Shown here in pieces: positions 1 through 64,000 of a stretch of DNA of 64,000 nucleotides; positions within the stretch are counted from its first letter, which is position 1, and each line of letters opens with the position of its first letter. A model generated the notes under the pieces. The model was not told the origin of the DNA. It saw only the letters and a program-made list of their open reading frames with translations, and searched no databases. A program made the position numbers and the translations under genes. This stretch comes from an uncultured Gemmatimonadales bacterium (GTDB taxonomy: Bacteria; Gemmatimonadota; Gemmatimonadetes; Gemmatimonadales; GWC2-71-9), in NCBI GenBank assembly GCA_963739455.1, contig CAVUAK010000001.1:1-64000 (forward strand). The letters are read 5' to 3'.

Positions 1-477
1 CTCCAGGCTGAGGCTAGCGCCTGTCACCATGGAGAATCCGGTGTAGGAAACGCGATCGATGACGGTACCCTCGAAGACCAGCGTGACCTCGTCTCCGTCG
101 TTGCCCAGGGTGAAGCCGGAGCCATAGGAGTAGTTCAGCACCACGCCGCCATTCGAGGCAGTGCTGCCGTCGCGTCCCATGACCACATAGCCCCCGGCGG
201 GAACGATCATGGCGAGGTTGACCGTAACGCTCTCGGTTCCGTCGTCGCGTAGCACGAGGCCTCGCAGGTCGATCGGCGTCGCCGTCGGATTGTAGAGCTC
301 GATCCATTCACCCTGCAGGTCATCCACTGCACCGGGATTCGCCATGATCTCGGTGATGACAAGTGAGCCCGGTGTGGGGGCAATGGGATCGGGATCGCCG
401 CCGGGACCTGCATCGGAGCCGCATCCTGCGATCATCATCGCGATAGCCATTCCGAGCATTGTCCTTGTCGCAAGCAT
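1..477 (-). CDS. Lamin-tail-domain (LTD) lipoprotein, 3' end outside window
   Basis: Translated by hand (not in ORF track): MLATRTMLGMAIAMMIAGC lipobox, then LVITEIMANP...GEWIELYN...IDLRGLVLRD...FTLGNDGDEV, the LTD signature. GGAG RBS before ATG 477. Confidence 0.8.
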   Translation of the reverse strand, partial: MLATRTMLGMAIAMMIAGCGSDAGPGGDPDPIAPTPGSLVITEIMANPGAVDDLQGEWIELYNPTATPIDLRGLVLRDDGTESVTVNLAMIVPAGGYVVMGRDGSTASNGGVVLNYSYGSGFTLGNDGDEVTLVFEGTVIDRVSYTGFSMVTGASLSLE

Positions 478-832
478 GTCCAGTCTCCCATGGTCCATCG
501 TTGGTTTGAGGCCTCATACCTAACGCGCAGGACCGGCCCGAATCGAGCCATTGCCCGCGCCATCCGAGACACCACAGGGAGAGGGCACGTCGAGGGATCG
601 CTCAGAAGGGACCGGGTACTACCGACGGCGACACAACGCCTTGACGCGGGGTATCAGGCGAGGGAACGTCCACCTGCGGGGAGATGACGGCGCGAGCATG
701 GGTGGACTGGCGGTGGACAGCAACCTGGGTTGGAAGGGCGCGGCGTCGTACGTGGCGACGGTTCCAGCGGTTCCAGCACCTGCGGGAGCACCTGGCGAAG
801 GATGGCTTCAATATCGGGATGCCGACGGGGAA

Positions 833-1426
833 CTAGCCGAACGATACAGGTGGCACCAGGGTGTTGGCTGAGCGACGACCCCAGAGCTCGACGAACATCG
901 CCGGCAGGTCGATGACGAGGGGAGGCAGGTCAGCTGCCGGCCGCCAAGTGATGTCGCCGTCGAGCAGTTCGGGGCGCTCGTCGCCGGGGCGCCAGCGTTC
1001 CACCACCCGTGCGTCGGGATCGACCACCCAGAATTCCGGGACGCCGGCGCGCTGATAGTAGCGACGCTTGAAGGCGCGGTCGTAGCGAGCGGTTGATGGG
1101 GAGAGCACCTCGATGGCGAGTACGGGCAAAGGGGCCGCATCCCAGGTACGTGGGAGGGCACGGCCCGGAAGGACGAAAATGTCGGGCTGGGCCACCTGAC
1201 GTCCGTCCAAGCTGAGGTCTGCCGGCGAGGTCAGTACGGTTGCGATCGGGTGCAGCTCCAAGTATGGCACCAGTTGGCGTAGCAGCAGCGCGATGGCTCC
1301 CTGATGTGGCGCGGCCGGGGACGGCGTCACAACGAGCGTGCCGTCGAACAGCTCGTAGCGATTGCCGTCGTCGGGCAGGTCGAGCACCTGCTCGCGGGTC
1401 CATCGTGCGGGATGAGGCATGGCCAT
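833..1426 (-). CDS. Uma2 (DUF820) family endonuclease-fold protein
   Basis: WTREQVLDLPDDGNRYELFDG..PSP..HQ, QPDIFV, LAIEVLSPSTARYDRAFKRRYYQRAGVPEFWVVDP. Start approximate. Confidence 0.9.
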   Translation of the reverse strand: MAMPHPARWTREQVLDLPDDGNRYELFDGTLVVTPSPAAPHQGAIALLLRQLVPYLELHPIATVLTSPADLSLDGRQVAQPDIFVLPGRALPRTWDAAPLPVLAIEVLSPSTARYDRAFKRRYYQRAGVPEFWVVDPDARVVERWRPGDERPELLDGDITWRPAADLPPLVIDLPAMFVELWGRRSANTLVPPVSFG

Positions 1427-1552
1427 AGCGTACGCTCGGCGGGGAAGGAATGGCAAGAGGGCATGCGGCAACGTGCGGAATGCCGATGCCCGAGGTGTTA
1501 CTGGAATTGCGCGAGTGGTGCCGCAATGCGGCAGTCGGCGTGAGAGAGCTGT

Positions 1553-3115
1553 TCATGGGTGTGACGGAGGGTCGGCAGGCATTGCCGCGCGACGGGATCG
1601 AAGTGCGTTACCGCGCTTCACAAATCGGTTCCGTTCGTCCAGCAGCGAGTCATATCGAGCCGAGGTGCCGCCGCTGCGGTTCGTAGCCGGCGCGTCGGCC
1701 TCCATTGTCGCCATCTGCCGCTCGAGCTCCTGTATCCTCACGTTGATCGCCTCGATCGAATCTCCGAGAGCGGCGTAAGGTGTTCTTTCGGCGAAAGGGT
1801 CTACCACTTCGGCCTGGTAGTACTCGGAAGGTCGTACGGCGGTCAGAGGCGGCGGCGCCGTGATGGCGGCAGGCAAGGAACTGACGCGGGCGGCCGGCGC
1901 CGGACCAAGAAGGGTTCCTCCGACCAGATCAGTGGCTGTGGCATGACGAGGGGGAGGATAGTAGGGCGCCGGGTCGTAACCGTCCGGCCCCGTGTTGAAG
2001 ACCGACTTGAATAGCGAAACAACGAGAACAAGCACTCCCCAGATGATCACGTTGCGACGGACCGCGTCAACTGCGCTCGGCGGTGCGACCGCCGGCGGGC
2101 GGATCCCCTGCGATTCCAGGTGAGTGCGGAGAGCATACAGCGCGCCGTCTGGCGCAAAGGACAGGTGACTGGTCACCAGCTGCAGGACCTGCTCATCATT
2201 CCGGGCAGCGAGGTGCAACGCGACCTCCGAGAGCGCGGCGTAGTCGGCGTCATGCGGCTGCAGCATTGCCCCCACCAGCGCGACCCGCCTGCCATAGGCA
2301 AAGTTGCCGGTCCGCACGAGCTGGAACGCGATCTGTCCCAGCATCCAGGCCACGTACTGCTGTTCCTCCGGTTCGGAACCCAGCCCGCGGAGTTGCGCCA
2401 GCAACTTGTTCACCGCATGGCTGTCTGCCTGTCCAATACAGAGTTCCAGCAAGCGCGTGAGGTAGCGCAAGTGCTTGAAGGCAACCTTCCGCTCGGCACC
2501 GATGGCCTCGGTGAGTCGGCTCCTGGCCTCAGCCACCAATCCCCGATCAACAAGGCAGTCGACCGCCCCAAGAACAAACGGAGTTGCGTCCTGATGCTGC
2601 ATCGTCGCGAGGTCAACTGCCCGTTCGAAGCATCGCCCGGCTTCCTCGAACTGCTGCAGCAGCTTCTGTGCGTGCCCGGCATTGGCATAGACACCGGCCG
2701 ACGCACCTCCCTCCCGGATGAGGTGCTGAAACTCGCCAAGGGCACGCTCCGACTCATTCAGGTGCAGAAAACAGACGCCAAGCTGATTCCGGGCGAATGC
2801 CATGTCCGGACGTGCAGCCAGCACCTGCTGCAACGGCTCCACCGCCGCCTGGTAATTCTCCTCCTTCATGGCCTTCATGGCCGATTCGAACAATGCGGAC
2901 AGCGCGGGATCAAGCCGCTGATCGTATTGCCTGCGGGTCGCGGCGTCGCTCAGTGTCTCGTACGCCTGACGGACCCGCTTGAACTCTTCGGGCGCCCGCT
3001 CGGGAGTGTACTGGCGCACCAGGGCACGATACGCCCGGCGCACGTCGTCCTGGGTCGCCTCGGGGACGAGTCCCAGCCGCAGGTAGAAGTCATCCGAGGC
3101 GAGGTCGGGCGTCAT
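1553..3115 (-). CDS. J-domain protein with TPRs, one TM helix and C-terminal coiled coil
   Basis: DFYLRLGL..ATQDDVRRAYRALVRQYTPERAPEEFKRVRQAYETLSD..RRQYD (J domain, HPD position reads TPE); TPR-like helices; hydrophobic VIIWGVLVLVVSLF; ATGA overlap with Hsp70 stop. Confidence 0.85.
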   Translation of the reverse strand: MTPDLASDDFYLRLGLVPEATQDDVRRAYRALVRQYTPERAPEEFKRVRQAYETLSDAATRRQYDQRLDPALSALFESAMKAMKEENYQAAVEPLQQVLAARPDMAFARNQLGVCFLHLNESERALGEFQHLIREGGASAGVYANAGHAQKLLQQFEEAGRCFERAVDLATMQHQDATPFVLGAVDCLVDRGLVAEARSRLTEAIGAERKVAFKHLRYLTRLLELCIGQADSHAVNKLLAQLRGLGSEPEEQQYVAWMLGQIAFQLVRTGNFAYGRRVALVGAMLQPHDADYAALSEVALHLAARNDEQVLQLVTSHLSFAPDGALYALRTHLESQGIRPPAVAPPSAVDAVRRNVIIWGVLVLVVSLFKSVFNTGPDGYDPAPYYPPPRHATATDLVGGTLLGPAPAARVSSLPAAITAPPPLTAVRPSEYYQAEVVDPFAERTPYAALGDSIEAINVRIQELERQMATMEADAPATNRSGGTSARYDSLLDERNRFVKRGNALRSRRAAMPADPPSHP

Positions 3116-4668
3116 GTCTCGCCCGGATGGTCGCGCTGCCAGCGCTCCTGGAGCCGAGACTGTGCCGCCTTCATGTCGTCGGGCGACAATCGCTCCTTGG
3201 TCGGGTGCATCCGGGCTTCGACCTGGCGCCCCGAGTCCAGGTCACGAACCCGCACCTGGAGGGTCTCGCTCAGGTCGTAGCTGAACTCGATCTCCAATTC
3301 CTGTCCAGCCGGTCCCGCGGTGATGGCGTCGTGGCTCACCTCTCCCACAAAGACATTGTCATCCACCGAGGCGCCCTCGCCCTGGAAGACCCGCACCACC
3401 ACCCTGGTCTGGCCGTCCTGGTGCGTTTGATACGTCTTCCTGACGGTTCGCGGAATGGTCTGATGCTGCATGATGAGTGGATCGAAGACGTCATGCCGAG
3501 GCGGTCGTCCCTCCGTGATCTCGGTGATGGCCACGCCGAGGGTCCAGCTCGAGACGTCGGTGACCACGAGCTGGCCGGGATCAATGGCATGCGTCACCAG
3601 CCCGGCAACCACCGCCGCCCCGAGCGCCACAGCCTCGTCCGGATTCACCTCGGTCCGAAGGGTGCGCCCACCGAAGAACTCGCTCACGATCTTCCGAACC
3701 AGCGGCACCCTGGTGGATCCACCAACGAGGAGGATGGTATTGACCTGCGAAGGCGAGACGCCCTTCACGGCGAGGGCCTGGTCGAGCAGCACCCGGGTGG
3801 AGAGGACCAGATCCTCCACCAGTCGCTCGAAGGTGACCCGGGCCAGCTCGAACTCGAGGTTGACGGGTTCCCCTGACGCGGCGAGCCCGATGAAGGGCAT
3901 GCTGATCGTGACCGACTCGGAGCCGGACAAATCCTCCTTCGCCTTCTTCGCCGTCGCCTTGAGCCGCTGGCGCAATGCCACGGAGCCCTCGAGATCGACG
4001 TCGACCAGGCGTCGGCACTCGGATGCGATCCAGTTCATGAGCCGTTCGTCGAAATCCTTGCCGCCAAGCCTGTCGTCGCCCACGCTCGACAGTACGTCGA
4101 TTACGCCCTCGCTCAGCTCGAGGAGCGTCACGTCGAGGGTGCCACCCCCAAGGTCATAGACGATGATTCGCTCATCGGCACCGGGTCGCTCCAGGCCGTA
4201 GGCGATGGACGCTGCGGTCGGCTCATTGATGAGGCGCCTGACCCGCAGGCCCGCCAGTTCTCCCGCGTCGAGCGTGGCGCGGCGCTGCAGTTCATTGAAT
4301 CGCGCGGGGACGGTGATCACGACATCGGTCACCGGCTCACCCAGGTACCGCTCGGCCTCGACCTTCAGGTGGCGAAGGATCATGGCCGATATTTCCTGCG
4401 GACTGTGCTCCATGCCGGCCATGGGGATGCGAACCGGCTTTCCCATCTCCCGTTTCACCTCCGCGACCGAAAAGCCGGGCCTCGCCAGCGCCATGGCTTC
4501 GGCAGGTTCCCCGATTCGCAGCTCGCCGCTGGCCCCGACGCCGACGACGGACGGCAGCACACCCTGACGCGAGCCTGCCACCTCGCGGATGATGAGCGGG
4601 CGTCCATGCCTCAGGATGGCGACCTCGGAGGTCGAGGTGCCCAGGTCGATGCCGATGATCGCGCCCAT
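3112..4668 (-). CDS. Hsp70-family chaperone (accessory DnaK/HscC-like), lacks alpha-helical lid
   Basis: IIGIDLGTSTS, TVPARF, LINEPTAA, YDLGGGTLDV, LGGKDFD, LLVGGSTRVP, NPDEAVALGAA; 518 aa, ends shortly after the beta substrate-binding domain. Confidence 0.95.
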   Translation of the reverse strand: MGAIIGIDLGTSTSEVAILRHGRPLIIREVAGSRQGVLPSVVGVGASGELRIGEPAEAMALARPGFSVAEVKREMGKPVRIPMAGMEHSPQEISAMILRHLKVEAERYLGEPVTDVVITVPARFNELQRRATLDAGELAGLRVRRLINEPTAASIAYGLERPGADERIIVYDLGGGTLDVTLLELSEGVIDVLSSVGDDRLGGKDFDERLMNWIASECRRLVDVDLEGSVALRQRLKATAKKAKEDLSGSESVTISMPFIGLAASGEPVNLEFELARVTFERLVEDLVLSTRVLLDQALAVKGVSPSQVNTILLVGGSTRVPLVRKIVSEFFGGRTLRTEVNPDEAVALGAAVVAGLVTHAIDPGQLVVTDVSSWTLGVAITEITEGRPPRHDVFDPLIMQHQTIPRTVRKTYQTHQDGQTRVVVRVFQGEGASVDDNVFVGEVSHDAITAGPAGQELEIEFSYDLSETLQVRVRDLDSGRQVEARMHPTKERLSPDDMKAAQSRLQERWQRDHPGET

Positions 4669-5022
4669 TCAGATACCTCGGTAGCTGGTGACCACCTGCG
4701 CCCGGCGGAGGAGGGAGCCACGGTGGAAGAAGCCGCGACGAACCAACTGCACGACCTGGAACGGGTCATTTCCATCGGCCGCTGCGACGCGATCTACCGC
4801 CTCATGAATGACTTCATCGAAAGGGACGCCAATGGCAGGCACCTCAAGGACGCCAATGGTGCCAAGCGTCCGGAGAACTTCAGCCTGAATGAGGGCCAGG
4901 TGCCTTGACCACACCGGGTCGCCCAGCTGGTGGCCCAGCAGGGCGGCATTGTCGATGTAGTCGATCAGCCGAAGCAGCGCCTCGAGTGTTTCGGGCCGAT
5001 CAGATGCGCCTTCGTGGATCAC
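4669..5022 (-). CDS. Short GrpE-like nucleotide exchange factor
   Basis: GVPFDEVIHEAV and VRRGF..RGSLLRRAQVV match the GrpE head; GGGAGA RBS before GTG; stop abuts the Hsp70 ATG. Confidence 0.8.
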   Translation of the reverse strand: MIHEGASDRPETLEALLRLIDYIDNAALLGHQLGDPVWSRHLALIQAEVLRTLGTIGVLEVPAIGVPFDEVIHEAVDRVAAADGNDPFQVVQLVRRGFFHRGSLLRRAQVVTSYRGI

Positions 5023-5048
5023 GGTGATTCTCCCAGGACATCGGGTCT

Positions 5049-6281
5049 TCAGGGAGTGCTGAAGCCCCAGCGGACGATGCTGCGCGATTCATCGCCGTCT
5101 GCCGGCGACATCAGTGAGCCAGGGTAGAAACCAAAGGGCCACGGGCGGGTGCCGCCCCCTGCCACGACGCTATAGGTGAGCGGCACACCGGCGCGCAGGG
5201 CCCACGCAGGCTGAAAGCCGGGCAGCGAGGTGAGGTCGGGAAGCGTAATGACCCAGGCAGATGGCAGTGACCCGAAGTATTCAGCAGCGACAGTGATTTC
5301 GTTGATGCGTTCGGCATCAGGACCGGTGTTGAAGCTCGCGAGCGCCCATCGGCCATACTCGGGCTGCACAGGGAGCGTCAGCGTGGGGAACAGATAGGGG
5401 CCGGCGACGCGGACGGTGACTGTCGGTTCGGGCAGCGACGGACCGAGAGTGACCGTCCGGTCGACAACGTCACGGAAGAAGAAGTCCGCATGGCGATACT
5501 CCGAGCGAGGCCTATCACGGTCTGCGACGGAGAGTGCCTGAACGCGGCCAACAGGAAGGCTGCTTGCCGGCACGGCGTCGTAGGTGGCGGTCGTCGCAAT
5601 CGGAACGCCGTACGAGAGCCTGCCGATGGCCCCGAAGGTGGTGTAGACCTCGCTCTCGACGCCATCGACGTCGGTGACAGTGATGTTCGCATGCGCGCCG
5701 GCGATCGCTTCCGTCGACGTGAAGTCGAGCGGGGCGATGGCGGCGCCATCGGGAAGATCGACGCCGGTGCGGATGATGTAGCGAACGTCAGCGCCGCGAG
5801 CCATGGCGACGAGGTCCTGCGGCCCGGTCCAGATGCCAGCAAGCTGGAAGGGGCGCGGGGTACCGGGATCATGGCTGAGCCAGGAATATCCCGATGCCGG
5901 GAGGGACACCTCGGCGGTATCCGTCTCGGCCAATCCGGCCACCAGGCCCGTGGCCGTCTTTGATCCGCAATTCGATGCCCGCAGCTGCAGCAACTGCTCG
6001 AGCTGCGCGGGGGTGGCGTAGTAGATGGAGAGGAAGACTGCCTTGATGGCGATGGCGGCGCGATCGGAGTTGAAGGCGAAGCGGTAGGTGTGCGCTCCGC
6101 CATTCGGGACCACGACCCGCCAGGCGCCGTCACCATCCTGCTGGGCAACCCAAGACACTTGAGGTGGGCTGGAGCAGAAGGCGACGGTGAACTCGTGAGC
6201 GCCACCGGGGTCATTGGGTTCGTCGGTTCCGCAGGCGGAAGCCGCCATTGCGAGGGCGAGTGCCGCTCGGCGCAGTCTCAT
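5049..6281 (-). CDS. Hypothetical lipoprotein
   Basis: 410-aa ORF; signal MRLRRAALALAMAASAC; beta-rich; overlaps upstream stop by ATGA. Confidence 0.75.
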   Translation of the reverse strand: MRLRRAALALAMAASACGTDEPNDPGGAHEFTVAFCSSPPQVSWVAQQDGDGAWRVVVPNGGAHTYRFAFNSDRAAIAIKAVFLSIYYATPAQLEQLLQLRASNCGSKTATGLVAGLAETDTAEVSLPASGYSWLSHDPGTPRPFQLAGIWTGPQDLVAMARGADVRYIIRTGVDLPDGAAIAPLDFTSTEAIAGAHANITVTDVDGVESEVYTTFGAIGRLSYGVPIATTATYDAVPASSLPVGRVQALSVADRDRPRSEYRHADFFFRDVVDRTVTLGPSLPEPTVTVRVAGPYLFPTLTLPVQPEYGRWALASFNTGPDAERINEITVAAEYFGSLPSAWVITLPDLTSLPGFQPAWALRAGVPLTYSVVAGGGTRPWPFGFYPGSLMSPADGDESRSIVRWGFSTP

Positions 6282-7329
6282 GGCGCCGACAACCAGACAG
6301 GGTTGCCGGACGGCAGATCCGCGCCGACCTGAGTGCCACCTGTGCCATCGGGCAAGGCTACCCCAACCCTGGCGGTCCAGTTGGTGCTGCTGACGTAGTG
6401 GGATATGAGGTAAAGCAGGTGGCCTCCGTCAGGCGACCAGGGATTGAACGGTGGTGAGCAACACACGCCATTCGCGGTTTGCTGGCCGCTCGCGACGTTG
6501 ATACGAACGAAGCTACCGCTGGGCGAGGCGAGGCCGATGAGCTCGAGACCACTGGGTGACCAGTTCACGCCTGAGTCGTAGTGGAAGTGGTCCGTGACCG
6601 CATTCTCCGTCAGACGCCGAATACCAGTGCCATCGGGATCGATGGTCCAGACGTCTCCGGTCCAGTACTGGTCGTCGGCAACGAAGGCGATCCTGCTGCC
6701 ATCGGGTGACCATGAGGCATACTTGCCGGCTTGTATCGAGTCGGGTGTCAGCTGGTGTAGTTCAGTGCCGGTGCGCGACACGGTGTAGTACCGAGTTACC
6801 GTGGCGTTGAGATTGAAGGCACTGAAGACAAGGCGCGTCCCGTCGGGCGACCAGCTGGCGCGCCACACAAAGAGCGAATCGGGCGTGATCACCTGATAGG
6901 TGGGGCTTCCAGGCGGCGCAATTGCCAGCTGATCGATGTTCTGATCGGTGAACAAGGTCAGGATCCAGGCGAGCGACGCTCCGTCAGGAGCCCGGTAGGG
7001 ACCTTCCGCCTGGGCATATGCCGACGGCGCCGTGAACGGCATTGCTGCACCACTGCTCGCGGGCAGCAGGCGCCACCCTCCGGTGACCTGGAAGAGGATC
7101 CGGTTGTCGGATGCGACGAAGAGCGGGCCAAAGCTCGGGCCGTCGAACCGGACCTTGCGCCCGTACCGTCTATGGAGACCTGTACGATTCGACCGGAATC
7201 GGAGAGGAAGTTCTCCTGATAAACCAGCTGCTGGAGGGGTGCGTCCGGGGCACCCCCGTCACCACAGGCGGCGACCAGAATTCCGATCGCTGGAAGGACC
7301 ATCGAACGCGAGTTCCATGAGCAAGACAT
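6278..7329 (-). CDS. TolB-like/PD40 beta-propeller lipoprotein (frameshifted near 7.1 kb)
   Basis: N-terminus MSCSWNSRSMVLPAIGILVAAC in one frame; repeated SWSPDG motifs in ORF 6278..7042. Confidence 0.75.
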
Positions 7330-7457
7330 GCGTCTCCTTCTTCTCGGCGTAGTCGCGCAACCTTCGAGGGCACGCAACTCCATGAACAACGGTACCGGCG
7401 CGGACGTGCTGGCGTCACGCCTAGGTCGAATGACCCATAGAATATTTGCGACAGCGC

Positions 7458-7979
7458 TCAGCGTGTCCTGACCATTTCCCAGGTGCCGTGGACTGCGTGA
7501 TCATCGGGACGCCCAAGAATGGGGAGGTAGACCTCGCCAGCGAGCCGATCGGACGAGATGGTTGTGGCCCGGTAGCTGATGGACACCTCCTGGTAGGCAC
7601 CAGGCCGAGGGCGCATTGTGACGCTGTCTGCGAAATTCTCCAGGAAGAAGCTGCGCTGACCCTGCAACGAGCTCGGTTCAGCGAACACGCCGTCGACCAC
7701 GCAGCTCACTGTTCCCCCATACGGTTCTTCCGCGCCGTAAATACTGTCACCGATAAGCAGAAAGACCTGCAAGGGGCGACCCCAGGTCTTGCACACCCTG
7801 GGCGGTACTTCCTCGTTCTGGACCAGCCCGCTGACCGAGTCACTGAGGATCCAATCGCCAGAGAGGTCCGCTGGTACCGGCAGCGGCTCGGGACTGCAGG
7901 CGGTATCAGTCACAATCAGCAGCGCCACGAGACCCAGGCAGGCCAGCGCCGTTGGGCGCGCACCTGTCCGGGCTACCAC
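7458..7979 (-). CDS. Hypothetical lipoprotein
   Basis: Signal/lipobox ..LLIVTDTAC; DLSGDW...GTWEMVR; GTG start overlaps upstream stop. Confidence 0.65.
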   Translation of the reverse strand: MVARTGARPTALACLGLVALLIVTDTACSPEPLPVPADLSGDWILSDSVSGLVQNEEVPPRVCKTWGRPLQVFLLIGDSIYGAEEPYGGTVSCVVDGVFAEPSSLQGQRSFFLENFADSVTMRPRPGAYQEVSISYRATTISSDRLAGEVYLPILGRPDDHAVHGTWEMVRTR

Positions 7980-8777
7980 GTGACACCTCCCGCCACAGCC
8001 TGCCGCACGACGAAGGTGTAGCTGGAGGGAAGGTTGGAGATGCCCTGCACCCGCAGGACAAGCGGATCGGCAGCGACCGTGAAGAGTCCGGTTCCATTTT
8101 CCTCGAGCGGCACGCCCATTTCCGGGGCACTCACGCCGCGGATTTCCTGCACGCTGCCTCGATCGAAGAATCCCAGCGAAAAGCTGCCTGCGGCACCGAG
8201 GCCGGCGTTGGAGAGGTACGCAGCGAGGTGCTTCCCTTCGTGTCCCACGAGGGGGTACTCGTCGATGTCGGCGCTGGTCTCCAGGTCTTCCCCGCTCCGG
8301 ACCTGCTCCAGGATGATCGCCGGCGCGCCGTGCTCCGGGGCCCGGTTGACGGGATACACGAACAGGCGATAGCGCAGGCTGGCGTCCGTCCCGGGTCCCT
8401 CGCGTGACACGACGACGTTCACGGTCTTGCCGGTGGCCACGACGAACCGGTCGGTGCGGTTCGCGAGGAGCACCGGGCTTTCCGCGTACAGGGCGGGGCT
8501 CAGGCCAAGGTCAATTCCTTCAACCAGGGTCCGCAGGTGGAGCGGGCCATCCACGCCCTGCACGAAGATCGCGATCTCGGCGCTGGTGGAGAGGGTCAGG
8601 TGGTGCGACCGGCTCACCTGTCCCGGCGGGCAGCTCCAGCGTGGGCGTGGTGTCGCCGAGGGCGATGTCGATCGGGCCCACAGTGGTCGGGAGGTCGTAT
8701 GGCTCACCGGGATGGCACGCCGAGGCGGTGCCGGCGAGCAGTACGAGCAGCGAACGTGAGTACCATGAGCATGACAT
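7973..8777 (-). CDS. Hypothetical lipoprotein (frameshift near 8.6 kb)
   Basis: N-terminus MSCSWYSRSLLVLLAGTASAC with AAGGAG RBS; continues in the frame of ORF 7973..8707. Confidence 0.6.
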
Positions 8778-9026
8778 GTCGCTCCTTGCTATCAGCGTAG
8801 TCCCGTTGACCGGTGTGGAGTGGACATGGGACAAGCTGCAGGGGCGGCGTCTCCTGCCCGTGACCTGAGCGTTTCGGCCGGATGGAGAGGTGAGACGAGG
8901 CGAAGGGAGCTTCTGGGGTAGTGCGGCGGGAGGGTGAAGTCGACGGCACAAATGGCCCACGATGAAAAACAAAGGGCGATCAGTCGCCTGATCGCCCTGC
9001 CCTCTTGAGGCGGTACAGCGGGCACG

Positions 9027-9224
9027 CTACTCGTCGGCCTGAGGTGGGCGCGGTCCGCTCACCGCGGCGAGGAGTTCGGCGCGCATTTCATCGAGGCGAC
9101 GAACGGCGGCGCGAAGTGCTGGAGACACACTGGATGCCATGGGGGATCGGGGCGCACTCCAGCGGCGCCGGTCGGCGGTCGCGACAGGCTGCTGGTCAAC
9201 TGGCAGTTCGACTGACTCCTCCAT
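9027..9224 (-). CDS. Small hypothetical protein
   Basis: GAGGAG RBS before ATG 9224; helical C-terminus. Confidence 0.4.
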   Translation of the reverse strand: MEESVELPVDQQPVATADRRRWSAPRSPMASSVSPALRAAVRRLDEMRAELLAAVSGPRPPQADE

Positions 9225-9320
9225 GGCGCTCCTCAAGTTTGCCGGGTTGCTGTAGTTGCCGCCGCCACGCAGGCGGTACGTCAAGGGCCGGGCCGAAGTG
9301 CGCTGTGCTAGACAGCACCC

Positions 9321-9731
9321 TCAGATTGGCCGCACCAGATAACCGAGAACGAGTCCCACGAGCACAGCGCCAGTGCCAAAGATGACGAGGCCAGATGTCG
9401 TCGTCAGGGGCCCGCCATGAAACCCGAACACGGCGACGAGACAGGCGCCGAAATACGCTCCAACCGTAACGATGCCAGTCACGTATGGTCCTACGACTGG
9501 AATTCGCATCAGGGTGCGGTTCGTTATCGTCCAGACGCCACCGCGAATGCCCCGGCCAGGCTGGCAAGAAGCACCGCAAGGAGAAGACTGAGAAATGAGA
9601 AAGGCGCAAACACAAGGAGCACCGCAGCCGAACACTGCCCACGCGCCCATGACCACCGCCCCGTAGAAACTGGGCCGGAGCCAATCCGGAAGCAGCTCCC
9701 CAATTTCAACGACGACCTCGTATGTCCTCAT
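9321..9731 (-). CDS. Hypothetical membrane protein
   Basis: 136-aa ORF with several hydrophobic segments. Confidence 0.55.
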   Translation of the reverse strand: MRTYEVVVEIGELLPDWLRPSFYGAVVMGAWAVFGCGAPCVCAFLISQSSPCGASCQPGRGIRGGVWTITNRTLMRIPVVGPYVTGIVTVGAYFGACLVAVFGFHGGPLTTTSGLVIFGTGAVLVGLVLGYLVRPI

Positions 9732-9755
9732 TCCAGCTCACCCTTTCGCGAGCCG

Positions 9756-10516
9756 CTATTGCGGCGGCCCCGCGGACCTGGGGACGGTAGTGTACTGATC
9801 GACAGCCATGAGCTTTGAATCAGTGTAGGTAACCGAGAACTGCGTCCTCACCGGCTCTCCGGCTATGCGCCCCGGCTGGTATTCGCACCCGAGAAGAACC
9901 CTTGTGTAGGCTGGTACAAGGCTCTCCGAGTCAGTCGACCCAATCACCACACTCTGTGATTCCACCCGGCCATCGGCGCCGACCATGTACGAAAGTTCCA
10001 TCTTGCCACCGTCGCTGTCCTTGATCTTGGGGCATGACTTGACCCTCGGCGCCTCCTCCAGCTTTCGAGAGGTGCTCAGGTAGACCCCGGGCTCCGTTGG
10101 CGCGGGCAACAGCGGCCCTGCAGGAGGCGACTTCTCCTGATCGGGCTGGAGCTGCAAGCGGACGACAACGGTGGTTTTCTGCCCGTCGACGCGCGCGGGC
10201 TGCCAGGTGCATCTGCGAGCAGGCGCCTCGCGTAGCTCTCCACGCCTGCATCCGTTCCGGATGCCTTCACGGCCATGACCGTCGCCGTATCGATACGCCC
10301 CACGCTGTCGATGGTGAACGCGACGGTTCCCCATCCCCGCCACCAGCCAACGCGCGCTGCAGGATCAGCGCACTTCTGCAGCTGAGGCGGCCTGGTCGAC
10401 TTCTTCCAATCCGTCGAGTCGGGCATGCCAGCGGTGACGGTCAGCTTGCCGAGCTGACCCGAGGCAGGAGCGGCCAGCAAGAGCCCACAGATGACGGGGA
10501 GTGCGATTCGCAGCAC
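9756..10516 (-). CDS. Secreted protein with two TonB C-terminal-like domains (frameshifted)
   Basis: GTVAFTIDSVGRID..WQPARVDGQK and ELSYMVGADGRVE..YQPGRIAGEPV; signal VLRIALPVICGLLLAAPASG. Confidence 0.65.
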
Positions 10517-10524
10517 TGCGACTC

Positions 10525-11080
10525 TCAGCCCGCGATCCCGAAGCAGTAGAACAAGCCGGTCCCGCCGGTCGCCACCAGGTTCGGCTGGGTGCAGCCGCGG
10601 GAGTTGTGCGCCGAGTTCCAGGAGGTCGGCGTCTCGCCTCCGCCCTGCTTGTCGTGATGTCCCGACGCGAGCGCTTGGTCCCCGTTCTAGTCCAGTTGTC
10701 GCAGTTGGTGTACCGTCACCGACGTAGGCGCGTTCCGTCGGCTTCAATCCGGTGAGCATGTCGTGCATGTTCGGGGTGTCGCCACGACCATTCACGATCG
10801 CGCCCTTTTCGGTGAGTGAGTTCTCCTTGCCCAGCTTGTTGTTGTCGCTGTGGAGGTCGGCGACGTTGTCGGCCACCTTGACGCCCTTGGCGTTGTACCA
10901 GGGCCCCTTGCCGATGCGGTCATGTGCGTTGACAGCCGGCTGACCGTTAGCGGGGGCGGCGCTGAGGTAGGCGCGCCACTTCAGGCTCTTGGCACCGGCA
11001 GCATCGGCGAGTGTCTGGCAAATCTTGTCAGCGCCTGCGACGCCACCGAGGTTGGCGCCATTCCCAGATCCAACGCTGGT
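10525..11080 (-). pseudogene. 5'-truncated secreted lectin-like protein (GxGxGANLGGxAGAD family)
   Basis: TSVGSGNGANLGGVAGADKICQTLA..WRAYLS..DRIGKGPWYNAKG..HDMLTG..GLFYCF; no signal peptide or convincing start; internal frameshifts. Confidence 0.65.
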
Positions 11081-11083
11081 GCC

Positions 11084-12172
11084 ATGAAACAATGGAATGA
11101 CAATCGGCTGACCGCACTATTGGGCATCGAGTACCCCATCATCCAGGGGCCACTCGGCGGACTGTCATCAGAGCGACTGGCTGCCACCGTGTCCAATCTC
11201 GGTGGACTCGGCTCGTTCGGGGCGCATACGGTGACGCCGGACTCCATCGGCAGTGTTGCCGCCGGGATCAGGGCGCTCACGCCAAAGCCCTTTGCGATGA
11301 ACCTCTGGGTGTCGATGGAGGATGAAGGGGCTCGCGCCTCGGACGAGGCGGCGTTCCGGCGCTGTCTCGCAGCACTCGCCGGACACCTCGAGGAGCTGGG
11401 CGCGCCGAACCCGGCGTACCAGCCCTATGTGCCGGCGTCGTTCGAGGCCCAGGTACGCGCGCTGCTCGACGCGAGGGTGCCGGTGTTCAGCTTCATCTTC
11501 GGAGTGCCTCCCGCGGAGATCCTGCAGGAATGCCGCGATCGCGGGATCGTCACGATCGGCACGGCCACCACGGTGGACGAGGCGGTGGCGCTGCAGCGAG
11601 CCGGGGTCGACGCCATCGTCGCTTCGGGGTTCGAGGCAGGTGGTCACCGCGGATCGTGGCTCCGCCGGGCGGAGGATTCGCTGATCGGCACGATGTCACT
11701 AGTTCCCCAGGTGGTCGACGCGGTTGAAGTACCGGTGATCGCGGCCGGCGGCATTGCCGATGCGCGCGGCGTGGTAGCGGCGCTGGCGCTGGGTGCCGAG
11801 GGAGTGCAGATCGGGACGGCGTTTCTCGCGTCGGAGGAATCGGGGGCGAATTCCCTGCACCGCGCGGCGCTGCGCGGTCCGGAGGCGAGGGGCACGGGGC
11901 TTACGCGCGGGTTCACTGGACGGCTGGGACGAGGCATCCGCAACAAGTTGATGGAGGGGCTCAACCGCGAGGGAACGCCGGTGCTGCCATATCCGCTGCA
12001 GCGAGCGCTGGTGAAGAACGTCGCGGTGCCCGCCGAGCAGGCGGGTCGACCCGACCTGATGCCGCTCTGGGCGGGGCAGAGTGCTGCCATCTCGAGCAAC
12101 CCGGATGCGGCGGCGTACTTCAAGTCGCTGATCGAAGCGGTCTCGCGAGCGTTTCTCCCCCGGGAGGGGTAG
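11084..12172 (+). CDS. Nitronate monooxygenase family (NAD(P)H-dependent flavin oxidoreductase)
   Basis: LGIEYPIIQGP, GGLGS, GFEAGGHRG, PVIAAGGIAD, GVQIGTAFL, LWAGQ. Confidence 0.92.
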   Translation: MKQWNDNRLTALLGIEYPIIQGPLGGLSSERLAATVSNLGGLGSFGAHTVTPDSIGSVAAGIRALTPKPFAMNLWVSMEDEGARASDEAAFRRCLAALAGHLEELGAPNPAYQPYVPASFEAQVRALLDARVPVFSFIFGVPPAEILQECRDRGIVTIGTATTVDEAVALQRAGVDAIVASGFEAGGHRGSWLRRAEDSLIGTMSLVPQVVDAVEVPVIAAGGIADARGVVAALALGAEGVQIGTAFLASEESGANSLHRAALRGPEARGTGLTRGFTGRLGRGIRNKLMEGLNREGTPVLPYPLQRALVKNVAVPAEQAGRPDLMPLWAGQSAAISSNPDAAAYFKSLIEAVSRAFLPREG

Positions 12173-12217
12173 AGCGCTGAAGGGGGCTGTTCATTGAATC
12201 ACTGATTGGAGGGACAG

Positions 12218-12532
12218 ATGCCAGAACCAGGCGAGCTGGAGCGCGCGATGGAGCACACGCGCGAACACTTGGAGTCACTGTTCATCAGGCTGGACGGGAG
12301 GGAGACAGCTGACGAGCTGGTGGCGATCGAAGAGGCGGTGGAGCGGTTTGAAGTGGCGGTGGAATCGGCTGGTGGAGACCTGATGGTGGATGAGGGCCCG
12401 GAGCGGGACAGCATCCAACCGGATGACCCGCACTTCGTGCTACCGCACAGGGATTCGGGCGAATCGGTGGCGAGTTACCTGGAGCGGCTCGCGGCGGCGA
12501 CCGACCGGGCGCGGCAGCATCGCGCGACCTGA
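12218..12532 (+). CDS. Hypothetical acidic protein
   Basis: GGAGG RBS; VESAGGDLMVD...PDDPHFVLP. Confidence 0.7.
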   Translation: MPEPGELERAMEHTREHLESLFIRLDGRETADELVAIEEAVERFEVAVESAGGDLMVDEGPERDSIQPDDPHFVLPHRDSGESVASYLERLAAATDRARQHRAT

Positions 12533-12588
12533 GCCCCTGCCTGACCCGACGTTGCGCACGGCGAGCTCGAGCGTCGTGCCCTCACAGC

Positions 12589-12951
12589 TTACGGGTGGTG
12601 CAGTGCGGGAGCTGCCGTAACGGTGATCGTGGCAGTGTCGTCCCGGTCCTGACAGGTCGCCGTTATGACCACTACCCCGACCGCAACTCCGGTGACAGTG
12701 CCAGTCGTAGACACGGTGCCAAAAGCGGGGTCACTCGAGGTCCAGGTCACGTTGCACGTGATCTGGTCGCCATTACCGTTCTCTGCGGTTGCGGTGATCT
12801 GCGTCGAGCCGCCCACGGTGATGCTTGCCTCATGGGGGCTCACTGTGAGGGTCGAGACAGTGCCCGAATCAGGGTCCGAGTTGCCTGAACTGCAGGCAGT
12901 GCCGCAGAGGGCAACTGCAACCAGACCGAGGGGAACGAAGATCAGGCGCAC
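12589..12951 (-). CDS. Ig-like (Big_2) domain lipoprotein
   Basis: Lipobox GTAC; VTWTSSDP..TVSTTGTVTGVAVG..ITAT. Confidence 0.85.
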   Translation of the reverse strand: MRLIFVPLGLVAVALCGTACSSGNSDPDSGTVSTLTVSPHEASITVGGSTQITATAENGNGDQITCNVTWTSSDPAFGTVSTTGTVTGVAVGVVVITATCQDRDDTATITVTAAPALHHP

Positions 12952-13022
12952 GGGTGGCTCCGGAAAAGGGTTGGCCTCGACCGCCAATTGCACCACTTAT
13001 TTGCGCCGCCGGCGAGGGCGTG

Positions 13023-14621
13023 TCAAGCTGGCGGAAAGCGGAACATCGCCGACTGTCGCTCGTACGCGTGTGCCAGCGCCAGGACCCGCACGTCATCGCC
13101 GGGGAAGCCAACGACTGAAAGGTTGAGTGCCGGCATGCCATCGGCGCCGTAGCCCGAGGGCACCGAGACCTCGGGGAGGCCGAGCCAGTTGTTGTAGGAA
13201 AGCGTGGTCTTGATCTTCGGCCACTTCCCGTCGATGGGCGACGCATTGAATGGCATCGTGGGCCAGACCATCGCTTCCACTTCGGCTCTCCGCATCGCAT
13301 CGGTGAGCTGCTTGACCACAGTGGCGCGGGACCGCGCGAACGATCGACCAGCCGGGTCCTCGATCATTGGAGCCTCGAGATACTTTTCCGCGTCCTCGAA
13401 GGTCTTCGGCAGGTCGGAGTAGAACGCCTGGAATGCCGGATAGCCCTTCCGCATGTCGCCGCGCGGGTCATCGCTCCGTCCGGCGAAGTACAGGTAGAGC
13501 GCATTGACGGTCGGTGGCGGGGTCCAGTCGTTCACCGCGACATCGCCCCGTTCCCTGGCGGCGGCGGCGAAGAGGTCCTCATAGTTGGGAGCCGTGACCG
13601 GTGCATCGAAGGTCTCGACGATGGCGCCGGCCGCCTTGAGGTTGGCAACGGCGCGATCCCAGGCGGCCACTGCTTCGGGCGCCATCTGCGAGCGGGGGAT
13701 GTTGGCCTCGACCAGGCCAATCCGGACGCCATGAAGCGCGTCGTCGCGAAGCTCGAGCGGTGAGGGAGCGTTCCAGGGGGTTGTGAGCGCGAGCGGATCG
13801 GATTCGTGTGGCCCTGCAATCGCTGCCAGGACCAGCGCCGAGTCGGCGACGAAGCGCGATAGCGGGCCATGGGTGTCGAGGTACGGCCAGGTCGGGATCA
13901 CACCGTAGCGTGGGAGGAGCCCGAAGGTCGGCTTCACCCCAACGACCCCGGTGAACTGGGCGGGAATGCGATTCGAGCCACCGTCATCGGTGCCCATCCC
14001 CGCGAAGGCGGTGCCGGTGGCAACGCAGACCGCCGAGCCGGCGCTCGACCCGCCGGGAGTGCGGGTGCCGGTCGGGTCATGCGGATTGAGGACCTGTCCG
14101 GTATGGCTGCTGGTTCCGTTTCCGTGAAAGGCAAAGTCATCCGCGGCGGTCTTGCCGAGCACGACGGCACCGGCAGCACGAAGGCGAACGACCTCGATCG
14201 CATCGCGCCGCACCGGGCCAAGAAGATGCGAGCCCACTCCGCATTCGAGCCGGTGGTCGGCAACCCCTTCATGTCGTAGATCGACTTGGCAAAGAGCGGC
14301 ACGCCGTCGAGCGGACCCAGGAGCGCGCCGTCGCGGCCACGCTGGTCGGAGGCACGGGCCTCATCGAGGGCCGTCGGTGAGAGGGCGTCGATGGCGCGCC
14401 AGCGGGTGCTCGCCACCCTGCTGCGCTCGAGGGCCTGCCGAGTGACTTCCTCGGCGGTCCACTTGCCGAGTCGACGCCCGGCCTGGTACTGGGCAATGGT
14501 GCCGTCGAGCGGATCGGGTGCATTTGACGTCGAACTGGGCCCAGCCGGAACGGGCGAGTGCGCTCATGCTGGCGCTGAGGGCTGCGAGTCGGGCGAGGGC
14601 GTCACGTCGGGAAAGAGGCAT
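13023..14621 (-). CDS. Amidase signature family enzyme with Tat-like signal (frameshifted)
   Basis: MPLSRRDAL; GPLDGVPLFAK; GGSSAGS; GTDDGGSNRIPA; split over several frames. Confidence 0.85.
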
Positions 14622-14678
14622 GCGTGGCAAGGTAACTTGCCTGCAACGTTGTCATCCATGAGGAGAGTGCGCGTGACC

Positions 14679-16209
14679 ATGCCGAACCGTCTCGCGATCG
14701 CCGCGACTACGCTGGCCGTCCTGCTCGCTGCCGCGCATGCCCCGGTGCTGGTGGACTGGGTCATGGTGGCGAAGATCAGGGAGGAAGGGCTCCAACGCTC
14801 GCAGGTCATGGAGTATGAGGCCTACATGACCGACGTGCTGGGGGCCCGTCTTACCCTGTCCGAGGGGATGAAGCGCGCGCAGCAGTGGGTGGAGGGCGAA
14901 ATGACCCGGATCGGGCTGGTGAATGTCGCGGCGGAGCCGTTCATGGACTTCGGGGTGACGTGGGACAACGAGTTCGTCTCCCTCCACATGCTGGACCCCG
15001 ACTACGCGCCGATGGTGGGGTATCCGTTGTCGCACACGCCGAGTACGAATGGATCGCTGGTACTGCAGGCGGTCATCGCCGACGTGCAGGTGCGGGGCGA
15101 CCTGGCGAAGTATCACGGAACGCTCAAGGGCAAGGCGGTGCTGATGTCGCCGCCGGCCACCATCGACCTGACGCCACTGATTAATGGCGTCCCCCGGTTT
15201 ACTGACGCCGAACTCCGGGAGAAGGAACAGGTGGTGATCGCGCCGCGACGCCCGGCGCCGCCGGCCAAGAACCCGGAGCTCCTCACGGCGGAGGAGAAGA
15301 TTGCGTTCTACAAGGCGGAGGGCGCCGCGGTGGTGCTGCAGTGCGAGAGCGGCTGGCTGGGCGCGGTACGGGGATATTCCCGGCCGGGAGCGCGGACGGA
15401 TGGCTATGTCGCGCGCCGGCATCATGGCATCACCGGTCATCGTCGCGATCACGCCGGAGCACTACAACCGGATGTATCGCATCCTCCAGCGCGACATCCC
15501 GGTGAAGGTCCAGGTGGAGGTGCGGAACCGGGTCGGTACCGTGGTCGAGCAGGCGGTGAACATCGTGGGAGAGATTCCCGGCAGCGACCTCAAGGATGAA
15601 GTCGTGATGATCGGCGCGCACTTCGACACCTGGCAGGCGAGTCCCAACGCCAGCGACAACACGTCGGGTGTGGCGGTGGTGCTCGAGGCGGCTCGCATCC
15701 TGAAGGCGGTGGGTGCCACGCCGAGGCGCACGATCCGGATTGCGCTCTGGAGCGGCGAGGAGCAGGGATTGCTCGGGTCGCGGGCCTACGTTCGCCAGCA
15801 CTTCGGCAATCCGCGCGATACCGCGGTGGGAGCGAAGCCGGCCTATGAGAAGCTCTCGGTGTACTTCAACCAGGATTACGGCCCCGGCCGGTATCGCGGC
15901 ATTTACTTGCAGGGAAACGAGGGCGCGCGCGCGCAGCTTGCGGCCTGGATGGAGCCGTTCGCTGACTTCGGCATGATCGCGGTGTCGAACCAGGGCGTGG
16001 GCAGCACCGATCATGTGTCGTTCGATGAAGTGGGGTTGCCCGGCTTCCAGTTCCTGCAGGACAATGTGCCGGGCACGGGCGGACACACCAACCTCGATTT
16101 CTACGACACCATCCAGCGCGAAGACCTGATGAGAAACGCGGTGGTGATGGCGTCGTATGCCTGGCACGCCTCCATGGCCGACGCGCCTATGCCGCGAAAG
16201 CGGTTCTAG
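14679..16209 (+). CDS. M28/M20-clan metallopeptidase (frameshift near 15.4 kb)
   Basis: IGAHFDTW, ASDNTSG, LWSGEEQGLLGS, STDHVSF, HTNLD. Confidence 0.88.
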
Positions 16210-16625
16210 ACGGACCTTACCAGTCTCCAGAACTGATCCTCGCCGACGATCGTCACCTGGTGTCCCTTGGCGGCGAGGCGGCGGATCTCCATCAGCTTGA
16301 GCCCGCCAGCCTTACCAGCCACCTGCTGGGCGTTGGGGCGACCGCGCACCAGGACGTCGGTGGTCGGACCGGGACTGGCCTGAAAGCAGGGAAGCGTGTG
16401 CACGTCCTTGCTCCGCATCGGGCTCTTCACGTCGCCCCGGAGCAGCATCGCGATCAGCTGGCCCACCTGATACACGTCGTCACGCTGCTGCAACTTCCGG
16501 CCCCGCCCCAGGCGATCTCGGTCGGTGCCTGGAGCGGATTGAACGCGTCCGCGGTGACACCACGCCAACTGGCCTGATGGGTGGCGATGCCGAAGTCGCC
16601 AAGCTTGAGGGCCTCGCCGCGACGG
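16206..16625 (-). pseudogene. Remnant of Ser/Thr kinase with C-terminal BRCT-like domain
   Basis: LKLGDFGIA (DFG), DDVYQVG (subdomain IX), then TDVLVRG..K..AAKG..IVGEDQF (BRCT-like); N-lobe absent. Confidence 0.65.
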
Positions 16626-16739
16626 CTACAGAACGAGACTTGATTAGGAACAAATGCCAGACGACTGACAAGGTCGATCGTGATGATCACGGTCAGTTAC
16701 ACTATCCACCAGCTGGTGTCTGCAGTGGAGAGGCTTACG

Positions 16740-17339
16740 CTACTGCATCAGCCTGAACCAGTCTCGCATCGAGAGCTGCAGGCGGAGCACCTCATCCTCA
16801 GCCAAGGCTGTGCAGTGCGCGATTGGCCCCCGTAGCGTATTGAGGTTGGCCATTACTTTCTCGACTGCACGGCTGCTATTCAGGATGCCACCGAACAGGT
16901 CCCAACTGCTCTTGATTATCTCGCCGAGCTCCCCAAACGTCGTGAAATCTAGCGGTGCCGTTGAGCGAAGGGTGACCGCCGAATCGACTTCCTTCTGCAT
17001 TCGCTTGCCGACCTCATCCTTAATCACCTGCGGAATTCGCGCCTTGTCCCACCACTGGGCACCGTGAGCGGCTTGCAATGTCTCCGATATGAGTTGCCGG
17101 ATGGTCTTCTCGAGACAGTAGAACACCTCGTAGTGGGCTGCCATTGCGGCGGCCTCAGCGCGCACTGCCTCCTCAAACTGGGGGTAGTAATCATCATCCT
17201 TGTCCGCGACCTCGCCACGACCGCGGCCAAGGTTCACATTCAACTCGCCTTCAATGCGATTTAGGGTTGCTTCAGTCAACTGGGCATTCATCGCGAATAA
17301 CTTAACGCGATCAAGTGCCACACCGGCAGGCTCAGTCAT
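16740..17339 (-). CDS. Swt1-like HEPN domain protein
   Basis: FYCLEKTIRQLI, WW, LDFTTFGELGEII..WDLF, LNTLRGPIAHC (RxxxxH). Confidence 0.85.
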   Translation of the reverse strand: MTEPAGVALDRVKLFAMNAQLTEATLNRIEGELNVNLGRGRGEVADKDDDYYPQFEEAVRAEAAAMAAHYEVFYCLEKTIRQLISETLQAAHGAQWWDKARIPQVIKDEVGKRMQKEVDSAVTLRSTAPLDFTTFGELGEIIKSSWDLFGGILNSSRAVEKVMANLNTLRGPIAHCTALAEDEVLRLQLSMRDWFRLMQ

Positions 17340-17949
17340 GCAGAAGATGTTCCCTCAAACTCCGAAAGATTGCGTTGTAGACGTCGACATTCGTGCTAGT
17401 AGGCAGGTTGAGGGTGATCGAGTAGCCAAGTGTGAAGGCGCGCACGTCGGCACCCCCACGTCCCGCTTCCGTGTTTGGACCGGACAGGGCTCGCGGTGCT
17501 GCAAGTGCTACCGGCGCTGCACCGTCAAACCGGGCATGTGCTCGCAGTCGCTTCAGGGTCGCAAATGTCAGCTCGGCAACTCGATCATCCTTCTTGGCTC
17601 CCGTTACCTGAACAATCAGACCCTTCAGCTCCGAGTCACCTAGCCTGTGGGCGTATTCGTTCGCCTCGAACAGAGGACGGTACGCCATCCTCATCGCCTC
17701 AGCAATGGTATTTCCGGACGTCGCGTCGTTCCGCAAGCGATCATAAAGTGCGGTAGGCGTCCCATCTGAATTGAGAAAACCTAGCTTCTTCAGAAATGGC
17801 GGGATGGCGGCGCCCGTACCACCCCTAACCTGAAGCACAGTCTTCACAAAGTCACTCGTGAAGCGCGTGGGGGTGGCCGCCTGTTTGATCTTGCCCAGAG
17901 CCGTGTCGATCGTGCCAGGCGTAGATAGGTAAGGAAGTGTTGTCGCCAT
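17332..17949 (-). CDS. DUF5343-like protein
   Basis: LPY..PG.I..L.KI..A.TP.RFT, FLKKLGFLNSDGTPT.LY, C-terminal YSITLNLP.STNVDVYNAIFRSLREHL; 8-bp overlap with the HEPN gene. Confidence 0.8.
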   Translation of the reverse strand: MATTLPYLSTPGTIDTALGKIKQAATPTRFTSDFVKTVLQVRGGTGAAIPPFLKKLGFLNSDGTPTALYDRLRNDATSGNTIAEAMRMAYRPLFEANEYAHRLGDSELKGLIVQVTGAKKDDRVAELTFATLKRLRAHARFDGAAPVALAAPRALSGPNTEAGRGGADVRAFTLGYSITLNLPTSTNVDVYNAIFRSLREHLLHD

Positions 17950-18071
17950 CTGATTACCTGTTGGAAGGGACCGCAGTCCACATTTGTATTACCTCTGCGA
18001 ATGCCATGAGCAGCAGCACGCTGTTGCGCGACTCGTGGATGACCGACGAGACACCCGTGGCTTTGCCGCCT

Positions 18072-19895
18072 TCAGGAGACACCCGGTCGTCCAGCATCGA
18101 GAAAGGGTGGCTTCTCCGCCCCACCATCGATGAGCCGCCCGATAGACGAGCAATCCTCCAGGAACTTCCGCGCAGCAACAGTGAGATACTGCCAGCAGCT
18201 AAAGGTCGGTGCCTCACTGATTCGCAATAGCCGACGCGCCTCAGCCAAGTAGCGCCGCCCCTTTTGTTCATCACCTACCGCGTAGCTGGCCAATGCCAAG
18301 CACTGCTGGTAATTGGCGCCCGGAAGGCCGCCACCCTCGGCATCCATCGCAATCACCCTCGCAAAGAGCGAACGATCGGGTCGTCCGCTCGACCCCCAGT
18401 TCGCCGTAGCAAGATTGAAGGCGTTCTGAATTGTCAATTCACCCGAGTTGACCAGCACCCGTTCCGCGTCGTCGCAACGGCCCAAGCCGATAAGCGTCAT
18501 TGCAGTTACCGCGTCGCGCTGCCTCCGCTGCGACTCATCCAGCGAGATTGTATCCCCGGCACTGGAAAGGAGAGTGAGGCTCAGGTCGAGTTCACCGCGA
18601 GAGCGGCTCAGATGATTGGCCAGTGCCAATCGGTTCCCCCAGGACAAGTGTCTGATAGCCTGTGTATCAAGTATTGCAGGCAGTCGGCTGGGAGAAGCAG
18701 TTCGCAACAGATTCACGACTGTTATGAGACTTACCGCATCAATATCCTGAGAACGCAGCGCCCCGAGTGCATCCTCCGCCGCTTGGGCCCGATTATCGAG
18801 CTGCATATTCGCCTCGGCCCTCAGCAGGAATGCTTCAGGCTGTATGACACCAAGCGCGAGAGCCTTGTCGACATATGTTAGCGCCTCCTCTGGCTCGCGC
18901 TGGCGCGATTGAACACGCGCGAGCGCGAACATCACCTCCGCATCGGACGCGTGAGTCATGGCGATTCTTTCTAACCGTACCTTCACGGTTTCCAGTCCAT
19001 GAGTACGTACACGCTCGCGAACGTCACGCAAGTAGTCTAGCGCCCCCTCACGGTCCTCAGGATTCAGCTTGACCAGCTTATCCGTCAGAGATTGATACTC
19101 GCGAGCCAATCGACTGCGAGGCTTGTCACGTGTGAAGACGACTTGCTTCAACAACAAGAGGCTATCATAGCGGTGAACGATGTGCAAAGCAGCCTGCCTC
19201 GGAATTCGCAGGGCGCGCTCGAAAGTCTCTATACTTTGCTTAAGGATGTCCTCCTCATCATCCAAGTCGGGAACGTTGGACATCACGAACTCTAGCGTGA
19301 TCTGCTTATTTCGAGGATGCGCTTGTTCTGCTCGAATATCAGCGACAATCTTTGTGAGGCCACTTAGGTTCTGGTCATTCGGGAAAAAGAGAATGACGAC
19401 GGCATCCGGCAGCTGTCGCGTACAGATTCCAGCGACATCTGTGTGACCGGTGCGCGAGTCAATTAGAACGTAGTCCGGTGCGAGCACATCCTTCCATTGA
19501 GCCTTCATGTCCTCCAGCATGAGGTAGCCATCACGGTTGTGATATAGATCGAGCCAGTCAATCGCTCCCAGCTTTCGGGAATATGACTCGTCTCTCCTCC
19601 CAGCTGGCATGATCCATAGCCCGCCTCGATCTTTTGCTACGCCAGAGGCCTCGTAGAGGTAGTTCTCGACAGGCGCCGCTCGGCCTGTCTCGAGGAATTC
19701 ACTGACATAGTCAACGATGCCAAGGGTACTCTCTGTCGGCCTTGGGAGGGGAAGTGTATCGAGTCCAGGCGCCTCCAAGTCGAAGTCAACGAGCAAGACA
19801 CGTCGCCCCCGTTGTGCGAGTTCCACGCCCACATTTGCAAGCGCCATCGTTCGACCTACACCGCCCTTGAACGAGTAGAAGGTTATGACATACAT
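18072..19895 (-). CDS. KGGVGR-variant ParA/MinD-like ATPase with C-terminal TPRs
   Basis: ITFYSFKGGVGRTMALAN, VLLVDFDLEAPGL, DYVLIDSRTG; TPR-like helices in the C-terminal half. Confidence 0.88.
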   Translation of the reverse strand: MYVITFYSFKGGVGRTMALANVGVELAQRGRRVLLVDFDLEAPGLDTLPLPRPTESTLGIVDYVSEFLETGRAAPVENYLYEASGVAKDRGGLWIMPAGRRDESYSRKLGAIDWLDLYHNRDGYLMLEDMKAQWKDVLAPDYVLIDSRTGHTDVAGICTRQLPDAVVILFFPNDQNLSGLTKIVADIRAEQAHPRNKQITLEFVMSNVPDLDDEEDILKQSIETFERALRIPRQAALHIVHRYDSLLLLKQVVFTRDKPRSRLAREYQSLTDKLVKLNPEDREGALDYLRDVRERVRTHGLETVKVRLERIAMTHASDAEVMFALARVQSRQREPEEALTYVDKALALGVIQPEAFLLRAEANMQLDNRAQAAEDALGALRSQDIDAVSLITVVNLLRTASPSRLPAILDTQAIRHLSWGNRLALANHLSRSRGELDLSLTLLSSAGDTISLDESQRRQRDAVTAMTLIGLGRCDDAERVLVNSGELTIQNAFNLATANWGSSGRPDRSLFARVIAMDAEGGGLPGANYQQCLALASYAVGDEQKGRRYLAEARRLLRISEAPTFSCWQYLTVAARKFLEDCSSIGRLIDGGAEKPPFLDAGRPGVS

Positions 19896-19900
19896 GACCC

Positions 19901-20482
19901 TTATGCCGCCCTTCGGAGCACAAAGCCGCCTTGCGAGAGCTGGCTTTGGCGCTCCGGCGAGAGCGATCGGAAGACCGGCGAACTCGTGGCGCCGAGTTGA
20001 GCTTTCAGTGGAAGGGATGCACCGCCTTCAATGGCTTGCAGGATCTGAAGCACCGCTGGCACCATGAGCAACCGGAGGTAGCGGTCGTAGGCCAGATTTT
20101 GTATCAGTGCTCCCCGCTCCCACCTTGCCAGGGTGGCCTCACCTAGGCGCGTCAGGCGGGTAAAGTCGCTGCGGCTAAGCGAGTAAGACTGACGCAGTTC
20201 TACAATTTCGCTCGGCGTTAGCACACCCAAGTGGCGGCATACCGCCTCGTGCCGTGCGTCTTCCGCGTCTGCATCAGTGAATTCAAACCCGCAAGCAAGA
20301 CACTTGCGAATTGGGATGCGCGCGGAAAGTGTGACAGTGTCAGAGCCACTTCCGTAAACAAAGGGCTCCTCTATCACGGTTGATTCTATTTGTGCGAGTC
20401 CACACATGGCGCAGGTTAGAGGCGACTGCCCTTCCTGCTGGCGATGGCTGGACGGCCAATCACTATTGCGGTTCATATTCAC
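19901..20482 (-). CDS. MqsA/YgiT-type antitoxin (Zn ribbon + HTH) with C-terminal extension
   Basis: CAMC and CLAC pairs; LTPSEIVELRQSYSLSRSDF..LGEATLARWERG; GTGA overlap with the toxin gene. Confidence 0.85.
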   Translation of the reverse strand: MNMNRNSDWPSSHRQQEGQSPLTCAMCGLAQIESTVIEEPFVYGSGSDTVTLSARIPIRKCLACGFEFTDADAEDARHEAVCRHLGVLTPSEIVELRQSYSLSRSDFTRLTRLGEATLARWERGALIQNLAYDRYLRLLMVPAVLQILQAIEGGASLPLKAQLGATSSPVFRSLSPERQSQLSQGGFVLRRAA

Positions 20483-20838
20483 CTAGCCGAATCTGAGTAG
20501 TGAAAGCTCCGGCCAACGATCTTGCCGGCTCCTCCCAACTGCACCTTGATGTAGAGATCGGGTCGTCCGACCTGCAATCGGGCGAGTATCACCCAGGCAA
20601 TCGACCCTTTGGGCTGCTCCAACTCCATGACCTGCACAGGTGCTCCCGATTCCAACTGGTCAGCAATGAACTCCCAGGCCTGAGAATCCGTGAATGGCAA
20701 CCCGCTTTCTGGAGATGCCACCTGATGCGGAAACCAGCGGCACGGGTAAGTCGCATTCCTAGGTACAACCCGGCATTCCCGCTTCCTAGCGAGGATCGCG
20801 AGGTGTTTCCTATTCTCCTGTGTGGGATCATTTGACAT
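20479..20838 (-). CDS. MqsR-like (RelE-superfamily) toxin
   Basis: C-terminal LYIKVQL...SFH signature; directly upstream of an MqsA-like gene. Confidence 0.65.
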   Translation of the reverse strand: MSNDPTQENRKHLAILARKRECRVVPRNATYPCRWFPHQVASPESGLPFTDSQAWEFIADQLESGAPVQVMELEQPKGSIAWVILARLQVGRPDLYIKVQLGGAGKIVGRSFHYSDSAR

Positions 20839-20939
20839 CTATCAACATGACATCCTGACCAATTGACCTCCGAACAACGCGTTGACGCCTTAGTACTCTG
20901 CATTGCCCATCAGCTTATTGACCAAATGACGATACGTAA

Positions 20940-20953
20940 AGATCATATGATCT
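20940..20953. promoter_or_regulatory. Perfect 14-bp palindrome AGATCATATGATCT, candidate operator
   Basis: In the AT-rich region upstream of the toxin gene. Confidence 0.45.
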
Positions 20954-21000
20954 ATTGTTACATACCATACGTCTTTTGTTCGGTGAAGGTCATACAAGCA

Positions 21001-21034
21001 GAGCGGGGCGACCAGTCCCCTGATCGCCCCGCTC
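21001..21034 (-). terminator. Hairpin terminator after rplS
   Basis: GAGCGGGGCGA...TCGCCCCGCTC stem, T-rich tail on the minus strand. Confidence 0.7.
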
Positions 21035-21061
21035 TAATTCCCCGCCTGTCCACATCCAGCC

Positions 21062-21409
21062 TTACGCGTCCCGCTTCTCCCGGATGCGGGCAGCCTTGCC
21101 GCTCAGCGCGCGGAGGTAGTACAGCTTCGCGCGACGGACCCGACCGCGGCGCACCACCTCGATGGTCGCGATCGACGGGCTGTGGATCGGGAAGATGCGC
21201 TCGACACCAACGCCGGCGCTGACCTTCCGGACGGTGAAGTTCTCGCTGATCCCACCACCCCGCTTCGCGATGACGATGCCCTCGAACGCCTGGAGGCGCT
21301 CCTTGTCTCCCTCACGCACGCGCACCATGACGCGGATCGTGTCGCCGGCACCGAAACCCGGAATGTCGGTGCGCAGACCCTCGCGGCTCAGCTCAATCAT
21401 GTCCTGCAT
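21062..21409 (-). CDS. rplS: 50S ribosomal protein L19
   Basis: [41 protein letters not shown]. Confidence 0.97.
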
Positions 21410-21474
21410 GGTCGTATCCTCGTCTGGTGTTCTACTGGCAGAGGGCGAGTATGAGCGCGGAATGCGCTGATTCT

Positions 21475-22168
21475 TCACTCGCCGTGCTGGGCCCAAAGGT
21501 CAGGCCTCTGTTCCTTCGTCAACTCTTCAGACTTCTGGCGGCGCCAGGCGTCGATCTTCGCATGGTTGCCGCTCAACAACTCTTCCGGAACCTTCATCCC
21601 GCGATACTCAGGGGGCCGCGTGTAGCTCGGCGGACTGAGCAACCCATCGTAGTGCGAGTCGCTGCTGGCGGACTCGTGGTCGCCCAGGACTCCCGGGAGC
21701 AACCTCACCACGGCGTCGATGATGGCCAGCGCAGCCGGCTCACCACCCGTAAGGACGAAGTCTCCAAGAGACAGCTCCTCAGTCGCCAAACCCTCGGCCA
21801 CCCGCTGGTCCACGTCCTTGTAGTGGCCGCAGAGCAACGTCACCTGACTTTCGAGCGAGAGCCGGACCGCATCAGCGTGCCCGAACTTCTTCCCCCGGGC
21901 CGAGAGGAGGATCACGGGACCTGGTGCCCGACTACCTATGCGGACCCAGGCTCTCCACCGCCTCGAAGAACGGCTCCGGCTTCAGCACCATGCCTGCCCC
22001 ACCACCATATGCGTAGTCGTCTACCGTGTTGTGCTTGTCATGCGTGAAGTCGCGAAGCTGAACCAGCTTGAATTCGACCTTTCCCGACTGCACAGCCCTT
22101 CCCACGATGCTCGCGCCGAGCGCGGGCTCGCAACACTTCGGGGAAGAGGTGACGACGTCAATCCTCAA
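21475..22168 (-). CDS. trmD: tRNA (guanine-N1)-methyltransferase (apparent frameshifts)
   Basis: [51 protein letters not shown]. Confidence 0.93.
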
Positions 22169-22688
22169 TCAGCCCGTCCGGTGGCGTGACGGTCAACCGT
22201 CTCGCGTCCCGGTCGACCTCAGGCACGAATTCCTTCTTGAACGGCAACAGGAACTCACGCTTCGGTCCCTGCACTTCGATGAGCAGACCGCCCGCCGTCT
22301 CGTACCAGGCGGTGACGAGCCCAAGTGGCGTACCGTCGGGCCGAACAACCGCGAAGCCTTCCAGCTCATGCAGCCAGACTTCATCGGAGCTGGGCGCCCT
22401 GACCTTCGTGTCGGGAGTCGTGAGAAAGAGACCGCGTACCCACTCGACATCCTCGACCCGGTCCATCCCCTTGAACTTGAGGATCCACTCCCGGTGATAC
22501 TTGGCGCTCCACTCGATTTCCAGGGACTCGTGGACGAATTCTCCGTCGAGACCCTTCACGCCGACCTGCTGTCCCGCCGCGAACACCAGGTCAGGATCAC
22601 TGGTGAGCGGAAAGATCGCGACGTTGCCCTTCAGGCCGTGCGGCTTCCGAAGCCGACCCACCACGAGGTGGCGGAGCGGTTCCGTCAT
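22158..22688 (-). CDS. rimM: Ribosome maturation factor RimM
   Basis: VGRLRKPHGLKG..LLPF..FVPEVD..PPDGL; position in the operon. Confidence 0.93.
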   Translation of the reverse strand: MTEPLRHLVVGRLRKPHGLKGNVAIFPLTSDPDLVFAAGQQVGVKGLDGEFVHESLEIEWSAKYHREWILKFKGMDRVEDVEWVRGLFLTTPDTKVRAPSSDEVWLHELEGFAVVRPDGTPLGLVTAWYETAGGLLIEVQGPKREFLLPFKKEFVPEVDRDARRLTVTPPDGLIED

Positions 22689-22690
22689 CG

Positions 22691-22948
22691 TCACGCGCCC
22701 TGCAGGACCCCGGCGTTCTTCAGGATCGCCTCGACGGTTTCCGTCGGGGTGGCACCCTGGGCAATCCACTTCTTCGCCTTCTCGACGTCGATGACGACCT
22801 TCTCGGCGGGCGTCGCACCCTTGGGGTTGTACGTGCCGAGGATCTCGATGAACCGGCCGTCGCGCGGGGCCTGCTTCTCGGCGACGACAATGCGGTACAG
22901 CGGGAGCTTCTTACGACCGACGCGGCGGAGACGAATGCGAGTAGCCAT
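22691..22948 (-). CDS. rpsP: 30S ribosomal protein S16
   Basis: IRLRRVGRKKLPLYRIVVA..RDGRFIEILGTYNP..GATPTETV. Confidence 0.97.
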   Translation of the reverse strand: MATRIRLRRVGRKKLPLYRIVVAEKQAPRDGRFIEILGTYNPKGATPAEKVVIDVEKAKKWIAQGATPTETVEAILKNAGVLQGA

Positions 22949-23012
22949 GCTGTGTTCTCACTTCCTGTTTGTGTAGGACGAAACTCATACCACGGTCGCG
23001 GTAACCCGCGAG

Positions 23013-24347
23013 CTAGCCCGGAAAACCCTTACCGCCAAACGGAAGTCGTACGCCCGGCTTCCCCGCCGACTTCATCATCTTCTGCATCTGCTTGAACTGC
23101 GTGAGCAGAGTGTTGACCTCTTGAACCGTGCGCCCCGAGCCCTTGGCGACGCGAATCTTCCGCGGGCCGTTGAGCAGGTCGGGATTCTTGCGCTCCTTGG
23201 CCGTCATGCTGAGCACGATGGCCTCGACGTGCTTGACGCGCTTCTCGTCGAGATTCGCGTTCTTGAGCGCTGCCGCATTGATACCGGGCAGCATGCCGAG
23301 CACGTTCTTGAGCGGCCCCATCTTCTGCATCTGCCGCATGGCCGCAAGAAAGTCCTCGAGATCGAGAGCCTTCTTCTGGCCCATCTTCTTCGCGAGCCGT
23401 TCCGCTTCCTTCTCGTCGACGGTGGACTGGGCCTTTTCCACGAGCGAGAGGATATCGCCCTGCTGGAGAATGCGGCCCGCCAACCGGTCGGGATGGAACG
23501 GCTCGAGTGCGTCGAGCTTTTCTCCGACACCGATGTACTTGATCGGCGCCTTGGTGATGCCGTAGACGGAGAGGGCGGCACCGCCGCGCGCGTCTCCATC
23601 CATCTTGGTGAGGATGACTCCGGTGATTCCCAGGGCGTCATGGAAGCCCTTGGCCACGCGGACTGCATCCTGACCGGTCATGCCGTCTGCGACGAAGAGG
23701 ATTTCATGAGGCGAGATGGCCGACTTGAGGCGGCGCAGCTCGTTCATCATGTCTTCGTCGATCTGGAGACGGCCGGCGGTGTCGACGATGACGGTGCGCG
23801 CGCGTTCCTTCTGCGCTGCGACGATGCCGTCCTTCACGATCCGCACGACGTCTTTTTCACCTGGCGCCTGGTACACGCCGACCTGGGCCTGCGCCGCGAG
23901 TGTCGCGAGCTGTTCCGCGGCGGCCGGGCGATAGACGTCGGCGGCGACGAGGAACGGGGCCTTCTGCTCCAGCTTCAACCGCTTCGCGAGCTTGCCGGCG
24001 GTTGTGGTCTTGCCGGAGCCCTGGAGGCCGACGATCAAGATGATCGTGGGCGGTACCGATGCGAATGCGATCGGCGCGGACTTCTCGCCGAGCAGCGTGA
24101 CCAGTTCGTCGTATACGATCTTGACGAGCTGGTGACCGGGGCGAACATCCTTGATCTGGAGGACGCCGACGGCACGGGCCTGCACTTTTTCGAGAAATTC
24201 GCGGGTCAGTTCGAAGCTGACGTCGGCTTCGAGAAGGATGCGGCGAACTTCACGCAAACCTTCGCGGACAGCATCCTCGGTGAGGACGCCACGACCAGCC
24301 AACTGGCGGAGCGTGGCGGTGAGCTTTCCGGAAAGTTCGTCGAACAT
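23013..24347 (-). CDS. ffh: Signal recognition particle protein
   Basis: GLQGSGKTTT, DVYRPAA, DTAGR, TKMDGDARGG, M-domain SMT..ER..RVAKGSG. Confidence 0.97.
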   Translation of the reverse strand: MFDELSGKLTATLRQLAGRGVLTEDAVREGLREVRRILLEADVSFELTREFLEKVQARAVGVLQIKDVRPGHQLVKIVYDELVTLLGEKSAPIAFASVPPTIILIVGLQGSGKTTTAGKLAKRLKLEQKAPFLVAADVYRPAAAEQLATLAAQAQVGVYQAPGEKDVVRIVKDGIVAAQKERARTVIVDTAGRLQIDEDMMNELRRLKSAISPHEILFVADGMTGQDAVRVAKGFHDALGITGVILTKMDGDARGGAALSVYGITKAPIKYIGVGEKLDALEPFHPDRLAGRILQQGDILSLVEKAQSTVDEKEAERLAKKMGQKKALDLEDFLAAMRQMQKMGPLKNVLGMLPGINAAALKNANLDEKRVKHVEAIVLSMTAKERKNPDLLNGPRKIRVAKGSGRTVQEVNTLLTQFKQMQKMMKSAGKPGVRLPFGGKGFPG

Positions 24348-24410
24348 AAGCCCAGAAGGATAGCGTGTTTACGCCCTGTCTTCAAGCTGGTGCGGCTGGC
24401 CGGGCGGGCG

Positions 24411-24530
24411 GGCCGGATCGGGCAGGGGGCCTCCCTTCGGGGAAAGGGGAACGCACACCAGGTTCCCTTTCGATCGCACTCATGGGTGCGTTCCACGATC
24501 CCCTCCGGGAGGCCCCCTACCCTCCCGGCC
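24411..24530. repeat. Long hairpin element, copy 1 (homologous to 33868-34004)
   Basis: Nested inverted repeats GGGGGCCTCCC/GGGAGGCCCCC, GGGGA/TCCCC, GGAACGCAC/GTGCGTTCC. Confidence 0.75.
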
Positions 24531-24613
24531 TTTCGGACCCCTTCGCCGGGCGCCCCATCCCTCCTGGCCAATCGAACCTTGCCTTCCTGAGCGACACTCA
24601 ATACTGTGAATAC

Positions 24614-24868
24614 ATGAAAAATATCACAGTTACTGTGAGCGACGACCTTTATAAGGCCGCGCGACTCCGGGCCGCCGAGCGGCAGTCGACGGTGTCGGCG
24701 CTGGTGCGGGCGTTCCTGGAGCAGCTCACCAATGACGTGAGTGCGCACGAGCGGCTGAGGCTGGAACAGAACGAGATGATCGCGCGAATTCGCGCCGAGT
24801 ATCCCGGATTTGGTGCCGGGGACCGACTGTCTCGCGACGACATTCATCGGCGCGATGCGATTCGTTGA
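24614..24868 (+). CDS. VapB-like ribbon-helix-helix antitoxin
   Basis: MKNITVTVSDDLYKAARLRAAERQSTVSALVRAFL; overlaps the PIN gene; ACTGTGA/TCACAGT inverted repeats at 24603-24638. Confidence 0.85.
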   Translation: MKNITVTVSDDLYKAARLRAAERQSTVSALVRAFLEQLTNDVSAHERLRLEQNEMIARIRAEYPGFGAGDRLSRDDIHRRDAIR

Positions 24869-25262
24869 TACGAACGTCCTCCTCTACGCAGTCAGCTCGC
24901 GCCCCGAGGAAGCCCCCAAGGCCGAGCGGGCGCAGGCGCTCCTGAATGAGCCGGACCTGGGGATATCGGTCCAGGTGCTGCAGGAGTTCTACGTTCAGGC
25001 CACGCGATCCGGCGCACCGTCCCCCATCGGCCACGACGCAGCTGTGAGATTTATCAGGACGCTCGAGCGGCTTCCGCTTCAGGAACAAACTGCTTCCCTG
25101 ATGCATGCAGCATTCGCCACGCGCGCCCGCTACGGTATCAGCTACTGGGACGCCGCCATCGTGGAAGCGGCCCGGATGCTGGGTTGTCGTCAGGTGCTGA
25201 CTGAGGACCTGCAGCACGGGCAGGACTTCGCTGGGGTCCGGGTGGCGAACCCGTTCCTCTGA
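24855..25262 (+). CDS. PIN-domain toxin (VapC family)
   Basis: FVDTNVLLYA, QVLQEF, SYWDAAIVEAA, TEDLQHG..NPF. Confidence 0.92.
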   Translation: MRFVDTNVLLYAVSSRPEEAPKAERAQALLNEPDLGISVQVLQEFYVQATRSGAPSPIGHDAAVRFIRTLERLPLQEQTASLMHAAFATRARYGISYWDAAIVEAARMLGCRQVLTEDLQHGQDFAGVRVANPFL

Positions 25263-25283
25263 CGACCCGCAAAACGGAGGAAT

Positions 25284-25322
25284 GATCCTTCGCTTTGGGG
25301 CTCAGGATGACTGGGGCGCTCA
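25284..25322 (+). repeat. REP-like half element / left direct repeat of the Fic cassette
   Basis: GATCCTTCG...GCTCAGGATGAC; 25298-25322 matches 26688-26712 at 24/25 nt. Confidence 0.7.
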
Positions 25323-25426
25323 ATCGCCACGGCGTCGCGAAACGAGATAAAGCGGACATTCACGCGGACATTACTGCGGAAGTAGCGCCGTTGCAGAATC
25401 TACTATCTGTTGCTATCATGTCACTT

Positions 25427-26662
25427 ATGGAAGACAACAAAGCGGACGTTATAGCGGACATTACTGTGCGTGATATCGGGGAATCCACCTCCCTCATGGA
25501 GCCCCTGCTCGTGTCGGATGCGGCAGCGCGGCGGGCGGCGCTGCCTGACCTCGCGCTTCAACTCGCCCAGGAGTCGGCGGCATTCCGCTCGAGCCTGCCG
25601 CCCGAAGTCGTCCGTTCGGTGGCCGACCTGGTGCGCGCGATGAACTGTTACTACAGCAACCTCATCGAGGGGCACAACACCCATCCCATCGATATCGAGC
25701 GGGCGCTTCAGAAGGACTATAGCGCGGATCCACGCAAGCGAGACCTGCAGATGGAAGCGACGGCACACGTCGCCGTCCAGAAGTGGATCGACGAGGGAGG
25801 TCTCAGGCATCGTGCAACGACCGCCGAGTCAATCATCGAGATCCACCGGCGATTCTACGAGGAACTGCCAGCGGACTTTCTCTGGGTGGACGATCACGAG
25901 AGTGGCGCTCGTCTCCGGGTTCATCCAGGACAACTCCGGAACCGGGATGTGCGAGTCGGGCGCCACGTCGCCATCAGTCCTGCAGCGGTTCCGAGATTCC
26001 TCGAGCGATTCGAACAGGGCTATGGCGGACTGGGTACCGCCGACCGTGTTCTGGCCGCCGCCGCCGCGCATCACCGATTGTTGTGGATCCACCCGTTCCT
26101 GGATGGCAATGGACGCGTCGCGCGGCTGATGACTCACGCCATGCTGCTCGACGCGCTCGACACCGGAGCCATCTGGTCGGTGGCCCGTGGCCTGGCCCGG
26201 AACGAGGCAGCGTACAAGGCACACCTTGCCGCCTGCGACTCACCGCGCCGAGGGGACCTCGATGGCCGCGGCAACCTGAGCGAGGAGGCCGTGGCGGAAT
26301 TCACCAGCTTCTTCCTGAAGACCTGCATCGACCAAGTGCGGTTCATGCGCCAGCTCATCGAGCCGGACCGACTCCGCAGCCGCATCCTGGGCTGGGCCAA
26401 TGAGGAGATCGCGACCGGAGCGCTCCCGGTAAAGTCGGGGCAGGTACTCGAGGCTGCGCTCTTTCGCGGGAGGCTCAAGCGCGGGGACATCGGCCCGCTG
26501 CTCGGCCTTACCGATCGCCAGTCGAGGCGAATTACCAGCGTCCTCCTGGACGCCGGCGTGCTTCAGTCGGATGGCCCCCGGGCGGTCCTTCGCCTCGCGT
26601 TCCCGGCGACGCTTGCCGCCCGCTGGATGCCGGGGCTTTTCCCCGAACAGTCCGAGTCGTGA
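25427..26662 (+). CDS. Fic-family protein with C-terminal HTH
   Basis: HPFLDGNGRVAR catalytic motif; SNLIEG inhibitory motif. Confidence 0.92.
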   Translation: MEDNKADVIADITVRDIGESTSLMEPLLVSDAAARRAALPDLALQLAQESAAFRSSLPPEVVRSVADLVRAMNCYYSNLIEGHNTHPIDIERALQKDYSADPRKRDLQMEATAHVAVQKWIDEGGLRHRATTAESIIEIHRRFYEELPADFLWVDDHESGARLRVHPGQLRNRDVRVGRHVAISPAAVPRFLERFEQGYGGLGTADRVLAAAAAHHRLLWIHPFLDGNGRVARLMTHAMLLDALDTGAIWSVARGLARNEAAYKAHLAACDSPRRGDLDGRGNLSEEAVAEFTSFFLKTCIDQVRFMRQLIEPDRLRSRILGWANEEIATGALPVKSGQVLEAALFRGRLKRGDIGPLLGLTDRQSRRITSVLLDAGVLQSDGPRAVLRLAFPATLAARWMPGLFPEQSES

Positions 26663-26670
26663 GCGGGGGG

Positions 26671-26719
26671 GCTCAGGATTACTGGGAGGGCTCAGGATGA
26701 CTCGGGCGCTCAGGATCAC
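26671..26719 (+). repeat. Three tandem GCTCAGGATNAC REP-like motifs
   Basis: Copies at 26671, 26690 and 26708; related motifs at 25300, 27723 and 52994-53019. Confidence 0.7.
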
Positions 26720-26838
26720 GGTGGAACGTCTACCCCCAAAGAGATAGACGAAGACTCCCAGTTCTAGGGACGCGATCCAGAGGAACTTCGCGCCAGCTTT
26801 CGGTCGCTCCGTTGACATCTCACAGAGGAGGACGATTC

Positions 26839-27396
26839 ATGTTGCACAAGCGCATGCTGATGATCGCCACGGTTGCCGCGGTCGTCAGCGTCTCCCGCAG
26901 TAGTGCCGTGTCGGCCCAGGAGAAGGCTGACGTGAAGGTCCCGGGCGGGTTGTCGATGTCCGAGTTCAAGGGCTATGAGAGCTGGGAGTTCATCTCGCTG
27001 AGCAAGAGCGACGCCGCGGTCGCCGCGATCCTCGGCAACAAGGTGATGATCGACGCGTACAAGGCGGGCTATCCGGGCAATGGCAAGCCGTTCCCGGACG
27101 GGGCGAAGATGGCGAAGATCCACTGGGCACCAACGCAGAGCAAGACGGCGCCGGGGCCGACGACCATCGCAGGCTCGCTGCACGACGTGGACTTCATGGT
27201 AAAGGATGCGAAGCGGTTTCCCGACGGGGGATGGGGCTATGCGGCGTTCGAGTACGATTCGGTGAAAAAGGTGTTCACGCCGGCAACGGCGAAGTCGTCA
27301 CCGCCGCAACTGAATGATGCGAAGTGCGGATTGGGGTGTCACACGATCGTGAAGAAGCAGGACTACGTGTTCACCGAGTACGCGAAGCGTCAGTGA
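26839..27396 (+). CDS. Cytochrome P460-family protein
   Basis: Signal peptide; PFPDGAKMAKIHW; FMVKDAKRF..GGWGYA.F; CGLGCH..DYVFT. Confidence 0.88.
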   Translation: MLHKRMLMIATVAAVVSVSRSSAVSAQEKADVKVPGGLSMSEFKGYESWEFISLSKSDAAVAAILGNKVMIDAYKAGYPGNGKPFPDGAKMAKIHWAPTQSKTAPGPTTIAGSLHDVDFMVKDAKRFPDGGWGYAAFEYDSVKKVFTPATAKSSPPQLNDAKCGLGCHTIVKKQDYVFTEYAKRQ

Positions 27397-27451
27397 GGAG
27401 CGGCTATGTGGTGGCGCTCCCTCGCGGCACCCGACCCCGTGCTGATGCCTC

Positions 27452-27489
27452 GGGATTGCTTCGGCCGCATAGCGGCCTCGCAATGACAA
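27452..27489 (+). repeat. REP-like GATTG...CTCGCAATGAC half element
   Basis: Related copies at 46313-46342 and 48243-48280. Confidence 0.65.
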
Positions 27490-27490
27490 C

Positions 27491-27640
27491 GTGAGAACCG
27501 TCGTGGAGCACACCGTCGTCACTACGGGGCTGAGCTATGAGGCCCTCGTGGCAGCGTTCGAACGGGAACTTGCCCGGCTCGACCCCGGCATAAACGTCAA
27601 GCTGATCGAGCGCGGCGCGCCATGGAGCGAGGGACGCGGG
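27491..27640 (+). pseudogene. Probable N-terminal fragment of a DUF302-like gene
   Basis: VEHTVVTTGLSYEALVAAFERELARLDP, then loses protein-like character; lies between REP-like motifs. Confidence 0.35.
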
Positions 27641-27817
27641 GCATCGGGCTGGACTACGGCGGCTGGGGACTGGAGTCGATCCAGGCGGCCGACGCAGCGG
27701 CGATTCTGGGAGCGTTTCCGCGGCTCAGGATGAAGCACGAATTCGCCGAGACGTGCCGGGGGTAGGAGGGCGGGGAGGGCGGGGAGGGCGGGTGGATACG
27801 TGATCGGAGACTGCTGC

Positions 27818-28378
27818 ATGCAACTGCTGTCCGTTCAGGTCGGGCGTCCGCGTGAGGTCGAGTGGCGAGGGGAGGTCGTGACGACCGGGATCTTCAAGCA
27901 ACCGGTGCACGGTCCGGTGATCGTGCGGTACCTGGACCTGGATGGCGACGAGCAGGCGGACCTGACGGTGCATGGCGGTCGCGACAAAGCGGTGTACGTC
28001 TACCCGAGCGAGCACTATCCGCTGTGGCGGAAGGAGCTGCCGGAGCTGGAGTTCCCTTTCGGCGCGTTCGGGGAGAACCTGACGGTGGAGGGGCTCCTGG
28101 AAAATGACGTGCGGATCGGGGATGTACTGCGCATTGGCAGCGCAGAGTTCGTGGTGACGCAGCCGAGGCAGCCGTGTTACAAGCTCGCGGTACGGTTTGA
28201 CAGAGTGGACATGCTGAGGCGGCTGCTGCGCACGGGCCGATCGGGTTTCTACCTGCGAGTGCTGAAGGAAGGCGTGTTGAGCGCGGGTGACACGATCGAT
28301 CGGACGCGAGCGGATGAGAGTGCTCCGACGATTCCGGAGGTGTTGGCGAGTTGGCGGTCAGGCGGGCAGGGCGGGTGA
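27818..28378 (+). CDS. MOSC-domain protein (YiiM-like)
   Basis: TGIFK..DEQAD..HGGRDKAV..FGENL..TQPRQPCYKL..SGFYLRVL. Confidence 0.92.
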   Translation: MQLLSVQVGRPREVEWRGEVVTTGIFKQPVHGPVIVRYLDLDGDEQADLTVHGGRDKAVYVYPSEHYPLWRKELPELEFPFGAFGENLTVEGLLENDVRIGDVLRIGSAEFVVTQPRQPCYKLAVRFDRVDMLRRLLRTGRSGFYLRVLKEGVLSAGDTIDRTRADESAPTIPEVLASWRSGGQGG

Positions 28379-28406
28379 CGACTTCAATTGCCAAGTGGAG
28401 ACTTTC

Positions 28407-29396
28407 ATGCTGAAGAAGATCCGGTGGTTCGCGTCGGTGGCCGCAGCTGCATGCCTCCCGATGTCACTCGCGGCGCAGGAGCAGGCCAATCTTCCGCAGC
28501 AGATCGCTGATGTCATTACAAAGTTGAATGGCGGCGTGCATACGGGCTTCCGGTTCATGCACGCGAAGGGATTGATCGTGACGGGGACGTTCACGCCAGC
28601 GCCGAGTGCGCACACACTGAGCAAGGCCGCGCACCTGCAGACCACGCCGGTGCCGGTGATGGTGCGGCTCTCGGACGGGACGGGGAACCCGATGATCCCG
28701 GACCCGGACAAGAACGGCTCGCCGCGGGGCATGGCGATCCGGTTCATGCTGCCGGGCGGGGCGTACACGGACATCGTGGCCATTTCGCACAACGGCTTCG
28801 TGGTGGGTACCGGCGAGGACTTCCTGGCGTTCCTGACCGCGATCTCACAGACGACGGCGACGAGTCCGCACCCGAGCCCGATCGAGAAGTTCCTCGGCAC
28901 GCATCCACGGGCGCTCAAGTTCCTGCAGGAGACGTCGGTGCTGTCTCCCAGTTTCGCCAACCTGGCGTTCTTCGGGAACAATGCGTTCGTTTTCGTGGAT
29001 GCGGCGGGAACGAAGCGGACGTTCCGCTACAAGATCCTGCCGGAGGCGGGGCTCAAGGCGCTGGATGCGGCGCAGCTGTCGAAGGAGGGACCGAACTACC
29101 TGTACGACGACATCACGGCGAAGCTGAAGGCGGGTCCGGTGAAGTACAAGATCGTCGCGCAGTTCCCGAACGCGGGCGACCAGACCAACGACGGGTCGAT
29201 CGTGTGGCCGGAAGACCGGAAGACGATGGAACTGGGAACGTTGACGCTGACGACGGTGGCGCCGGACAATGCGACGCTGCAGGTGAACACGGCGTTCAAC
29301 CCGATCTTCCTGACGGAAGGGATCGAGTTGTCGGACGATCCGCTCGTTCCGCTGAGGTCGGCGGTGTACGCGCTGTCGGTGGCGCATAGGCATTAG
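28407..29396 (+). CDS. Secreted catalase-related peroxidase (SrpA-like)
   Basis: Signal peptide; RFMHAKG, VRLS, RGMAIRF, FNP..GIELSDDP..RSAVYA.S. Confidence 0.9.
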   Translation: MLKKIRWFASVAAAACLPMSLAAQEQANLPQQIADVITKLNGGVHTGFRFMHAKGLIVTGTFTPAPSAHTLSKAAHLQTTPVPVMVRLSDGTGNPMIPDPDKNGSPRGMAIRFMLPGGAYTDIVAISHNGFVVGTGEDFLAFLTAISQTTATSPHPSPIEKFLGTHPRALKFLQETSVLSPSFANLAFFGNNAFVFVDAAGTKRTFRYKILPEAGLKALDAAQLSKEGPNYLYDDITAKLKAGPVKYKIVAQFPNAGDQTNDGSIVWPEDRKTMELGTLTLTTVAPDNATLQVNTAFNPIFLTEGIELSDDPLVPLRSAVYALSVAHRH

Positions 29397-29398
29397 AG

Positions 29399-29470
29399 GG
29401 CGGGGATGGCGGGGATGGCGGGGATGGCGGGGATGGCGGGGATGGCGGGGATGGCGGGGATGGCGGGGAG
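29399..29470 (+). repeat. Tandem repeat (GGCGGGGAT) x8
   Basis: Seven perfect units and one variant unit right after the catalase stop. Confidence 0.95.
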
Positions 29471-29738
29471 GTTACACACTCTGGAGTGGATCAATGATTC
29501 CGTGGCATGAATCGTTGATGCTCGCATTGTCTCTCCATAATTTCCCCTGAAAGGAGGTGACATGGCAGCCACGAAAGCCATCGTACGGAGGGGCCATCAC
29601 TGATTCCTGGCCTTGGTCAGGCTTCAGGATTGCGCGATCGCACCGCAGAGGCAAGGTGCATAGTGCCCATGGCGCTAACTTGCCTATGTCCTTACCTGGC
29701 AATGCGATAACTTGGCTAATCTTGCTGAGCCTTGCAAT

Positions 29739-29759
29739 ATATGTACGTAACGTACATAT
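29739..29759. promoter_or_regulatory. Palindrome ATATGTACG-TAA-CGTACATAT, likely TA operator
   Basis: Upstream of the Phd/YefM antitoxin; TGTAC cores resemble YefM-type operators. Confidence 0.6.
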
Positions 29760-29820
29760 TGTACGTATCGCGCTATTGCGCGGTCCTAGATGGCTGGGGT
29801 CAGCCGCAGGGTCTACACCG

Positions 29821-30069
29821 ATGTATCGACTGCCGACAACCAAGGCGCGTGAGAAGTTCGCTGACATCCTGAACGAAGTCGCCTTCAAGGGCGAGAGGGT
29901 GCTACTGCATCGCCACGGCAAAGATGTCGCCGCCGTGATCTCGGCCGAGGACCTCGCGCTGCTCGAGGCCCTGGAGGACCGTGCCGATCTCGACGCAATA
30001 CGGGCGGCCCTGGCGGAGGCTGGACCAAATGTCCCGTGGGCGCACCTCAAGGCGGAGTTGAACCTCTAG
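29821..30069 (+). CDS. Phd/YefM family antitoxin
   Basis: TTKAREKFADILNEVAFKGERVLLHRHGKDVAAVIS. Confidence 0.9.
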   Translation: MYRLPTTKAREKFADILNEVAFKGERVLLHRHGKDVAAVISAEDLALLEALEDRADLDAIRAALAEAGPNVPWAHLKAELNL

Positions 30070-30085
30070 TCCCCAGTCGGTGCGG

Positions 30086-30343
30086 ATGCTGTACACGATT
30101 GAGTTCAAGCCTGCTGCAGCGCGCGAACTCCGGAAATTGCCGCGCGAGGTCCAACTCAAACTTTCTACTGCACTCGACAAGCTGTCTCACGAGCCTAGAG
30201 CCCATGGTGCCCGGAAGCTCGCTGGCCCGGAGGATCTCTATCGGGTGCGTGTCGGCGACTATCGCGTCATCTTTGCGATCCGCGATGTGCTGCTTGTGGT
30301 GATCGTCGTCCGGGTCCGCCACCGAAGCGACGCCTACGAATAG
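30086..30343 (+). CDS. RelE/ParE family toxin
   Basis: YTIEFKPAAARELRKL..KLAG..YRVRVGDYRVIF..HRSDAY. Confidence 0.92.
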   Translation: MLYTIEFKPAAARELRKLPREVQLKLSTALDKLSHEPRAHGARKLAGPEDLYRVRVGDYRVIFAIRDVLLVVIVVRVRHRSDAYE

Positions 30344-30387
30344 GGGATGATGTCACCGCCCGGGATACGTTGGAGTGAGGAGGCTTC

Positions 30388-31617
30388 ATGAGGGCGTGCT
30401 GGGCAACCATTTCGGCGATCGGATTCGCGGGCGTTGCCTATTGTACGCGCGCGGAAGCGCAGTCCCCTGCCCCGGCGTACCTGTATGTCTGGTCGGGTGC
30501 CGCGGACACGACGCAGCGTGCGGCCTTCCTGGCAGTGTTCGACCTGCGACCGGGCACGGCGACGACAGGAAAGATCGTGAGGGTGGTGTATGCCGGCGCG
30601 GGAGTCAGTCCGCACCACACCGAGCACCAGCTGGAGTCGGATGGGCTGCTGTTCGCGAATGACTTTGGCGGGGGCACGACGTACCGGTTCGACCTGAGCA
30701 CGCCGGGGGACCCCAAGCTGCTGGGTTCATTCACGACGGCGGGGCCGTATGCGTATCCGCACAGTTTCGTGAGGCTGGCGAACGGCGACCGTCTCACGAC
30801 ATACCAGAAGAAGACGGACGGGAGCGAGCCAGGGGGACTGGTGGAGCTCAAGACGGACGGTACTGCGCTGCGCTGGGCGAGTGCGGCAACGGCCAGCGGG
30901 GACTCGACGCAGCTGGTGCCGTACAGCCTGGATGTGCTGGCGTCGATGGACCGCGTCGTCTCGACCAGCACGAGCATGACGGACATTCTCGGCGTCCATG
31001 TGCAGGTGTGGCGACTGTCGGACCTGAAGGTGCTGCAGACGCTGCCGGTTCCGCTTGCCAGTGCACACGCCACGCATAGCGCCGAGGCGCAGCAGGTCAT
31101 GGACGCGGAGCATATGTCGGGGCATCACATGCTGCCGGGTGAACCAAGGACGCTGGCCGACGGGAAGACGGTGATGTTCGGGACGTTTACCTGCGGGCTA
31201 TACCGGGTAACGGATGTCGCGACGGCCCCGAAGGTGGAGTTCGTCTATTCGTTTCCGGGGCTCTGGTGCGCGGTGCCGGTGGTGGTCGGGAACTACTGGG
31301 TGTGGACGATCCCCGAGGCGCATGCGGTGGTGTCGCTCGACGTGAGCAACTCAGCGAAGCCGAAGGAAGTGTCGCGGCTGGTGCTGGGCGACAGTGCGTC
31401 GCCGCACTGGATGGCGAAGGATGAATCGGGGACGCGTCTCGTGGTGAACAGCGGGGGACATGCGGGGGATTCGCGGATGTACCTGTTGCGGATCGACCCG
31501 AAGACGGGCGCCCTGAGCCGCGATGCGACGCTGCCGGTGCTGGAGATGGGCAAGGTGGAGGTGCCGGGGGTCGGGGAGGTGGTGGCGAAGCCCCACGGGG
31601 CGGTGTTTGGGAGATAG
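30388..31617 (+). CDS. Secreted beta-propeller protein (selenium-binding-protein-like)
   Basis: Signal peptide; FLAVFD, PHHTEH, YPHSF, PHW, KPHGAVF. Confidence 0.7.
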   Translation: MRACWATISAIGFAGVAYCTRAEAQSPAPAYLYVWSGAADTTQRAAFLAVFDLRPGTATTGKIVRVVYAGAGVSPHHTEHQLESDGLLFANDFGGGTTYRFDLSTPGDPKLLGSFTTAGPYAYPHSFVRLANGDRLTTYQKKTDGSEPGGLVELKTDGTALRWASAATASGDSTQLVPYSLDVLASMDRVVSTSTSMTDILGVHVQVWRLSDLKVLQTLPVPLASAHATHSAEAQQVMDAEHMSGHHMLPGEPRTLADGKTVMFGTFTCGLYRVTDVATAPKVEFVYSFPGLWCAVPVVVGNYWVWTIPEAHAVVSLDVSNSAKPKEVSRLVLGDSASPHWMAKDESGTRLVVNSGGHAGDSRMYLLRIDPKTGALSRDATLPVLEMGKVEVPGVGEVVAKPHGAVFGR

Positions 31618-31689
31618 GCGGGTGGCGGAGTAGAATATGAGTTTTCCGGACCCTCATTGCGTTGTCCCGCAAGACAAGGACTTCCTGCC

Positions 31690-32529
31690 ATGTCCATCCC
31701 CGCAAAAGAAGAAAAGATCCACGGAAAGACCGGCCTCAGCATCTTCGTTCGCTCCTGGCATCCCCGAGGCGCCGCCCGCGGCGTGGTCGTGGTGGTACCG
31801 GGGTTCAACGCGCACAGTGGCTACTACTTCTGGGTCGCCGAGCAGCTCGTGGCAATGGGACTTGCCGTATACGCGCTCGACCTGCGTGGTCGCGGGCTGT
31901 CGGACGGCGAGCGGTTCTTCGTCCAGAAGATGGCGGACTACGAGGACGACGTGGAGAGCCTGGTGGCGCTGGTGCGGTCGCGCGATGCGGGCTTGCCGAT
32001 GTTCATGCTGGGTCACAGCGCCGGCGGGGTGGTGTCGTGCATGTACGCCTTCGACCACCAGGCGGAACTGGCGGGGCTGATCTGCATGAGTTTCGCCTTC
32101 CAGGTGCCGGCACCGGACTTTGCGCTGGCGACGCTCAAGGGGCTGAGCCACATCGCGCCACATGCGCACGTGCTCAAGCTGAAGAATGAGGACTTTTCGC
32201 GCGACCCCAGGGCGGTGCAGGCCATGAACGCCGACCCGTTGATCGCGCACGAGTCGCAGCCGACGCTGACGGTGGCGGAAATGGTGCGCGCGGACGAGCG
32301 ACTGAAGACTGAGTTCCCGCGGTTCACGCTACCCCTGCTGATCATGCACGGCACCGGGGACAAGGCGACGAGGCCGAGCGGGAGCCAGCTGTTCTTTGAC
32401 AAGGCGGGATCGGCGGACAAGACACTGAAACTGTACGACGGGCACTATCACGACATGCTGAACGACGTGGGGAAGGAAACGGTGATGGGGGACATCAAGG
32501 AGTGGATCGGGAAGCACCTGCCGGGCTAG
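31690..32529 (+). CDS. Alpha/beta hydrolase (lysophospholipase family)
   Basis: DLRGRGLS, GHSAGG, HGTGD, YHDMLN. Confidence 0.9.
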   Translation: MSIPAKEEKIHGKTGLSIFVRSWHPRGAARGVVVVVPGFNAHSGYYFWVAEQLVAMGLAVYALDLRGRGLSDGERFFVQKMADYEDDVESLVALVRSRDAGLPMFMLGHSAGGVVSCMYAFDHQAELAGLICMSFAFQVPAPDFALATLKGLSHIAPHAHVLKLKNEDFSRDPRAVQAMNADPLIAHESQPTLTVAEMVRADERLKTEFPRFTLPLLIMHGTGDKATRPSGSQLFFDKAGSADKTLKLYDGHYHDMLNDVGKETVMGDIKEWIGKHLPG

Positions 32530-32555
32530 GGCGATCCCGCCGTTAGCTTTCGGGC

Positions 32556-33864
32556 ATGACCCTGGCCCCGTTCGAACCGGCCCCGACGTCTCCCGCCGAA
32601 TTGCCTGCCGTTCCGCTCCCCGAGGTGCGGAACGAGGCAATCAAGGCCGCCGAACTCGCGAGCATGAAGCGAAAGGCGACCGGCCTGCTGCTGCTCGCCG
32701 CGGTGGTATTCCTCGTCGCCATCTACTTCGAGACGCGCTACACCTGGGTGACCTGGGTGCGGGCCGGCGCCGAGGCCGCGATGGTGGGTGGGCTGGCGGA
32801 CTGGTTCGCGGTGACGGCGCTGTTCCGTCACCCGCTGGGCATCCCCATTCCGCACACGGCGATCATCCCGACGCGGAAGGAGCGGATCGCGCGGATCCTG
32901 GCGGACTTCTTCGAGCGAAATTTCTTCACGCGCGAGGTGCTGGCGGAGCGGCTGCACCAGCTCGGCCTGGCGGAGCGGCTGGGTTCCTGGCTGGCCAACC
33001 CGGACAACGCGCGGATCATCTCGCGGCAGCTGGTGCGGGCTGCGGCGGGTGCCGCCGACGCGGTGCCGGAGGACGCGGCGCGCGCGTTCGTGGACCGGAG
33101 CATCGTGGGGCGGCTGCGGGGAATCCCGGCGGCCCCGGTGGCGGCGCGCGCCATCGAGTCACTGATGACGGATGGAAAGCACCAGGAGCTGCTTGACCGG
33201 ATGTTGGGCGTCGTGAACGGGGTGCTGGAGAAGAATGGGGAGTTCATCCGGAAGCGGATCGGGGAAGAGTCGCCGTGGTGGGTGCCGGACGCGGCGGAGC
33301 AGAAGCTGTATGAGAAGGTGGTGGGGGCGATCGAGCGGACGCTGCAGGCGATTGCCGCCGATCCGGATCATCCGCTCCGGGGACAGTTTGACGTGGCGTT
33401 GAGGGAGTTCGCGGAGCGTCTCAAGAGTGCGCCGAGGACGATCGAGCGGGCGGAGGAGATAAAGGAGGACCTGCTGAAGTCGCCGGCGGTGCTGGACCTG
33501 TCGGGGAAGTTGTGGGGGGACGTGCGGTCGACGCTGCGGCGGTACGCGGATGACCCTGAAGGGGATGAGCCGCCGGAGCTGGAGCGGGCGATCCAGTCGT
33601 TCGGGGCGACGATGCTGGGGGATCCGGAGCTGCAGGGCGCGGATCGACAAGGCGGTGGCCGACGCGGTGGCCGGGCTGGCTGAGAAGCACCGGAGTCATG
33701 TGGGGGAGCTGATTACAGAGACGGTGTCGAGGTGGGATGGGGCTGAGACCGCGCGGCGGCTGGAGCTGCAGGTGGGGCGGGATCTTCAGTATGTCAGGAT
33801 CAACGGGACGCTGGTGGGGGGACTCGTGGGGCTGCTGCTTCATCTGCTGAGGCAGGTGCTCTAG
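32556..33864 (+). CDS. DUF445 membrane protein (frameshift near 33635)
   Basis: EAAMVGGLADWFAVTALFRHPLG..HTAIIP; C-terminal VGRDLQYVRINGTLVGG in another frame. Confidence 0.9.
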
Positions 33865-33867
33865 CCA

Positions 33868-34004
33868 AGGTGTAAGTCTGGTCGGGCGGGGCGCCTGGCT
33901 CGGGGAAAGGAGAACGCACGCCGGGGTTCCCCGTCGATCCGAGGCAACCGTGCGTTCTACGATCCCCTTCGCCAGGCGCCCCATCCCTCCCAGCCAGCCA
34001 CCTT
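33868..34004. repeat. Long hairpin element, copy 2
   Basis: GGGGCGCCTGGC/GCCAGGCGCCCC, GGGGA/TCCCC, AGAACGCAC/GTGCGTTCT. Confidence 0.75.
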
Positions 34005-34137
34005 CGATTTCCGCCCCCTGCCCTCCCGGCCCAGTGAGGATCGCATCCTGCGCGCAGATTCCTGCACCCCAGAACTGGCGCTTGACCCGCCCAGCGCCAG
34101 AGGGGGATCTTTGCGCATGCGGAAGCACCAGACTCAC

Positions 34138-36485
34138 ATGACAGGCCGGCGACTTCGGGACGCTCTCCCGCAGCCGCAGGAGTACGCGTGCCTGCTGACG
34201 CCGGACGGGTTCCTGGCGCGGGTGAGTCCGGACCTGGAGCGGGACTTCGGCCCGGCCGCCGAGACGCTCCATGGGCAGTTGTTCAGCTCGCTGGTGCAGG
34301 CCGACGACCAGGTGGCGGTGCGGGCCGCGCTCTCATGGATCCGGGATGACGGTGCACCGGTGGTCTTCGAGTGCCGCTGGCATCACAACGACGGAAGCTG
34401 GCGCTGGCTGGAGTGGACGGTCGCCCGGCGGCCGGGCGAGACGGTGCTGGTGTCAGTAGGTCGTGATGTCACGCGCTGGCGGGAGGACGAGGCACTCGCG
34501 CTGGGGCAGTCGCGGGTGCTGGAGCAGATCGTCAGCAACGCGCCGTTGCACGAAGTGCTGGCCGCGGTGTGCGTGACACTGGAAGCAACTTCGGATCGCA
34601 TCCGCGCCGCGGTGCACGTGGTCGATCATCCCACCAACACGTTGCGACTCGCCGCGGGCTCTGCGCTGGACGAGAACCTGCAGCGTCTCCTCGCGGTGCT
34701 TCCGCTCGACGAAGGCCCCGGTGCCGCCGTGGCTGCCGCGCGGCGGCGCGAACTGGTGGTGACCGGCGACCTGGCGGGTGCCACGCTCTGGAGCAACCAG
34801 CGGGAGGCGCCGCTGTCGTACGGGCTGCGCGCGGAGTGGGCGCTGCCGGTGCTGTCTCCCACCGGCGACATGCTCGCGGTGATCGCGGCCTACCTCACGG
34901 TGCCGGGCGAGCCGCTGCCGCGGGAGCGACAGGCGCTTGGCACTGCCGCGGAGCTGGTGCGTCTCGCGCTCACGAGCGAGCGGCGGAGTCACCAGTCTTC
35001 CCTGCTGGGCGATGCACTGCTCTCGGCGGGCGACGTGGTGATGGTGCTGGATGCCGCGAGCATCGCGAGTGCGCGGCGGATCCGCTGGGTGAACTCGGCG
35101 TTCGAGCGGCGTCTCGGCCTGTCGCGCGCGGATGTGCTGGGCCGGACGCTGGACATGCTCGCCGGTCCCGACACCGATCGCACGTCACTCGAGCGCATCG
35201 ATCGCGCGCTGGATGCGGGGCTGCCGGTGCTGCAGGATTTCCTGGCGTATGGCCGAGACGGCGCGCCGCCGATCTGGCTCGAGCTGGACGTGAGCCCGGT
35301 GCGCGACCTGCGGCACGTCACGACGGGCTGGGTGGCGGTGGGCCGCGACATCACCGGTCCCAAGCTGGCCGACGAGGCGCTCGCGCGAAGCGAGGAGCAT
35401 GTGCAGCGGGCACTCGCCGCGGCGGGAATGGCGACGTGGGAGTGGGATGCCGATCGTCGCGCGCTCGACTGCTCGGAGACGTTCGGCCCGCTGTTCGGCC
35501 TGCCGCATGGCGCCGCGTTCGCGACGTTCGCGGAACTGCTGGAGCGGACGCATCCCGATGACCGGGACCTGCTGCTGCAGGCGCGGAACATCCTCTATCG
35601 GGGCGGCCGAGTGCGTGAGGTGCAGTGGCGGGTGCTGCTGCCCGATGGCGAGGTGCGCTGGGTTCGCGCGCACATGCAGGCGGAGCGGGACAGGGGATGG
35701 TGGTTGAAGCGAGTTGCGGGGGTGATTGCGGAGGCGGAGGAGCCGGTTGGAGAGGAGACAGCTGAGGAGGAGTCGGCAGTCGACAGTCTGCAGTCGACAG
35801 GCAGTGAGCAGTCGGCAGCCGATGTGGCGCTGCCGAGGAGCTGGAGGAGGTCGAGGTCGCCACACATGCGGAGCAGCTGGTGGACCTTTCCTCGCTCGTC
35901 GCGGAGTGGAGTCCGTCGTTCCGGAAGTTCACGGTGGGCGCGGCGTCGCTGCACCTGCGCCTTGCTCCGGGACTGGCGTCGGTCTACGGCGAGCCGGAGT
36001 CGCTTCGCGCCGCGGTGGTGGAACTGGTGAAGAACGCCGCTGAGGGACTGGATACGGCGGGAGGGGTGATTTCGCTGGCGACGGGAACGGTGGAGGCGAC
36101 GCGGGCATTCCTGGCGTCGGCGTACTTCGACGACGGGTTGCCGGCGGGGCGCTACGCGTACATCGAGGTGTCGGACACCGGTCGCGGGATGGATGCGGCG
36201 ACGGTGACGCGGATCTTCGAGCCAGACTTCTCGACGCGCGGGGATGATCGTGGTGCGGGTCTCGCGACGGTGCTTGAGGTGGTGCGGGCGCACCGGGGTG
36301 CGATCCAGGTGTACAGCAAGCCGGATATCGGCACGACGGTGCGGGTGCTGGTGCCGACCGAGGTGCTGGTGCGGTCGGGGCGGAACGGTCACCATGTAAT
36401 TGGCGATGTGGCACCGGTGGACGTGACGCGGGAGAGGCTGGTGGCGCTGACGGCGCGGATGAGGGAGACGGATATGGCGAGTTGA
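34138..36485 (+). CDS. PAS-GAF-PAS-PAS sensor with HATPase_c domain, no visible HisKA (frameshift near 35835)
   Basis: PAS/PAC motifs (HPDDR, GRDIT), GAF; ELVKNAAE, VSDTGRGMD, IFEP.FST, GAGLA, GTTVRV. Confidence 0.8.
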
Positions 36486-36556
36486 GTCATCAGTCATCAG
36501 TCATCAGTCGTCAGTCGGCAGTGAGGGGTGAGGGGTGAGGGGTGAGGGGTGAGGGG
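36485..36556 (+). repeat. Heptamer tandem repeats (AGTCATC)n then (GTGAGGG)n
   Basis: Read directly; similar arrays at 44996-45033 and 63753-63850. Confidence 0.9.
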
Positions 36557-36577
36557 GCCCATGAATTGAGGGAGGGT

Positions 36578-37090
36578 GTGTTGAGGCGAGTTTTGCTTGC
36601 GCTGATTCTTTCGCTGCCGCCGATATCGGCGGCTTTTTCACAACAGGCTCCCTCGAAGCCGATACGGGCGACGACGCCGTGCACCGTCACGAAGCTATCG
36701 GACGGGGACTCGTTCGCATGTGCGGGACTGGGGCGGGTACGGATGCTGGGCATCGATGCCCCGGAGCTGAGCCAGAAGCCGTTCGGAACCAGGTCGCGCG
36801 ATGCACTGCTGGCATTGATGCCGATCGGGAGCGTGGTACAGCTGGAGCAGGATGTGCAGGCACGGGACCGGAATGGTCGACTGCTGGCGTACGTATGGCG
36901 GAATGGGAAAATGGTGAACTGGGAGATGGTGCGGGCGGGGTGGGTCGTGACGCTGACGTATGCGCCGAACGTGCAGTACGTGGACCAGCTGCGGAGCGCC
37001 AGTAAGGCGGCCCAGCGGGATTCGCTGGGCCTGTGGGCAGTGAATGGTTTCGCCTGCCTGCCGTTCGATCATCGACATGGGCAGTGCTGA
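36578..37090 (+). CDS. Thermonuclease (SNase) family secreted nuclease
   Basis: DGDSF, VRMLGIDAPE, DRNGRLLAYVW, NWEMVRAGW, GLW. Confidence 0.92.
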   Translation: MLRRVLLALILSLPPISAAFSQQAPSKPIRATTPCTVTKLSDGDSFACAGLGRVRMLGIDAPELSQKPFGTRSRDALLALMPIGSVVQLEQDVQARDRNGRLLAYVWRNGKMVNWEMVRAGWVVTLTYAPNVQYVDQLRSASKAAQRDSLGLWAVNGFACLPFDHRHGQC

Positions 37091-37116
37091 GCCGACGTGA
37101 GCGCACCGCCATTTTA

Positions 37117-38577
37117 CTACGGCGTTCTTGTCGCCTCCCAACGTCCGGTGGTCGAGACCGTCCCGTTGAACGTGCGACGGTTGCTGACAATGCACACCGC
37201 TCGCCCAGAGAGATGATCAACCGGTGGCGCGAGGCGGCCGGCGGCGAAAGTGCAGCTGCCAAACCTGAAGACCACGCCTGAGGTAAAGGCTACCACCGTT
37301 CCGTGCAGCGTCTGACTTGAGCAGGACATTCGACCGGGGCCGGTAACGGCGACGTCGAACACCGAATCGGGCGACGCCGCCGCCACTGTTACTTGCAGGT
37401 TGCCGCTGCACCCCAGCGCGGCGTCACGCCCGGTGCCAGCGGCCGAGAATGACAGCGTCCAGCCGCCCGAGAGCGACACCGGCGTGCGCGGGTTCACCGT
37501 GATCACCGCCGAGCCCGAAGCGCCCTCGGCGGTGACAGTGATCGTCGCCACTCCCTCGCCGATCGCCGACACCCTGCCCGTCGAATCGACTGCTGCGACT
37601 GCCGGGTTGTCGGACCGCCAGGTCCGTCGTCCCAGCAGAGGGCCGAGTGCGTCCTGGACGGTGGCGGAGAGCGTGGTCGTCTCCGTGGTGAAAAGGAGGG
37701 TTACTGGAGACGACACCGTAACGGTCGCTCCCGACACCATGGCATAGGCAACGGGGATCGCAACCGGCACATCGGGCGCCGACACGTCCACCCGCGAGAG
37801 CGGAAGCGCAGGGCGCCAGGTTCGGTCAGACAACAGGACGCTCCCTGACGAAATGATGTATGTGCCGGGAATGAGGTAGTGGAGCGCCGTGGTGCCCGTG
37901 AAATGCTGCAGAAAGTTCAACGGCCCGGAGACGGAAATGTCCGCCAGGGCGCCGGCGGGGAGGCCCGAGACGGTGACCTGTAGCGCGATGTCCTGTTCCC
38001 GATAGGAAAAGGGTGCAGCGACGGGCACGGTCGAGTCTGTGACCGTGATGGTTGCCGATGCCGGAGTCGGCGCGTAGGGGTGGCCGCCCACCACTGTGTT
38101 CGTCGCCGCGATGGTGTAGGTGCCCGGCCCAGGAATCGTCACCGTACCTGATGCGGTGACGGCTTTCGCGAAGGAGGGTCCGGTGACCGTGATGTTCGCG
38201 CCGACGCCATCTGGAAGGCCAGACACACTCAGGACAAAGCCATAGGGTCCCGTTCGGCGATACAGCACCGTTGCTTCGGCGGTGGAGGACGCCGTGACCT
38301 CTACCGTCAGCGATGGCTGTTCGGCGGCGTAGTCGGCGCCCCCGACCACCACCGCTTGTGCGGAAATGGTGTATGACCCGACGGCGAGCGAAGGAATGGT
38401 GCTCGTTCCCGTCACTTCCTGAGTGAACCCCGAGGGTCCAGTGACGGTGATCGCCGCCGGCGTGTTCAGGCCGGAGACGGTGATCGTGAGGCTTCCCGTC
38501 TCAGGGCCTGACTGCTCCTGCGTGGAGCAGGCGGCCAGGAGGAGCAGGAGCAGTGGGCGCACTTGGGCGGGTTTCAT
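37117..38577 (-). CDS. Ig-like repeat lipoprotein
   Basis: Lipobox LLAAC; repeated VSGLP..A.ITVTGP units; WRSDNPAVAAVDSTGRV. Confidence 0.85.
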   Translation of the reverse strand: MKPAQVRPLLLLLLAACSTQEQSGPETGSLTITVSGLNTPAAITVTGPSGFTQEVTGTSTIPSLAVGSYTISAQAVVVGGADYAAEQPSLTVEVTASSTAEATVLYRRTGPYGFVLSVSGLPDGVGANITVTGPSFAKAVTASGTVTIPGPGTYTIAATNTVVGGHPYAPTPASATITVTDSTVPVAAPFSYREQDIALQVTVSGLPAGALADISVSGPLNFLQHFTGTTALHYLIPGTYIISSGSVLLSDRTWRPALPLSRVDVSAPDVPVAIPVAYAMVSGATVTVSSPVTLLFTTETTTLSATVQDALGPLLGRRTWRSDNPAVAAVDSTGRVSAIGEGVATITVTAEGASGSAVITVNPRTPVSLSGGWTLSFSAAGTGRDAALGCSGNLQVTVAAASPDSVFDVAVTGPGRMSCSSQTLHGTVVAFTSGVVFRFGSCTFAAGRLAPPVDHLSGRAVCIVSNRRTFNGTVSTTGRWEATRTP

Positions 38578-38729
38578 TTCATCATCTCCGTGTGAGTTCG
38601 CTTGTCGCGGCCAAGATGCGACGGAAGCCTCAGCAAGACCTCATCTCCGCCTCCTGCCGTGACACCAACAGACCCCGCCGAGCAGGCAAGCTCGTGCGGG
38701 GCTTGTCGTTACGTACGATTTCCGGACGG

Positions 38730-39818
38730 CTATCGGTGCGTGCCCCACGCCGCGTAGGCGTAGAACTGACGATCCTGCGACAGCTTGAGGACGTGGCTTC
38801 CGTCCAGGTCCATGGTGTAGATGAGCGAATCCCTGTCATCGCCGGTACCGGCGTCATGCTGGAATACGATCTTGCGGCCATCGGGAGAGAACTTCCCACC
38901 GATGTTGGATGGCCCGCTGAGCCCGCTTGGCGTCAGCAGGGTGATATGGCTGCCGTCCGGATGAACGGTGTAGAGCTGCTCCTTTCCGAGCGGTTCGATG
39001 TCGTAGTGCGATGTGACGATGATCAGCCGCCCGTCGGGGGACCAATCGGGTTCGGTGGCATTGAGCTGCCACGGCGTAATCCGGCGGGCGTCGCTGCCGT
39101 CAGCATTGCTCACGAAGATTGCCTGCCGATTGGCGGGCTCGGCGACGTCATTGATACGGGTGAAGGCGATGCGTCGGCCGTCCGGGGACCAGGCGGCCCA
39201 CTGGTCGGTCGAGCCAGTCCCAAGCCGGCGCTGGGTGACCTGCACCGGGTTGCTTCCGTCGGCGTTCATGATCCAGATACCGACCGTAAGCGCGGTCTCG
39301 TCTCCGTAGGCCTCCGCGAACGCGATCCGGCGCCCGTCCGGGGAGTACGCCGGATTGGCGACGCCGAGGCAGAGGCCGGTGCAGAAGGTGAGCTGCGTGA
39401 GGCCGCTGCCATTCGCGTTGGCCCGAAAGAACTGGTGCGTGCCGTCCGCCGTGTAGTCCCTTTCAAATACGATCATCGAGCCGTCGGGCGACCAATCAGG
39501 ACTGTAGTCGTCATGGACGCCTGGTATGGGCGTGCTGAGCTGCTGATAGTCGGTCCCATCCGGATTGGCGGAATAGATCGCGAAGCCGGTGTAGCTGATG
39601 TAGCGACTGAAGGCGATGCGTCCGTTCTTCGGGGAGGCGCAATCGTTGTGGTGGGAGAAGCAGTTGTGCTTCGACAGTTCAGTGTCCTCGAGCGGGGCTG
39701 CTGCGTCAGGCGCCGCCGGGCTGATACTGTTGTCCGCGTTGCAAGCGGAGATGAGGAGCAGGAGCGGGAGAGCGAGCTGATTGAGATGGGCGAGGCGCAG
39801 CGTTTTCGGGGCGCGCAT
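38730..39818 (-). CDS. TolB-like PD40 beta-propeller lipoprotein
   Basis: LISAC lipobox; multiple WSPDG/YSPDG repeats. Confidence 0.88.
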   Translation of the reverse strand: MRAPKTLRLAHLNQLALPLLLLISACNADNSISPAAPDAAAPLEDTELSKHNCFSHHNDCASPKNGRIAFSRYISYTGFAIYSANPDGTDYQQLSTPIPGVHDDYSPDWSPDGSMIVFERDYTADGTHQFFRANANGSGLTQLTFCTGLCLGVANPAYSPDGRRIAFAEAYGDETALTVGIWIMNADGSNPVQVTQRRLGTGSTDQWAAWSPDGRRIAFTRINDVAEPANRQAIFVSNADGSDARRITPWQLNATEPDWSPDGRLIIVTSHYDIEPLGKEQLYTVHPDGSHITLLTPSGLSGPSNIGGKFSPDGRKIVFQHDAGTGDDRDSLIYTMDLDGSHVLKLSQDRQFYAYAAWGTHR

Positions 39819-40031
39819 GGTCGTGTCCTCCTGGGTGGGTCGCGAATGGACATCGGTTGCGCGCGGACGATGGCAATCGACGCTCAGCCGAAACCCTCCT
39901 CGACCTCATCTCCAGCCTCATCCGGGTCGGCGGGCCCGTAGTTGTGCCGCCCTCAATCCGATCCCATGTTATGAGCGCTGCGCAGCTTACGAGTCGCGCT
40001 GCGCCAACCAGCCCCGGCCCCAAGACTCGAT

Positions 40032-42389
40032 GTGGCGGACCTCGTGAGATGCGTCCCGATCGTCGCCTGTCTCCTGATCACGACCGCCGCCCAGGCGGCG
40101 GGGCAGAGCCATGGCCTGATCCGGGGGACGGTACGCACGCGGGGCGGAGCGGCAGCAGGGGCAAGTGTGGTGATCCGAGGAAACCTCGCGTCGGTCACCA
40201 CGACCGACAGCACGGGACATTTTGTCCTCAACGACGTGGCGGCAGGAACGCACCTGCTGGTGGCGACACTCGAGGGCTGGAATGCGGGGAGTGCCTCCGC
40301 CAGCGTGCGCGGTGGCGATACGGTCTCGGTGGTGATTACCCTCGGCAACACGCAGCAGCTTCCGGCCATTTCCGTCTCCGCAACGCGACCGTCGTCCTAC
40401 TACGCAGACAGCTCCGTGGGCGGAACGAAGTTTCCGGTATCACAACTGGACCTTCCGCAGGACATTGTGGTGGTCAACCAGACGGTAATCGACGACCGTC
40501 ATATCACCGCGCCGAACAAGCTCACCAGCAACGTGAGTGGGGTGATCGCGCAGGCGCCCCTCACCGGCGCCGGCCTGAACGAGGCCAACTTCACTTTCCG
40601 CGGCGTACCCACCAGCACCTACAACAACACCCTGCACGATGGATTCCGGGACCTGGGCGCGGTGACGCGAATCGACATGTCGGATGTGGACCATGTCGAA
40701 TTCATCAAGGGCCCGGAGTCGGTGGTGTATGGCGCGGTGGGTTCCCTTGGCGGCATCGCGAACTTCGTCTCCAAGCAGCCGCTGACGCATCGCGCCGGCG
40801 AACTCATGCTGAGCGCCGACGACAACGGTGGCGTACGCTCGACATTCGACCTTGGCGGCCCGTTGTCGCCGGCGAGCGGCATAGGCTACCGAATCACGGC
40901 CGCGGCGGAGCGCCTCCGCAGCTTCCGCGACATGAGCGAGGGCAGCAACGCCTTCGCCATCGCGCCGGTGCTCGGGTGGAAGCCCAGCTCCCGCATCATG
41001 GTCAACTTCACGACGGCCTACACCCAGTCGCGATACCGGGGCGACCCCTACCTCCCGCTCTTCGATGGCTCGTTCGCCCTGCCGGTCTCCCGCTTCTACG
41101 GCGAGCCCGGCGTGCCATTCTCCAAGGCACAGGCGCTGACCCTCCAGGGGATCATTACCTACCGGGTCAGCGACGCGGTGCAGCTGCGCCAGGGGCTGGG
41201 CTACTCCGCCAGCCGCCAGCAGGACTTCAACTACGACCTCGACGGGGTCGATTCGGCGGGCACCGTGCTGCGCGTCTATGGCAGGAGCACCGACCACACG
41301 CGTGACGCCACGTCGCAGACCGAGGTGCTCGCCACGCTGACGTCTGATGGGGTGGCGAACCGGATGGTCATGGGCGTCGAGCTGTTCGCCGAGCACTACA
41401 ACGGCATCTACAGCACCGGCGACTCCATGGCCCCGATCGACCTCAACCACCCGGTCTACGGCGCCGTGCCGTCCGACACCGGTTCGGAGAACCGATACTG
41501 GATACAGCAGAAGCAGCTCGGCGTCTACGCGCAGGACCTGGTGGAGCTGAGCCAGTGGATGAAGGTGATGCTCGGAGCGCGGTTCGACATCAACCGATCA
41601 CAGTTCAGCTACCAGGACGCCGGCGAGACCGCGATCACGCCGCTGCTGGACGGGACGGTGCATCATGTCACGCCACGCGTCGGGCTGGTGTTCCAGCCGG
41701 GGCAGCAAACGTCACTCTACGGATCGTGGGCCAACTCCTTCACGCCGAACATGAGCTGCGCCCGCTGCGGCGACCCGTCGAGCTTCCCCCCGGAGGTCGG
41801 CCGGCAGTTCGAGGCGGGCGTGAAGCAGCAACTCGCACAGGGACGGTTTGGGGCGACGCTCGCCGTGTACCAGCTCACCAAGGAGAACGTGATGATCGGG
41901 GATCCCTCGGATCCGACCGGCAATCGCGTCCTGATCGTGGGGCAGATGCGCAGCCGTGGTATCGAGCTGGATGCCTCGGGCTCACCAGCACCGGGTCTCG
42001 ATCTCGTGGCGGCCTACGCGTTCACCGACGTCAAGGTGACCAAGGGAAACGACCAGTACTTTCCGGTCGGGATGGTTCCAGCGGGCCAGCCGCGCAACCG
42101 CGTGAGTCTCTGGTCCACCTACACAGTGCACCATGGGACCATCAGTGGCTTTGCGCTTGGCGCTGGCGTCACCGCACAGGAGGCGGTGTACGCCACCTGG
42201 GGAGATCCCCTGCGGCTTCCCGGCTACGCCATCCTCGATGCCTTGCTCGGCTATCACGGCCGGTCCTTCATGGTGCAGGTCAACCTCACCAACCTGACCA
42301 ATACGCGGTCGTATCAGGGCGTGAGCACGCTCCGGGTGTCGCCGGGACCACCGCGATCACTCGTGACCTCCGTTGCCTACCGGTTCTGA
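40032..42389 (+). CDS. TonB-dependent (siderophore-type) receptor
   Basis: Plug VEFIKGPESVVYG..GGIAN; QFEAGVK; RSRGIELD; NLTN; terminal YRF. Confidence 0.92.
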   Translation: MADLVRCVPIVACLLITTAAQAAGQSHGLIRGTVRTRGGAAAGASVVIRGNLASVTTTDSTGHFVLNDVAAGTHLLVATLEGWNAGSASASVRGGDTVSVVITLGNTQQLPAISVSATRPSSYYADSSVGGTKFPVSQLDLPQDIVVVNQTVIDDRHITAPNKLTSNVSGVIAQAPLTGAGLNEANFTFRGVPTSTYNNTLHDGFRDLGAVTRIDMSDVDHVEFIKGPESVVYGAVGSLGGIANFVSKQPLTHRAGELMLSADDNGGVRSTFDLGGPLSPASGIGYRITAAAERLRSFRDMSEGSNAFAIAPVLGWKPSSRIMVNFTTAYTQSRYRGDPYLPLFDGSFALPVSRFYGEPGVPFSKAQALTLQGIITYRVSDAVQLRQGLGYSASRQQDFNYDLDGVDSAGTVLRVYGRSTDHTRDATSQTEVLATLTSDGVANRMVMGVELFAEHYNGIYSTGDSMAPIDLNHPVYGAVPSDTGSENRYWIQQKQLGVYAQDLVELSQWMKVMLGARFDINRSQFSYQDAGETAITPLLDGTVHHVTPRVGLVFQPGQQTSLYGSWANSFTPNMSCARCGDPSSFPPEVGRQFEAGVKQQLAQGRFGATLAVYQLTKENVMIGDPSDPTGNRVLIVGQMRSRGIELDASGSPAPGLDLVAAYAFTDVKVTKGNDQYFPVGMVPAGQPRNRVSLWSTYTVHHGTISGFALGAGVTAQEAVYATWGDPLRLPGYAILDALLGYHGRSFMVQVNLTNLTNTRSYQGVSTLRVSPGPPRSLVTSVAYRF

Positions 42390-42440
42390 CTCGATGCGAC
42401 TCACCACGCCTGGCAGGCTGGCGGACCGGCGGCGCCTCGC

Positions 42441-44990
42441 ATGAAACTCACGACCTTCGGCGGGCTCACGATCACGAACGGTGCGGAGTTGGCGGGGGAG
42501 CCCCGCCTGCAGCGCCGGCAATTGGCGCTGCTCACGGTGCTGGCGACCGAGGGTGCGGGAGGCGTCACACGCGACCGGCTGATGCTCCTCTTCTGGCCCG
42601 ACCGGGAAACCGACAGGGCCCGGCACGCGCTGGACCAGGTGCTGTATGTGGCGCGCCGCGAGCTAGGCGCGGAGGCGCTGGTACAGGGGCCGACAACCCT
42701 GCACCTGAATGCGAAGGTGCTGCCCAGCGATGTCGGGGATTTTTCTTCGGCGCTTGGCCGAGGGGATCTCGACGCCGCGGTCGCGGCCTACACCGGGCCG
42801 TTCCTGGACGGCGTCCACATTCCGGATGCCGACGAGTTCGAGCGATGGGCGGAGGGGCGTCGCACCCAATTCGCGAATGCGTTCGTGCAGGCCCTGACCC
42901 GCCTGGCCAAGCAGGCCAGCGCCAGCGGCGACTACGCACTTGCCGAGCAGCACCTGCGCCGTGCCGCGGCAAGCGCGCCGCTGGACGGCACAGTGGCGCG
43001 CGCGCTGGCGCTGGCGCTGGCCTACGGCGGAAACCCAGGCGCGGCGGTGGAACTCGCCCGCGCGCACATTGCACTGGTGCGCCAGGAGCTCGGCGTCGGG
43101 CCTGATGCCGCGCTGCCCGAGCTCATCGAGAAGTTGCAGTCGCCCACACCAATGGTTCCACCGGTTCCGCCAAGAACATCGGCGGCGATCCGCGCAGTAC
43201 CACGGGTGGAGGAACCGGGTCCGGCCGACCCGGTGTCCGATGCGCCGGCAGCAGACCGATCGCCGTCGCGGGCCGGCCGACTGGGCGCAATCACTCTCGC
43301 GCTGGCCACGGTCGTGCTGCTGGTCGTCCTGGTGGCGCGGATGGAGGGCACGGCGGGTCGTCATGCTGCAGTCATGCTGAAGGATCGCCACCAGCTCACG
43401 ACGACCGGCAGGATCACCCAACCCGCGCTTTCACCCGACGGCGCGTACCTGGCGTACGTCACGACGCACTGCGGACCGGCGGGGTGCGCGTCAGATGTCA
43501 ACATCCAGGAGGTCGGGACCCGTGCTACGCGCACTATCGTAGAGGGTGTGTCGCTCGTCGAATACATCGGGTGGAGCCCGGACCGGCGGAACCTCATGAT
43601 CGGCGGCACACTGGTCAAGGGCGTGAACGGCCTGTATCTCGTGTCGGTCCTCGGCGGCAGCCCGCGTCACATCAGCGGCTTCTACTTTCCGGCATTCTTT
43701 GCCGGGGGCGACTCCCTGCTCCTGGTGCCGAGCGCGGGCTCGGACAGTGTGTACTGGGCGCGCGTTGCCGCTCTGGACGGCGTTCCACGAGACAGCATCG
43801 CGGTTCCGGGCCCGGGAGTGGGGATCCAGTACGCGATGAATGTCCCCGGCACGTCGTGGTTCGTCCTCCTCGTCATGCAGCGGCAGGGGGTCCAGCTCCG
43901 CGTGATCGACCGCGCGGGCCGGGAGACCGACCGGCGGAGCTTCTCGTCGCTCGGCCTGACGCAGGTGTCGCGCGATGCGCTGTGGTACAGCAGCGAGTTC
44001 AACCTCATGCGGGTTCCGTTCGACACGGCGATGGGCCGGTTCGGTGCGACGATCGACACGGTCTATACCGGACTCTTCACCGGTTTCGACGTGACGGCCG
44101 ATGGCCGCCAGCTCATGCTCGACGAGGGCACCGAAGACTACGACGTCTGGGCGCTCACATTCGACGACGCACTGCGCGGCAAGTTCACGCCTGACCGGCG
44201 ACTGGCCCATGGCACGGCTCGCTTCGCCGTCACGGTCAGCCCGGATGGCCAGCGCGTCCTGCTCGCCAGGGCAACGGGGATCGCCGAGGCGGTTCACTTT
44301 CGGCTGTCAACAATGCCATTTGATGGAGGGGCCGAGACGCCTGTGCCGACAAGGGGCGACCCCGGGGGATGGAGCTGGATCGACTCGACCACGATCGCGG
44401 TCAATGAATTCGAGTCGGGCCGGGCGCATGCCGTCCTGCTTGACGTGCGCGACGGCAGACGCCTGGACGAGTTCACTCCGCCCGATTCCTCGATGGCGTG
44501 CTGCCCCATGGTGTCGGCAAACGGGGTCTGGGCGTGGGTGCCGGGCGACGAGCAGAGCATCCGGGTGCAAGGCCGCGGAGAGACGACGCCGCGCACCTTC
44601 CCGGCTCCGGCATGGTTCCAGGGCATCTGGTCAATCACCCTCTCGCCCGACGGGAAGCAGGTCCTCTACCTGGGCAAGAGCGTCCTGACCGACTCACTCC
44701 GGGTCAACGTGCTGTCGCTCACGGACAGTTCAACGACGACCTGGTGGACCATCGCGGGCGTACCGGAGATCGACGCCGGCTGGCTGCAGGATGGGACAAT
44801 GCTGCTGGGGGTGCACAAGACGGCGGACACGCGCACCTTCTACCGGCTGCGGGTGCCGGGAAAAGCAGACTTGCTGGGAACGATTCCGCGGGCAGTGTGG
44901 GGGGTGGATGTGACGCCCGACATTAAGCGGGCGGTGATCAGCACGCGGGAGCACAATGGCGATGCGTGGTTGTATCGGGTGGCGAACTGA
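42441..44990 (+). CDS. SARP/BTAD transcriptional regulator with TM helix and extracytoplasmic PD40 propeller
   Basis: FGGL..LALLTVLA..TRDRL..FWPD..ARHAL; YTGPFLDG..FERWAE (BTAD); TM ITLALATVVLLVVLV; SPDG repeats. Confidence 0.88.
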   Translation: MKLTTFGGLTITNGAELAGEPRLQRRQLALLTVLATEGAGGVTRDRLMLLFWPDRETDRARHALDQVLYVARRELGAEALVQGPTTLHLNAKVLPSDVGDFSSALGRGDLDAAVAAYTGPFLDGVHIPDADEFERWAEGRRTQFANAFVQALTRLAKQASASGDYALAEQHLRRAAASAPLDGTVARALALALAYGGNPGAAVELARAHIALVRQELGVGPDAALPELIEKLQSPTPMVPPVPPRTSAAIRAVPRVEEPGPADPVSDAPAADRSPSRAGRLGAITLALATVVLLVVLVARMEGTAGRHAAVMLKDRHQLTTTGRITQPALSPDGAYLAYVTTHCGPAGCASDVNIQEVGTRATRTIVEGVSLVEYIGWSPDRRNLMIGGTLVKGVNGLYLVSVLGGSPRHISGFYFPAFFAGGDSLLLVPSAGSDSVYWARVAALDGVPRDSIAVPGPGVGIQYAMNVPGTSWFVLLVMQRQGVQLRVIDRAGRETDRRSFSSLGLTQVSRDALWYSSEFNLMRVPFDTAMGRFGATIDTVYTGLFTGFDVTADGRQLMLDEGTEDYDVWALTFDDALRGKFTPDRRLAHGTARFAVTVSPDGQRVLLARATGIAEAVHFRLSTMPFDGGAETPVPTRGDPGGWSWIDSTTIAVNEFESGRAHAVLLDVRDGRRLDEFTPPDSSMACCPMVSANGVWAWVPGDEQSIRVQGRGETTPRTFPAPAWFQGIWSITLSPDGKQVLYLGKSVLTDSLRVNVLSLTDSSTTTWWTIAGVPEIDAGWLQDGTMLLGVHKTADTRTFYRLRVPGKADLLGTIPRAVWGVDVTPDIKRAVISTREHNGDAWLYRVAN

Positions 44991-45035
44991 AGCAGGGTGA
45001 GGAGTGAGGAGTGAGGGGTGAGGGGTGAGGGGGTC

Positions 45036-46286
45036 CTACTTCACCGCCGCCAGTGCGGGGTCGATGCCGGAGACGTAGTCCTGGAAGGTGAGCGGTGCGG
45101 GAATCGACACGGGGATCCAGGGGCGAGTATCGCGGGGATCGGAGAGTTGCCAGTAGAGTGACGAGACGCGGAAGGTGACGTGGCTGTTGGGGAGCACGAA
45201 GCGGTAGGAGTCACCGTAGTGGGTGCCGCGACTACTGGTGGGCTCGCCGACAAAGATGGCGTCGCTGTACGTCTCCAATTCCGAAACGAGCATCTGGGCC
45301 GCAGAGAAAGTGCGGCGACCGGTGACGACGTACAGCCGGCCCGGCGCGTCATACCGGGACTTGATGAGGCTCCGGAGGATGTCGCGGTTCCACTGGGCGT
45401 TCCCTCCCCCGTTCAGCCTGAGGTCAAGGACGAAGCGACCGGCACCCGCCGAGTCGGCGGAGTGGAGCGCGCGGGCAAGGAAGGTGGAGAGGGAGTCGTC
45501 GCTCTCCTGGAGGATGGCGTTGAGCTGGACATAGAGTGCGCGGGACTCGGGGAGATAGCGATACCAGTACGTGTCTCCCGCATTGCTGAGCCAGAGGGGC
45601 GTGGGCGCCTTGTCGCGGGCATCGACCCAGCCGGCGCGGGGCATCCAGGTGCGGTCGGTCTCCCCAGTGAGCATGGGAAAGAGGCCGATGGGCGTGAGCA
45701 TGACGTCGCGGCGGCCCTTGGGCGTGTCGAGTGTGAGCGTGGCGTGACCGGCGTCGGGCGCCAGGCCGACGCTGAAGAGCACTTCGGGCATGGCGAGGAG
45801 CATGGGGGCGCGGGCCAGGACGCCCATCTCGTTGTCGCGACTGACGAGCGGGCGAATGCGGGTGAGAGCGCTGTCGACAGGGACGCCGCCAATGGCGATG
45901 ACCCTGCTGCCGACGAGGTCGGCGTGGGGAGACGTCGCCGCACGAATGCGGAGCCCGTCATCAAAGGCGTAGAAGGTGACGGGGAGCTCGTGAAAGACGG
46001 TGGCGGTATCGCGCCAGGGGCCGACGCTCGAGTGACCGTCACCAATGAGCGCGGCGAGGCGCTGGAGCTCGACGATGACCTGCGACCGCTGCATGCGCGG
46101 GAGGTTCTGCTCGATGCTGGTGAGCGCGCTGTCGAACTGGGAGCGGGTCATGGAGTGGAAGAGATTGGCGTGATGAGCCGGCGCCTGGATGCGAATGACG
46201 GCGAGGTCCTCGCGCCATTGGCGAATGTGGGTGGTGTCGAGTGTGGGGGCCTGCTGAAGGAACAGTGCGAGGAGGGCGAGGGTCAT
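45036..46286 (-). CDS. S41-like secreted peptidase
   Basis: DGHS, VLDLRLNGGGN, TFSAA, VGEPT. Confidence 0.8.
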   Translation of the reverse strand: MTLALLALFLQQAPTLDTTHIRQWREDLAVIRIQAPAHHANLFHSMTRSQFDSALTSIEQNLPRMQRSQVIVELQRLAALIGDGHSSVGPWRDTATVFHELPVTFYAFDDGLRIRAATSPHADLVGSRVIAIGGVPVDSALTRIRPLVSRDNEMGVLARAPMLLAMPEVLFSVGLAPDAGHATLTLDTPKGRRDVMLTPIGLFPMLTGETDRTWMPRAGWVDARDKAPTPLWLSNAGDTYWYRYLPESRALYVQLNAILQESDDSLSTFLARALHSADSAGAGRFVLDLRLNGGGNAQWNRDILRSLIKSRYDAPGRLYVVTGRRTFSAAQMLVSELETYSDAIFVGEPTSSRGTHYGDSYRFVLPNSHVTFRVSSLYWQLSDPRDTRPWIPVSIPAPLTFQDYVSGIDPALAAVK

Positions 46287-46341
46287 ACAGGAGTGAGACG
46301 GCGGCAACTGCCGATTGGTTGCCGCCGTCTCCTCGCAATGA

Positions 46342-46803
46342 CTACGGCGTTGCTGCGTGCTTCGTCGGGTCGTCGGCGGGATTGACGTAGGTCATCGCAA
46401 ACGGACCGGTGGACGCGACTGATACCACCGTTGGGCCGTGGGTGCTGGCGAAGTGGGCCATGCCGGCCTTGATGGAACCGCTGGAGCCCACGACCATCGG
46501 CTTGGCCTTCGCCTCATCGAAGGTGTTGCCCACGCCGACAAGGAAGGCGCCCTTCAGCACCGTCACCTTTTCGTCGGTGGGGTGCGTGTGCGGTGCAATG
46601 CGATAGCCGGCCGGCATGGAGAGTTCGATGACGAACGGACCGGGCTTGGCAGGATCGCCGCTCACGACAGCCAGCTGGGCCCCGGCGGGAAATATCGCCG
46701 GCGCCGGGCCCCACTTGAGGTCGGGAACGGCGGCGGCCTGCGCGGCGACCGAGGTGGCACCGGCGACCAAGCCGGCGGCGGCGAGAAAAAGGGCGTGGCG
46801 CAT
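46342..46803 (-). CDS. Secreted cupin-domain protein
   Basis: GDP.KPGPF, PHTHPTDEKVTVLKG, YVNPADDP. Confidence 0.88.
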   Translation of the reverse strand: MRHALFLAAAGLVAGATSVAAQAAAVPDLKWGPAPAIFPAGAQLAVVSGDPAKPGPFVIELSMPAGYRIAPHTHPTDEKVTVLKGAFLVGVGNTFDEAKAKPMVVGSSGSIKAGMAHFASTHGPTVVSVASTGPFAMTYVNPADDPTKHAATP

Positions 46804-47014
46804 ACTGCCTCCTGCGTTCGTGGTAGCTCGAACTGCCTCCCCTGCCCCTCCTTGGTACGGTCCGCCAGACTCCCTGTCAAGCTTCAATGCTGATACCTTC
46901 GAGCCACAAATGGAGTGAATAGCGGTATCATATCCACCGGATCGTGTGCCTGCCGGCACAGCTTCAGGTGGGTCAACCGGGCTTTACAGACGACGAAAGG
47001 CAGGGCAGGAAGAC

Positions 47015-47230
47015 ATGGCCACACTGCTGAGCAAGGCACTCAAGCGGGCAATCAACATCAACGGTGCGGACTACGTGCTGACGATTACGCCGGAAGGGTT
47101 GACGCTCACCCCGAAGGGGAAGCGGAAGGGACAGTCGTGGACGTGGGGCCAGCTGCTGAGCGGCGAGGCCGGACTGGCGTCGGCGCTGGCGGCATCGGTG
47201 CGGGATGAGGGGACCGAGGGAAGCGAGTAA
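47015..47230 (+). CDS. Small conserved-looking hypothetical protein
   Basis: AGGA RBS; MATLLSKALKR..TITPEGL.L..KGKRKG..W; followed by a terminator. Confidence 0.75.
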   Translation: MATLLSKALKRAININGADYVLTITPEGLTLTPKGKRKGQSWTWGQLLSGEAGLASALAASVRDEGTEGSE

Positions 47231-47274
47231 GTAGGGCGGGTAAGGCGGGTAAGGCGGGTAGGCACATTGGTTGG

Positions 47275-47313
47275 AGGCGCGGTCCCAGCGGCTGGGATCG
47301 CGCCTTTCCTTTT
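47275..47313 (+). terminator. Intrinsic terminator
   Basis: AGGCGCGGTCCCAGC/GCTGGGATCGCGCCT stem plus T-rich tail. Confidence 0.65.
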
Positions 47314-47326
47314 CCAAGGGGCTGGG

Positions 47327-48226
47327 TTGATCCTCTTCATCCTGAACAGCGGGTCGGGCACGGGGAACTGCGACGCTATCACCACGCAGATTACCGAGCG
47401 CTTCTCAGTGCTGGGAGAAGAAGTGCGGATCGTCCTTGCCTCCACCGGTGAGGAGATGGAGTGGGCCGCCAGGCAGGGGCTCGCGGCCGGGGCGACCGCC
47501 ATCGTGGCGGGCGGCGGGGACGGTACGATCAGCACGGTCGCGGGGGTACTCGCCGACAGTGACGTCCCGCTCGGCGTCCTCCCCCTCGGCACCCTGAATC
47601 ACTTCGCAAAGGACCTGGGTATTCCACTGGAGCCGGCCAAGGCGCTCGAGGTGATCGTGGCGGGACACACGATCGCGGTGGATGCGGGCGAGGTGAACGG
47701 CAAGCTCTTCCTCAACAATTCGAGTCTCGGGCTCTACGCGCGGATCGTGCGGCTGCGACAGCGATACCAGGCGCGCGGGATCGCCAAGTGGTTCGTGGCG
47801 GCGTGGGCGATGCTCAAGGTGATGGAAGAGAACCCGGTCTTCACGGTCCGGATCGGGGTCAACGGTGAGAGCGTCACCTATCGCTCGTCGCTGGTGATGG
47901 TGGGCAACAATGCATACCGGATGGAAGGGCTGGACGCGGGTTCACGCGATTCGCTGACCAGCGGCCAGCTCAGCGTGTACGTGGTGCAGAGTGAGGGAAA
48001 GCTGGGCCTCGCCCGACTGATCTGGCAGATCGTCGCGGGCCGTGCCGAGGAGGGTGAGGAGTTCGAGGTGCACCATGTGACGGCGGCGACCGTGGAGACG
48101 GCATCCAGCACGATGCCCGTGGCGCGGGATGGAGAAGTAGCGCAGCTGACGATGCCGCTGCAATTCCGGATACGGTCGAAAGCGTTGCTCGTGCTGGCGC
48201 ACGAGCGACGTGAGGATGTGAAGTAG
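47327..48226 (+). CDS. Diacylglycerol/lipid kinase family protein
   Basis: AGGGDGTI, LPLGTLNHFAKDLG, FLNNSSLG, VGNN, DGE. Confidence 0.9.
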   Translation: MILFILNSGSGTGNCDAITTQITERFSVLGEEVRIVLASTGEEMEWAARQGLAAGATAIVAGGGDGTISTVAGVLADSDVPLGVLPLGTLNHFAKDLGIPLEPAKALEVIVAGHTIAVDAGEVNGKLFLNNSSLGLYARIVRLRQRYQARGIAKWFVAAWAMLKVMEENPVFTVRIGVNGESVTYRSSLVMVGNNAYRMEGLDAGSRDSLTSGQLSVYVVQSEGKLGLARLIWQIVAGRAEEGEEFEVHHVTAATVETASSTMPVARDGEVAQLTMPLQFRIRSKALLVLAHERREDVK

Positions 48227-48276
48227 ACCCTGGCGACGCAACGGGATTGTTGAGGAAGCTACGCGGCCTCGCAATG

Positions 48277-48312
48277 ACAAAGGGCGTGAGGATTTCTCCT
48301 CACGCCCTTTGT
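48277..48312. terminator. Bidirectional terminator between convergent genes
   Basis: ACAAAGGGCGTGAGG/CCTCACGCCCTTTGT. Confidence 0.75.
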
Positions 48313-48325
48313 GTACAGCGACTGG

Positions 48326-48766
48326 CTACTGCCGGGCGCCGAGAGGCGCCGCGGTGACCACGACAGTGAGCGTCGCAGTGTCGTCGCTGACACCGCTGCC
48401 CGATGCCGTGAGCGTAAGGGGGTAGGTGCCCGGCACTGCGTCAGCAGCGGCGGAGACGGTGATGGCAGCAGTGCTTTCGCCGACACCCAGAGCGGCTGGA
48501 GCGAAGACAGCATCGACACCCGCCGGCTCACCGGTGACTGCGAGCCCCACGCCGCCCGCGAAGGTGCCACTTCGATCGATGGCAATACTGGCTGCGGCGG
48601 AACCGCCCTGGACGATCGTAATGGAGGCCGGGGTGACGCCGATGTCGATATCTCCCGTGGAATCGTTGCCGTCACTACCGCACGCCGACAAAGTGAAGGC
48701 GCCTGCAGAGATTGCGATCGCGGCTGCCAGCATCATGCTGCGGCGCCGAGCAAATGGCTTGGACAT
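48326..48766 (-). CDS. Small Ig-like lipoprotein
   Basis: LSAC lipobox; PGTYPLTLTA. Confidence 0.75.
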   Translation of the reverse strand: MSKPFARRRSMMLAAAIAISAGAFTLSACGSDGNDSTGDIDIGVTPASITIVQGGSAAASIAIDRSGTFAGGVGLAVTGEPAGVDAVFAPAALGVGESTAAITVSAAADAVPGTYPLTLTASGSGVSDDTATLTVVVTAAPLGARQ

Positions 48767-48895
48767 CCAGAAGACCTCGTTCGAGAGTTGAAACACGCGG
48801 GGAGAGCGATTCCGCAGGATGCGGGACCCGGCTCTCCCTGTGTTCGTGATACACCCGTGACGTTGAGATGTATCGCTCGCGCGCGACTGACACTT

Positions 48896-49309
48896 CTACG
48901 TGCGCGTGCGTCCGTAGAGCGGCAATGGTCCGCGCGGAGCGCGCCGCACGACCGGCTGCCGAATGGCAGACACGACCACCAGGCTGAAGCCGAGCAGCCA
49001 GGCCGCCAGGGCGACAAACACGGAGTGCACCTGCTGCGGAACGGCCCAGAGGACCCCTGCGACGGCGAGAACGAAGGTGCCCCAGAAGGCAAAGCCAAAG
49101 CCGCGCCGCTTACGAAGGAGCAACGAGAGGATCATCGCGGAGGCGGCGGCGGCGGACAGCAACGCGCGGACGGCGGTGAGCAGCACCGGGCTTGGCGTTG
49201 TCGCGAGCGCCTGGGTGAGCCCCAGCGCGAGTGCGATAGCGCACAGCATGATGGTGATGTACCGAACGACTGTCAGCATTCGCGACGCTCCCAAGTTCAC
49301 ACCCGACAT
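48896..49309 (-). CDS. Hypothetical four-TM membrane protein
   Basis: AAGGA RBS; four hydrophobic segments. Confidence 0.6.
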   Translation of the reverse strand: MSGVNLGASRMLTVVRYITIMLCAIALALGLTQALATTPSPVLLTAVRALLSAAAASAMILSLLLRKRRGFGFAFWGTFVLAVAGVLWAVPQQVHSVFVALAAWLLGFSLVVVSAIRQPVVRRAPRGPLPLYGRTRT

Positions 49310-49370
49310 TTCCTTGTACCCCGAGCCATCGGAGACGGTATCGGGTATTCGTGATCTGGAGGATCTGACA

Positions 49371-50423
49371 CTGGCACAACGGCGTACTTCCCTGCAGATG
49401 GTCACCGATGACGTGCCGGGCATTTCGCGGCACCGTCGGGGAAGTTCGTTCATCTACAAGCGGGCCTCCGGTTCGGCGGTACGGGACGCCGCCTCGCTGG
49501 CGCGCATCCGCAAGCTCGCGATTCCGCCGGCGTGGAAAGAGGTGTGGATCGCGCCCGACGATCGGGCGCACATCCAGGCGACCGGGCGGGATGTGCGGGG
49601 GCGGAAGCAATACCGCTATCACGGCACCTGGAGCGCCGAGCGAGGGAAGGCCAAGTACGGGCGGCTGGCGGAGTTCGCGCGGGAGCTCCCGGGGATGCGT
49701 GCGCAACTCCGGCGCGACCTCAAGCGCACTGATGCGTCGCGGGAGCAGGTGCTGGCGCTGCTGGTGACGCTGCTCGAGGCGACGTTCATCCGGGTGGGGA
49801 ACGAGGAATACAAGCGAGCCAACGGGTCGTATGGTCTGACGACCCTCCAGGACCGTCATGTGACGATCAGCGGGTCGCACATCCGGTTCGCCTTCCGTGG
49901 CAAGGGTGGGAAGGACCGGCTGATCGACCTCAAGGACCGGCGGCTGGCGCGACTGGTGAAGCAGTGCCGGGATATCCGCGGGGCGCACCTGTTCCAGTAC
50001 GTGAACGCGAAAGGTCACCGGCGTCCGGCGCACTCGAGCGACCTCAATGGCTATATCAGCGGCATCGCCGACGGGGAATTCACCGCGAAGGATTTCCGCA
50101 CCTGGGGCGCGACGCTGACCGCCGCGCGGCTGCTCGACCGACATCGCGAGATCGTGATCGGTGTTCCGGGGAAGGCGGCGATGCTGCGGGACATTGCGGC
50201 GGTCGCGGCGGAGCTGGGGAATACGCCAGCGATCTGCCGGAAGAGCTACATCCATCCCTACCTGCTCAAGGCGTACCAGGACGAACCGGCCTGGAAGGAT
50301 TGGCGGCGCACGGCCGCGGGGCGTGCCGTGGCGGGCCTGGCACCGGACGAGGCGCGACTGCTTCGCTTTCTCGCGCTCGCGAGCCGAAGGAAGTCAGCTG
50401 GCTTGCATGGTGGAGCAGGCTAG
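49371..50423 (+). CDS. Bacterial DNA topoisomerase IB
   Basis: LAIPPAW, GRKQYRYH, IRVGN, FRGKGG, AKDFRTWGAT, LGNTPAICRKSYIHP. Start uncertain. Confidence 0.93.
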   Translation: MAQRRTSLQMVTDDVPGISRHRRGSSFIYKRASGSAVRDAASLARIRKLAIPPAWKEVWIAPDDRAHIQATGRDVRGRKQYRYHGTWSAERGKAKYGRLAEFARELPGMRAQLRRDLKRTDASREQVLALLVTLLEATFIRVGNEEYKRANGSYGLTTLQDRHVTISGSHIRFAFRGKGGKDRLIDLKDRRLARLVKQCRDIRGAHLFQYVNAKGHRRPAHSSDLNGYISGIADGEFTAKDFRTWGATLTAARLLDRHREIVIGVPGKAAMLRDIAAVAAELGNTPAICRKSYIHPYLLKAYQDEPAWKDWRRTAAGRAVAGLAPDEARLLRFLALASRRKSAGLHGGAG

Positions 50424-50690
50424 CGATCGAAGGAAGGCGAGGCCGCCCGGAACCCCGAGGGGAACCGGGCGGCGCTTTCGGGGAGGACCTATGAACGATC
50501 GCACAGCAAAGAGGGCGTACTCCCTGTGGTCGATACTACCGCGGAAACATTGCTGAGTTTCGGTAACGTGCGGTCACGCCCTGCCGCCCGGGGTAGAGAT
50601 GTCATGCCTGAGGACAGCTCATGCTTCGTCCCGCGATCGGCGCGTTCTTGAAGGGCCGGCACCTTTTTATCGGGTGGCGCGCGCCCCGGA

Positions 50691-51191
50691 CTAGCTGAAC
50701 TGCACCGTGCCGGTATCGCTGCTGGTATCGGGCTTGCCGGTGACGGCTGCCTTCGCCATCGAGAACAGTGATGCAATCTTGCCGCCCGGGGTGTCCCAGT
50801 ACTCGGCCTCGTCAACATCCACGCGAATGAGGCGGACACGGGGATCATCGGGACCGTCGAACCAGGCATCCATGAACTTGTTCCAGAACTCCTTGATGCG
50901 ACTGCGATCGTTGAGCACCTGCGCCTTGCCGGTGAGCGAGAGATAGCTCTCGGAGGCCGACGAGGCGTAGGTGACGGCAACCGTTGGGAAGGCGGCGATA
51001 TCGACGATCTTCTGCGAGTCGACGTCGGAGAGGAACCAGATGCTGCCGTCGAACTCGGCGTCCTGGGTGGCCATGGGACGGCTGTGCGGCTTTCCCTGAG
51101 GAGTCAGAGTGACCAGCATCGCGGTACGAATGTCCTTGATGAGCTCGGCGACCTTGCGGATGCCAGCGTTGGGATCGGTGTCGGTGTGCAT
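50691..51191 (-). CDS. General stress protein 26 / pyridoxamine 5'-phosphate oxidase-like
   Basis: HSRPMATQ..IWF..YLSLTG..AWFDGPDDP..AEYWD. Confidence 0.9.
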   Translation of the reverse strand: MHTDTDPNAGIRKVAELIKDIRTAMLVTLTPQGKPHSRPMATQDAEFDGSIWFLSDVDSQKIVDIAAFPTVAVTYASSASESYLSLTGKAQVLNDRSRIKEFWNKFMDAWFDGPDDPRVRLIRVDVDEAEYWDTPGGKIASLFSMAKAAVTGKPDTSSDTGTVQFS

Positions 51192-51241
51192 GGGCGGAAC
51201 TCCCGGGCTGAAAGACTTGAAGGCTTGAGGTGGAGCGCGCC

Positions 51242-51817
51242 TCAGGCGTGACGATGGCCACGGCGCACTTCGGGGGGCAGCTTCGCGGCGGGGAGGTACT
51301 TGAGCTCCTCGCCAGTCCGGACGGCGCTGAGCAGCATGGCGCCGCGGCTCATGTCACCCAGGCCCACGAACGCCGCGGGATAGAAGAGCCGCTCACCGAG
51401 TATGTCGCAGAGAATGCCGAGATACTTGCGGGTGGCAATGCTGCCAAGGAAGACGATGCGGTCGCCCGTGAGGAGCCGCACGTCCCGCTCGAGCGCCTGG
51501 CGATAGCGACTGTCGTGGATGTCGATGGCGAGCTCGCTGAAGCTCCGGAGATCCTCGGCAGTGATGCGCGTGTCGATGGGCAGGAGCCCGCGGTCGGTGG
51601 TGATGACCTGGATGCCATCACCGGGGTGCCCGAAGCGCGCAGCGTAGGCAAGCTTGCCGCGGAAGTAGAGGCCGCTGAGGAAGCTGAAGACCTCGCCGAT
51701 CGGTGCGCCGCGGGGCCCGCGGATGCTGCTTGCGAGGGGAAAGTCCGCCTCATCGTTGAGCAGCACCCTTGCCCGCCTGCCGCCAGCGTGAGCCGGCGAC
51801 AGGAGGAAGGTGGTCAC
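51242..51817 (-). CDS. Conserved hypothetical protein
   Basis: FLLSPAH.GGRRA, FSFLSGLYFRGKLAYA, LGSIAT.KY, GDMSRG. Confidence 0.75.
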   Translation of the reverse strand: MTTFLLSPAHAGGRRARVLLNDEADFPLASSIRGPRGAPIGEVFSFLSGLYFRGKLAYAARFGHPGDGIQVITTDRGLLPIDTRITAEDLRSFSELAIDIHDSRYRQALERDVRLLTGDRIVFLGSIATRKYLGILCDILGERLFYPAAFVGLGDMSRGAMLLSAVRTGEELKYLPAAKLPPEVRRGHRHA

Positions 51818-51833
51818 TTCCGACGCACCGGGC

Positions 51834-52391
51834 TCAGAAGCGGATTCGAATACCAGCATTGATCGGGATGAAGCTGATATCATCGGGATCTGTGAAGACG
51901 CGGTGGAAGCGCGTTTCCGCAAAGAACCCGAACGGAGCATTGACGACGGCGAAGTCGACGCCGATGCCGGCGTTGAGGCCGAAGTTGCCGTCATAGAGGC
52001 CGAGCCCGCCGATGAGGTACGGGCGAAAGGCATTCGAGTCGGAGCCGAGTTCATACACGACCCCGATGGTGGCCTGGAACAGCGTGGAGTTCAGGTCCAC
52101 TGCCATCAGGTCGAGCTGCAGGTCGATGGGCCAGTTGTGCGGCGTGGCCCGGAGGCTGGCACCGATATCCCAGCCGGTGCTCAGGCCATCGGGGGACGTC
52201 GGAAACACAACGCCGATGGTGGGGCGGATCTCGAACTTGTACTCTCGCGCGGCCTGGGTGGCAGCGTTGGGCTTGTTCGCCTGTGCCGCGAGGAGGCCCG
52301 GTGTCGCGACGGTGGTAGCCAGTGTAACAAGGGAAACGGCGGTGACAGCGCGAATGAGCTGTGATCGCAGTTCGTATGTACGTCCGTGCAT
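51834..52391 (-). CDS. Small outer-membrane beta-barrel protein
   Basis: Signal peptide; RPYLIGGLG, GLNAGIG, terminal GIRIRF. Confidence 0.8.
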   Translation of the reverse strand: MHGRTYELRSQLIRAVTAVSLVTLATTVATPGLLAAQANKPNAATQAAREYKFEIRPTIGVVFPTSPDGLSTGWDIGASLRATPHNWPIDLQLDLMAVDLNSTLFQATIGVVYELGSDSNAFRPYLIGGLGLYDGNFGLNAGIGVDFAVVNAPFGFFAETRFHRVFTDPDDISFIPINAGIRIRF

Positions 52392-52541
52392 TGAGTTCTC
52401 CCGAGCAAGTTGGGACATGCGCTTTGCATGCCTGTGCTGTATACCCATCAGTGTCCCAAAGCACTCGAAATGAATCCTGAAACCAACGGCGGCCATGTGT
52501 TGTAGTAATGGTTTCACAACGTAGACAGGACATTCATATCC

Positions 52542-52976
52542 ATGCATACTGATCGCATAGCAGAGGCCTCGGTCATCATCAACATGTCGCGCGAGGCGGT
52601 GTGGAACGCGCTGACAGACCCCCAGGCCATTTCGCAGTACATGTTCGGCACGACGGTGACGACGGACTGGCTCGAAGGGAGCGAGATCCGCTGGAAGGGC
52701 GAGTGGAAGGGCCGCGCCTACGAAGACAAGGGCACCATACTGGCCATCGTGCCATTCCGGCGGCTCGTGTATACGCACTACAGCCCACTTTCGGGGCAGC
52801 CGGACACGCTGGACAATTATCACACTGTAACAATTGCGCTGGTTCCCGATGGACAGCGCACCGAGGTGACACTGACACAGGACAACAATTCCTCTGACGA
52901 CGCGAAAGCGCATTCAGAGGAGAATTGGGCGGGGATGCTGATCGGTCTCAAGCGTTACGTCGAGGCGCGACGGTAA
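52542..52976 (+). CDS. SRPBCC/AHSA1-domain protein
   Basis: VWNALTDP..YMFG..TDW..HSEENW..LKRYVE. Confidence 0.88.
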   Translation: MHTDRIAEASVIINMSREAVWNALTDPQAISQYMFGTTVTTDWLEGSEIRWKGEWKGRAYEDKGTILAIVPFRRLVYTHYSPLSGQPDTLDNYHTVTIALVPDGQRTEVTLTQDNNSSDDAKAHSEENWAGMLIGLKRYVEARR

Positions 52977-53133
52977 TTCCGCTCTAAAGCAACGGGATCC
53001 CCTCGCTTCGCTCGGGATGCTTCGCACATTGCGAGTCTTGCGAGTGCAGTTGTGAGTTGTTAGTCTGAGTGGCGGTAAAGAGCACGAAGAAAAAAAGCAG
53101 TACCTTGACGACGGAGAGCATGTCTCCGAAGTG

Positions 53134-53170
53134 GAAGGCGCCAGCAGACACTGTCTGCGGCGCCTTTTTT
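53134..53170 (+). terminator. Intrinsic terminator upstream of the DUF892 gene
   Basis: AAGGCGCC.GCAGAC/GTCTGC GGCGCCTT followed by a T-run. Confidence 0.7.
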
Positions 53171-53199
53171 GTTCACACTACTCAAGCAGGAGTTGCATC

Positions 53200-53799
53200 A
53201 TGTCGCTCGACAACTTGAATGACCTGCTCACCGAGCAGCTGCAGGATATCTACTACGCAGAGAAGCAGCTGGTGAAGGCGCTCCCGAAGATGGCAAAGGC
53301 CGCCAACACCCCGGAGCTGGTGACGGCCTTCACCGATCACCTGGAGCAGACGAAGGAGCACGTGGCGCGGCTGGAGCGCGCGTTCGCGGCAATGGGCGTC
53401 ACCGCGAAGGCGAAGAAGTGTCCGGCGATCGAGGGCCTGATCGAGGAAGCGTCGGAGATGATCGAGGAAGAGGGTGAGCCGTCAGTGCTGGACGCCGGCC
53501 TCATCGCCAGCGCACAGCGGGTGGAGCACTACGAGATCGCCGCGTATGGCAACGCGCGCGCGTTCGCGGAGGCGCTGGGCAACAATGACGTCGTTGCCAT
53601 CCTGGACGAGACGCTGGGTGAGGAGCATGCGGCCGATGAGCTGCTCGGCACGATCGCGATGGACACGGTGATCCCCGCGGCGCTCGAGGCGGGCGGCGGC
53701 TCGGAGGAGATGCAGGACGAGGATGAGGACGAGGAGGAAGTGGCCTCGACGGCGAAGGCGTCATCCAGCAAGGGACGCCAGAACCCGGTCAAGAAGTAG
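53200..53799 (+). CDS. YciE/YciF (DUF892) ferritin-like stress protein
   Basis: LQDIYYAEKQLVKALPKM..HLEQT..QRVEHYEIAAYG..TLGEE. Confidence 0.92.
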   Translation: MSLDNLNDLLTEQLQDIYYAEKQLVKALPKMAKAANTPELVTAFTDHLEQTKEHVARLERAFAAMGVTAKAKKCPAIEGLIEEASEMIEEEGEPSVLDAGLIASAQRVEHYEIAAYGNARAFAEALGNNDVVAILDETLGEEHAADELLGTIAMDTVIPAALEAGGGSEEMQDEDEDEEEVASTAKASSSKGRQNPVKK

Positions 53800-53842
53800 C
53801 GAGCGAAGCGAAGTCTCGTCGAATCGAATGGTGCGGTCGTGC

Positions 53843-54292
53843 TCACGTGGGCAGGGCCGCGCCATTTTTCGTGTTGTCCCCGGAGTCGTCGGGGAGGATC
53901 CGGCTGCGAGTGAGTTCGTCGAACTCGTCGAGTCCCATCCAGCCGAAGTAGCGGCGATTGTTCGCGAAGGTGCGGTACATCCAGTCGCCGATGGCGCGGG
54001 GCACGAGCCGTCCGAGGGTGCCGACGACTCCCCAGAGCCCGCCGACAAAGTGCATGACGCCGAGCACCGCTGCGTAGCGCTGCACCGGGAGACCGTTGCG
54101 GGGCATCCAGATGGCGCTGTCGCGCGCGCTGAAGGCGGGATCCTCGCGCCTCACGGCGTCGCCATGTGCTCCCTGAAGCGGTGCGATGCGGAGCTGCCCG
54201 GAGGAATCGGCGTGAACGAACCACTGGACGAAGCGACGGCAGACGCTACAGCGCGCGTCGTACAGAAGCAGGGGATTCTCATTGTCTGGCAT
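53843..54292 (-). CDS. DCC1-like (DUF393) thiol-disulfide oxidoreductase
   Basis: LLYDARCSVC..APLQ..DWMYRTFANNR. Confidence 0.85.
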   Translation of the reverse strand: MPDNENPLLLYDARCSVCRRFVQWFVHADSSGQLRIAPLQGAHGDAVRREDPAFSARDSAIWMPRNGLPVQRYAAVLGVMHFVGGLWGVVGTLGRLVPRAIGDWMYRTFANNRRYFGWMGLDEFDELTRSRILPDDSGDNTKNGAALPT

Positions 54293-54339
54293 TCGAGCAA
54301 CGTACCACGGAAGGTGGCTGCCGGGTCATTTCGTGGTGT

Positions 54340-54783
54340 TCAAGCAGCAGCGCAGTCGGGACCCTTCACCGTCCGGTCGCGGAAGAGCACGGAACCGGGA
54401 TCGGCGGGGACGGCGATGATGTCGATGGGCATGGTCTTCGCCGCGCCCGGCTTGCACGAGCGGTAAGTGATGACGGTGAAGACGCCCTTCACACCCTTGG
54501 GATCGGGCTGGATGACGACGGAGTCGCCCGCAGTGGCGGGGTTGGCGGCGACGATCACCATTTTCCTGGTGAAGTTGATATTGGGGGCCTTCCGCACCTT
54601 GCCGCTGGCGTCGGGGCGACCGGCGGATGTTGCCCAGGCGCTCCGGAAGGTGGCGGTGTCCCGGATGACTTCCTGGTATGGTGCGATGAAGTCAGAGTCG
54701 GCGCCGCGATAGACCTTCTGCGCCTTGGGCGCAGGCGCAACCGTGATGAGGGCGAGTACGGCAGGAACGGTGAATGCGCGCAT
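54340..54783 (-). CDS. Secreted hypothetical protein
   Basis: GAGGA RBS; signal MRAFTVPAVLAL. Confidence 0.65.
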   Translation of the reverse strand: MRAFTVPAVLALITVAPAPKAQKVYRGADSDFIAPYQEVIRDTATFRSAWATSAGRPDASGKVRKAPNINFTRKMVIVAANPATAGDSVVIQPDPKGVKGVFTVITYRSCKPGAAKTMPIDIIAVPADPGSVLFRDRTVKGPDCAAA

Positions 54784-54790
54784 GTTGTCC

Positions 54791-55843
54791 TCAAAATCCG
54801 CTGATCTTGGTGATCTTGCCACGTGTGCCAACGGCCCAGCCTGCACGGGGTGAGGCGAACCCCACACTCCAGTAGTTGAGCGTGTCGATGGCGACCCAGG
54901 TGGCGCCATCATCGGCGGACCAGGCGGCGCCACCGGGGCCCACCACGACGGCGGTGGGCTTCTTCGTGCCCGGGACGTAGACGCCGCCCCACGCACCAGT
55001 CTTCATGGGAAGCTTGCCGCGGAGCGCCCAGGTGAGGCCACTGTCGGCGGTGAGAGCAACGTTCTCGTCTCCCAGTTTCCCCGTGGTGCCACCACCGAAC
55101 GCCATGCCATGCTTGCCGTCGCGAAAGGCAATGGATGCTGCACCGGCACCGGCGCGCGTGGTGAGGGGCAATGTTACGGAGCCCCAGGTGCGGCCGTAAT
55201 CACCCGAAAGTAGTACGCGGGAACGGATGCTGTCGGCAGCGACGATCCAGACGCGGCCCGGCGGGCCCGTCACCAGGCAGGTGCCGCTCGCGGCGTAGCT
55301 GCCCTCACCGTCGGGTGCGGTGGGCGTGGTGGCCGCCGGCGTAGGGTTCCAGTGCAGCCCGCCATCGTCGGTGGTGAGGATGCCGGTGTGACCCTTCGAC
55401 GCGTCGCCGACGGCGATGCCGCGCTGAGCGTCCCAGAAATCGAAGCAATCGTAGAAGGCGTCGGGGTCCTGGTTGGTGAACTGGAGGGTCCAGTTGGTGC
55501 CACCGTCGGCGGTGTAGTAGATGCGCGAGCTGGCGCCGTTGCCGATGCTGAGGAGCCAGGCGTGGTTGGCATCGAGGGCGTGCACATCGCGGAACTGGAG
55601 CGAATCGGCGCCGGGCACCTTCCCGGCCTGCCAGGTGGCACCGCCATCGATGGTGCGAAGCCAGGTGCCGCCGCTGCCACTGACCCAGGCAACCGAATCG
55701 GTGACGGCGCTCACGGCAATGAGCAGCGCCGAGGTGTTGCTTACCTGAGTTGTGCGCGAGACGTTGACGGGCGCCGCGGCGGGGCTGCCGCCGCCGGAAC
55801 AGGCTGCCAGGACGATCAGGGCGAAGGCAGGAATACGACGCAT
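54791..55843 (-). CDS. BNR/Ycf48-like beta-propeller lipoprotein
   Basis: Repeated T.DGG.TW Asp-boxes; LQFRDV; FYDCFDFWD. Confidence 0.88.
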   Translation of the reverse strand: MRRIPAFALIVLAACSGGGSPAAAPVNVSRTTQVSNTSALLIAVSAVTDSVAWVSGSGGTWLRTIDGGATWQAGKVPGADSLQFRDVHALDANHAWLLSIGNGASSRIYYTADGGTNWTLQFTNQDPDAFYDCFDFWDAQRGIAVGDASKGHTGILTTDDGGLHWNPTPAATTPTAPDGEGSYAASGTCLVTGPPGRVWIVAADSIRSRVLLSGDYGRTWGSVTLPLTTRAGAGAASIAFRDGKHGMAFGGGTTGKLGDENVALTADSGLTWALRGKLPMKTGAWGGVYVPGTKKPTAVVVGPGGAAWSADDGATWVAIDTLNYWSVGFASPRAGWAVGTRGKITKISGF

Positions 55844-55978
55844 CAATGGCTCCGTCAGCGGGTAGCAGGAGAAGAGCCCAGAGCGGGCTCGAACAACGTA
55901 TCAGTGTTACAGAAGAGAATCCGCCCAACCAGGGGCGAGATTGCCTTACGATCGGAGCGATGTCGGCTTCGAACGGGC

Positions 55979-56013
55979 GGGCGCGGCAGCAGACGCTGCG
56001 TGCGCCCTTTTTT
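55979..56013 (+). terminator. Intrinsic terminator upstream of the HhH gene
   Basis: GGGCGC..GCAGC/GCTGC..GCGCCC followed by a T-run. Confidence 0.6.
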
Positions 56014-56052
56014 GTGTTACTGACCACGACACCCAGGAAAGAGAGCAATCAT

Positions 56053-56484
56053 ATGCGAAACAAGCTGATCGCCGTACTCGGGGCACTCATGCTGAGCGCC
56101 GGAGCAATGCAGGCCCAGACGGGTGCTGCCACGAAGGCACCGATGGACATCAACACTGCGTCACGCACCGAGCTCGCCTCGGCCGGCTGGGGCCAGTATG
56201 CCGATGCCATCATCGCGGGCCGGCCGTACAAGAACATGAATGACCTGGTGGAGAAGAAGGTCGTTCCGCAGAAGGCGTATGATAAGGGGTACGGCAACTT
56301 CACGATCGGGGATGGCAACTCACCGCTGTCCGACGGTAACAGCGCCCAGCCGATGACGCCGCCGGCCGCAACGCCGCCGACCGTCACGCCGGGCACTGCT
56401 CCGACCGTCACGCCGGGCACTGCCCCGACCGTAACGCCGGGTGCAGCCCCGACCACGACCGCACCTGCAGCTCCAGCCAAGTAA
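56053..56484 (+). CDS. Secreted helix-hairpin-helix protein with Pro/Thr tail
   Basis: MDINTAS..YADAIIAGRPY..DLVEKKVVP; three 24-bp repeats at 56377-56448 (PTVTPGTA). Confidence 0.8.
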   Translation: MRNKLIAVLGALMLSAGAMQAQTGAATKAPMDINTASRTELASAGWGQYADAIIAGRPYKNMNDLVEKKVVPQKAYDKGYGNFTIGDGNSPLSDGNSAQPMTPPAATPPTVTPGTAPTVTPGTAPTVTPGAAPTTTAPAAPAK

Positions 56485-56567
56485 CCTGTCCGTCGGGGGC
56501 GCGCGCGAGTTCGTTCGCGCGCGTCCCCGTCGTGACGTCCCCAGTCAACGAAGCAAGAGGATAGACG

Positions 56568-57179
56568 ATGAGCCGCTCCACAACCGAAGCAATCAACAGC
56601 TACCTGACCGATATGCTGGCGCTCGAGGAGCACATCCTCGTGGCGGTCACGGCACAGGTGAAGGACTTCAAGGATGGGCCGCAGGTGCTGGTCATGGCGC
56701 TCGAGGCGATCCAGGTCACGGTCGAGCATCATGTGGTCTCGCTGAAGGAGATCATCCAGGAGCGCGATGCGGGTGCGGCGAACTCGATCGCGGAGGCAGT
56801 GAAGCGCGCGGCGTCGGTCCTGGCGGGTGCAGGAGCTGCTGCAGTCGACCTGGTGCGGAACGAGAAGTTGCCCAAGGACCTGCGGGACGACTACACCGCC
56901 TTCAGCCTGGCAACAGTGAGCTACGTGATGCTGCTGACCACAGCCATGTCACTGAACGACCAGCCTGTGGCGGAAGTGGCGGAGCGTCACTTGAAGCACT
57001 ACACGAAGGTGGTCATGAAGCTGAACAACATCCTGCCGTCGGCGGTGATCGCGGAACTGCGGGAAGAGGGGTTGCCGGCGCGGGAAGAACAGTTGCCCGC
57101 GATCGCGCGGACGCTCAAGGGCGTGTGGAGTGATCCGTACAACGAGGTGCCGGAGGTGGATGAGGTGAGCGTGGGCTAG
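56568..57179 (+). CDS. Ferritin-like protein
   Basis: YLTDMLALEEHI..LRDDYTAFSLA..Y.ML.TTA. Confidence 0.75.
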   Translation: MSRSTTEAINSYLTDMLALEEHILVAVTAQVKDFKDGPQVLVMALEAIQVTVEHHVVSLKEIIQERDAGAANSIAEAVKRAASVLAGAGAAAVDLVRNEKLPKDLRDDYTAFSLATVSYVMLLTTAMSLNDQPVAEVAERHLKHYTKVVMKLNNILPSAVIAELREEGLPAREEQLPAIARTLKGVWSDPYNEVPEVDEVSVG

Positions 57180-57189
57180 GAACTGCAAC

Positions 57190-57232
57190 TGAGTGAGGGG
57201 TGAGGGGAAAGTCTCCCTTCACCCCTCACTCA
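57190..57232. terminator. Hairpin built from heptamer repeats between convergent genes
   Basis: TGAGTGAGGGGTGA/TCACCCCTCACTCA. Confidence 0.6.
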
Positions 57233-57236
57233 TTGC

Positions 57237-57575
57237 TCAGGCGTCGCGGAGGGCCCGGGCGGCGAGGTAGCCCACGGCGAGTGCCGCCAGGAGGGACTTG
57301 GCGGGATGGCGGCGGACGATGGACTCGACATCGGCGAGCATGTCGCGGCCATCGTTGTGACGAACGTAGCGGGAGGCCGACTCGACCCTGTCGGCCACCT
57401 TGTGGGTGACCGCGCTGACGCGCTCGGCGCTGGTGGTGATATCGTCGGCGCGGCGGTGCAAGGTGCGCGCGGCGCCCTTCAGGCTGTCCGCGGCGACGGT
57501 ACGGCCGTCGTCGAGCGTTGCTTCTACGGCGTCGCCGATGTCATTGCCCAGGTGCCGGCCAGTATCGTGCTTCAT
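57237..57575 (-). CDS. ElaB/YqjD(DUF883)-like tail-anchored protein
   Basis: VRRHPAKSLLAALAVGYLAAR C-terminus. Confidence 0.7.
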   Translation of the reverse strand: MKHDTGRHLGNDIGDAVEATLDDGRTVAADSLKGAARTLHRRADDITTSAERVSAVTHKVADRVESASRYVRHNDGRDMLADVESIVRRHPAKSLLAALAVGYLAARALRDA

Positions 57576-57599
57576 AAGTCCTCCGCTAGTGGAAAATGC

Positions 57600-57845
57600 C
57601 TACCTCGTACTACCGAGCGGGGACAGTTTTGTGTCGGTGATCAGGCGCTCGGTGAAATCGAGCCGCGCCTCGAGCTCACTGACCCGCGATTCGAGCGCGT
57701 CAATGTAGGACTGGTGCCGCTCGACCTCCTCGAAGCGGGACCGATACTCGCTGACCTGTTCCCGGCGCTGCCAGCGCCGGCGCCGCATCATCATGAACAG
57801 CATGATCAACGGCACCCAGAACATCCACCCCATCGCCCAGAACAT
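57600..57845 (-). CDS. Small membrane protein with coiled coil
   Basis: Hydrophobic N-terminus; ELEARLDFTERL. Confidence 0.7.
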   Translation of the reverse strand: MFWAMGWMFWVPLIMLFMMMRRRRWQRREQVSEYRSRFEEVERHQSYIDALESRVSELEARLDFTERLITDTKLSPLGSTR

Positions 57846-57872
57846 TTCTCTTCTCCTTGCTCGTTGCCGTAG

Positions 57873-58448
57873 CTAGGCGGTCCGTTCGCTCCACGCGCCA
57901 TCGATATCTTCTGCAGCCTTCTTCAGGATCTCCGCCACCTTCCGGAGGGACGGATCATCGGGTCCGAGGCGCCATGCCCGCTTGAAGGTGGTGCCCGCCA
58001 GGTGCGCGAAGGCAGTGTGCACCTCACCCATGCCGCCACCGGCGAAGTCGCGCACCGTCTCGCGGACGCGGTCGAAGATCTCGTCGAGGACATCGCGATG
58101 CTCGTCGAGATACTTCTCGCCCTCCGGCGTGACGTGATAAACCTTCTTGCCCTCGGTGTCGACAGCGCGGACGTAGCCCTCGTCCTCGAGGAGCTGAAGG
58201 GTGGGATACACCGTGCCCGCGGACGGGGTGTAGTGGCCGCGGAACTTCTCCTCCAGGGCCTTCATGACCTCGTAGCCGTGCCTCGGCTTCTCGCGGAGAA
58301 GCCGGAGGATGACGAACTTCATTTCCCCCGATTCGAACATCTGGCTGCGGCGGCGTCCCCTGGGACCACCCCCGCCAGCCCAGCCACGCCAGCCTCGGCC
58401 GAAGGGGAAATCGGCCCCGAAACCCCAGTCATCACATGACTTACGCAT
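57873..58448 (-). CDS. PadR-family transcriptional regulator
   Basis: ILRLLREKPRHGYEVM..PSAGTVYPTLQLLEDEG..KKVY..T.EG. Confidence 0.93.
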   Translation of the reverse strand: MRKSCDDWGFGADFPFGRGWRGWAGGGGPRGRRRSQMFESGEMKFVILRLLREKPRHGYEVMKALEEKFRGHYTPSAGTVYPTLQLLEDEGYVRAVDTEGKKVYHVTPEGEKYLDEHRDVLDEIFDRVRETVRDFAGGGMGEVHTAFAHLAGTTFKRAWRLGPDDPSLRKVAEILKKAAEDIDGAWSERTA

Positions 58449-58546
58449 TTTCCTACCTCGTTATTTCGTGAGACATTACGCACGATATATCGTAAGATAT
58501 GACGAGGAAGGCGTCAAGTGGGATGTGCTCTCGGGGCGGACTCGAA

Positions 58547-59122
58547 CTATCCGCCGTTTCGCTCTCGCGCGAGTTCCGACAGGAGGTGTCGCAAGGCATT
58601 CACGAGATCCTTCTCCCTCGACCCCACATCTGGTCCCGTGCCTTCGGCTCCCTTCCCTTCACCGCGCGACTTGGCCTCCAGTGCTGCGATCATGGCGATC
58701 ACCGCCGCTACCGCCGCCAGCACCGCCGCGATCATGGTGCCTATCGGAGGAAAGCATGCCACCACCGCAGCCGCCATCGCCTGATCTGGTGACACACCAA
58801 GATTCGCCCCTGCCCCGGCAGATGCGCGAAAGAGCGAAGCGAAGACCGCCGCCTCGGACTCACGTTCCGATGGCTCCTTGAACCGCACGCGAACGGCGGC
58901 ATGCGAGGCGCCGGAGGACGACTCATTTCCAAGAAACTCGACACTCTCAACCATTGTCGCGGGAATCTTCGCCCAGTCCGTGCGCGATGGTGCAGGCGAG
59001 AAAAGGAAGGCGTCCGACCCAGTTTCCATCGACTTCGCAAAGCCGCTGCATGCCAGCGGCGCACGCAATGCGCCGTCACGGAGCTTCCTGATGAAGTCCT
59101 CTGCGGATAGTGTGTCGCCCAT
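58547..59122 (-). CDS. Hypothetical protein with hydrophobic C-terminal segment
   Basis: GAGGT RBS; 191-aa ORF. Confidence 0.65.
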   Translation of the reverse strand: MGDTLSAEDFIRKLRDGALRAPLACSGFAKSMETGSDAFLFSPAPSRTDWAKIPATMVESVEFLGNESSSGASHAAVRVRFKEPSERESEAAVFASLFRASAGAGANLGVSPDQAMAAAVVACFPPIGTMIAAVLAAVAAVIAMIAALEAKSRGEGKGAEGTGPDVGSREKDLVNALRHLLSELARERNGG

Positions 59123-59198
59123 GGGCCCACCTCATGTTGTTGCAGGGTGAGCCTGAAACACTACCGCAATCCGTGCTTCCGTGAATTGGGTGCCGGGC

Positions 59199-60410
59199 CT
59201 AGGGAGAGATGGCCTGCGCTTCCACTATCTCCGCTCCCGGGAGTGTGTGCCAACTCGACCAGGTCTCCTTGGCAATCACGTAGCGCAGCGCGGCGCGGCC
59301 ACTCACCGTCAGCGTGTCGACCTGCGGCCTTGTAGCCGGGCTTGGCGCGCGCCTTGAACTTGGCCCCCGTCGCGTTGAGGAACCAATCGCGATAGCGGGG
59401 CTCATCCCACACGGAAATCCAGACGAGCGCGGGGCCGCCGTTGGCTTCATCGAGACGGAAGCGATCGCCGCCCCAGCCGAGCGGGAGTGCCGCGTTGCTG
59501 GCCTTCCTGCCGGTGAGTTCCTGCATGAGCAGGCGGATATCAAACTCGCCGAGCACGTCCTCATAGCTGCCGGGGACAGTGTCGGTGAACTGGATGTCGA
59601 TGGGCTGGTCGCCACGCTGCGTAGCGCTCGGGGTGAATGATCTGCTCGGTGGAGCGCGGCATGCGCGGACCATAGGGGAGCGTATCGGCGAAGGGCGACT
59701 TGCCCCACCAGAGCATGAACTCGGCGCCGGCGAGATAGGGAAAGAGCAGTCCCTCGCGCAGCACGGCCGGGGTCTTCTCCATGCCGCCGCCGGAGAGCAT
59801 CTGGTCTCCCGTCTTCCGGAACTCGTCCCAGAAGTCCTGGCTCTGCGCCACCTCGGCGCCCTGGAGCATGACGATGGAGGCGTAGTTGGCCTGTCCCTCG
59901 AGGATGGCCTGCGCTGCGGCACTGCGATCGTTGCTGCTCTTGTCCTTCAGGATGGAGTCGAGCGGCATGTACTGGTCCTGCAGCGCGTGCACCAGCTCGT
60001 GCGCGACGGTGAGGCGGAGCACCGGCCCGTCGGCGCCCTCGACGCCGTAGAGCGTGGCGGAGTCGGGATCGTAGTAGCCGGCGATCTGCTGGGAGAGCAT
60101 GTCCTCCATGACGGCGCGGAGGTCGAGCGAATCGGGGAGGAGTCCGAGAAGGGTGTAGGCGCGGGTCAGCTGGAGGAAGCGCTCGGGGGGCATTTCCTGG
60201 GACGAGCTTGGCGCGGACGAAATTTCGCACCTCATCGCGGGTGCGGAGGACGGCCGCGGGGCGGCGCTTGAACTTGATGCCGACGCTCTGCTCGACGGCG
60301 GGCATGAGGCTGTCGACGAGATGTGCGAGATTGCGATCGGCGTCGGTCTCCCGAGGCTCGCCGCGACAGGCGACCGTCGCGACGAGCAGGAGGCAGAGCG
60401 ATGCCCGCAT
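59199..60410 (-). CDS. Lipoprotein with HExxH zinc-metallopeptidase motif (frameshifted)
   Basis: [54 protein letters not shown]. Confidence 0.8.
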   Translation of the reverse strand: MRASLCLLLVATVACRGEPRETDADRNLAHLVDSLMPAVEQSVGIKFKRRPAAVLRTRDEVRNFVRAKLVPGNAPRALPPADPRLHPSRTPPRFARPPRRHGGHALPADRRLLRSRLRHALRRRGRRRAGAPPHRRARAGARAAGPVHAARLHPEGQEQQRSQCRSAGHPRGTGQLRLHRHAPGRRGGAEPGLLGRVPEDGRPDALRRRHGEDPGRAARGTALSLSRRRRVHALVGQVALRRYAPLWSAHAALHRADHSPRALRSVATSPSTSSSPTLSPAAMRTCSASLISACSCRNSPAGRPATRHSRSAGAAIASVSMKPTAAPRSSGFPCGMSPAIAIGSSTRRGPSSRRAPSPATRPQVDTLTVSGRAALRYVIAKETWSSWHTLPGAEIVEAQAISP

Positions 60411-61200
60411 CACGCGTTCAGGTAGGTGACGGCGTACCACTGCACGATCTTCGGGCCGAAGAGGTAGGCGACACCGGCCCCGATGGCGAGGTAGACGCCG
60501 AAGGGCACCGAGCTTCTTCCGTCCCATGAGTGCGAGCGGGAGGAAGATGATGGTGCCGATGAGCGCGCCGAGGAAAATCGTGAGCAGCACACCGGTCCAG
60601 CCGACGAAGACGCCGACCATCGCCATCATCTTGATGTCGCCACCGCCCATCGCATCCTGCTTGAGGATGATGGAGCCGAGCCAGCCGACGGCCCAGAGGA
60701 CGCCGAAGCCGAGTGCGCCGCCCATGAGGGAGAAGGTGAGGCCGTGCAGGCCGCCGCCGATGCCGGTGATGATCAGGCCGAGCACGAGCGCCGCCGATGG
60801 TGAACTCATCGGGGATGATGTATGGCGCGGGCATCGGTGACCAGGATGCCGAGCAGCAGGGTGAAGAAGACGCGCGGCACGGACGGCGGCGAGGGTGGGA
60901 CCGAAGAGCCAGACGAAGTAGACCCAGATGAGGGCGGTGAGCGAGCTCGACCAGCGGGTACATGAGCGAGATGCGCTCCCTGCAGTGGCGGCACTTGCCG
61001 AGCAGGATGAGCCAGGAGATGACGGGGATGTTGTCATACCAGGCGATCTGGTTGCCACACTTGGGGCAGCGCGAGCGCGGACGGAGCACCGACTCCGGGG
61101 GTTCCTTGCCCCAGGAGAGGATGCACACGTTGAGGAAACTGCCGATGAGGAGGCCGAAGACGGCGGCCACGATGTAGAAGAAGTTGGAGCCCAGTCCTTC
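60410..61200 (-). CDS. pilD: Prepilin peptidase (A24), multiple apparent frameshifts
   Basis: [48 protein letters not shown]. Start uncertain. Confidence 0.88.
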
Positions 61201-61968
61201 AGTCGGCACGCAAGACCTCGTAGAGAAGAATCCCGGCAGCCACAGCCACGTTGAGCGACTCGGCGCCAGGTGCAAGGGGAATGCCCACGCGACGGGAGGC
61301 GTGGGCGGTCATCGATTCACCAACACCAGCGCCCTCGTTGCCGACGACGAGGAGCATCGCGGTGGTACGGGGCGCGCGGGGGACGGGGTCGCCGTCAGCG
61401 GCGGTGACCCAGATGGCGGCCCGTGAGTCGCGGCCCAGGCGGCGAGCAGTCTCCACGTCGGTCGCGACACAGGGGAGACGGAACGACGCTCCCATGCCGC
61501 CACGCATCGCCTTCGGGTTGCAGGAGATCGGCGGTGCCGGGCAGGGCGACGACCCCGGCGGCGCCAAGGGCCAGCGCGGTGCGCAACATGGTACCCACGT
61601 TGCCGGGATCCTGCACGGCGTCGAGGACGAGGACGGCACTGCGCGGGGCGCAGGGCGATATCGTCGAGGGACCAGTCGCGGGGCTCGATGACGGCGACGA
61701 CGCCCTGCGGGTGCTCGGTGTCGGCGAGCTCGGCGAGGGCGCGATCGTCCAGCTTCTCGAGCTTGATGCCGGCCGCGATAAGTGCGCCTTTCAGCGTCTC
61801 GCCGCGACGGGTAGCTTCGAGCGCGGGTGAAATGACGGCGCCCTTGATGGGAATGCCGGCGGCCATCGCCTCCTCGACGAGGCGGACGCCCTCGGCGAGT
61901 GCGAGGGCGCGGCGCTCACGGCCGCGGCGTCGCTGCAGGTCACGAATCAACGTTTCGAGTGCACTCAT
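61199..61968 (-). CDS. TrmH/SpoU-family RNA methyltransferase (frameshifted)
   Basis: [49 protein letters not shown]. Confidence 0.9.
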
Positions 61969-62746
61969 GCGGATAGCGCTGTCGATCGCCGGATCAGACC
62001 CCAGCGGGGGTGCGGGGATCCAGGCGGATCTCAAGACCTTTCATCAGTTCGGTGTCTACGGCATGTCGGCGCTGACGGCGCTGACGGCACAGAATACACT
62101 GGGCGTGAGCGGCGTTCACGTGGTGCCGCCGGCGTTCCTGCGGCAGCAGCTGGAGGCACTGGCCGCCGACATGCCGCCCGATGCGCTCAAGACCGGGATG
62201 CTGGCCGACGCGGACCTCGCCATCGACGGCAGCGGACTGTATCCGGAGCTTCGGCTGGACGCCACTGGTGGTGGATCCGGTCATGATCGCGACGTCGGGT
62301 GACCGGCTGCTGTCGGTGGACGCGGAGCGGGTGATCCGGGACCGGCTGCTGCCGCTGGCGACGCTGGTGACGCCGAACCTGGACGAAGCCGCGCTGCTGA
62401 CCGGGCTCGAGGTGCGCGACGTGGCGCAGATGGAGCGCGCGGCCGCGGTGCTGCTGGACTCGGGTGCGGCCGCGGTGCTGCTCAAGGGCGGACACCTGGC
62501 TGACGATACGATCGTGGACCTGCTGGTGACGCCTGACGGGACAAGGCGGTTCAGTCATCCGCGGATCAAGACGACGTCGACGCACGGGACGGGGTGCACG
62601 TTGTCGGCGGCGATCACGGCCGGGCTGGCTCAGGGCCAGGCGCTGGAGCGCGCGGTCGAAGCTGGCGCTGGACTACGTGGTGCGAGGCGATCGCGTCGGC
62701 ACCGGGATTCGGGGCAGGACACGGGCCGGTAAATCACATGGCGTAG
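61967..62746 (+). CDS. thiD: Hydroxymethylpyrimidine/phosphomethylpyrimidine kinase (frameshifted)
   Basis: [64 protein letters not shown]. Confidence 0.92.
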
Positions 62747-62885
62747 GTGGCGGAGGCACAGCGGGCCGCACCGTCCCGGCATCACGCTCGTGCTCCCGAT
62801 GCAACGTTTGCCCCACCGCTCCCGCGCTCGACGTGCTGTTCCCTGTTCCCTGTCCTCCCTGTTCCCTGTTCGCCGTTCACGCCGT

Positions 62886-63803
62886 TCACGTCTTGTCGCC
62901 CTCAAACGGCTCCATGTGGATCAGCACGCCCGACACCTCGGGCACGGCCTTGCAGATGGCACCCTTGACCATGCCGCTCAGGATGTGGGCCTCGTGGAGC
63001 GAGAGCGTGGGGTCGGCCTGGACGTGGAGGTCGACGTAGTAGGCGGTGCCGGCGCGGCGCATCTTGAGTTTCTCGGTGGCGAGCACGCCGGTGACGGAAT
63101 GCGCGGCGCGCTCGACGCGGGCGAGGAGGGGCTCACCGGGTGCGCGGTCCATCAACTCCTGCAGCGCCGGGCGCATGACCTGCACGCCGTTGTAGACGAT
63201 GACGCAGGCGGCGAGGAGCGCGGCCCAGTCGTCGGCCTGCTCCCAACCGGGTCCACCAATCAGCGCGATGCTGATGCCGATGAACGCCGCGAGGGAGGTG
63301 ATGGCATCGCTGCGATGGTGCCAGGCGTCGGCGCGGACGGCGGTGCTGCCGGACGCGATGGCCGCGCGCTGGACGCGGCGGAAGAAGAGTTCCTTGATCA
63401 GGACGACGGCCACCAGCACGCCGAGCGTGAAAGGCGCGGGCGCGTGGTGCGGGATCATGATCTCGCGAATGGCCTCGATGGAGATACCGATCGCGGCACC
63501 GACGAGCATGAGGCCCACTGCCGCAGCGGCCAGTGCCTCGGCCTTGCCGTAGCCGAAGGGATACGCGGTGTCGGCACTGCGTCGCGCGACGCGGAGGCCG
63601 CTCCAGACGATCAGCGACCCGAAGATGTCGGCCGCCGACTCGATGCCATCGGCGATGAGGGCGTAGGAGTGGCCGATGAGCCCGGCGAGCACCTTGACGA
63701 CGGCGAGCACCATGTTGAGGAGCATGCCGGCTTGAGCAAGCCGCATTCCGTCATGAGTCGGCAGTCGTGAGGCGTGAGGCGTGAGGCGTGAGTCCTCAGT
63801 CAT
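62886..63803 (-). CDS. Cation diffusion facilitator transporter (FieF-like)
   Basis: SYALIADGIES, YPFGYGKAE, ADAWHHRSD, VDLHV..EAH, IHMEP. Confidence 0.92.
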   Translation of the reverse strand: MTEDSRLTPHASRLPTHDGMRLAQAGMLLNMVLAVVKVLAGLIGHSYALIADGIESAADIFGSLIVWSGLRVARRSADTAYPFGYGKAEALAAAAVGLMLVGAAIGISIEAIREIMIPHHAPAPFTLGVLVAVVLIKELFFRRVQRAAIASGSTAVRADAWHHRSDAITSLAAFIGISIALIGGPGWEQADDWAALLAACVIVYNGVQVMRPALQELMDRAPGEPLLARVERAAHSVTGVLATEKLKMRRAGTAYYVDLHVQADPTLSLHEAHILSGMVKGAICKAVPEVSGVLIHMEPFEGDKT

Positions 63804-64000
63804 GAGTGAGTCGACAGTCGGCAGTCGTCAGGCGGCAGTGAGTCATCAGTGGGCAGCCGTTCGATAATGCCAGTGAAGAGCGAGATCATGTCGCGTTGGA
63901 CACTGCGGGCCGTCTCCATCACTTCGGCGTGCGAGAGGGCTTCGTGGCCGATGCCGCTCGCGAGGTTGGTGACGGTGGAGATGCCCATGCATTTCATGCC
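63800..64000 (-). CDS. Purine nucleoside phosphorylase, C-terminal part
   Basis: GMKCMGISTVTNLASGI..LSHAEV; 5' end outside window. Confidence 0.8.
   Translation of the reverse strand, partial: GMKCMGISTVTNLASGIGHEALSHAEVMETARSVQRDMISLFTGIIERLPTDDSLPPDDCRLSTHS

Follow-up and report, generated by a model that had tools for sequence, protein, structure and literature searches.

Two candidate anti-virus modules, a toxin-antitoxin-ParA triplet and a DUF5343-HEPN pair, downstream of rplS in a Gemmatimonadales genome

The variable site and its two modules

Two independent modules occupy one variable site downstream of rplS in the window that we analysed, a stretch of 64,000 nucleotides from an uncultured Gemmatimonadales bacterium. 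Five minus-strand ORFs, each an uninterrupted frame, lie within positions 16740-20838. They almost certainly represent two separate modules, genes 1 to 3 (module A) and genes 4 and 5 (module B), rather than one system, and both are candidate anti-virus modules. The site comprises the following features.

21000-21035, no strand: GC-rich hairpin after rplS, likely terminator, with 16-bp arms and a 4-nt loop; upstream edge of the variable site
20479-20838, minus strand: gene 1, divergent MqsR-fold RNase toxin, 119 aa (structure model and structural match)
19901-20482, minus strand: gene 2, MqsA-type antitoxin with a CxxC-CxxC zinc ribbon, an HTH and an extra C-terminal tail, 193 aa (TIGR03830, MqsA profile)
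18072-19895, minus strand: gene 3, ParA/MinD-type ATPase (about residues 1-277, Walker A SFKGGVGRT) followed by a TPR solenoid, 607 aa (NF047398, fold match)
17950-18071, no strand: 122-bp spacer, exactly at the boundary between the two modules
17332-17949, minus strand: gene 4, DUF5343 protein corresponding to PADLOC PDC-M34A, 205 aa (PF17278, 9e-43; PDC-M34A, 6e-40)
16740-17339, minus strand: gene 5, Swt1-type HEPN RNase corresponding to PADLOC PDC-M34B, 199 aa (PF18731, 4e-14; PDC-M34B, 6e-36)
16212-16690, minus strand: relic of a Ser/Thr kinase-BRCT gene, detected by tblastn to the intact 365-aa gene of relative L013

The GC content of 16740-20838 is 0.571, whereas the genome averages 0.669 (sd 0.018), and only one of the 877 4.1-kb windows of the genome is as low. 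Similarly, the GC3 of the five genes is 0.61-0.69 versus 0.81-0.87 in rplS, trmD and ffh. The DNA of relatives matches the window only from about position 21000 upward, and different cargo is found downstream of rplS in these relatives, including a gene for a TIR-like effector in G006. The kinase-BRCT relic, which aligns to residues 131-235 and 308-365 of the intact L013 protein, is older cargo of the same site. Direct repeats flanking the island were looked for and none were found, and a scan for promoters and terminators remained at chance level. Among sequencing runs, one DNA run holds three short exact pieces, and no RNA run holding the sequence is listed.

An earlier note, made from these letters alone, had described five co-oriented genes without frameshifts in AT-richer DNA between the rplS terminator and a broken kinase gene, with a GTGA overlap of toxin and antitoxin genes, a 5-bp gap between antitoxin and ATPase genes and an 8-bp overlap of the DUF5343 and HEPN genes. 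All these features were recovered; the 122-bp spacer between the ATPase and DUF5343 genes is absent from the note. Its proposal of a five-gene unit did not hold, as genes 1-3 and 4-5 do not lie together at the other loci sampled. At 80 ATPase loci with flanks of up to 8 kb, the antitoxin gene was present in 80/80 and the toxin gene in 76/80 cases, and DUF5343 or HEPN genes in 0/80. The other strong DUF5343 matches have a HEPN gene following them in 7/8 cases and an adjoining ATPase gene in 0/8, with no toxin, antitoxin or ATPase genes within 10-17 kb. A strong DUF5343 match was found in only one of 50 genomes with the triplet, on another contig. Based on these counts (0/80 and 0/8), we rejected genes 1-5 as a conserved unit. 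That all five genes form one system, with the ATPase-TPR protein gating both RNases, has in our view only a very slim chance of being correct: they share strand and low GC and are all intact, but the two sets of loci are disjoint, and the 122-bp spacer, the sole wide gap of the five-gene stretch, falls at the module boundary. The gating idea of the earlier note thus survives for the MqsR-like RNase, by strict co-occurrence, and not for the HEPN RNase. The five-gene combination is a local pile-up of no special weight.

We also looked for a conserved fourth partner of the triplet and retained none: once the triplet and its opposite-frame shadow are set aside, the commonest neighbour families occur at no more than 11 of the 80 loci and by eye resemble shadow ORFs or housekeeping genes. 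In the neighbourhoods of these loci, we saw no defence gene family that recurs.

Components of the two modules

In module B, genes 4 and 5 match PDC-M34A and PDC-M34B near full length, adjacent and in order. PDC-M34 is a predicted phage defence candidate of PADLOC, from the PDC set of Payne et al. (bioRxiv 10.1101/2024.01.29.577857), whose main text does not name M34. The HEPN Rx4H motif of gene 5 is intact (RGPIAH), and Rx4H is present in 120/120 of the closest relatives among the matches listed. Searches of the accessible literature returned nothing on PDC-M34, PDC-M28 or DUF5343, and nothing on a DUF5343-HEPN pair among the Swt1/HEPN papers listed. By sequence, no solved-structure relative of DUF5343 or of the gene 5 HEPN domain was found; an Atlas search with DUF5343 returned only DUF5343 clusters, and DUF5343 was found neither in viral contigs nor in plasmids. 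Module B would act on its own, with the HEPN RNase under the control of the DUF5343 protein to which it is translationally coupled.

The gene 1 toxin has no Pfam match. Its model (pLDDT 89) has MqsR as the best hit of a structural search (3hi2_D, with a Z of 8.4 against 4.8 for the rows that follow); Foldseek of the model against the PDB and viral structures gave nothing at E<=0.001, and the toxin was not found in viral contigs. Among 163 relatives, residues Y96, K98, R110, S111, F112 and H113 are each retained in 161 or more. The MqsR catalytic residues are Tyr81 and Lys56 (PMC9636575). The invariant Y96 aligns with the YxK motif of MqsR, and the counterpart of Lys56 is not conserved in what is a weak alignment. 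Compared with E. coli MqsR, the toxin has the same fold with YxK and SF motifs, but 9% identity over the structural match, a His for Lys96 and no clear Lys56.

The gene 2 protein scores 61.2 bits against TIGR03830, for a cut-off of 61.8, and the match of its profile to E. coli MqsA is confined to positions 12-132. Both the zinc ribbon and the HTH are complete and resemble those of MqsA. Unlike E. coli MqsA, it carries an additional tail of 50-60 residues, and unlike the E. coli MqsR/MqsA genes, the pair has a constant third gene beside it.

That third gene codes for a KGGVGRT protein (NF047398, 182 bits versus a cut-off of 90) whose fold matches Soj/ParA/MinD plus a TPR superhelix. The C-terminal part is all-helical in the model and matches TPR superhelices, with Pfam TPR matches below cut-off. 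In 74 aligned sequences, Arg replaces the second Lys of Walker A (R15, 73/74), S8 is invariant (74/74), and the sensor DxD is followed by a Pro-Gly pair (VDFDLEAPG; P43 and G44 in 74/74). The TPR part diverges twice as fast as the ParA part, with median identities of 29% and 58%, respectively. PADLOC PDC-M28B has the KGGVGR ParA domain in common (residues 4-225, E 3e-39); only the ATPase domain matches, and no match to its partner PDC-M28A was found among the five proteins. Mutual information over 74 paired sequences was uninformative (top z 7.9 versus row-shuffled maxima of 7.5-9.3), and Mantel r values of 0.74-0.82 reflect co-inheritance only. Altogether, these matches confirm the calls of the earlier note for the five proteins: MqsR-like, MqsA-like, KGGVGR ATPase-TPR, DUF5343-like and Swt1-HEPN.

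An October 2026 preprint (Li, Burroughs, Aravind, bioRxiv 10.64898/2026.10.19.760177), whose accessible text offers comparative predictions only, describes a class of TA-ParA ternary systems from computational analysis. There, subtype iii combines a BECR toxin, an HTH antitoxin and a ConB2 ParA-TPR protein. ConB2 proteins have the Walker A Arg, PG after DxD and a C-terminal sensor mostly made of TPRs, Ser at the start of Walker A being a PriB2 trait; MqsR-MqsA is given as an example pair, and the class is held distinct from SecB systems, with ParA as activator. Genes 1-3 share with it the type II TA pair, the TPR-fused ParA, the Walker A Arg and the PG after DxD, and they have the conserved BECR toxin and HTH antitoxin operon of ConB2. 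Sequence motifs, fold and operon make-up thus match the class as described in that text. The earlier note had recognized no named system, which stands only in part, as genes 4-5 match PDC-M34A/B and genes 1-3 fit TA-ParA. Literature searches returned nothing relevant on KGGVGR, nothing on a tripartite TA with ATPase, MinD and phage, and no experimental test of either module.

Antitoxin tail, predicted operator and association with ParA

Four further features were delineated in and around the toxin and antitoxin genes.

19904-19978, minus strand: conserved antitoxin tail, residues 169-193, F171...F187-x-L189 with an Ala-Ala end, preceded by a variable linker (74 aligned antitoxins)
20940-20953, no strand: palindrome AGATCATATGATCT, predicted antitoxin operator, core TCA(T/A)(A/T)TGA
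20922-20929, no strand: second operator copy, one mismatch, 21 bp from the first
20828-20835, no strand: third operator copy, just within the first codons of the toxin

In the 74 antitoxins, mean column conservation is 0.43 in the tail versus 0.25 in the linker. F171, F187 and L189 are each conserved at 95%, and basic residues are frequent (R172 58%, R181 53%, R190 64%). ParA-linked tails have a conserved F...FxL and often an Ala-Ala ending. They resemble the chaperone-addiction (ChAD) tails of SecB systems, which carry aromatic residues and Ala-Ala or Val-Ala ClpX degrons (10.1101/2024.02.24.581848). Like MqsRAC, HigBAC and CmdTAC, the triplet has an MqsR/MqsA-type pair, an aromatic C-terminal antitoxin tail, a frequent Ala-Ala end and a third gene directly downstream; the latter codes for SecB in those systems and here for a ParA ATPase-TPR protein, to which the antitoxin would be addicted. 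Three MqsA relatives with long tails, from the same phylum, have SecB downstream in place of ParA. The genome, 84% complete, contains clpX, and SecB (PF02556) was not found in it. The Ala-Ala end is not specific, as it is found in 6/17 MqsA-like antitoxins without ParA; four long-tailed MqsA-like antitoxins (L170, L177, L178, L180) have no identifiable third partner, and the terminal F/W-x-hydrophobic motif is absent in 3/10 ParA-linked antitoxins of the same phylum.

In the 221 bp that precede the toxin gene, the operator core is present at 80/97 loci, compared with 21/5574 control windows, and ATCATATGAT occurs once in this genome. This palindrome is the predicted antitoxin operator. Its copies are spaced by helical turns, with 30/36 intervals near 42, 52, 62 or 73 bp.

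Intact toxins were never seen without a ParA gene. Where enough downstream DNA was available, antitoxin and ATPase genes accompany the toxin at 18/18 metagenome loci and at 17/17 intact-toxin genome loci, at least 10 of the latter being in genomes first found via the ATPase. ATPase-centred searches cannot find ParA-less toxin loci. A search centred on the antitoxin found the ATPase at 7/7 intact-toxin loci, and five related antitoxin loci without ATPase (L159, L163-L166), all devoid of toxin. At seven loci the TPR part is cut off and ParA kept, and 5/7 of them retain an intact toxin. In L117 (n=1), which has an insertion within the ParA domain, the toxin also lacks the otherwise invariant Tyr. 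ParA-less toxin loci are perhaps absent merely because the pair is useless alone. In the main text of the TA-ParA preprint, the words operator, palindrome, degron and Clp are absent; its supplements may list the gene 1 family. The antitoxin tail, the ATCATATGAT operator and the pattern of intact toxins, never without a ParA gene but kept at TPR-truncated loci, were not found in the accessible text.

Proposed mechanism and alternatives

We propose that module A is a TA-ParA ternary system in which ParA guards the antitoxin tail, the TPR part senses and loss of the antitoxin triggers, next to a separate HEPN module B. We regard this reading, and the full mechanism within it, as evenly poised between right and wrong. 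As in E. coli MqsRA, the antitoxin would restrain the MqsR-fold RNase through its zinc ribbon, and through its HTH it would repress the operon at ATCATATGAT operators. The aromatic, often Ala-Ala-ended tail would dock on the ParA domain and be shielded from ClpXP, and ParA would therefore assume the role of SecB in toxin-antitoxin-chaperone systems. Binding of a phage protein to the fast-evolving TPR part might switch ParA to another nucleotide or dimer state and thereby release the tail; the freed antitoxin would be destroyed and the RNase would halt translation, resulting in abortive infection. Several observations count against this mechanism: the tail-ATPase contact is a prediction, Ala-Ala ends and long tails also exist without ParA, the weak alignment reveals no conserved MqsR Lys56 equivalent, defence neighbours do not recur, and the accessible preprint text separates the class from SecB systems.

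Alternatively, within the same two modules, ParA-TPR could be purely an activator. The antitoxin would neutralize the toxin unaided, and sensing would switch ParA to remodel the complex and release the toxin, the tail being a handle pulled by ParA, perhaps a ParB/MinE-like ATPase-stimulating peptide. The complete zinc ribbon and HTH and the conserved basic residues of the tail are consistent with this model, which is stated in section 26 of the preprint. Nevertheless, under this model TA pairs lacking ParA should persist without harm, and no such pair was seen among informative toxin loci; the L117 case also argues against it. We consider it possible but rather unlikely.

Type I partition systems include repeated sites and a DNA-binding protein whose tail is flexible. 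The helically phased operators and the tailed HTH protein resemble these parts, and copies of module A are found on plasmids, close to integrases. Module A might thus be a selfish addiction or stress module rather than an anti-phage system, with ParA, HTH protein and repeats as a small partition or positioning device. This is improbable given the fast-evolving TPR fusion, the immune-clade Walker A arginine, the patchy distribution (e.g. 9/351 genomes in one phylum sample) and the TIR-like effector gene at the same site in G006.

The triplet is compact, intact and spread over many phyla. Returning to the guarding mechanism, we tentatively suggest, at clearly less than even confidence, that genes 1-3 are an 'ATPase-addicted' TA, in which a ParA/MinD ATPase took over the tail-holding of SecB and added nucleotide control and a swappable TPR sensor. 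If true, TAC-style phage sensing would have been reached convergently by a second route, against the activator-only model in print. With the tail, the operator and the gene-loss pattern, a prediction made at class level comes down to an inexpensive yes-or-no question: is the pair toxic without ParA? If so, a ParA-family ATPase would be an antitoxin guardian and a phage sensor.

Insertion site and gene content of the island

All five ORFs proposed in the earlier note were found, together with their junctions (genes 1 and 2 share GTGA, 5 bp separate genes 2 and 3, and genes 4 and 5 overlap by 8 bp).

16212-16690: kinase-BRCT relic
16740-17339, minus strand: gene 5, Swt1-HEPN protein
17332-17949, minus strand: gene 4, DUF5343 protein
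18072-19895, minus strand: gene 3, ParA/MinD ATPase-TPR (KGGVGRT)
19901-20482, minus strand: gene 2, MqsA-type antitoxin
20479-20838, minus strand: gene 1, MqsR-fold toxin

The island is indeed AT-rich, with a GC content of 0.571 vs 0.669 for the genome, and only 1 of 877 windows was equally low. Comparison of positions 15500-22000 with 30 relatives gave DNA matches on the rplS side, on the peptidase side and to two kinase fragments. Within the five genes, the only matches were 375 bp of the DUF5343 gene, located elsewhere in genome G026, and one of 30 bp. In genome G006, other low-GC cargo lies between the same two flanks, with a peptidase gene 95% identical to that of the window; the site downstream of rplS is thus a variable hotspot. 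That cargo (locus L011:2711-7057) includes a 309-aa gene matching TIR-like/nucleoside deoxyribosyltransferase. The kinase-BRCT relic is an earlier cargo of the site. An intact Ser/Thr kinase-BRCT gene is found at L013:8726-9823, and its kinase domain matches PD-T4-6 models. Beyond ffh, inspection by eye revealed a small gene pair resembling an antitoxin and a PIN toxin (24551-25262) and a Fic-like gene (25295-26662). The island is real, was acquired horizontally and is built from two previously predicted candidates, the TA-ParA triplet (genes 1-3) and PDC-M34 (genes 4-5). We found no experimental test of either in the literature searched.

Co-occurrence of the five genes

Genes 1-5 are two modules. 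ATPase relatives were found at 587 genome loci; among the best 80, which come from many phyla, the antitoxin is present in 80 and the toxin in 76 by tblastn (75 by HMM for the toxin), the antitoxin-ATPase gap is ≤12 bp in 62, and DUF5343 or HEPN is present in none. At the four loci with no toxin match, the slot holds another small gene in three. A different small toxin-like gene precedes the same antitoxin and ATPase at L108:1188-1583, L110:7051-7398 and L116:443-805.

DUF5343 is present in 18/401 genomes of the window's phylum. The gene following the eight other strong matches encodes Swt1-HEPN in seven cases and a weak HepT-like protein in one; at L025:773-1315 the partner is HepT-like, not Swt1-HEPN. 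No toxin, antitoxin or ATPase was detected within 10-17 kb stretches around these eight, two of which reach a contig end 1-2 kb upstream. Only 1 of 50 TA-ParA genomes (50 of the 80 were searched) has a strong DUF5343 match, on a different contig. The triplet also occurs in five plasmid records at ≥80% cover, with toxin and antitoxin recognizable in 2/3 inspected. Thus, the genes proposed in the earlier note as a single defence island split in other genomes into a triplet and a DUF5343/HEPN pair.

Gene losses follow a pattern. Enough flanking sequence for neighbours was available at 18/25 metagenome toxin loci, all of which encode antitoxin and ATPase. Among the 19 genome toxin loci, at least 10 of whose genomes overlap the ATPase set, 17 carry the triplet, one is a remnant left by a deletion, its toxin reduced to half, and one stops at a contig edge. 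No intact toxin without ParA was found among the loci examined, and where the TPR part is truncated, an intact toxin is kept in 5/7 loci.

Toxin, antitoxin tail, ATPase and predicted operator

Gene 1 has no match in Pfam, NCBIfam or PADLOC. Its predicted structure (pLDDT 89) best matches E. coli MqsR (Z 8.4, rmsd 2.8, 87 residues), followed by matches at Z 4.8, many of them RelE-type. In this family of 498 clusters at 50% identity, Y96-x-K98 and R110-S-F-H113 are near-invariant. Y96 is plausibly equivalent to Tyr81 of MqsR, described as catalytic in the available part of PMC9636575; Lys56 of MqsR has no evident counterpart in a weak alignment (hhalign probability 3%).

Gene 2 codes for a zinc ribbon-HTH antitoxin, scoring slightly below the TIGR03830 cut-off, that extends 50-60 residues beyond the end of E. 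coli MqsA. This tail consists of a variable linker, then F171...F187-x-L189, each of the three residues being 95% conserved in 74 aligned sequences (the window and 73/96 loci; 21 were left out by completeness or length filters, L063 for its short tail and L138 as a duplicate). Over all 96 loci, 72 match a strict pattern. The aligned proteins end in AA (25), AS (13) or VA (6). Chaperone-addiction tails likewise combine aromatic residues with Ala-Ala or Val-Ala ClpX degrons (10.1101/2024.02.24.581848, available part), and SecB follows three long-tailed MqsA relatives in the window's phylum. Counting against this analogy, 6/17 ParA-less antitoxins also end in Ala-Ala, and no partner was identified for four long-tailed ParA-less antitoxins. 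L167, L175 and L176, from the same phylum, are classical MqsR-MqsA-SecB (TAC) operons. At L163:71-1327 and L165:1474-2472, an MqsA-type HTH of the gene 2 subfamily is fused to a HEPN_AbiU2 domain; two copies of the predicted operator remain upstream at L165.

The gene 3 model shows a ParA/MinD fold and helical repeats. The signature Lys10, Arg15, DxD, Walker B and Asn motif are near-invariant, and median identity is 29% for the TPR part vs 58% for the ParA part. The ATPase-TPR at L073:8001-10850 exceeds the usual length by ~340 residues. At L104:4566-8831, L112 and L196, a single ParA gene with its TPR part cut off follows toxin-antitoxin units in tandem, of which L104 has three.

The predicted operator, TCA(T/A)(A/T)TGA, precedes the toxin at 80/97 loci, the same loci from which it was derived, vs 21/5574 control windows. 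It occurs in two or more copies in 33 of these regions, and 30/36 spacings are near 42, 52, 62 or 73 bp. In a separately found phylum set, it is present at 8/10 ParA-linked loci (including the window; L155 is probably a duplicate of L080) vs 1/20 others.

Known systems and possible mechanism

The available part of bioRxiv 10.64898/2026.10.19.760177 describes ternary TA-ParA systems, in which a ConB2 ParA with a Walker A arginine and a PG motif, most often extended by TPRs at the C-terminus, accompanies toxins of six types, MqsR-MqsA among them. Its authors see ParA as a proposed switch unleashing the toxin and set the theme apart from SecB systems. Genes 1-3 show every sequence feature of that description that could be tested, and genes 4 and 5, DUF5343 and Swt1-HEPN, match PDC-M34A and PDC-M34B in PADLOC; PDC systems are predictions (10.1101/2024.01.29.577857, available part). 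The view that this is not a named system holds only in part. To TA-ParA, the present analysis adds the antitoxin tail, the operator and the gene-loss pattern.

The two modules, their folds, motifs and co-inheritance are established. Beyond these, the antitoxin would bind both the toxin and the predicted operator, and its tail would dock on ParA and be shielded from ClpXP (clpX is present in the genome) until it is released by the TPRs when they sense a phage protein. As a whole, this scheme is about equally likely to be right or wrong. It is less likely that ParA-TPR acts as an activator only, and a non-defence role of the triplet is quite improbable. The five genes forming a single system with the ATPase-TPR is hardly tenable, with DUF5343/HEPN at 0/80 ATPase loci and the ATPase at 0/8 other strong DUF5343 loci.

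In DUF5343, a variable linker joins a conserved N-terminal domain to a short C-terminal segment that is also conserved. Since the HEPN motif of gene 5 is intact and the two genes are coupled, their sequences suggest that PDC-M34 may be an RNase under DUF5343 control. For the triplet, the tail, the operator and the loss pattern allow the working of TA-ParA systems to be tested sharply and at low cost.
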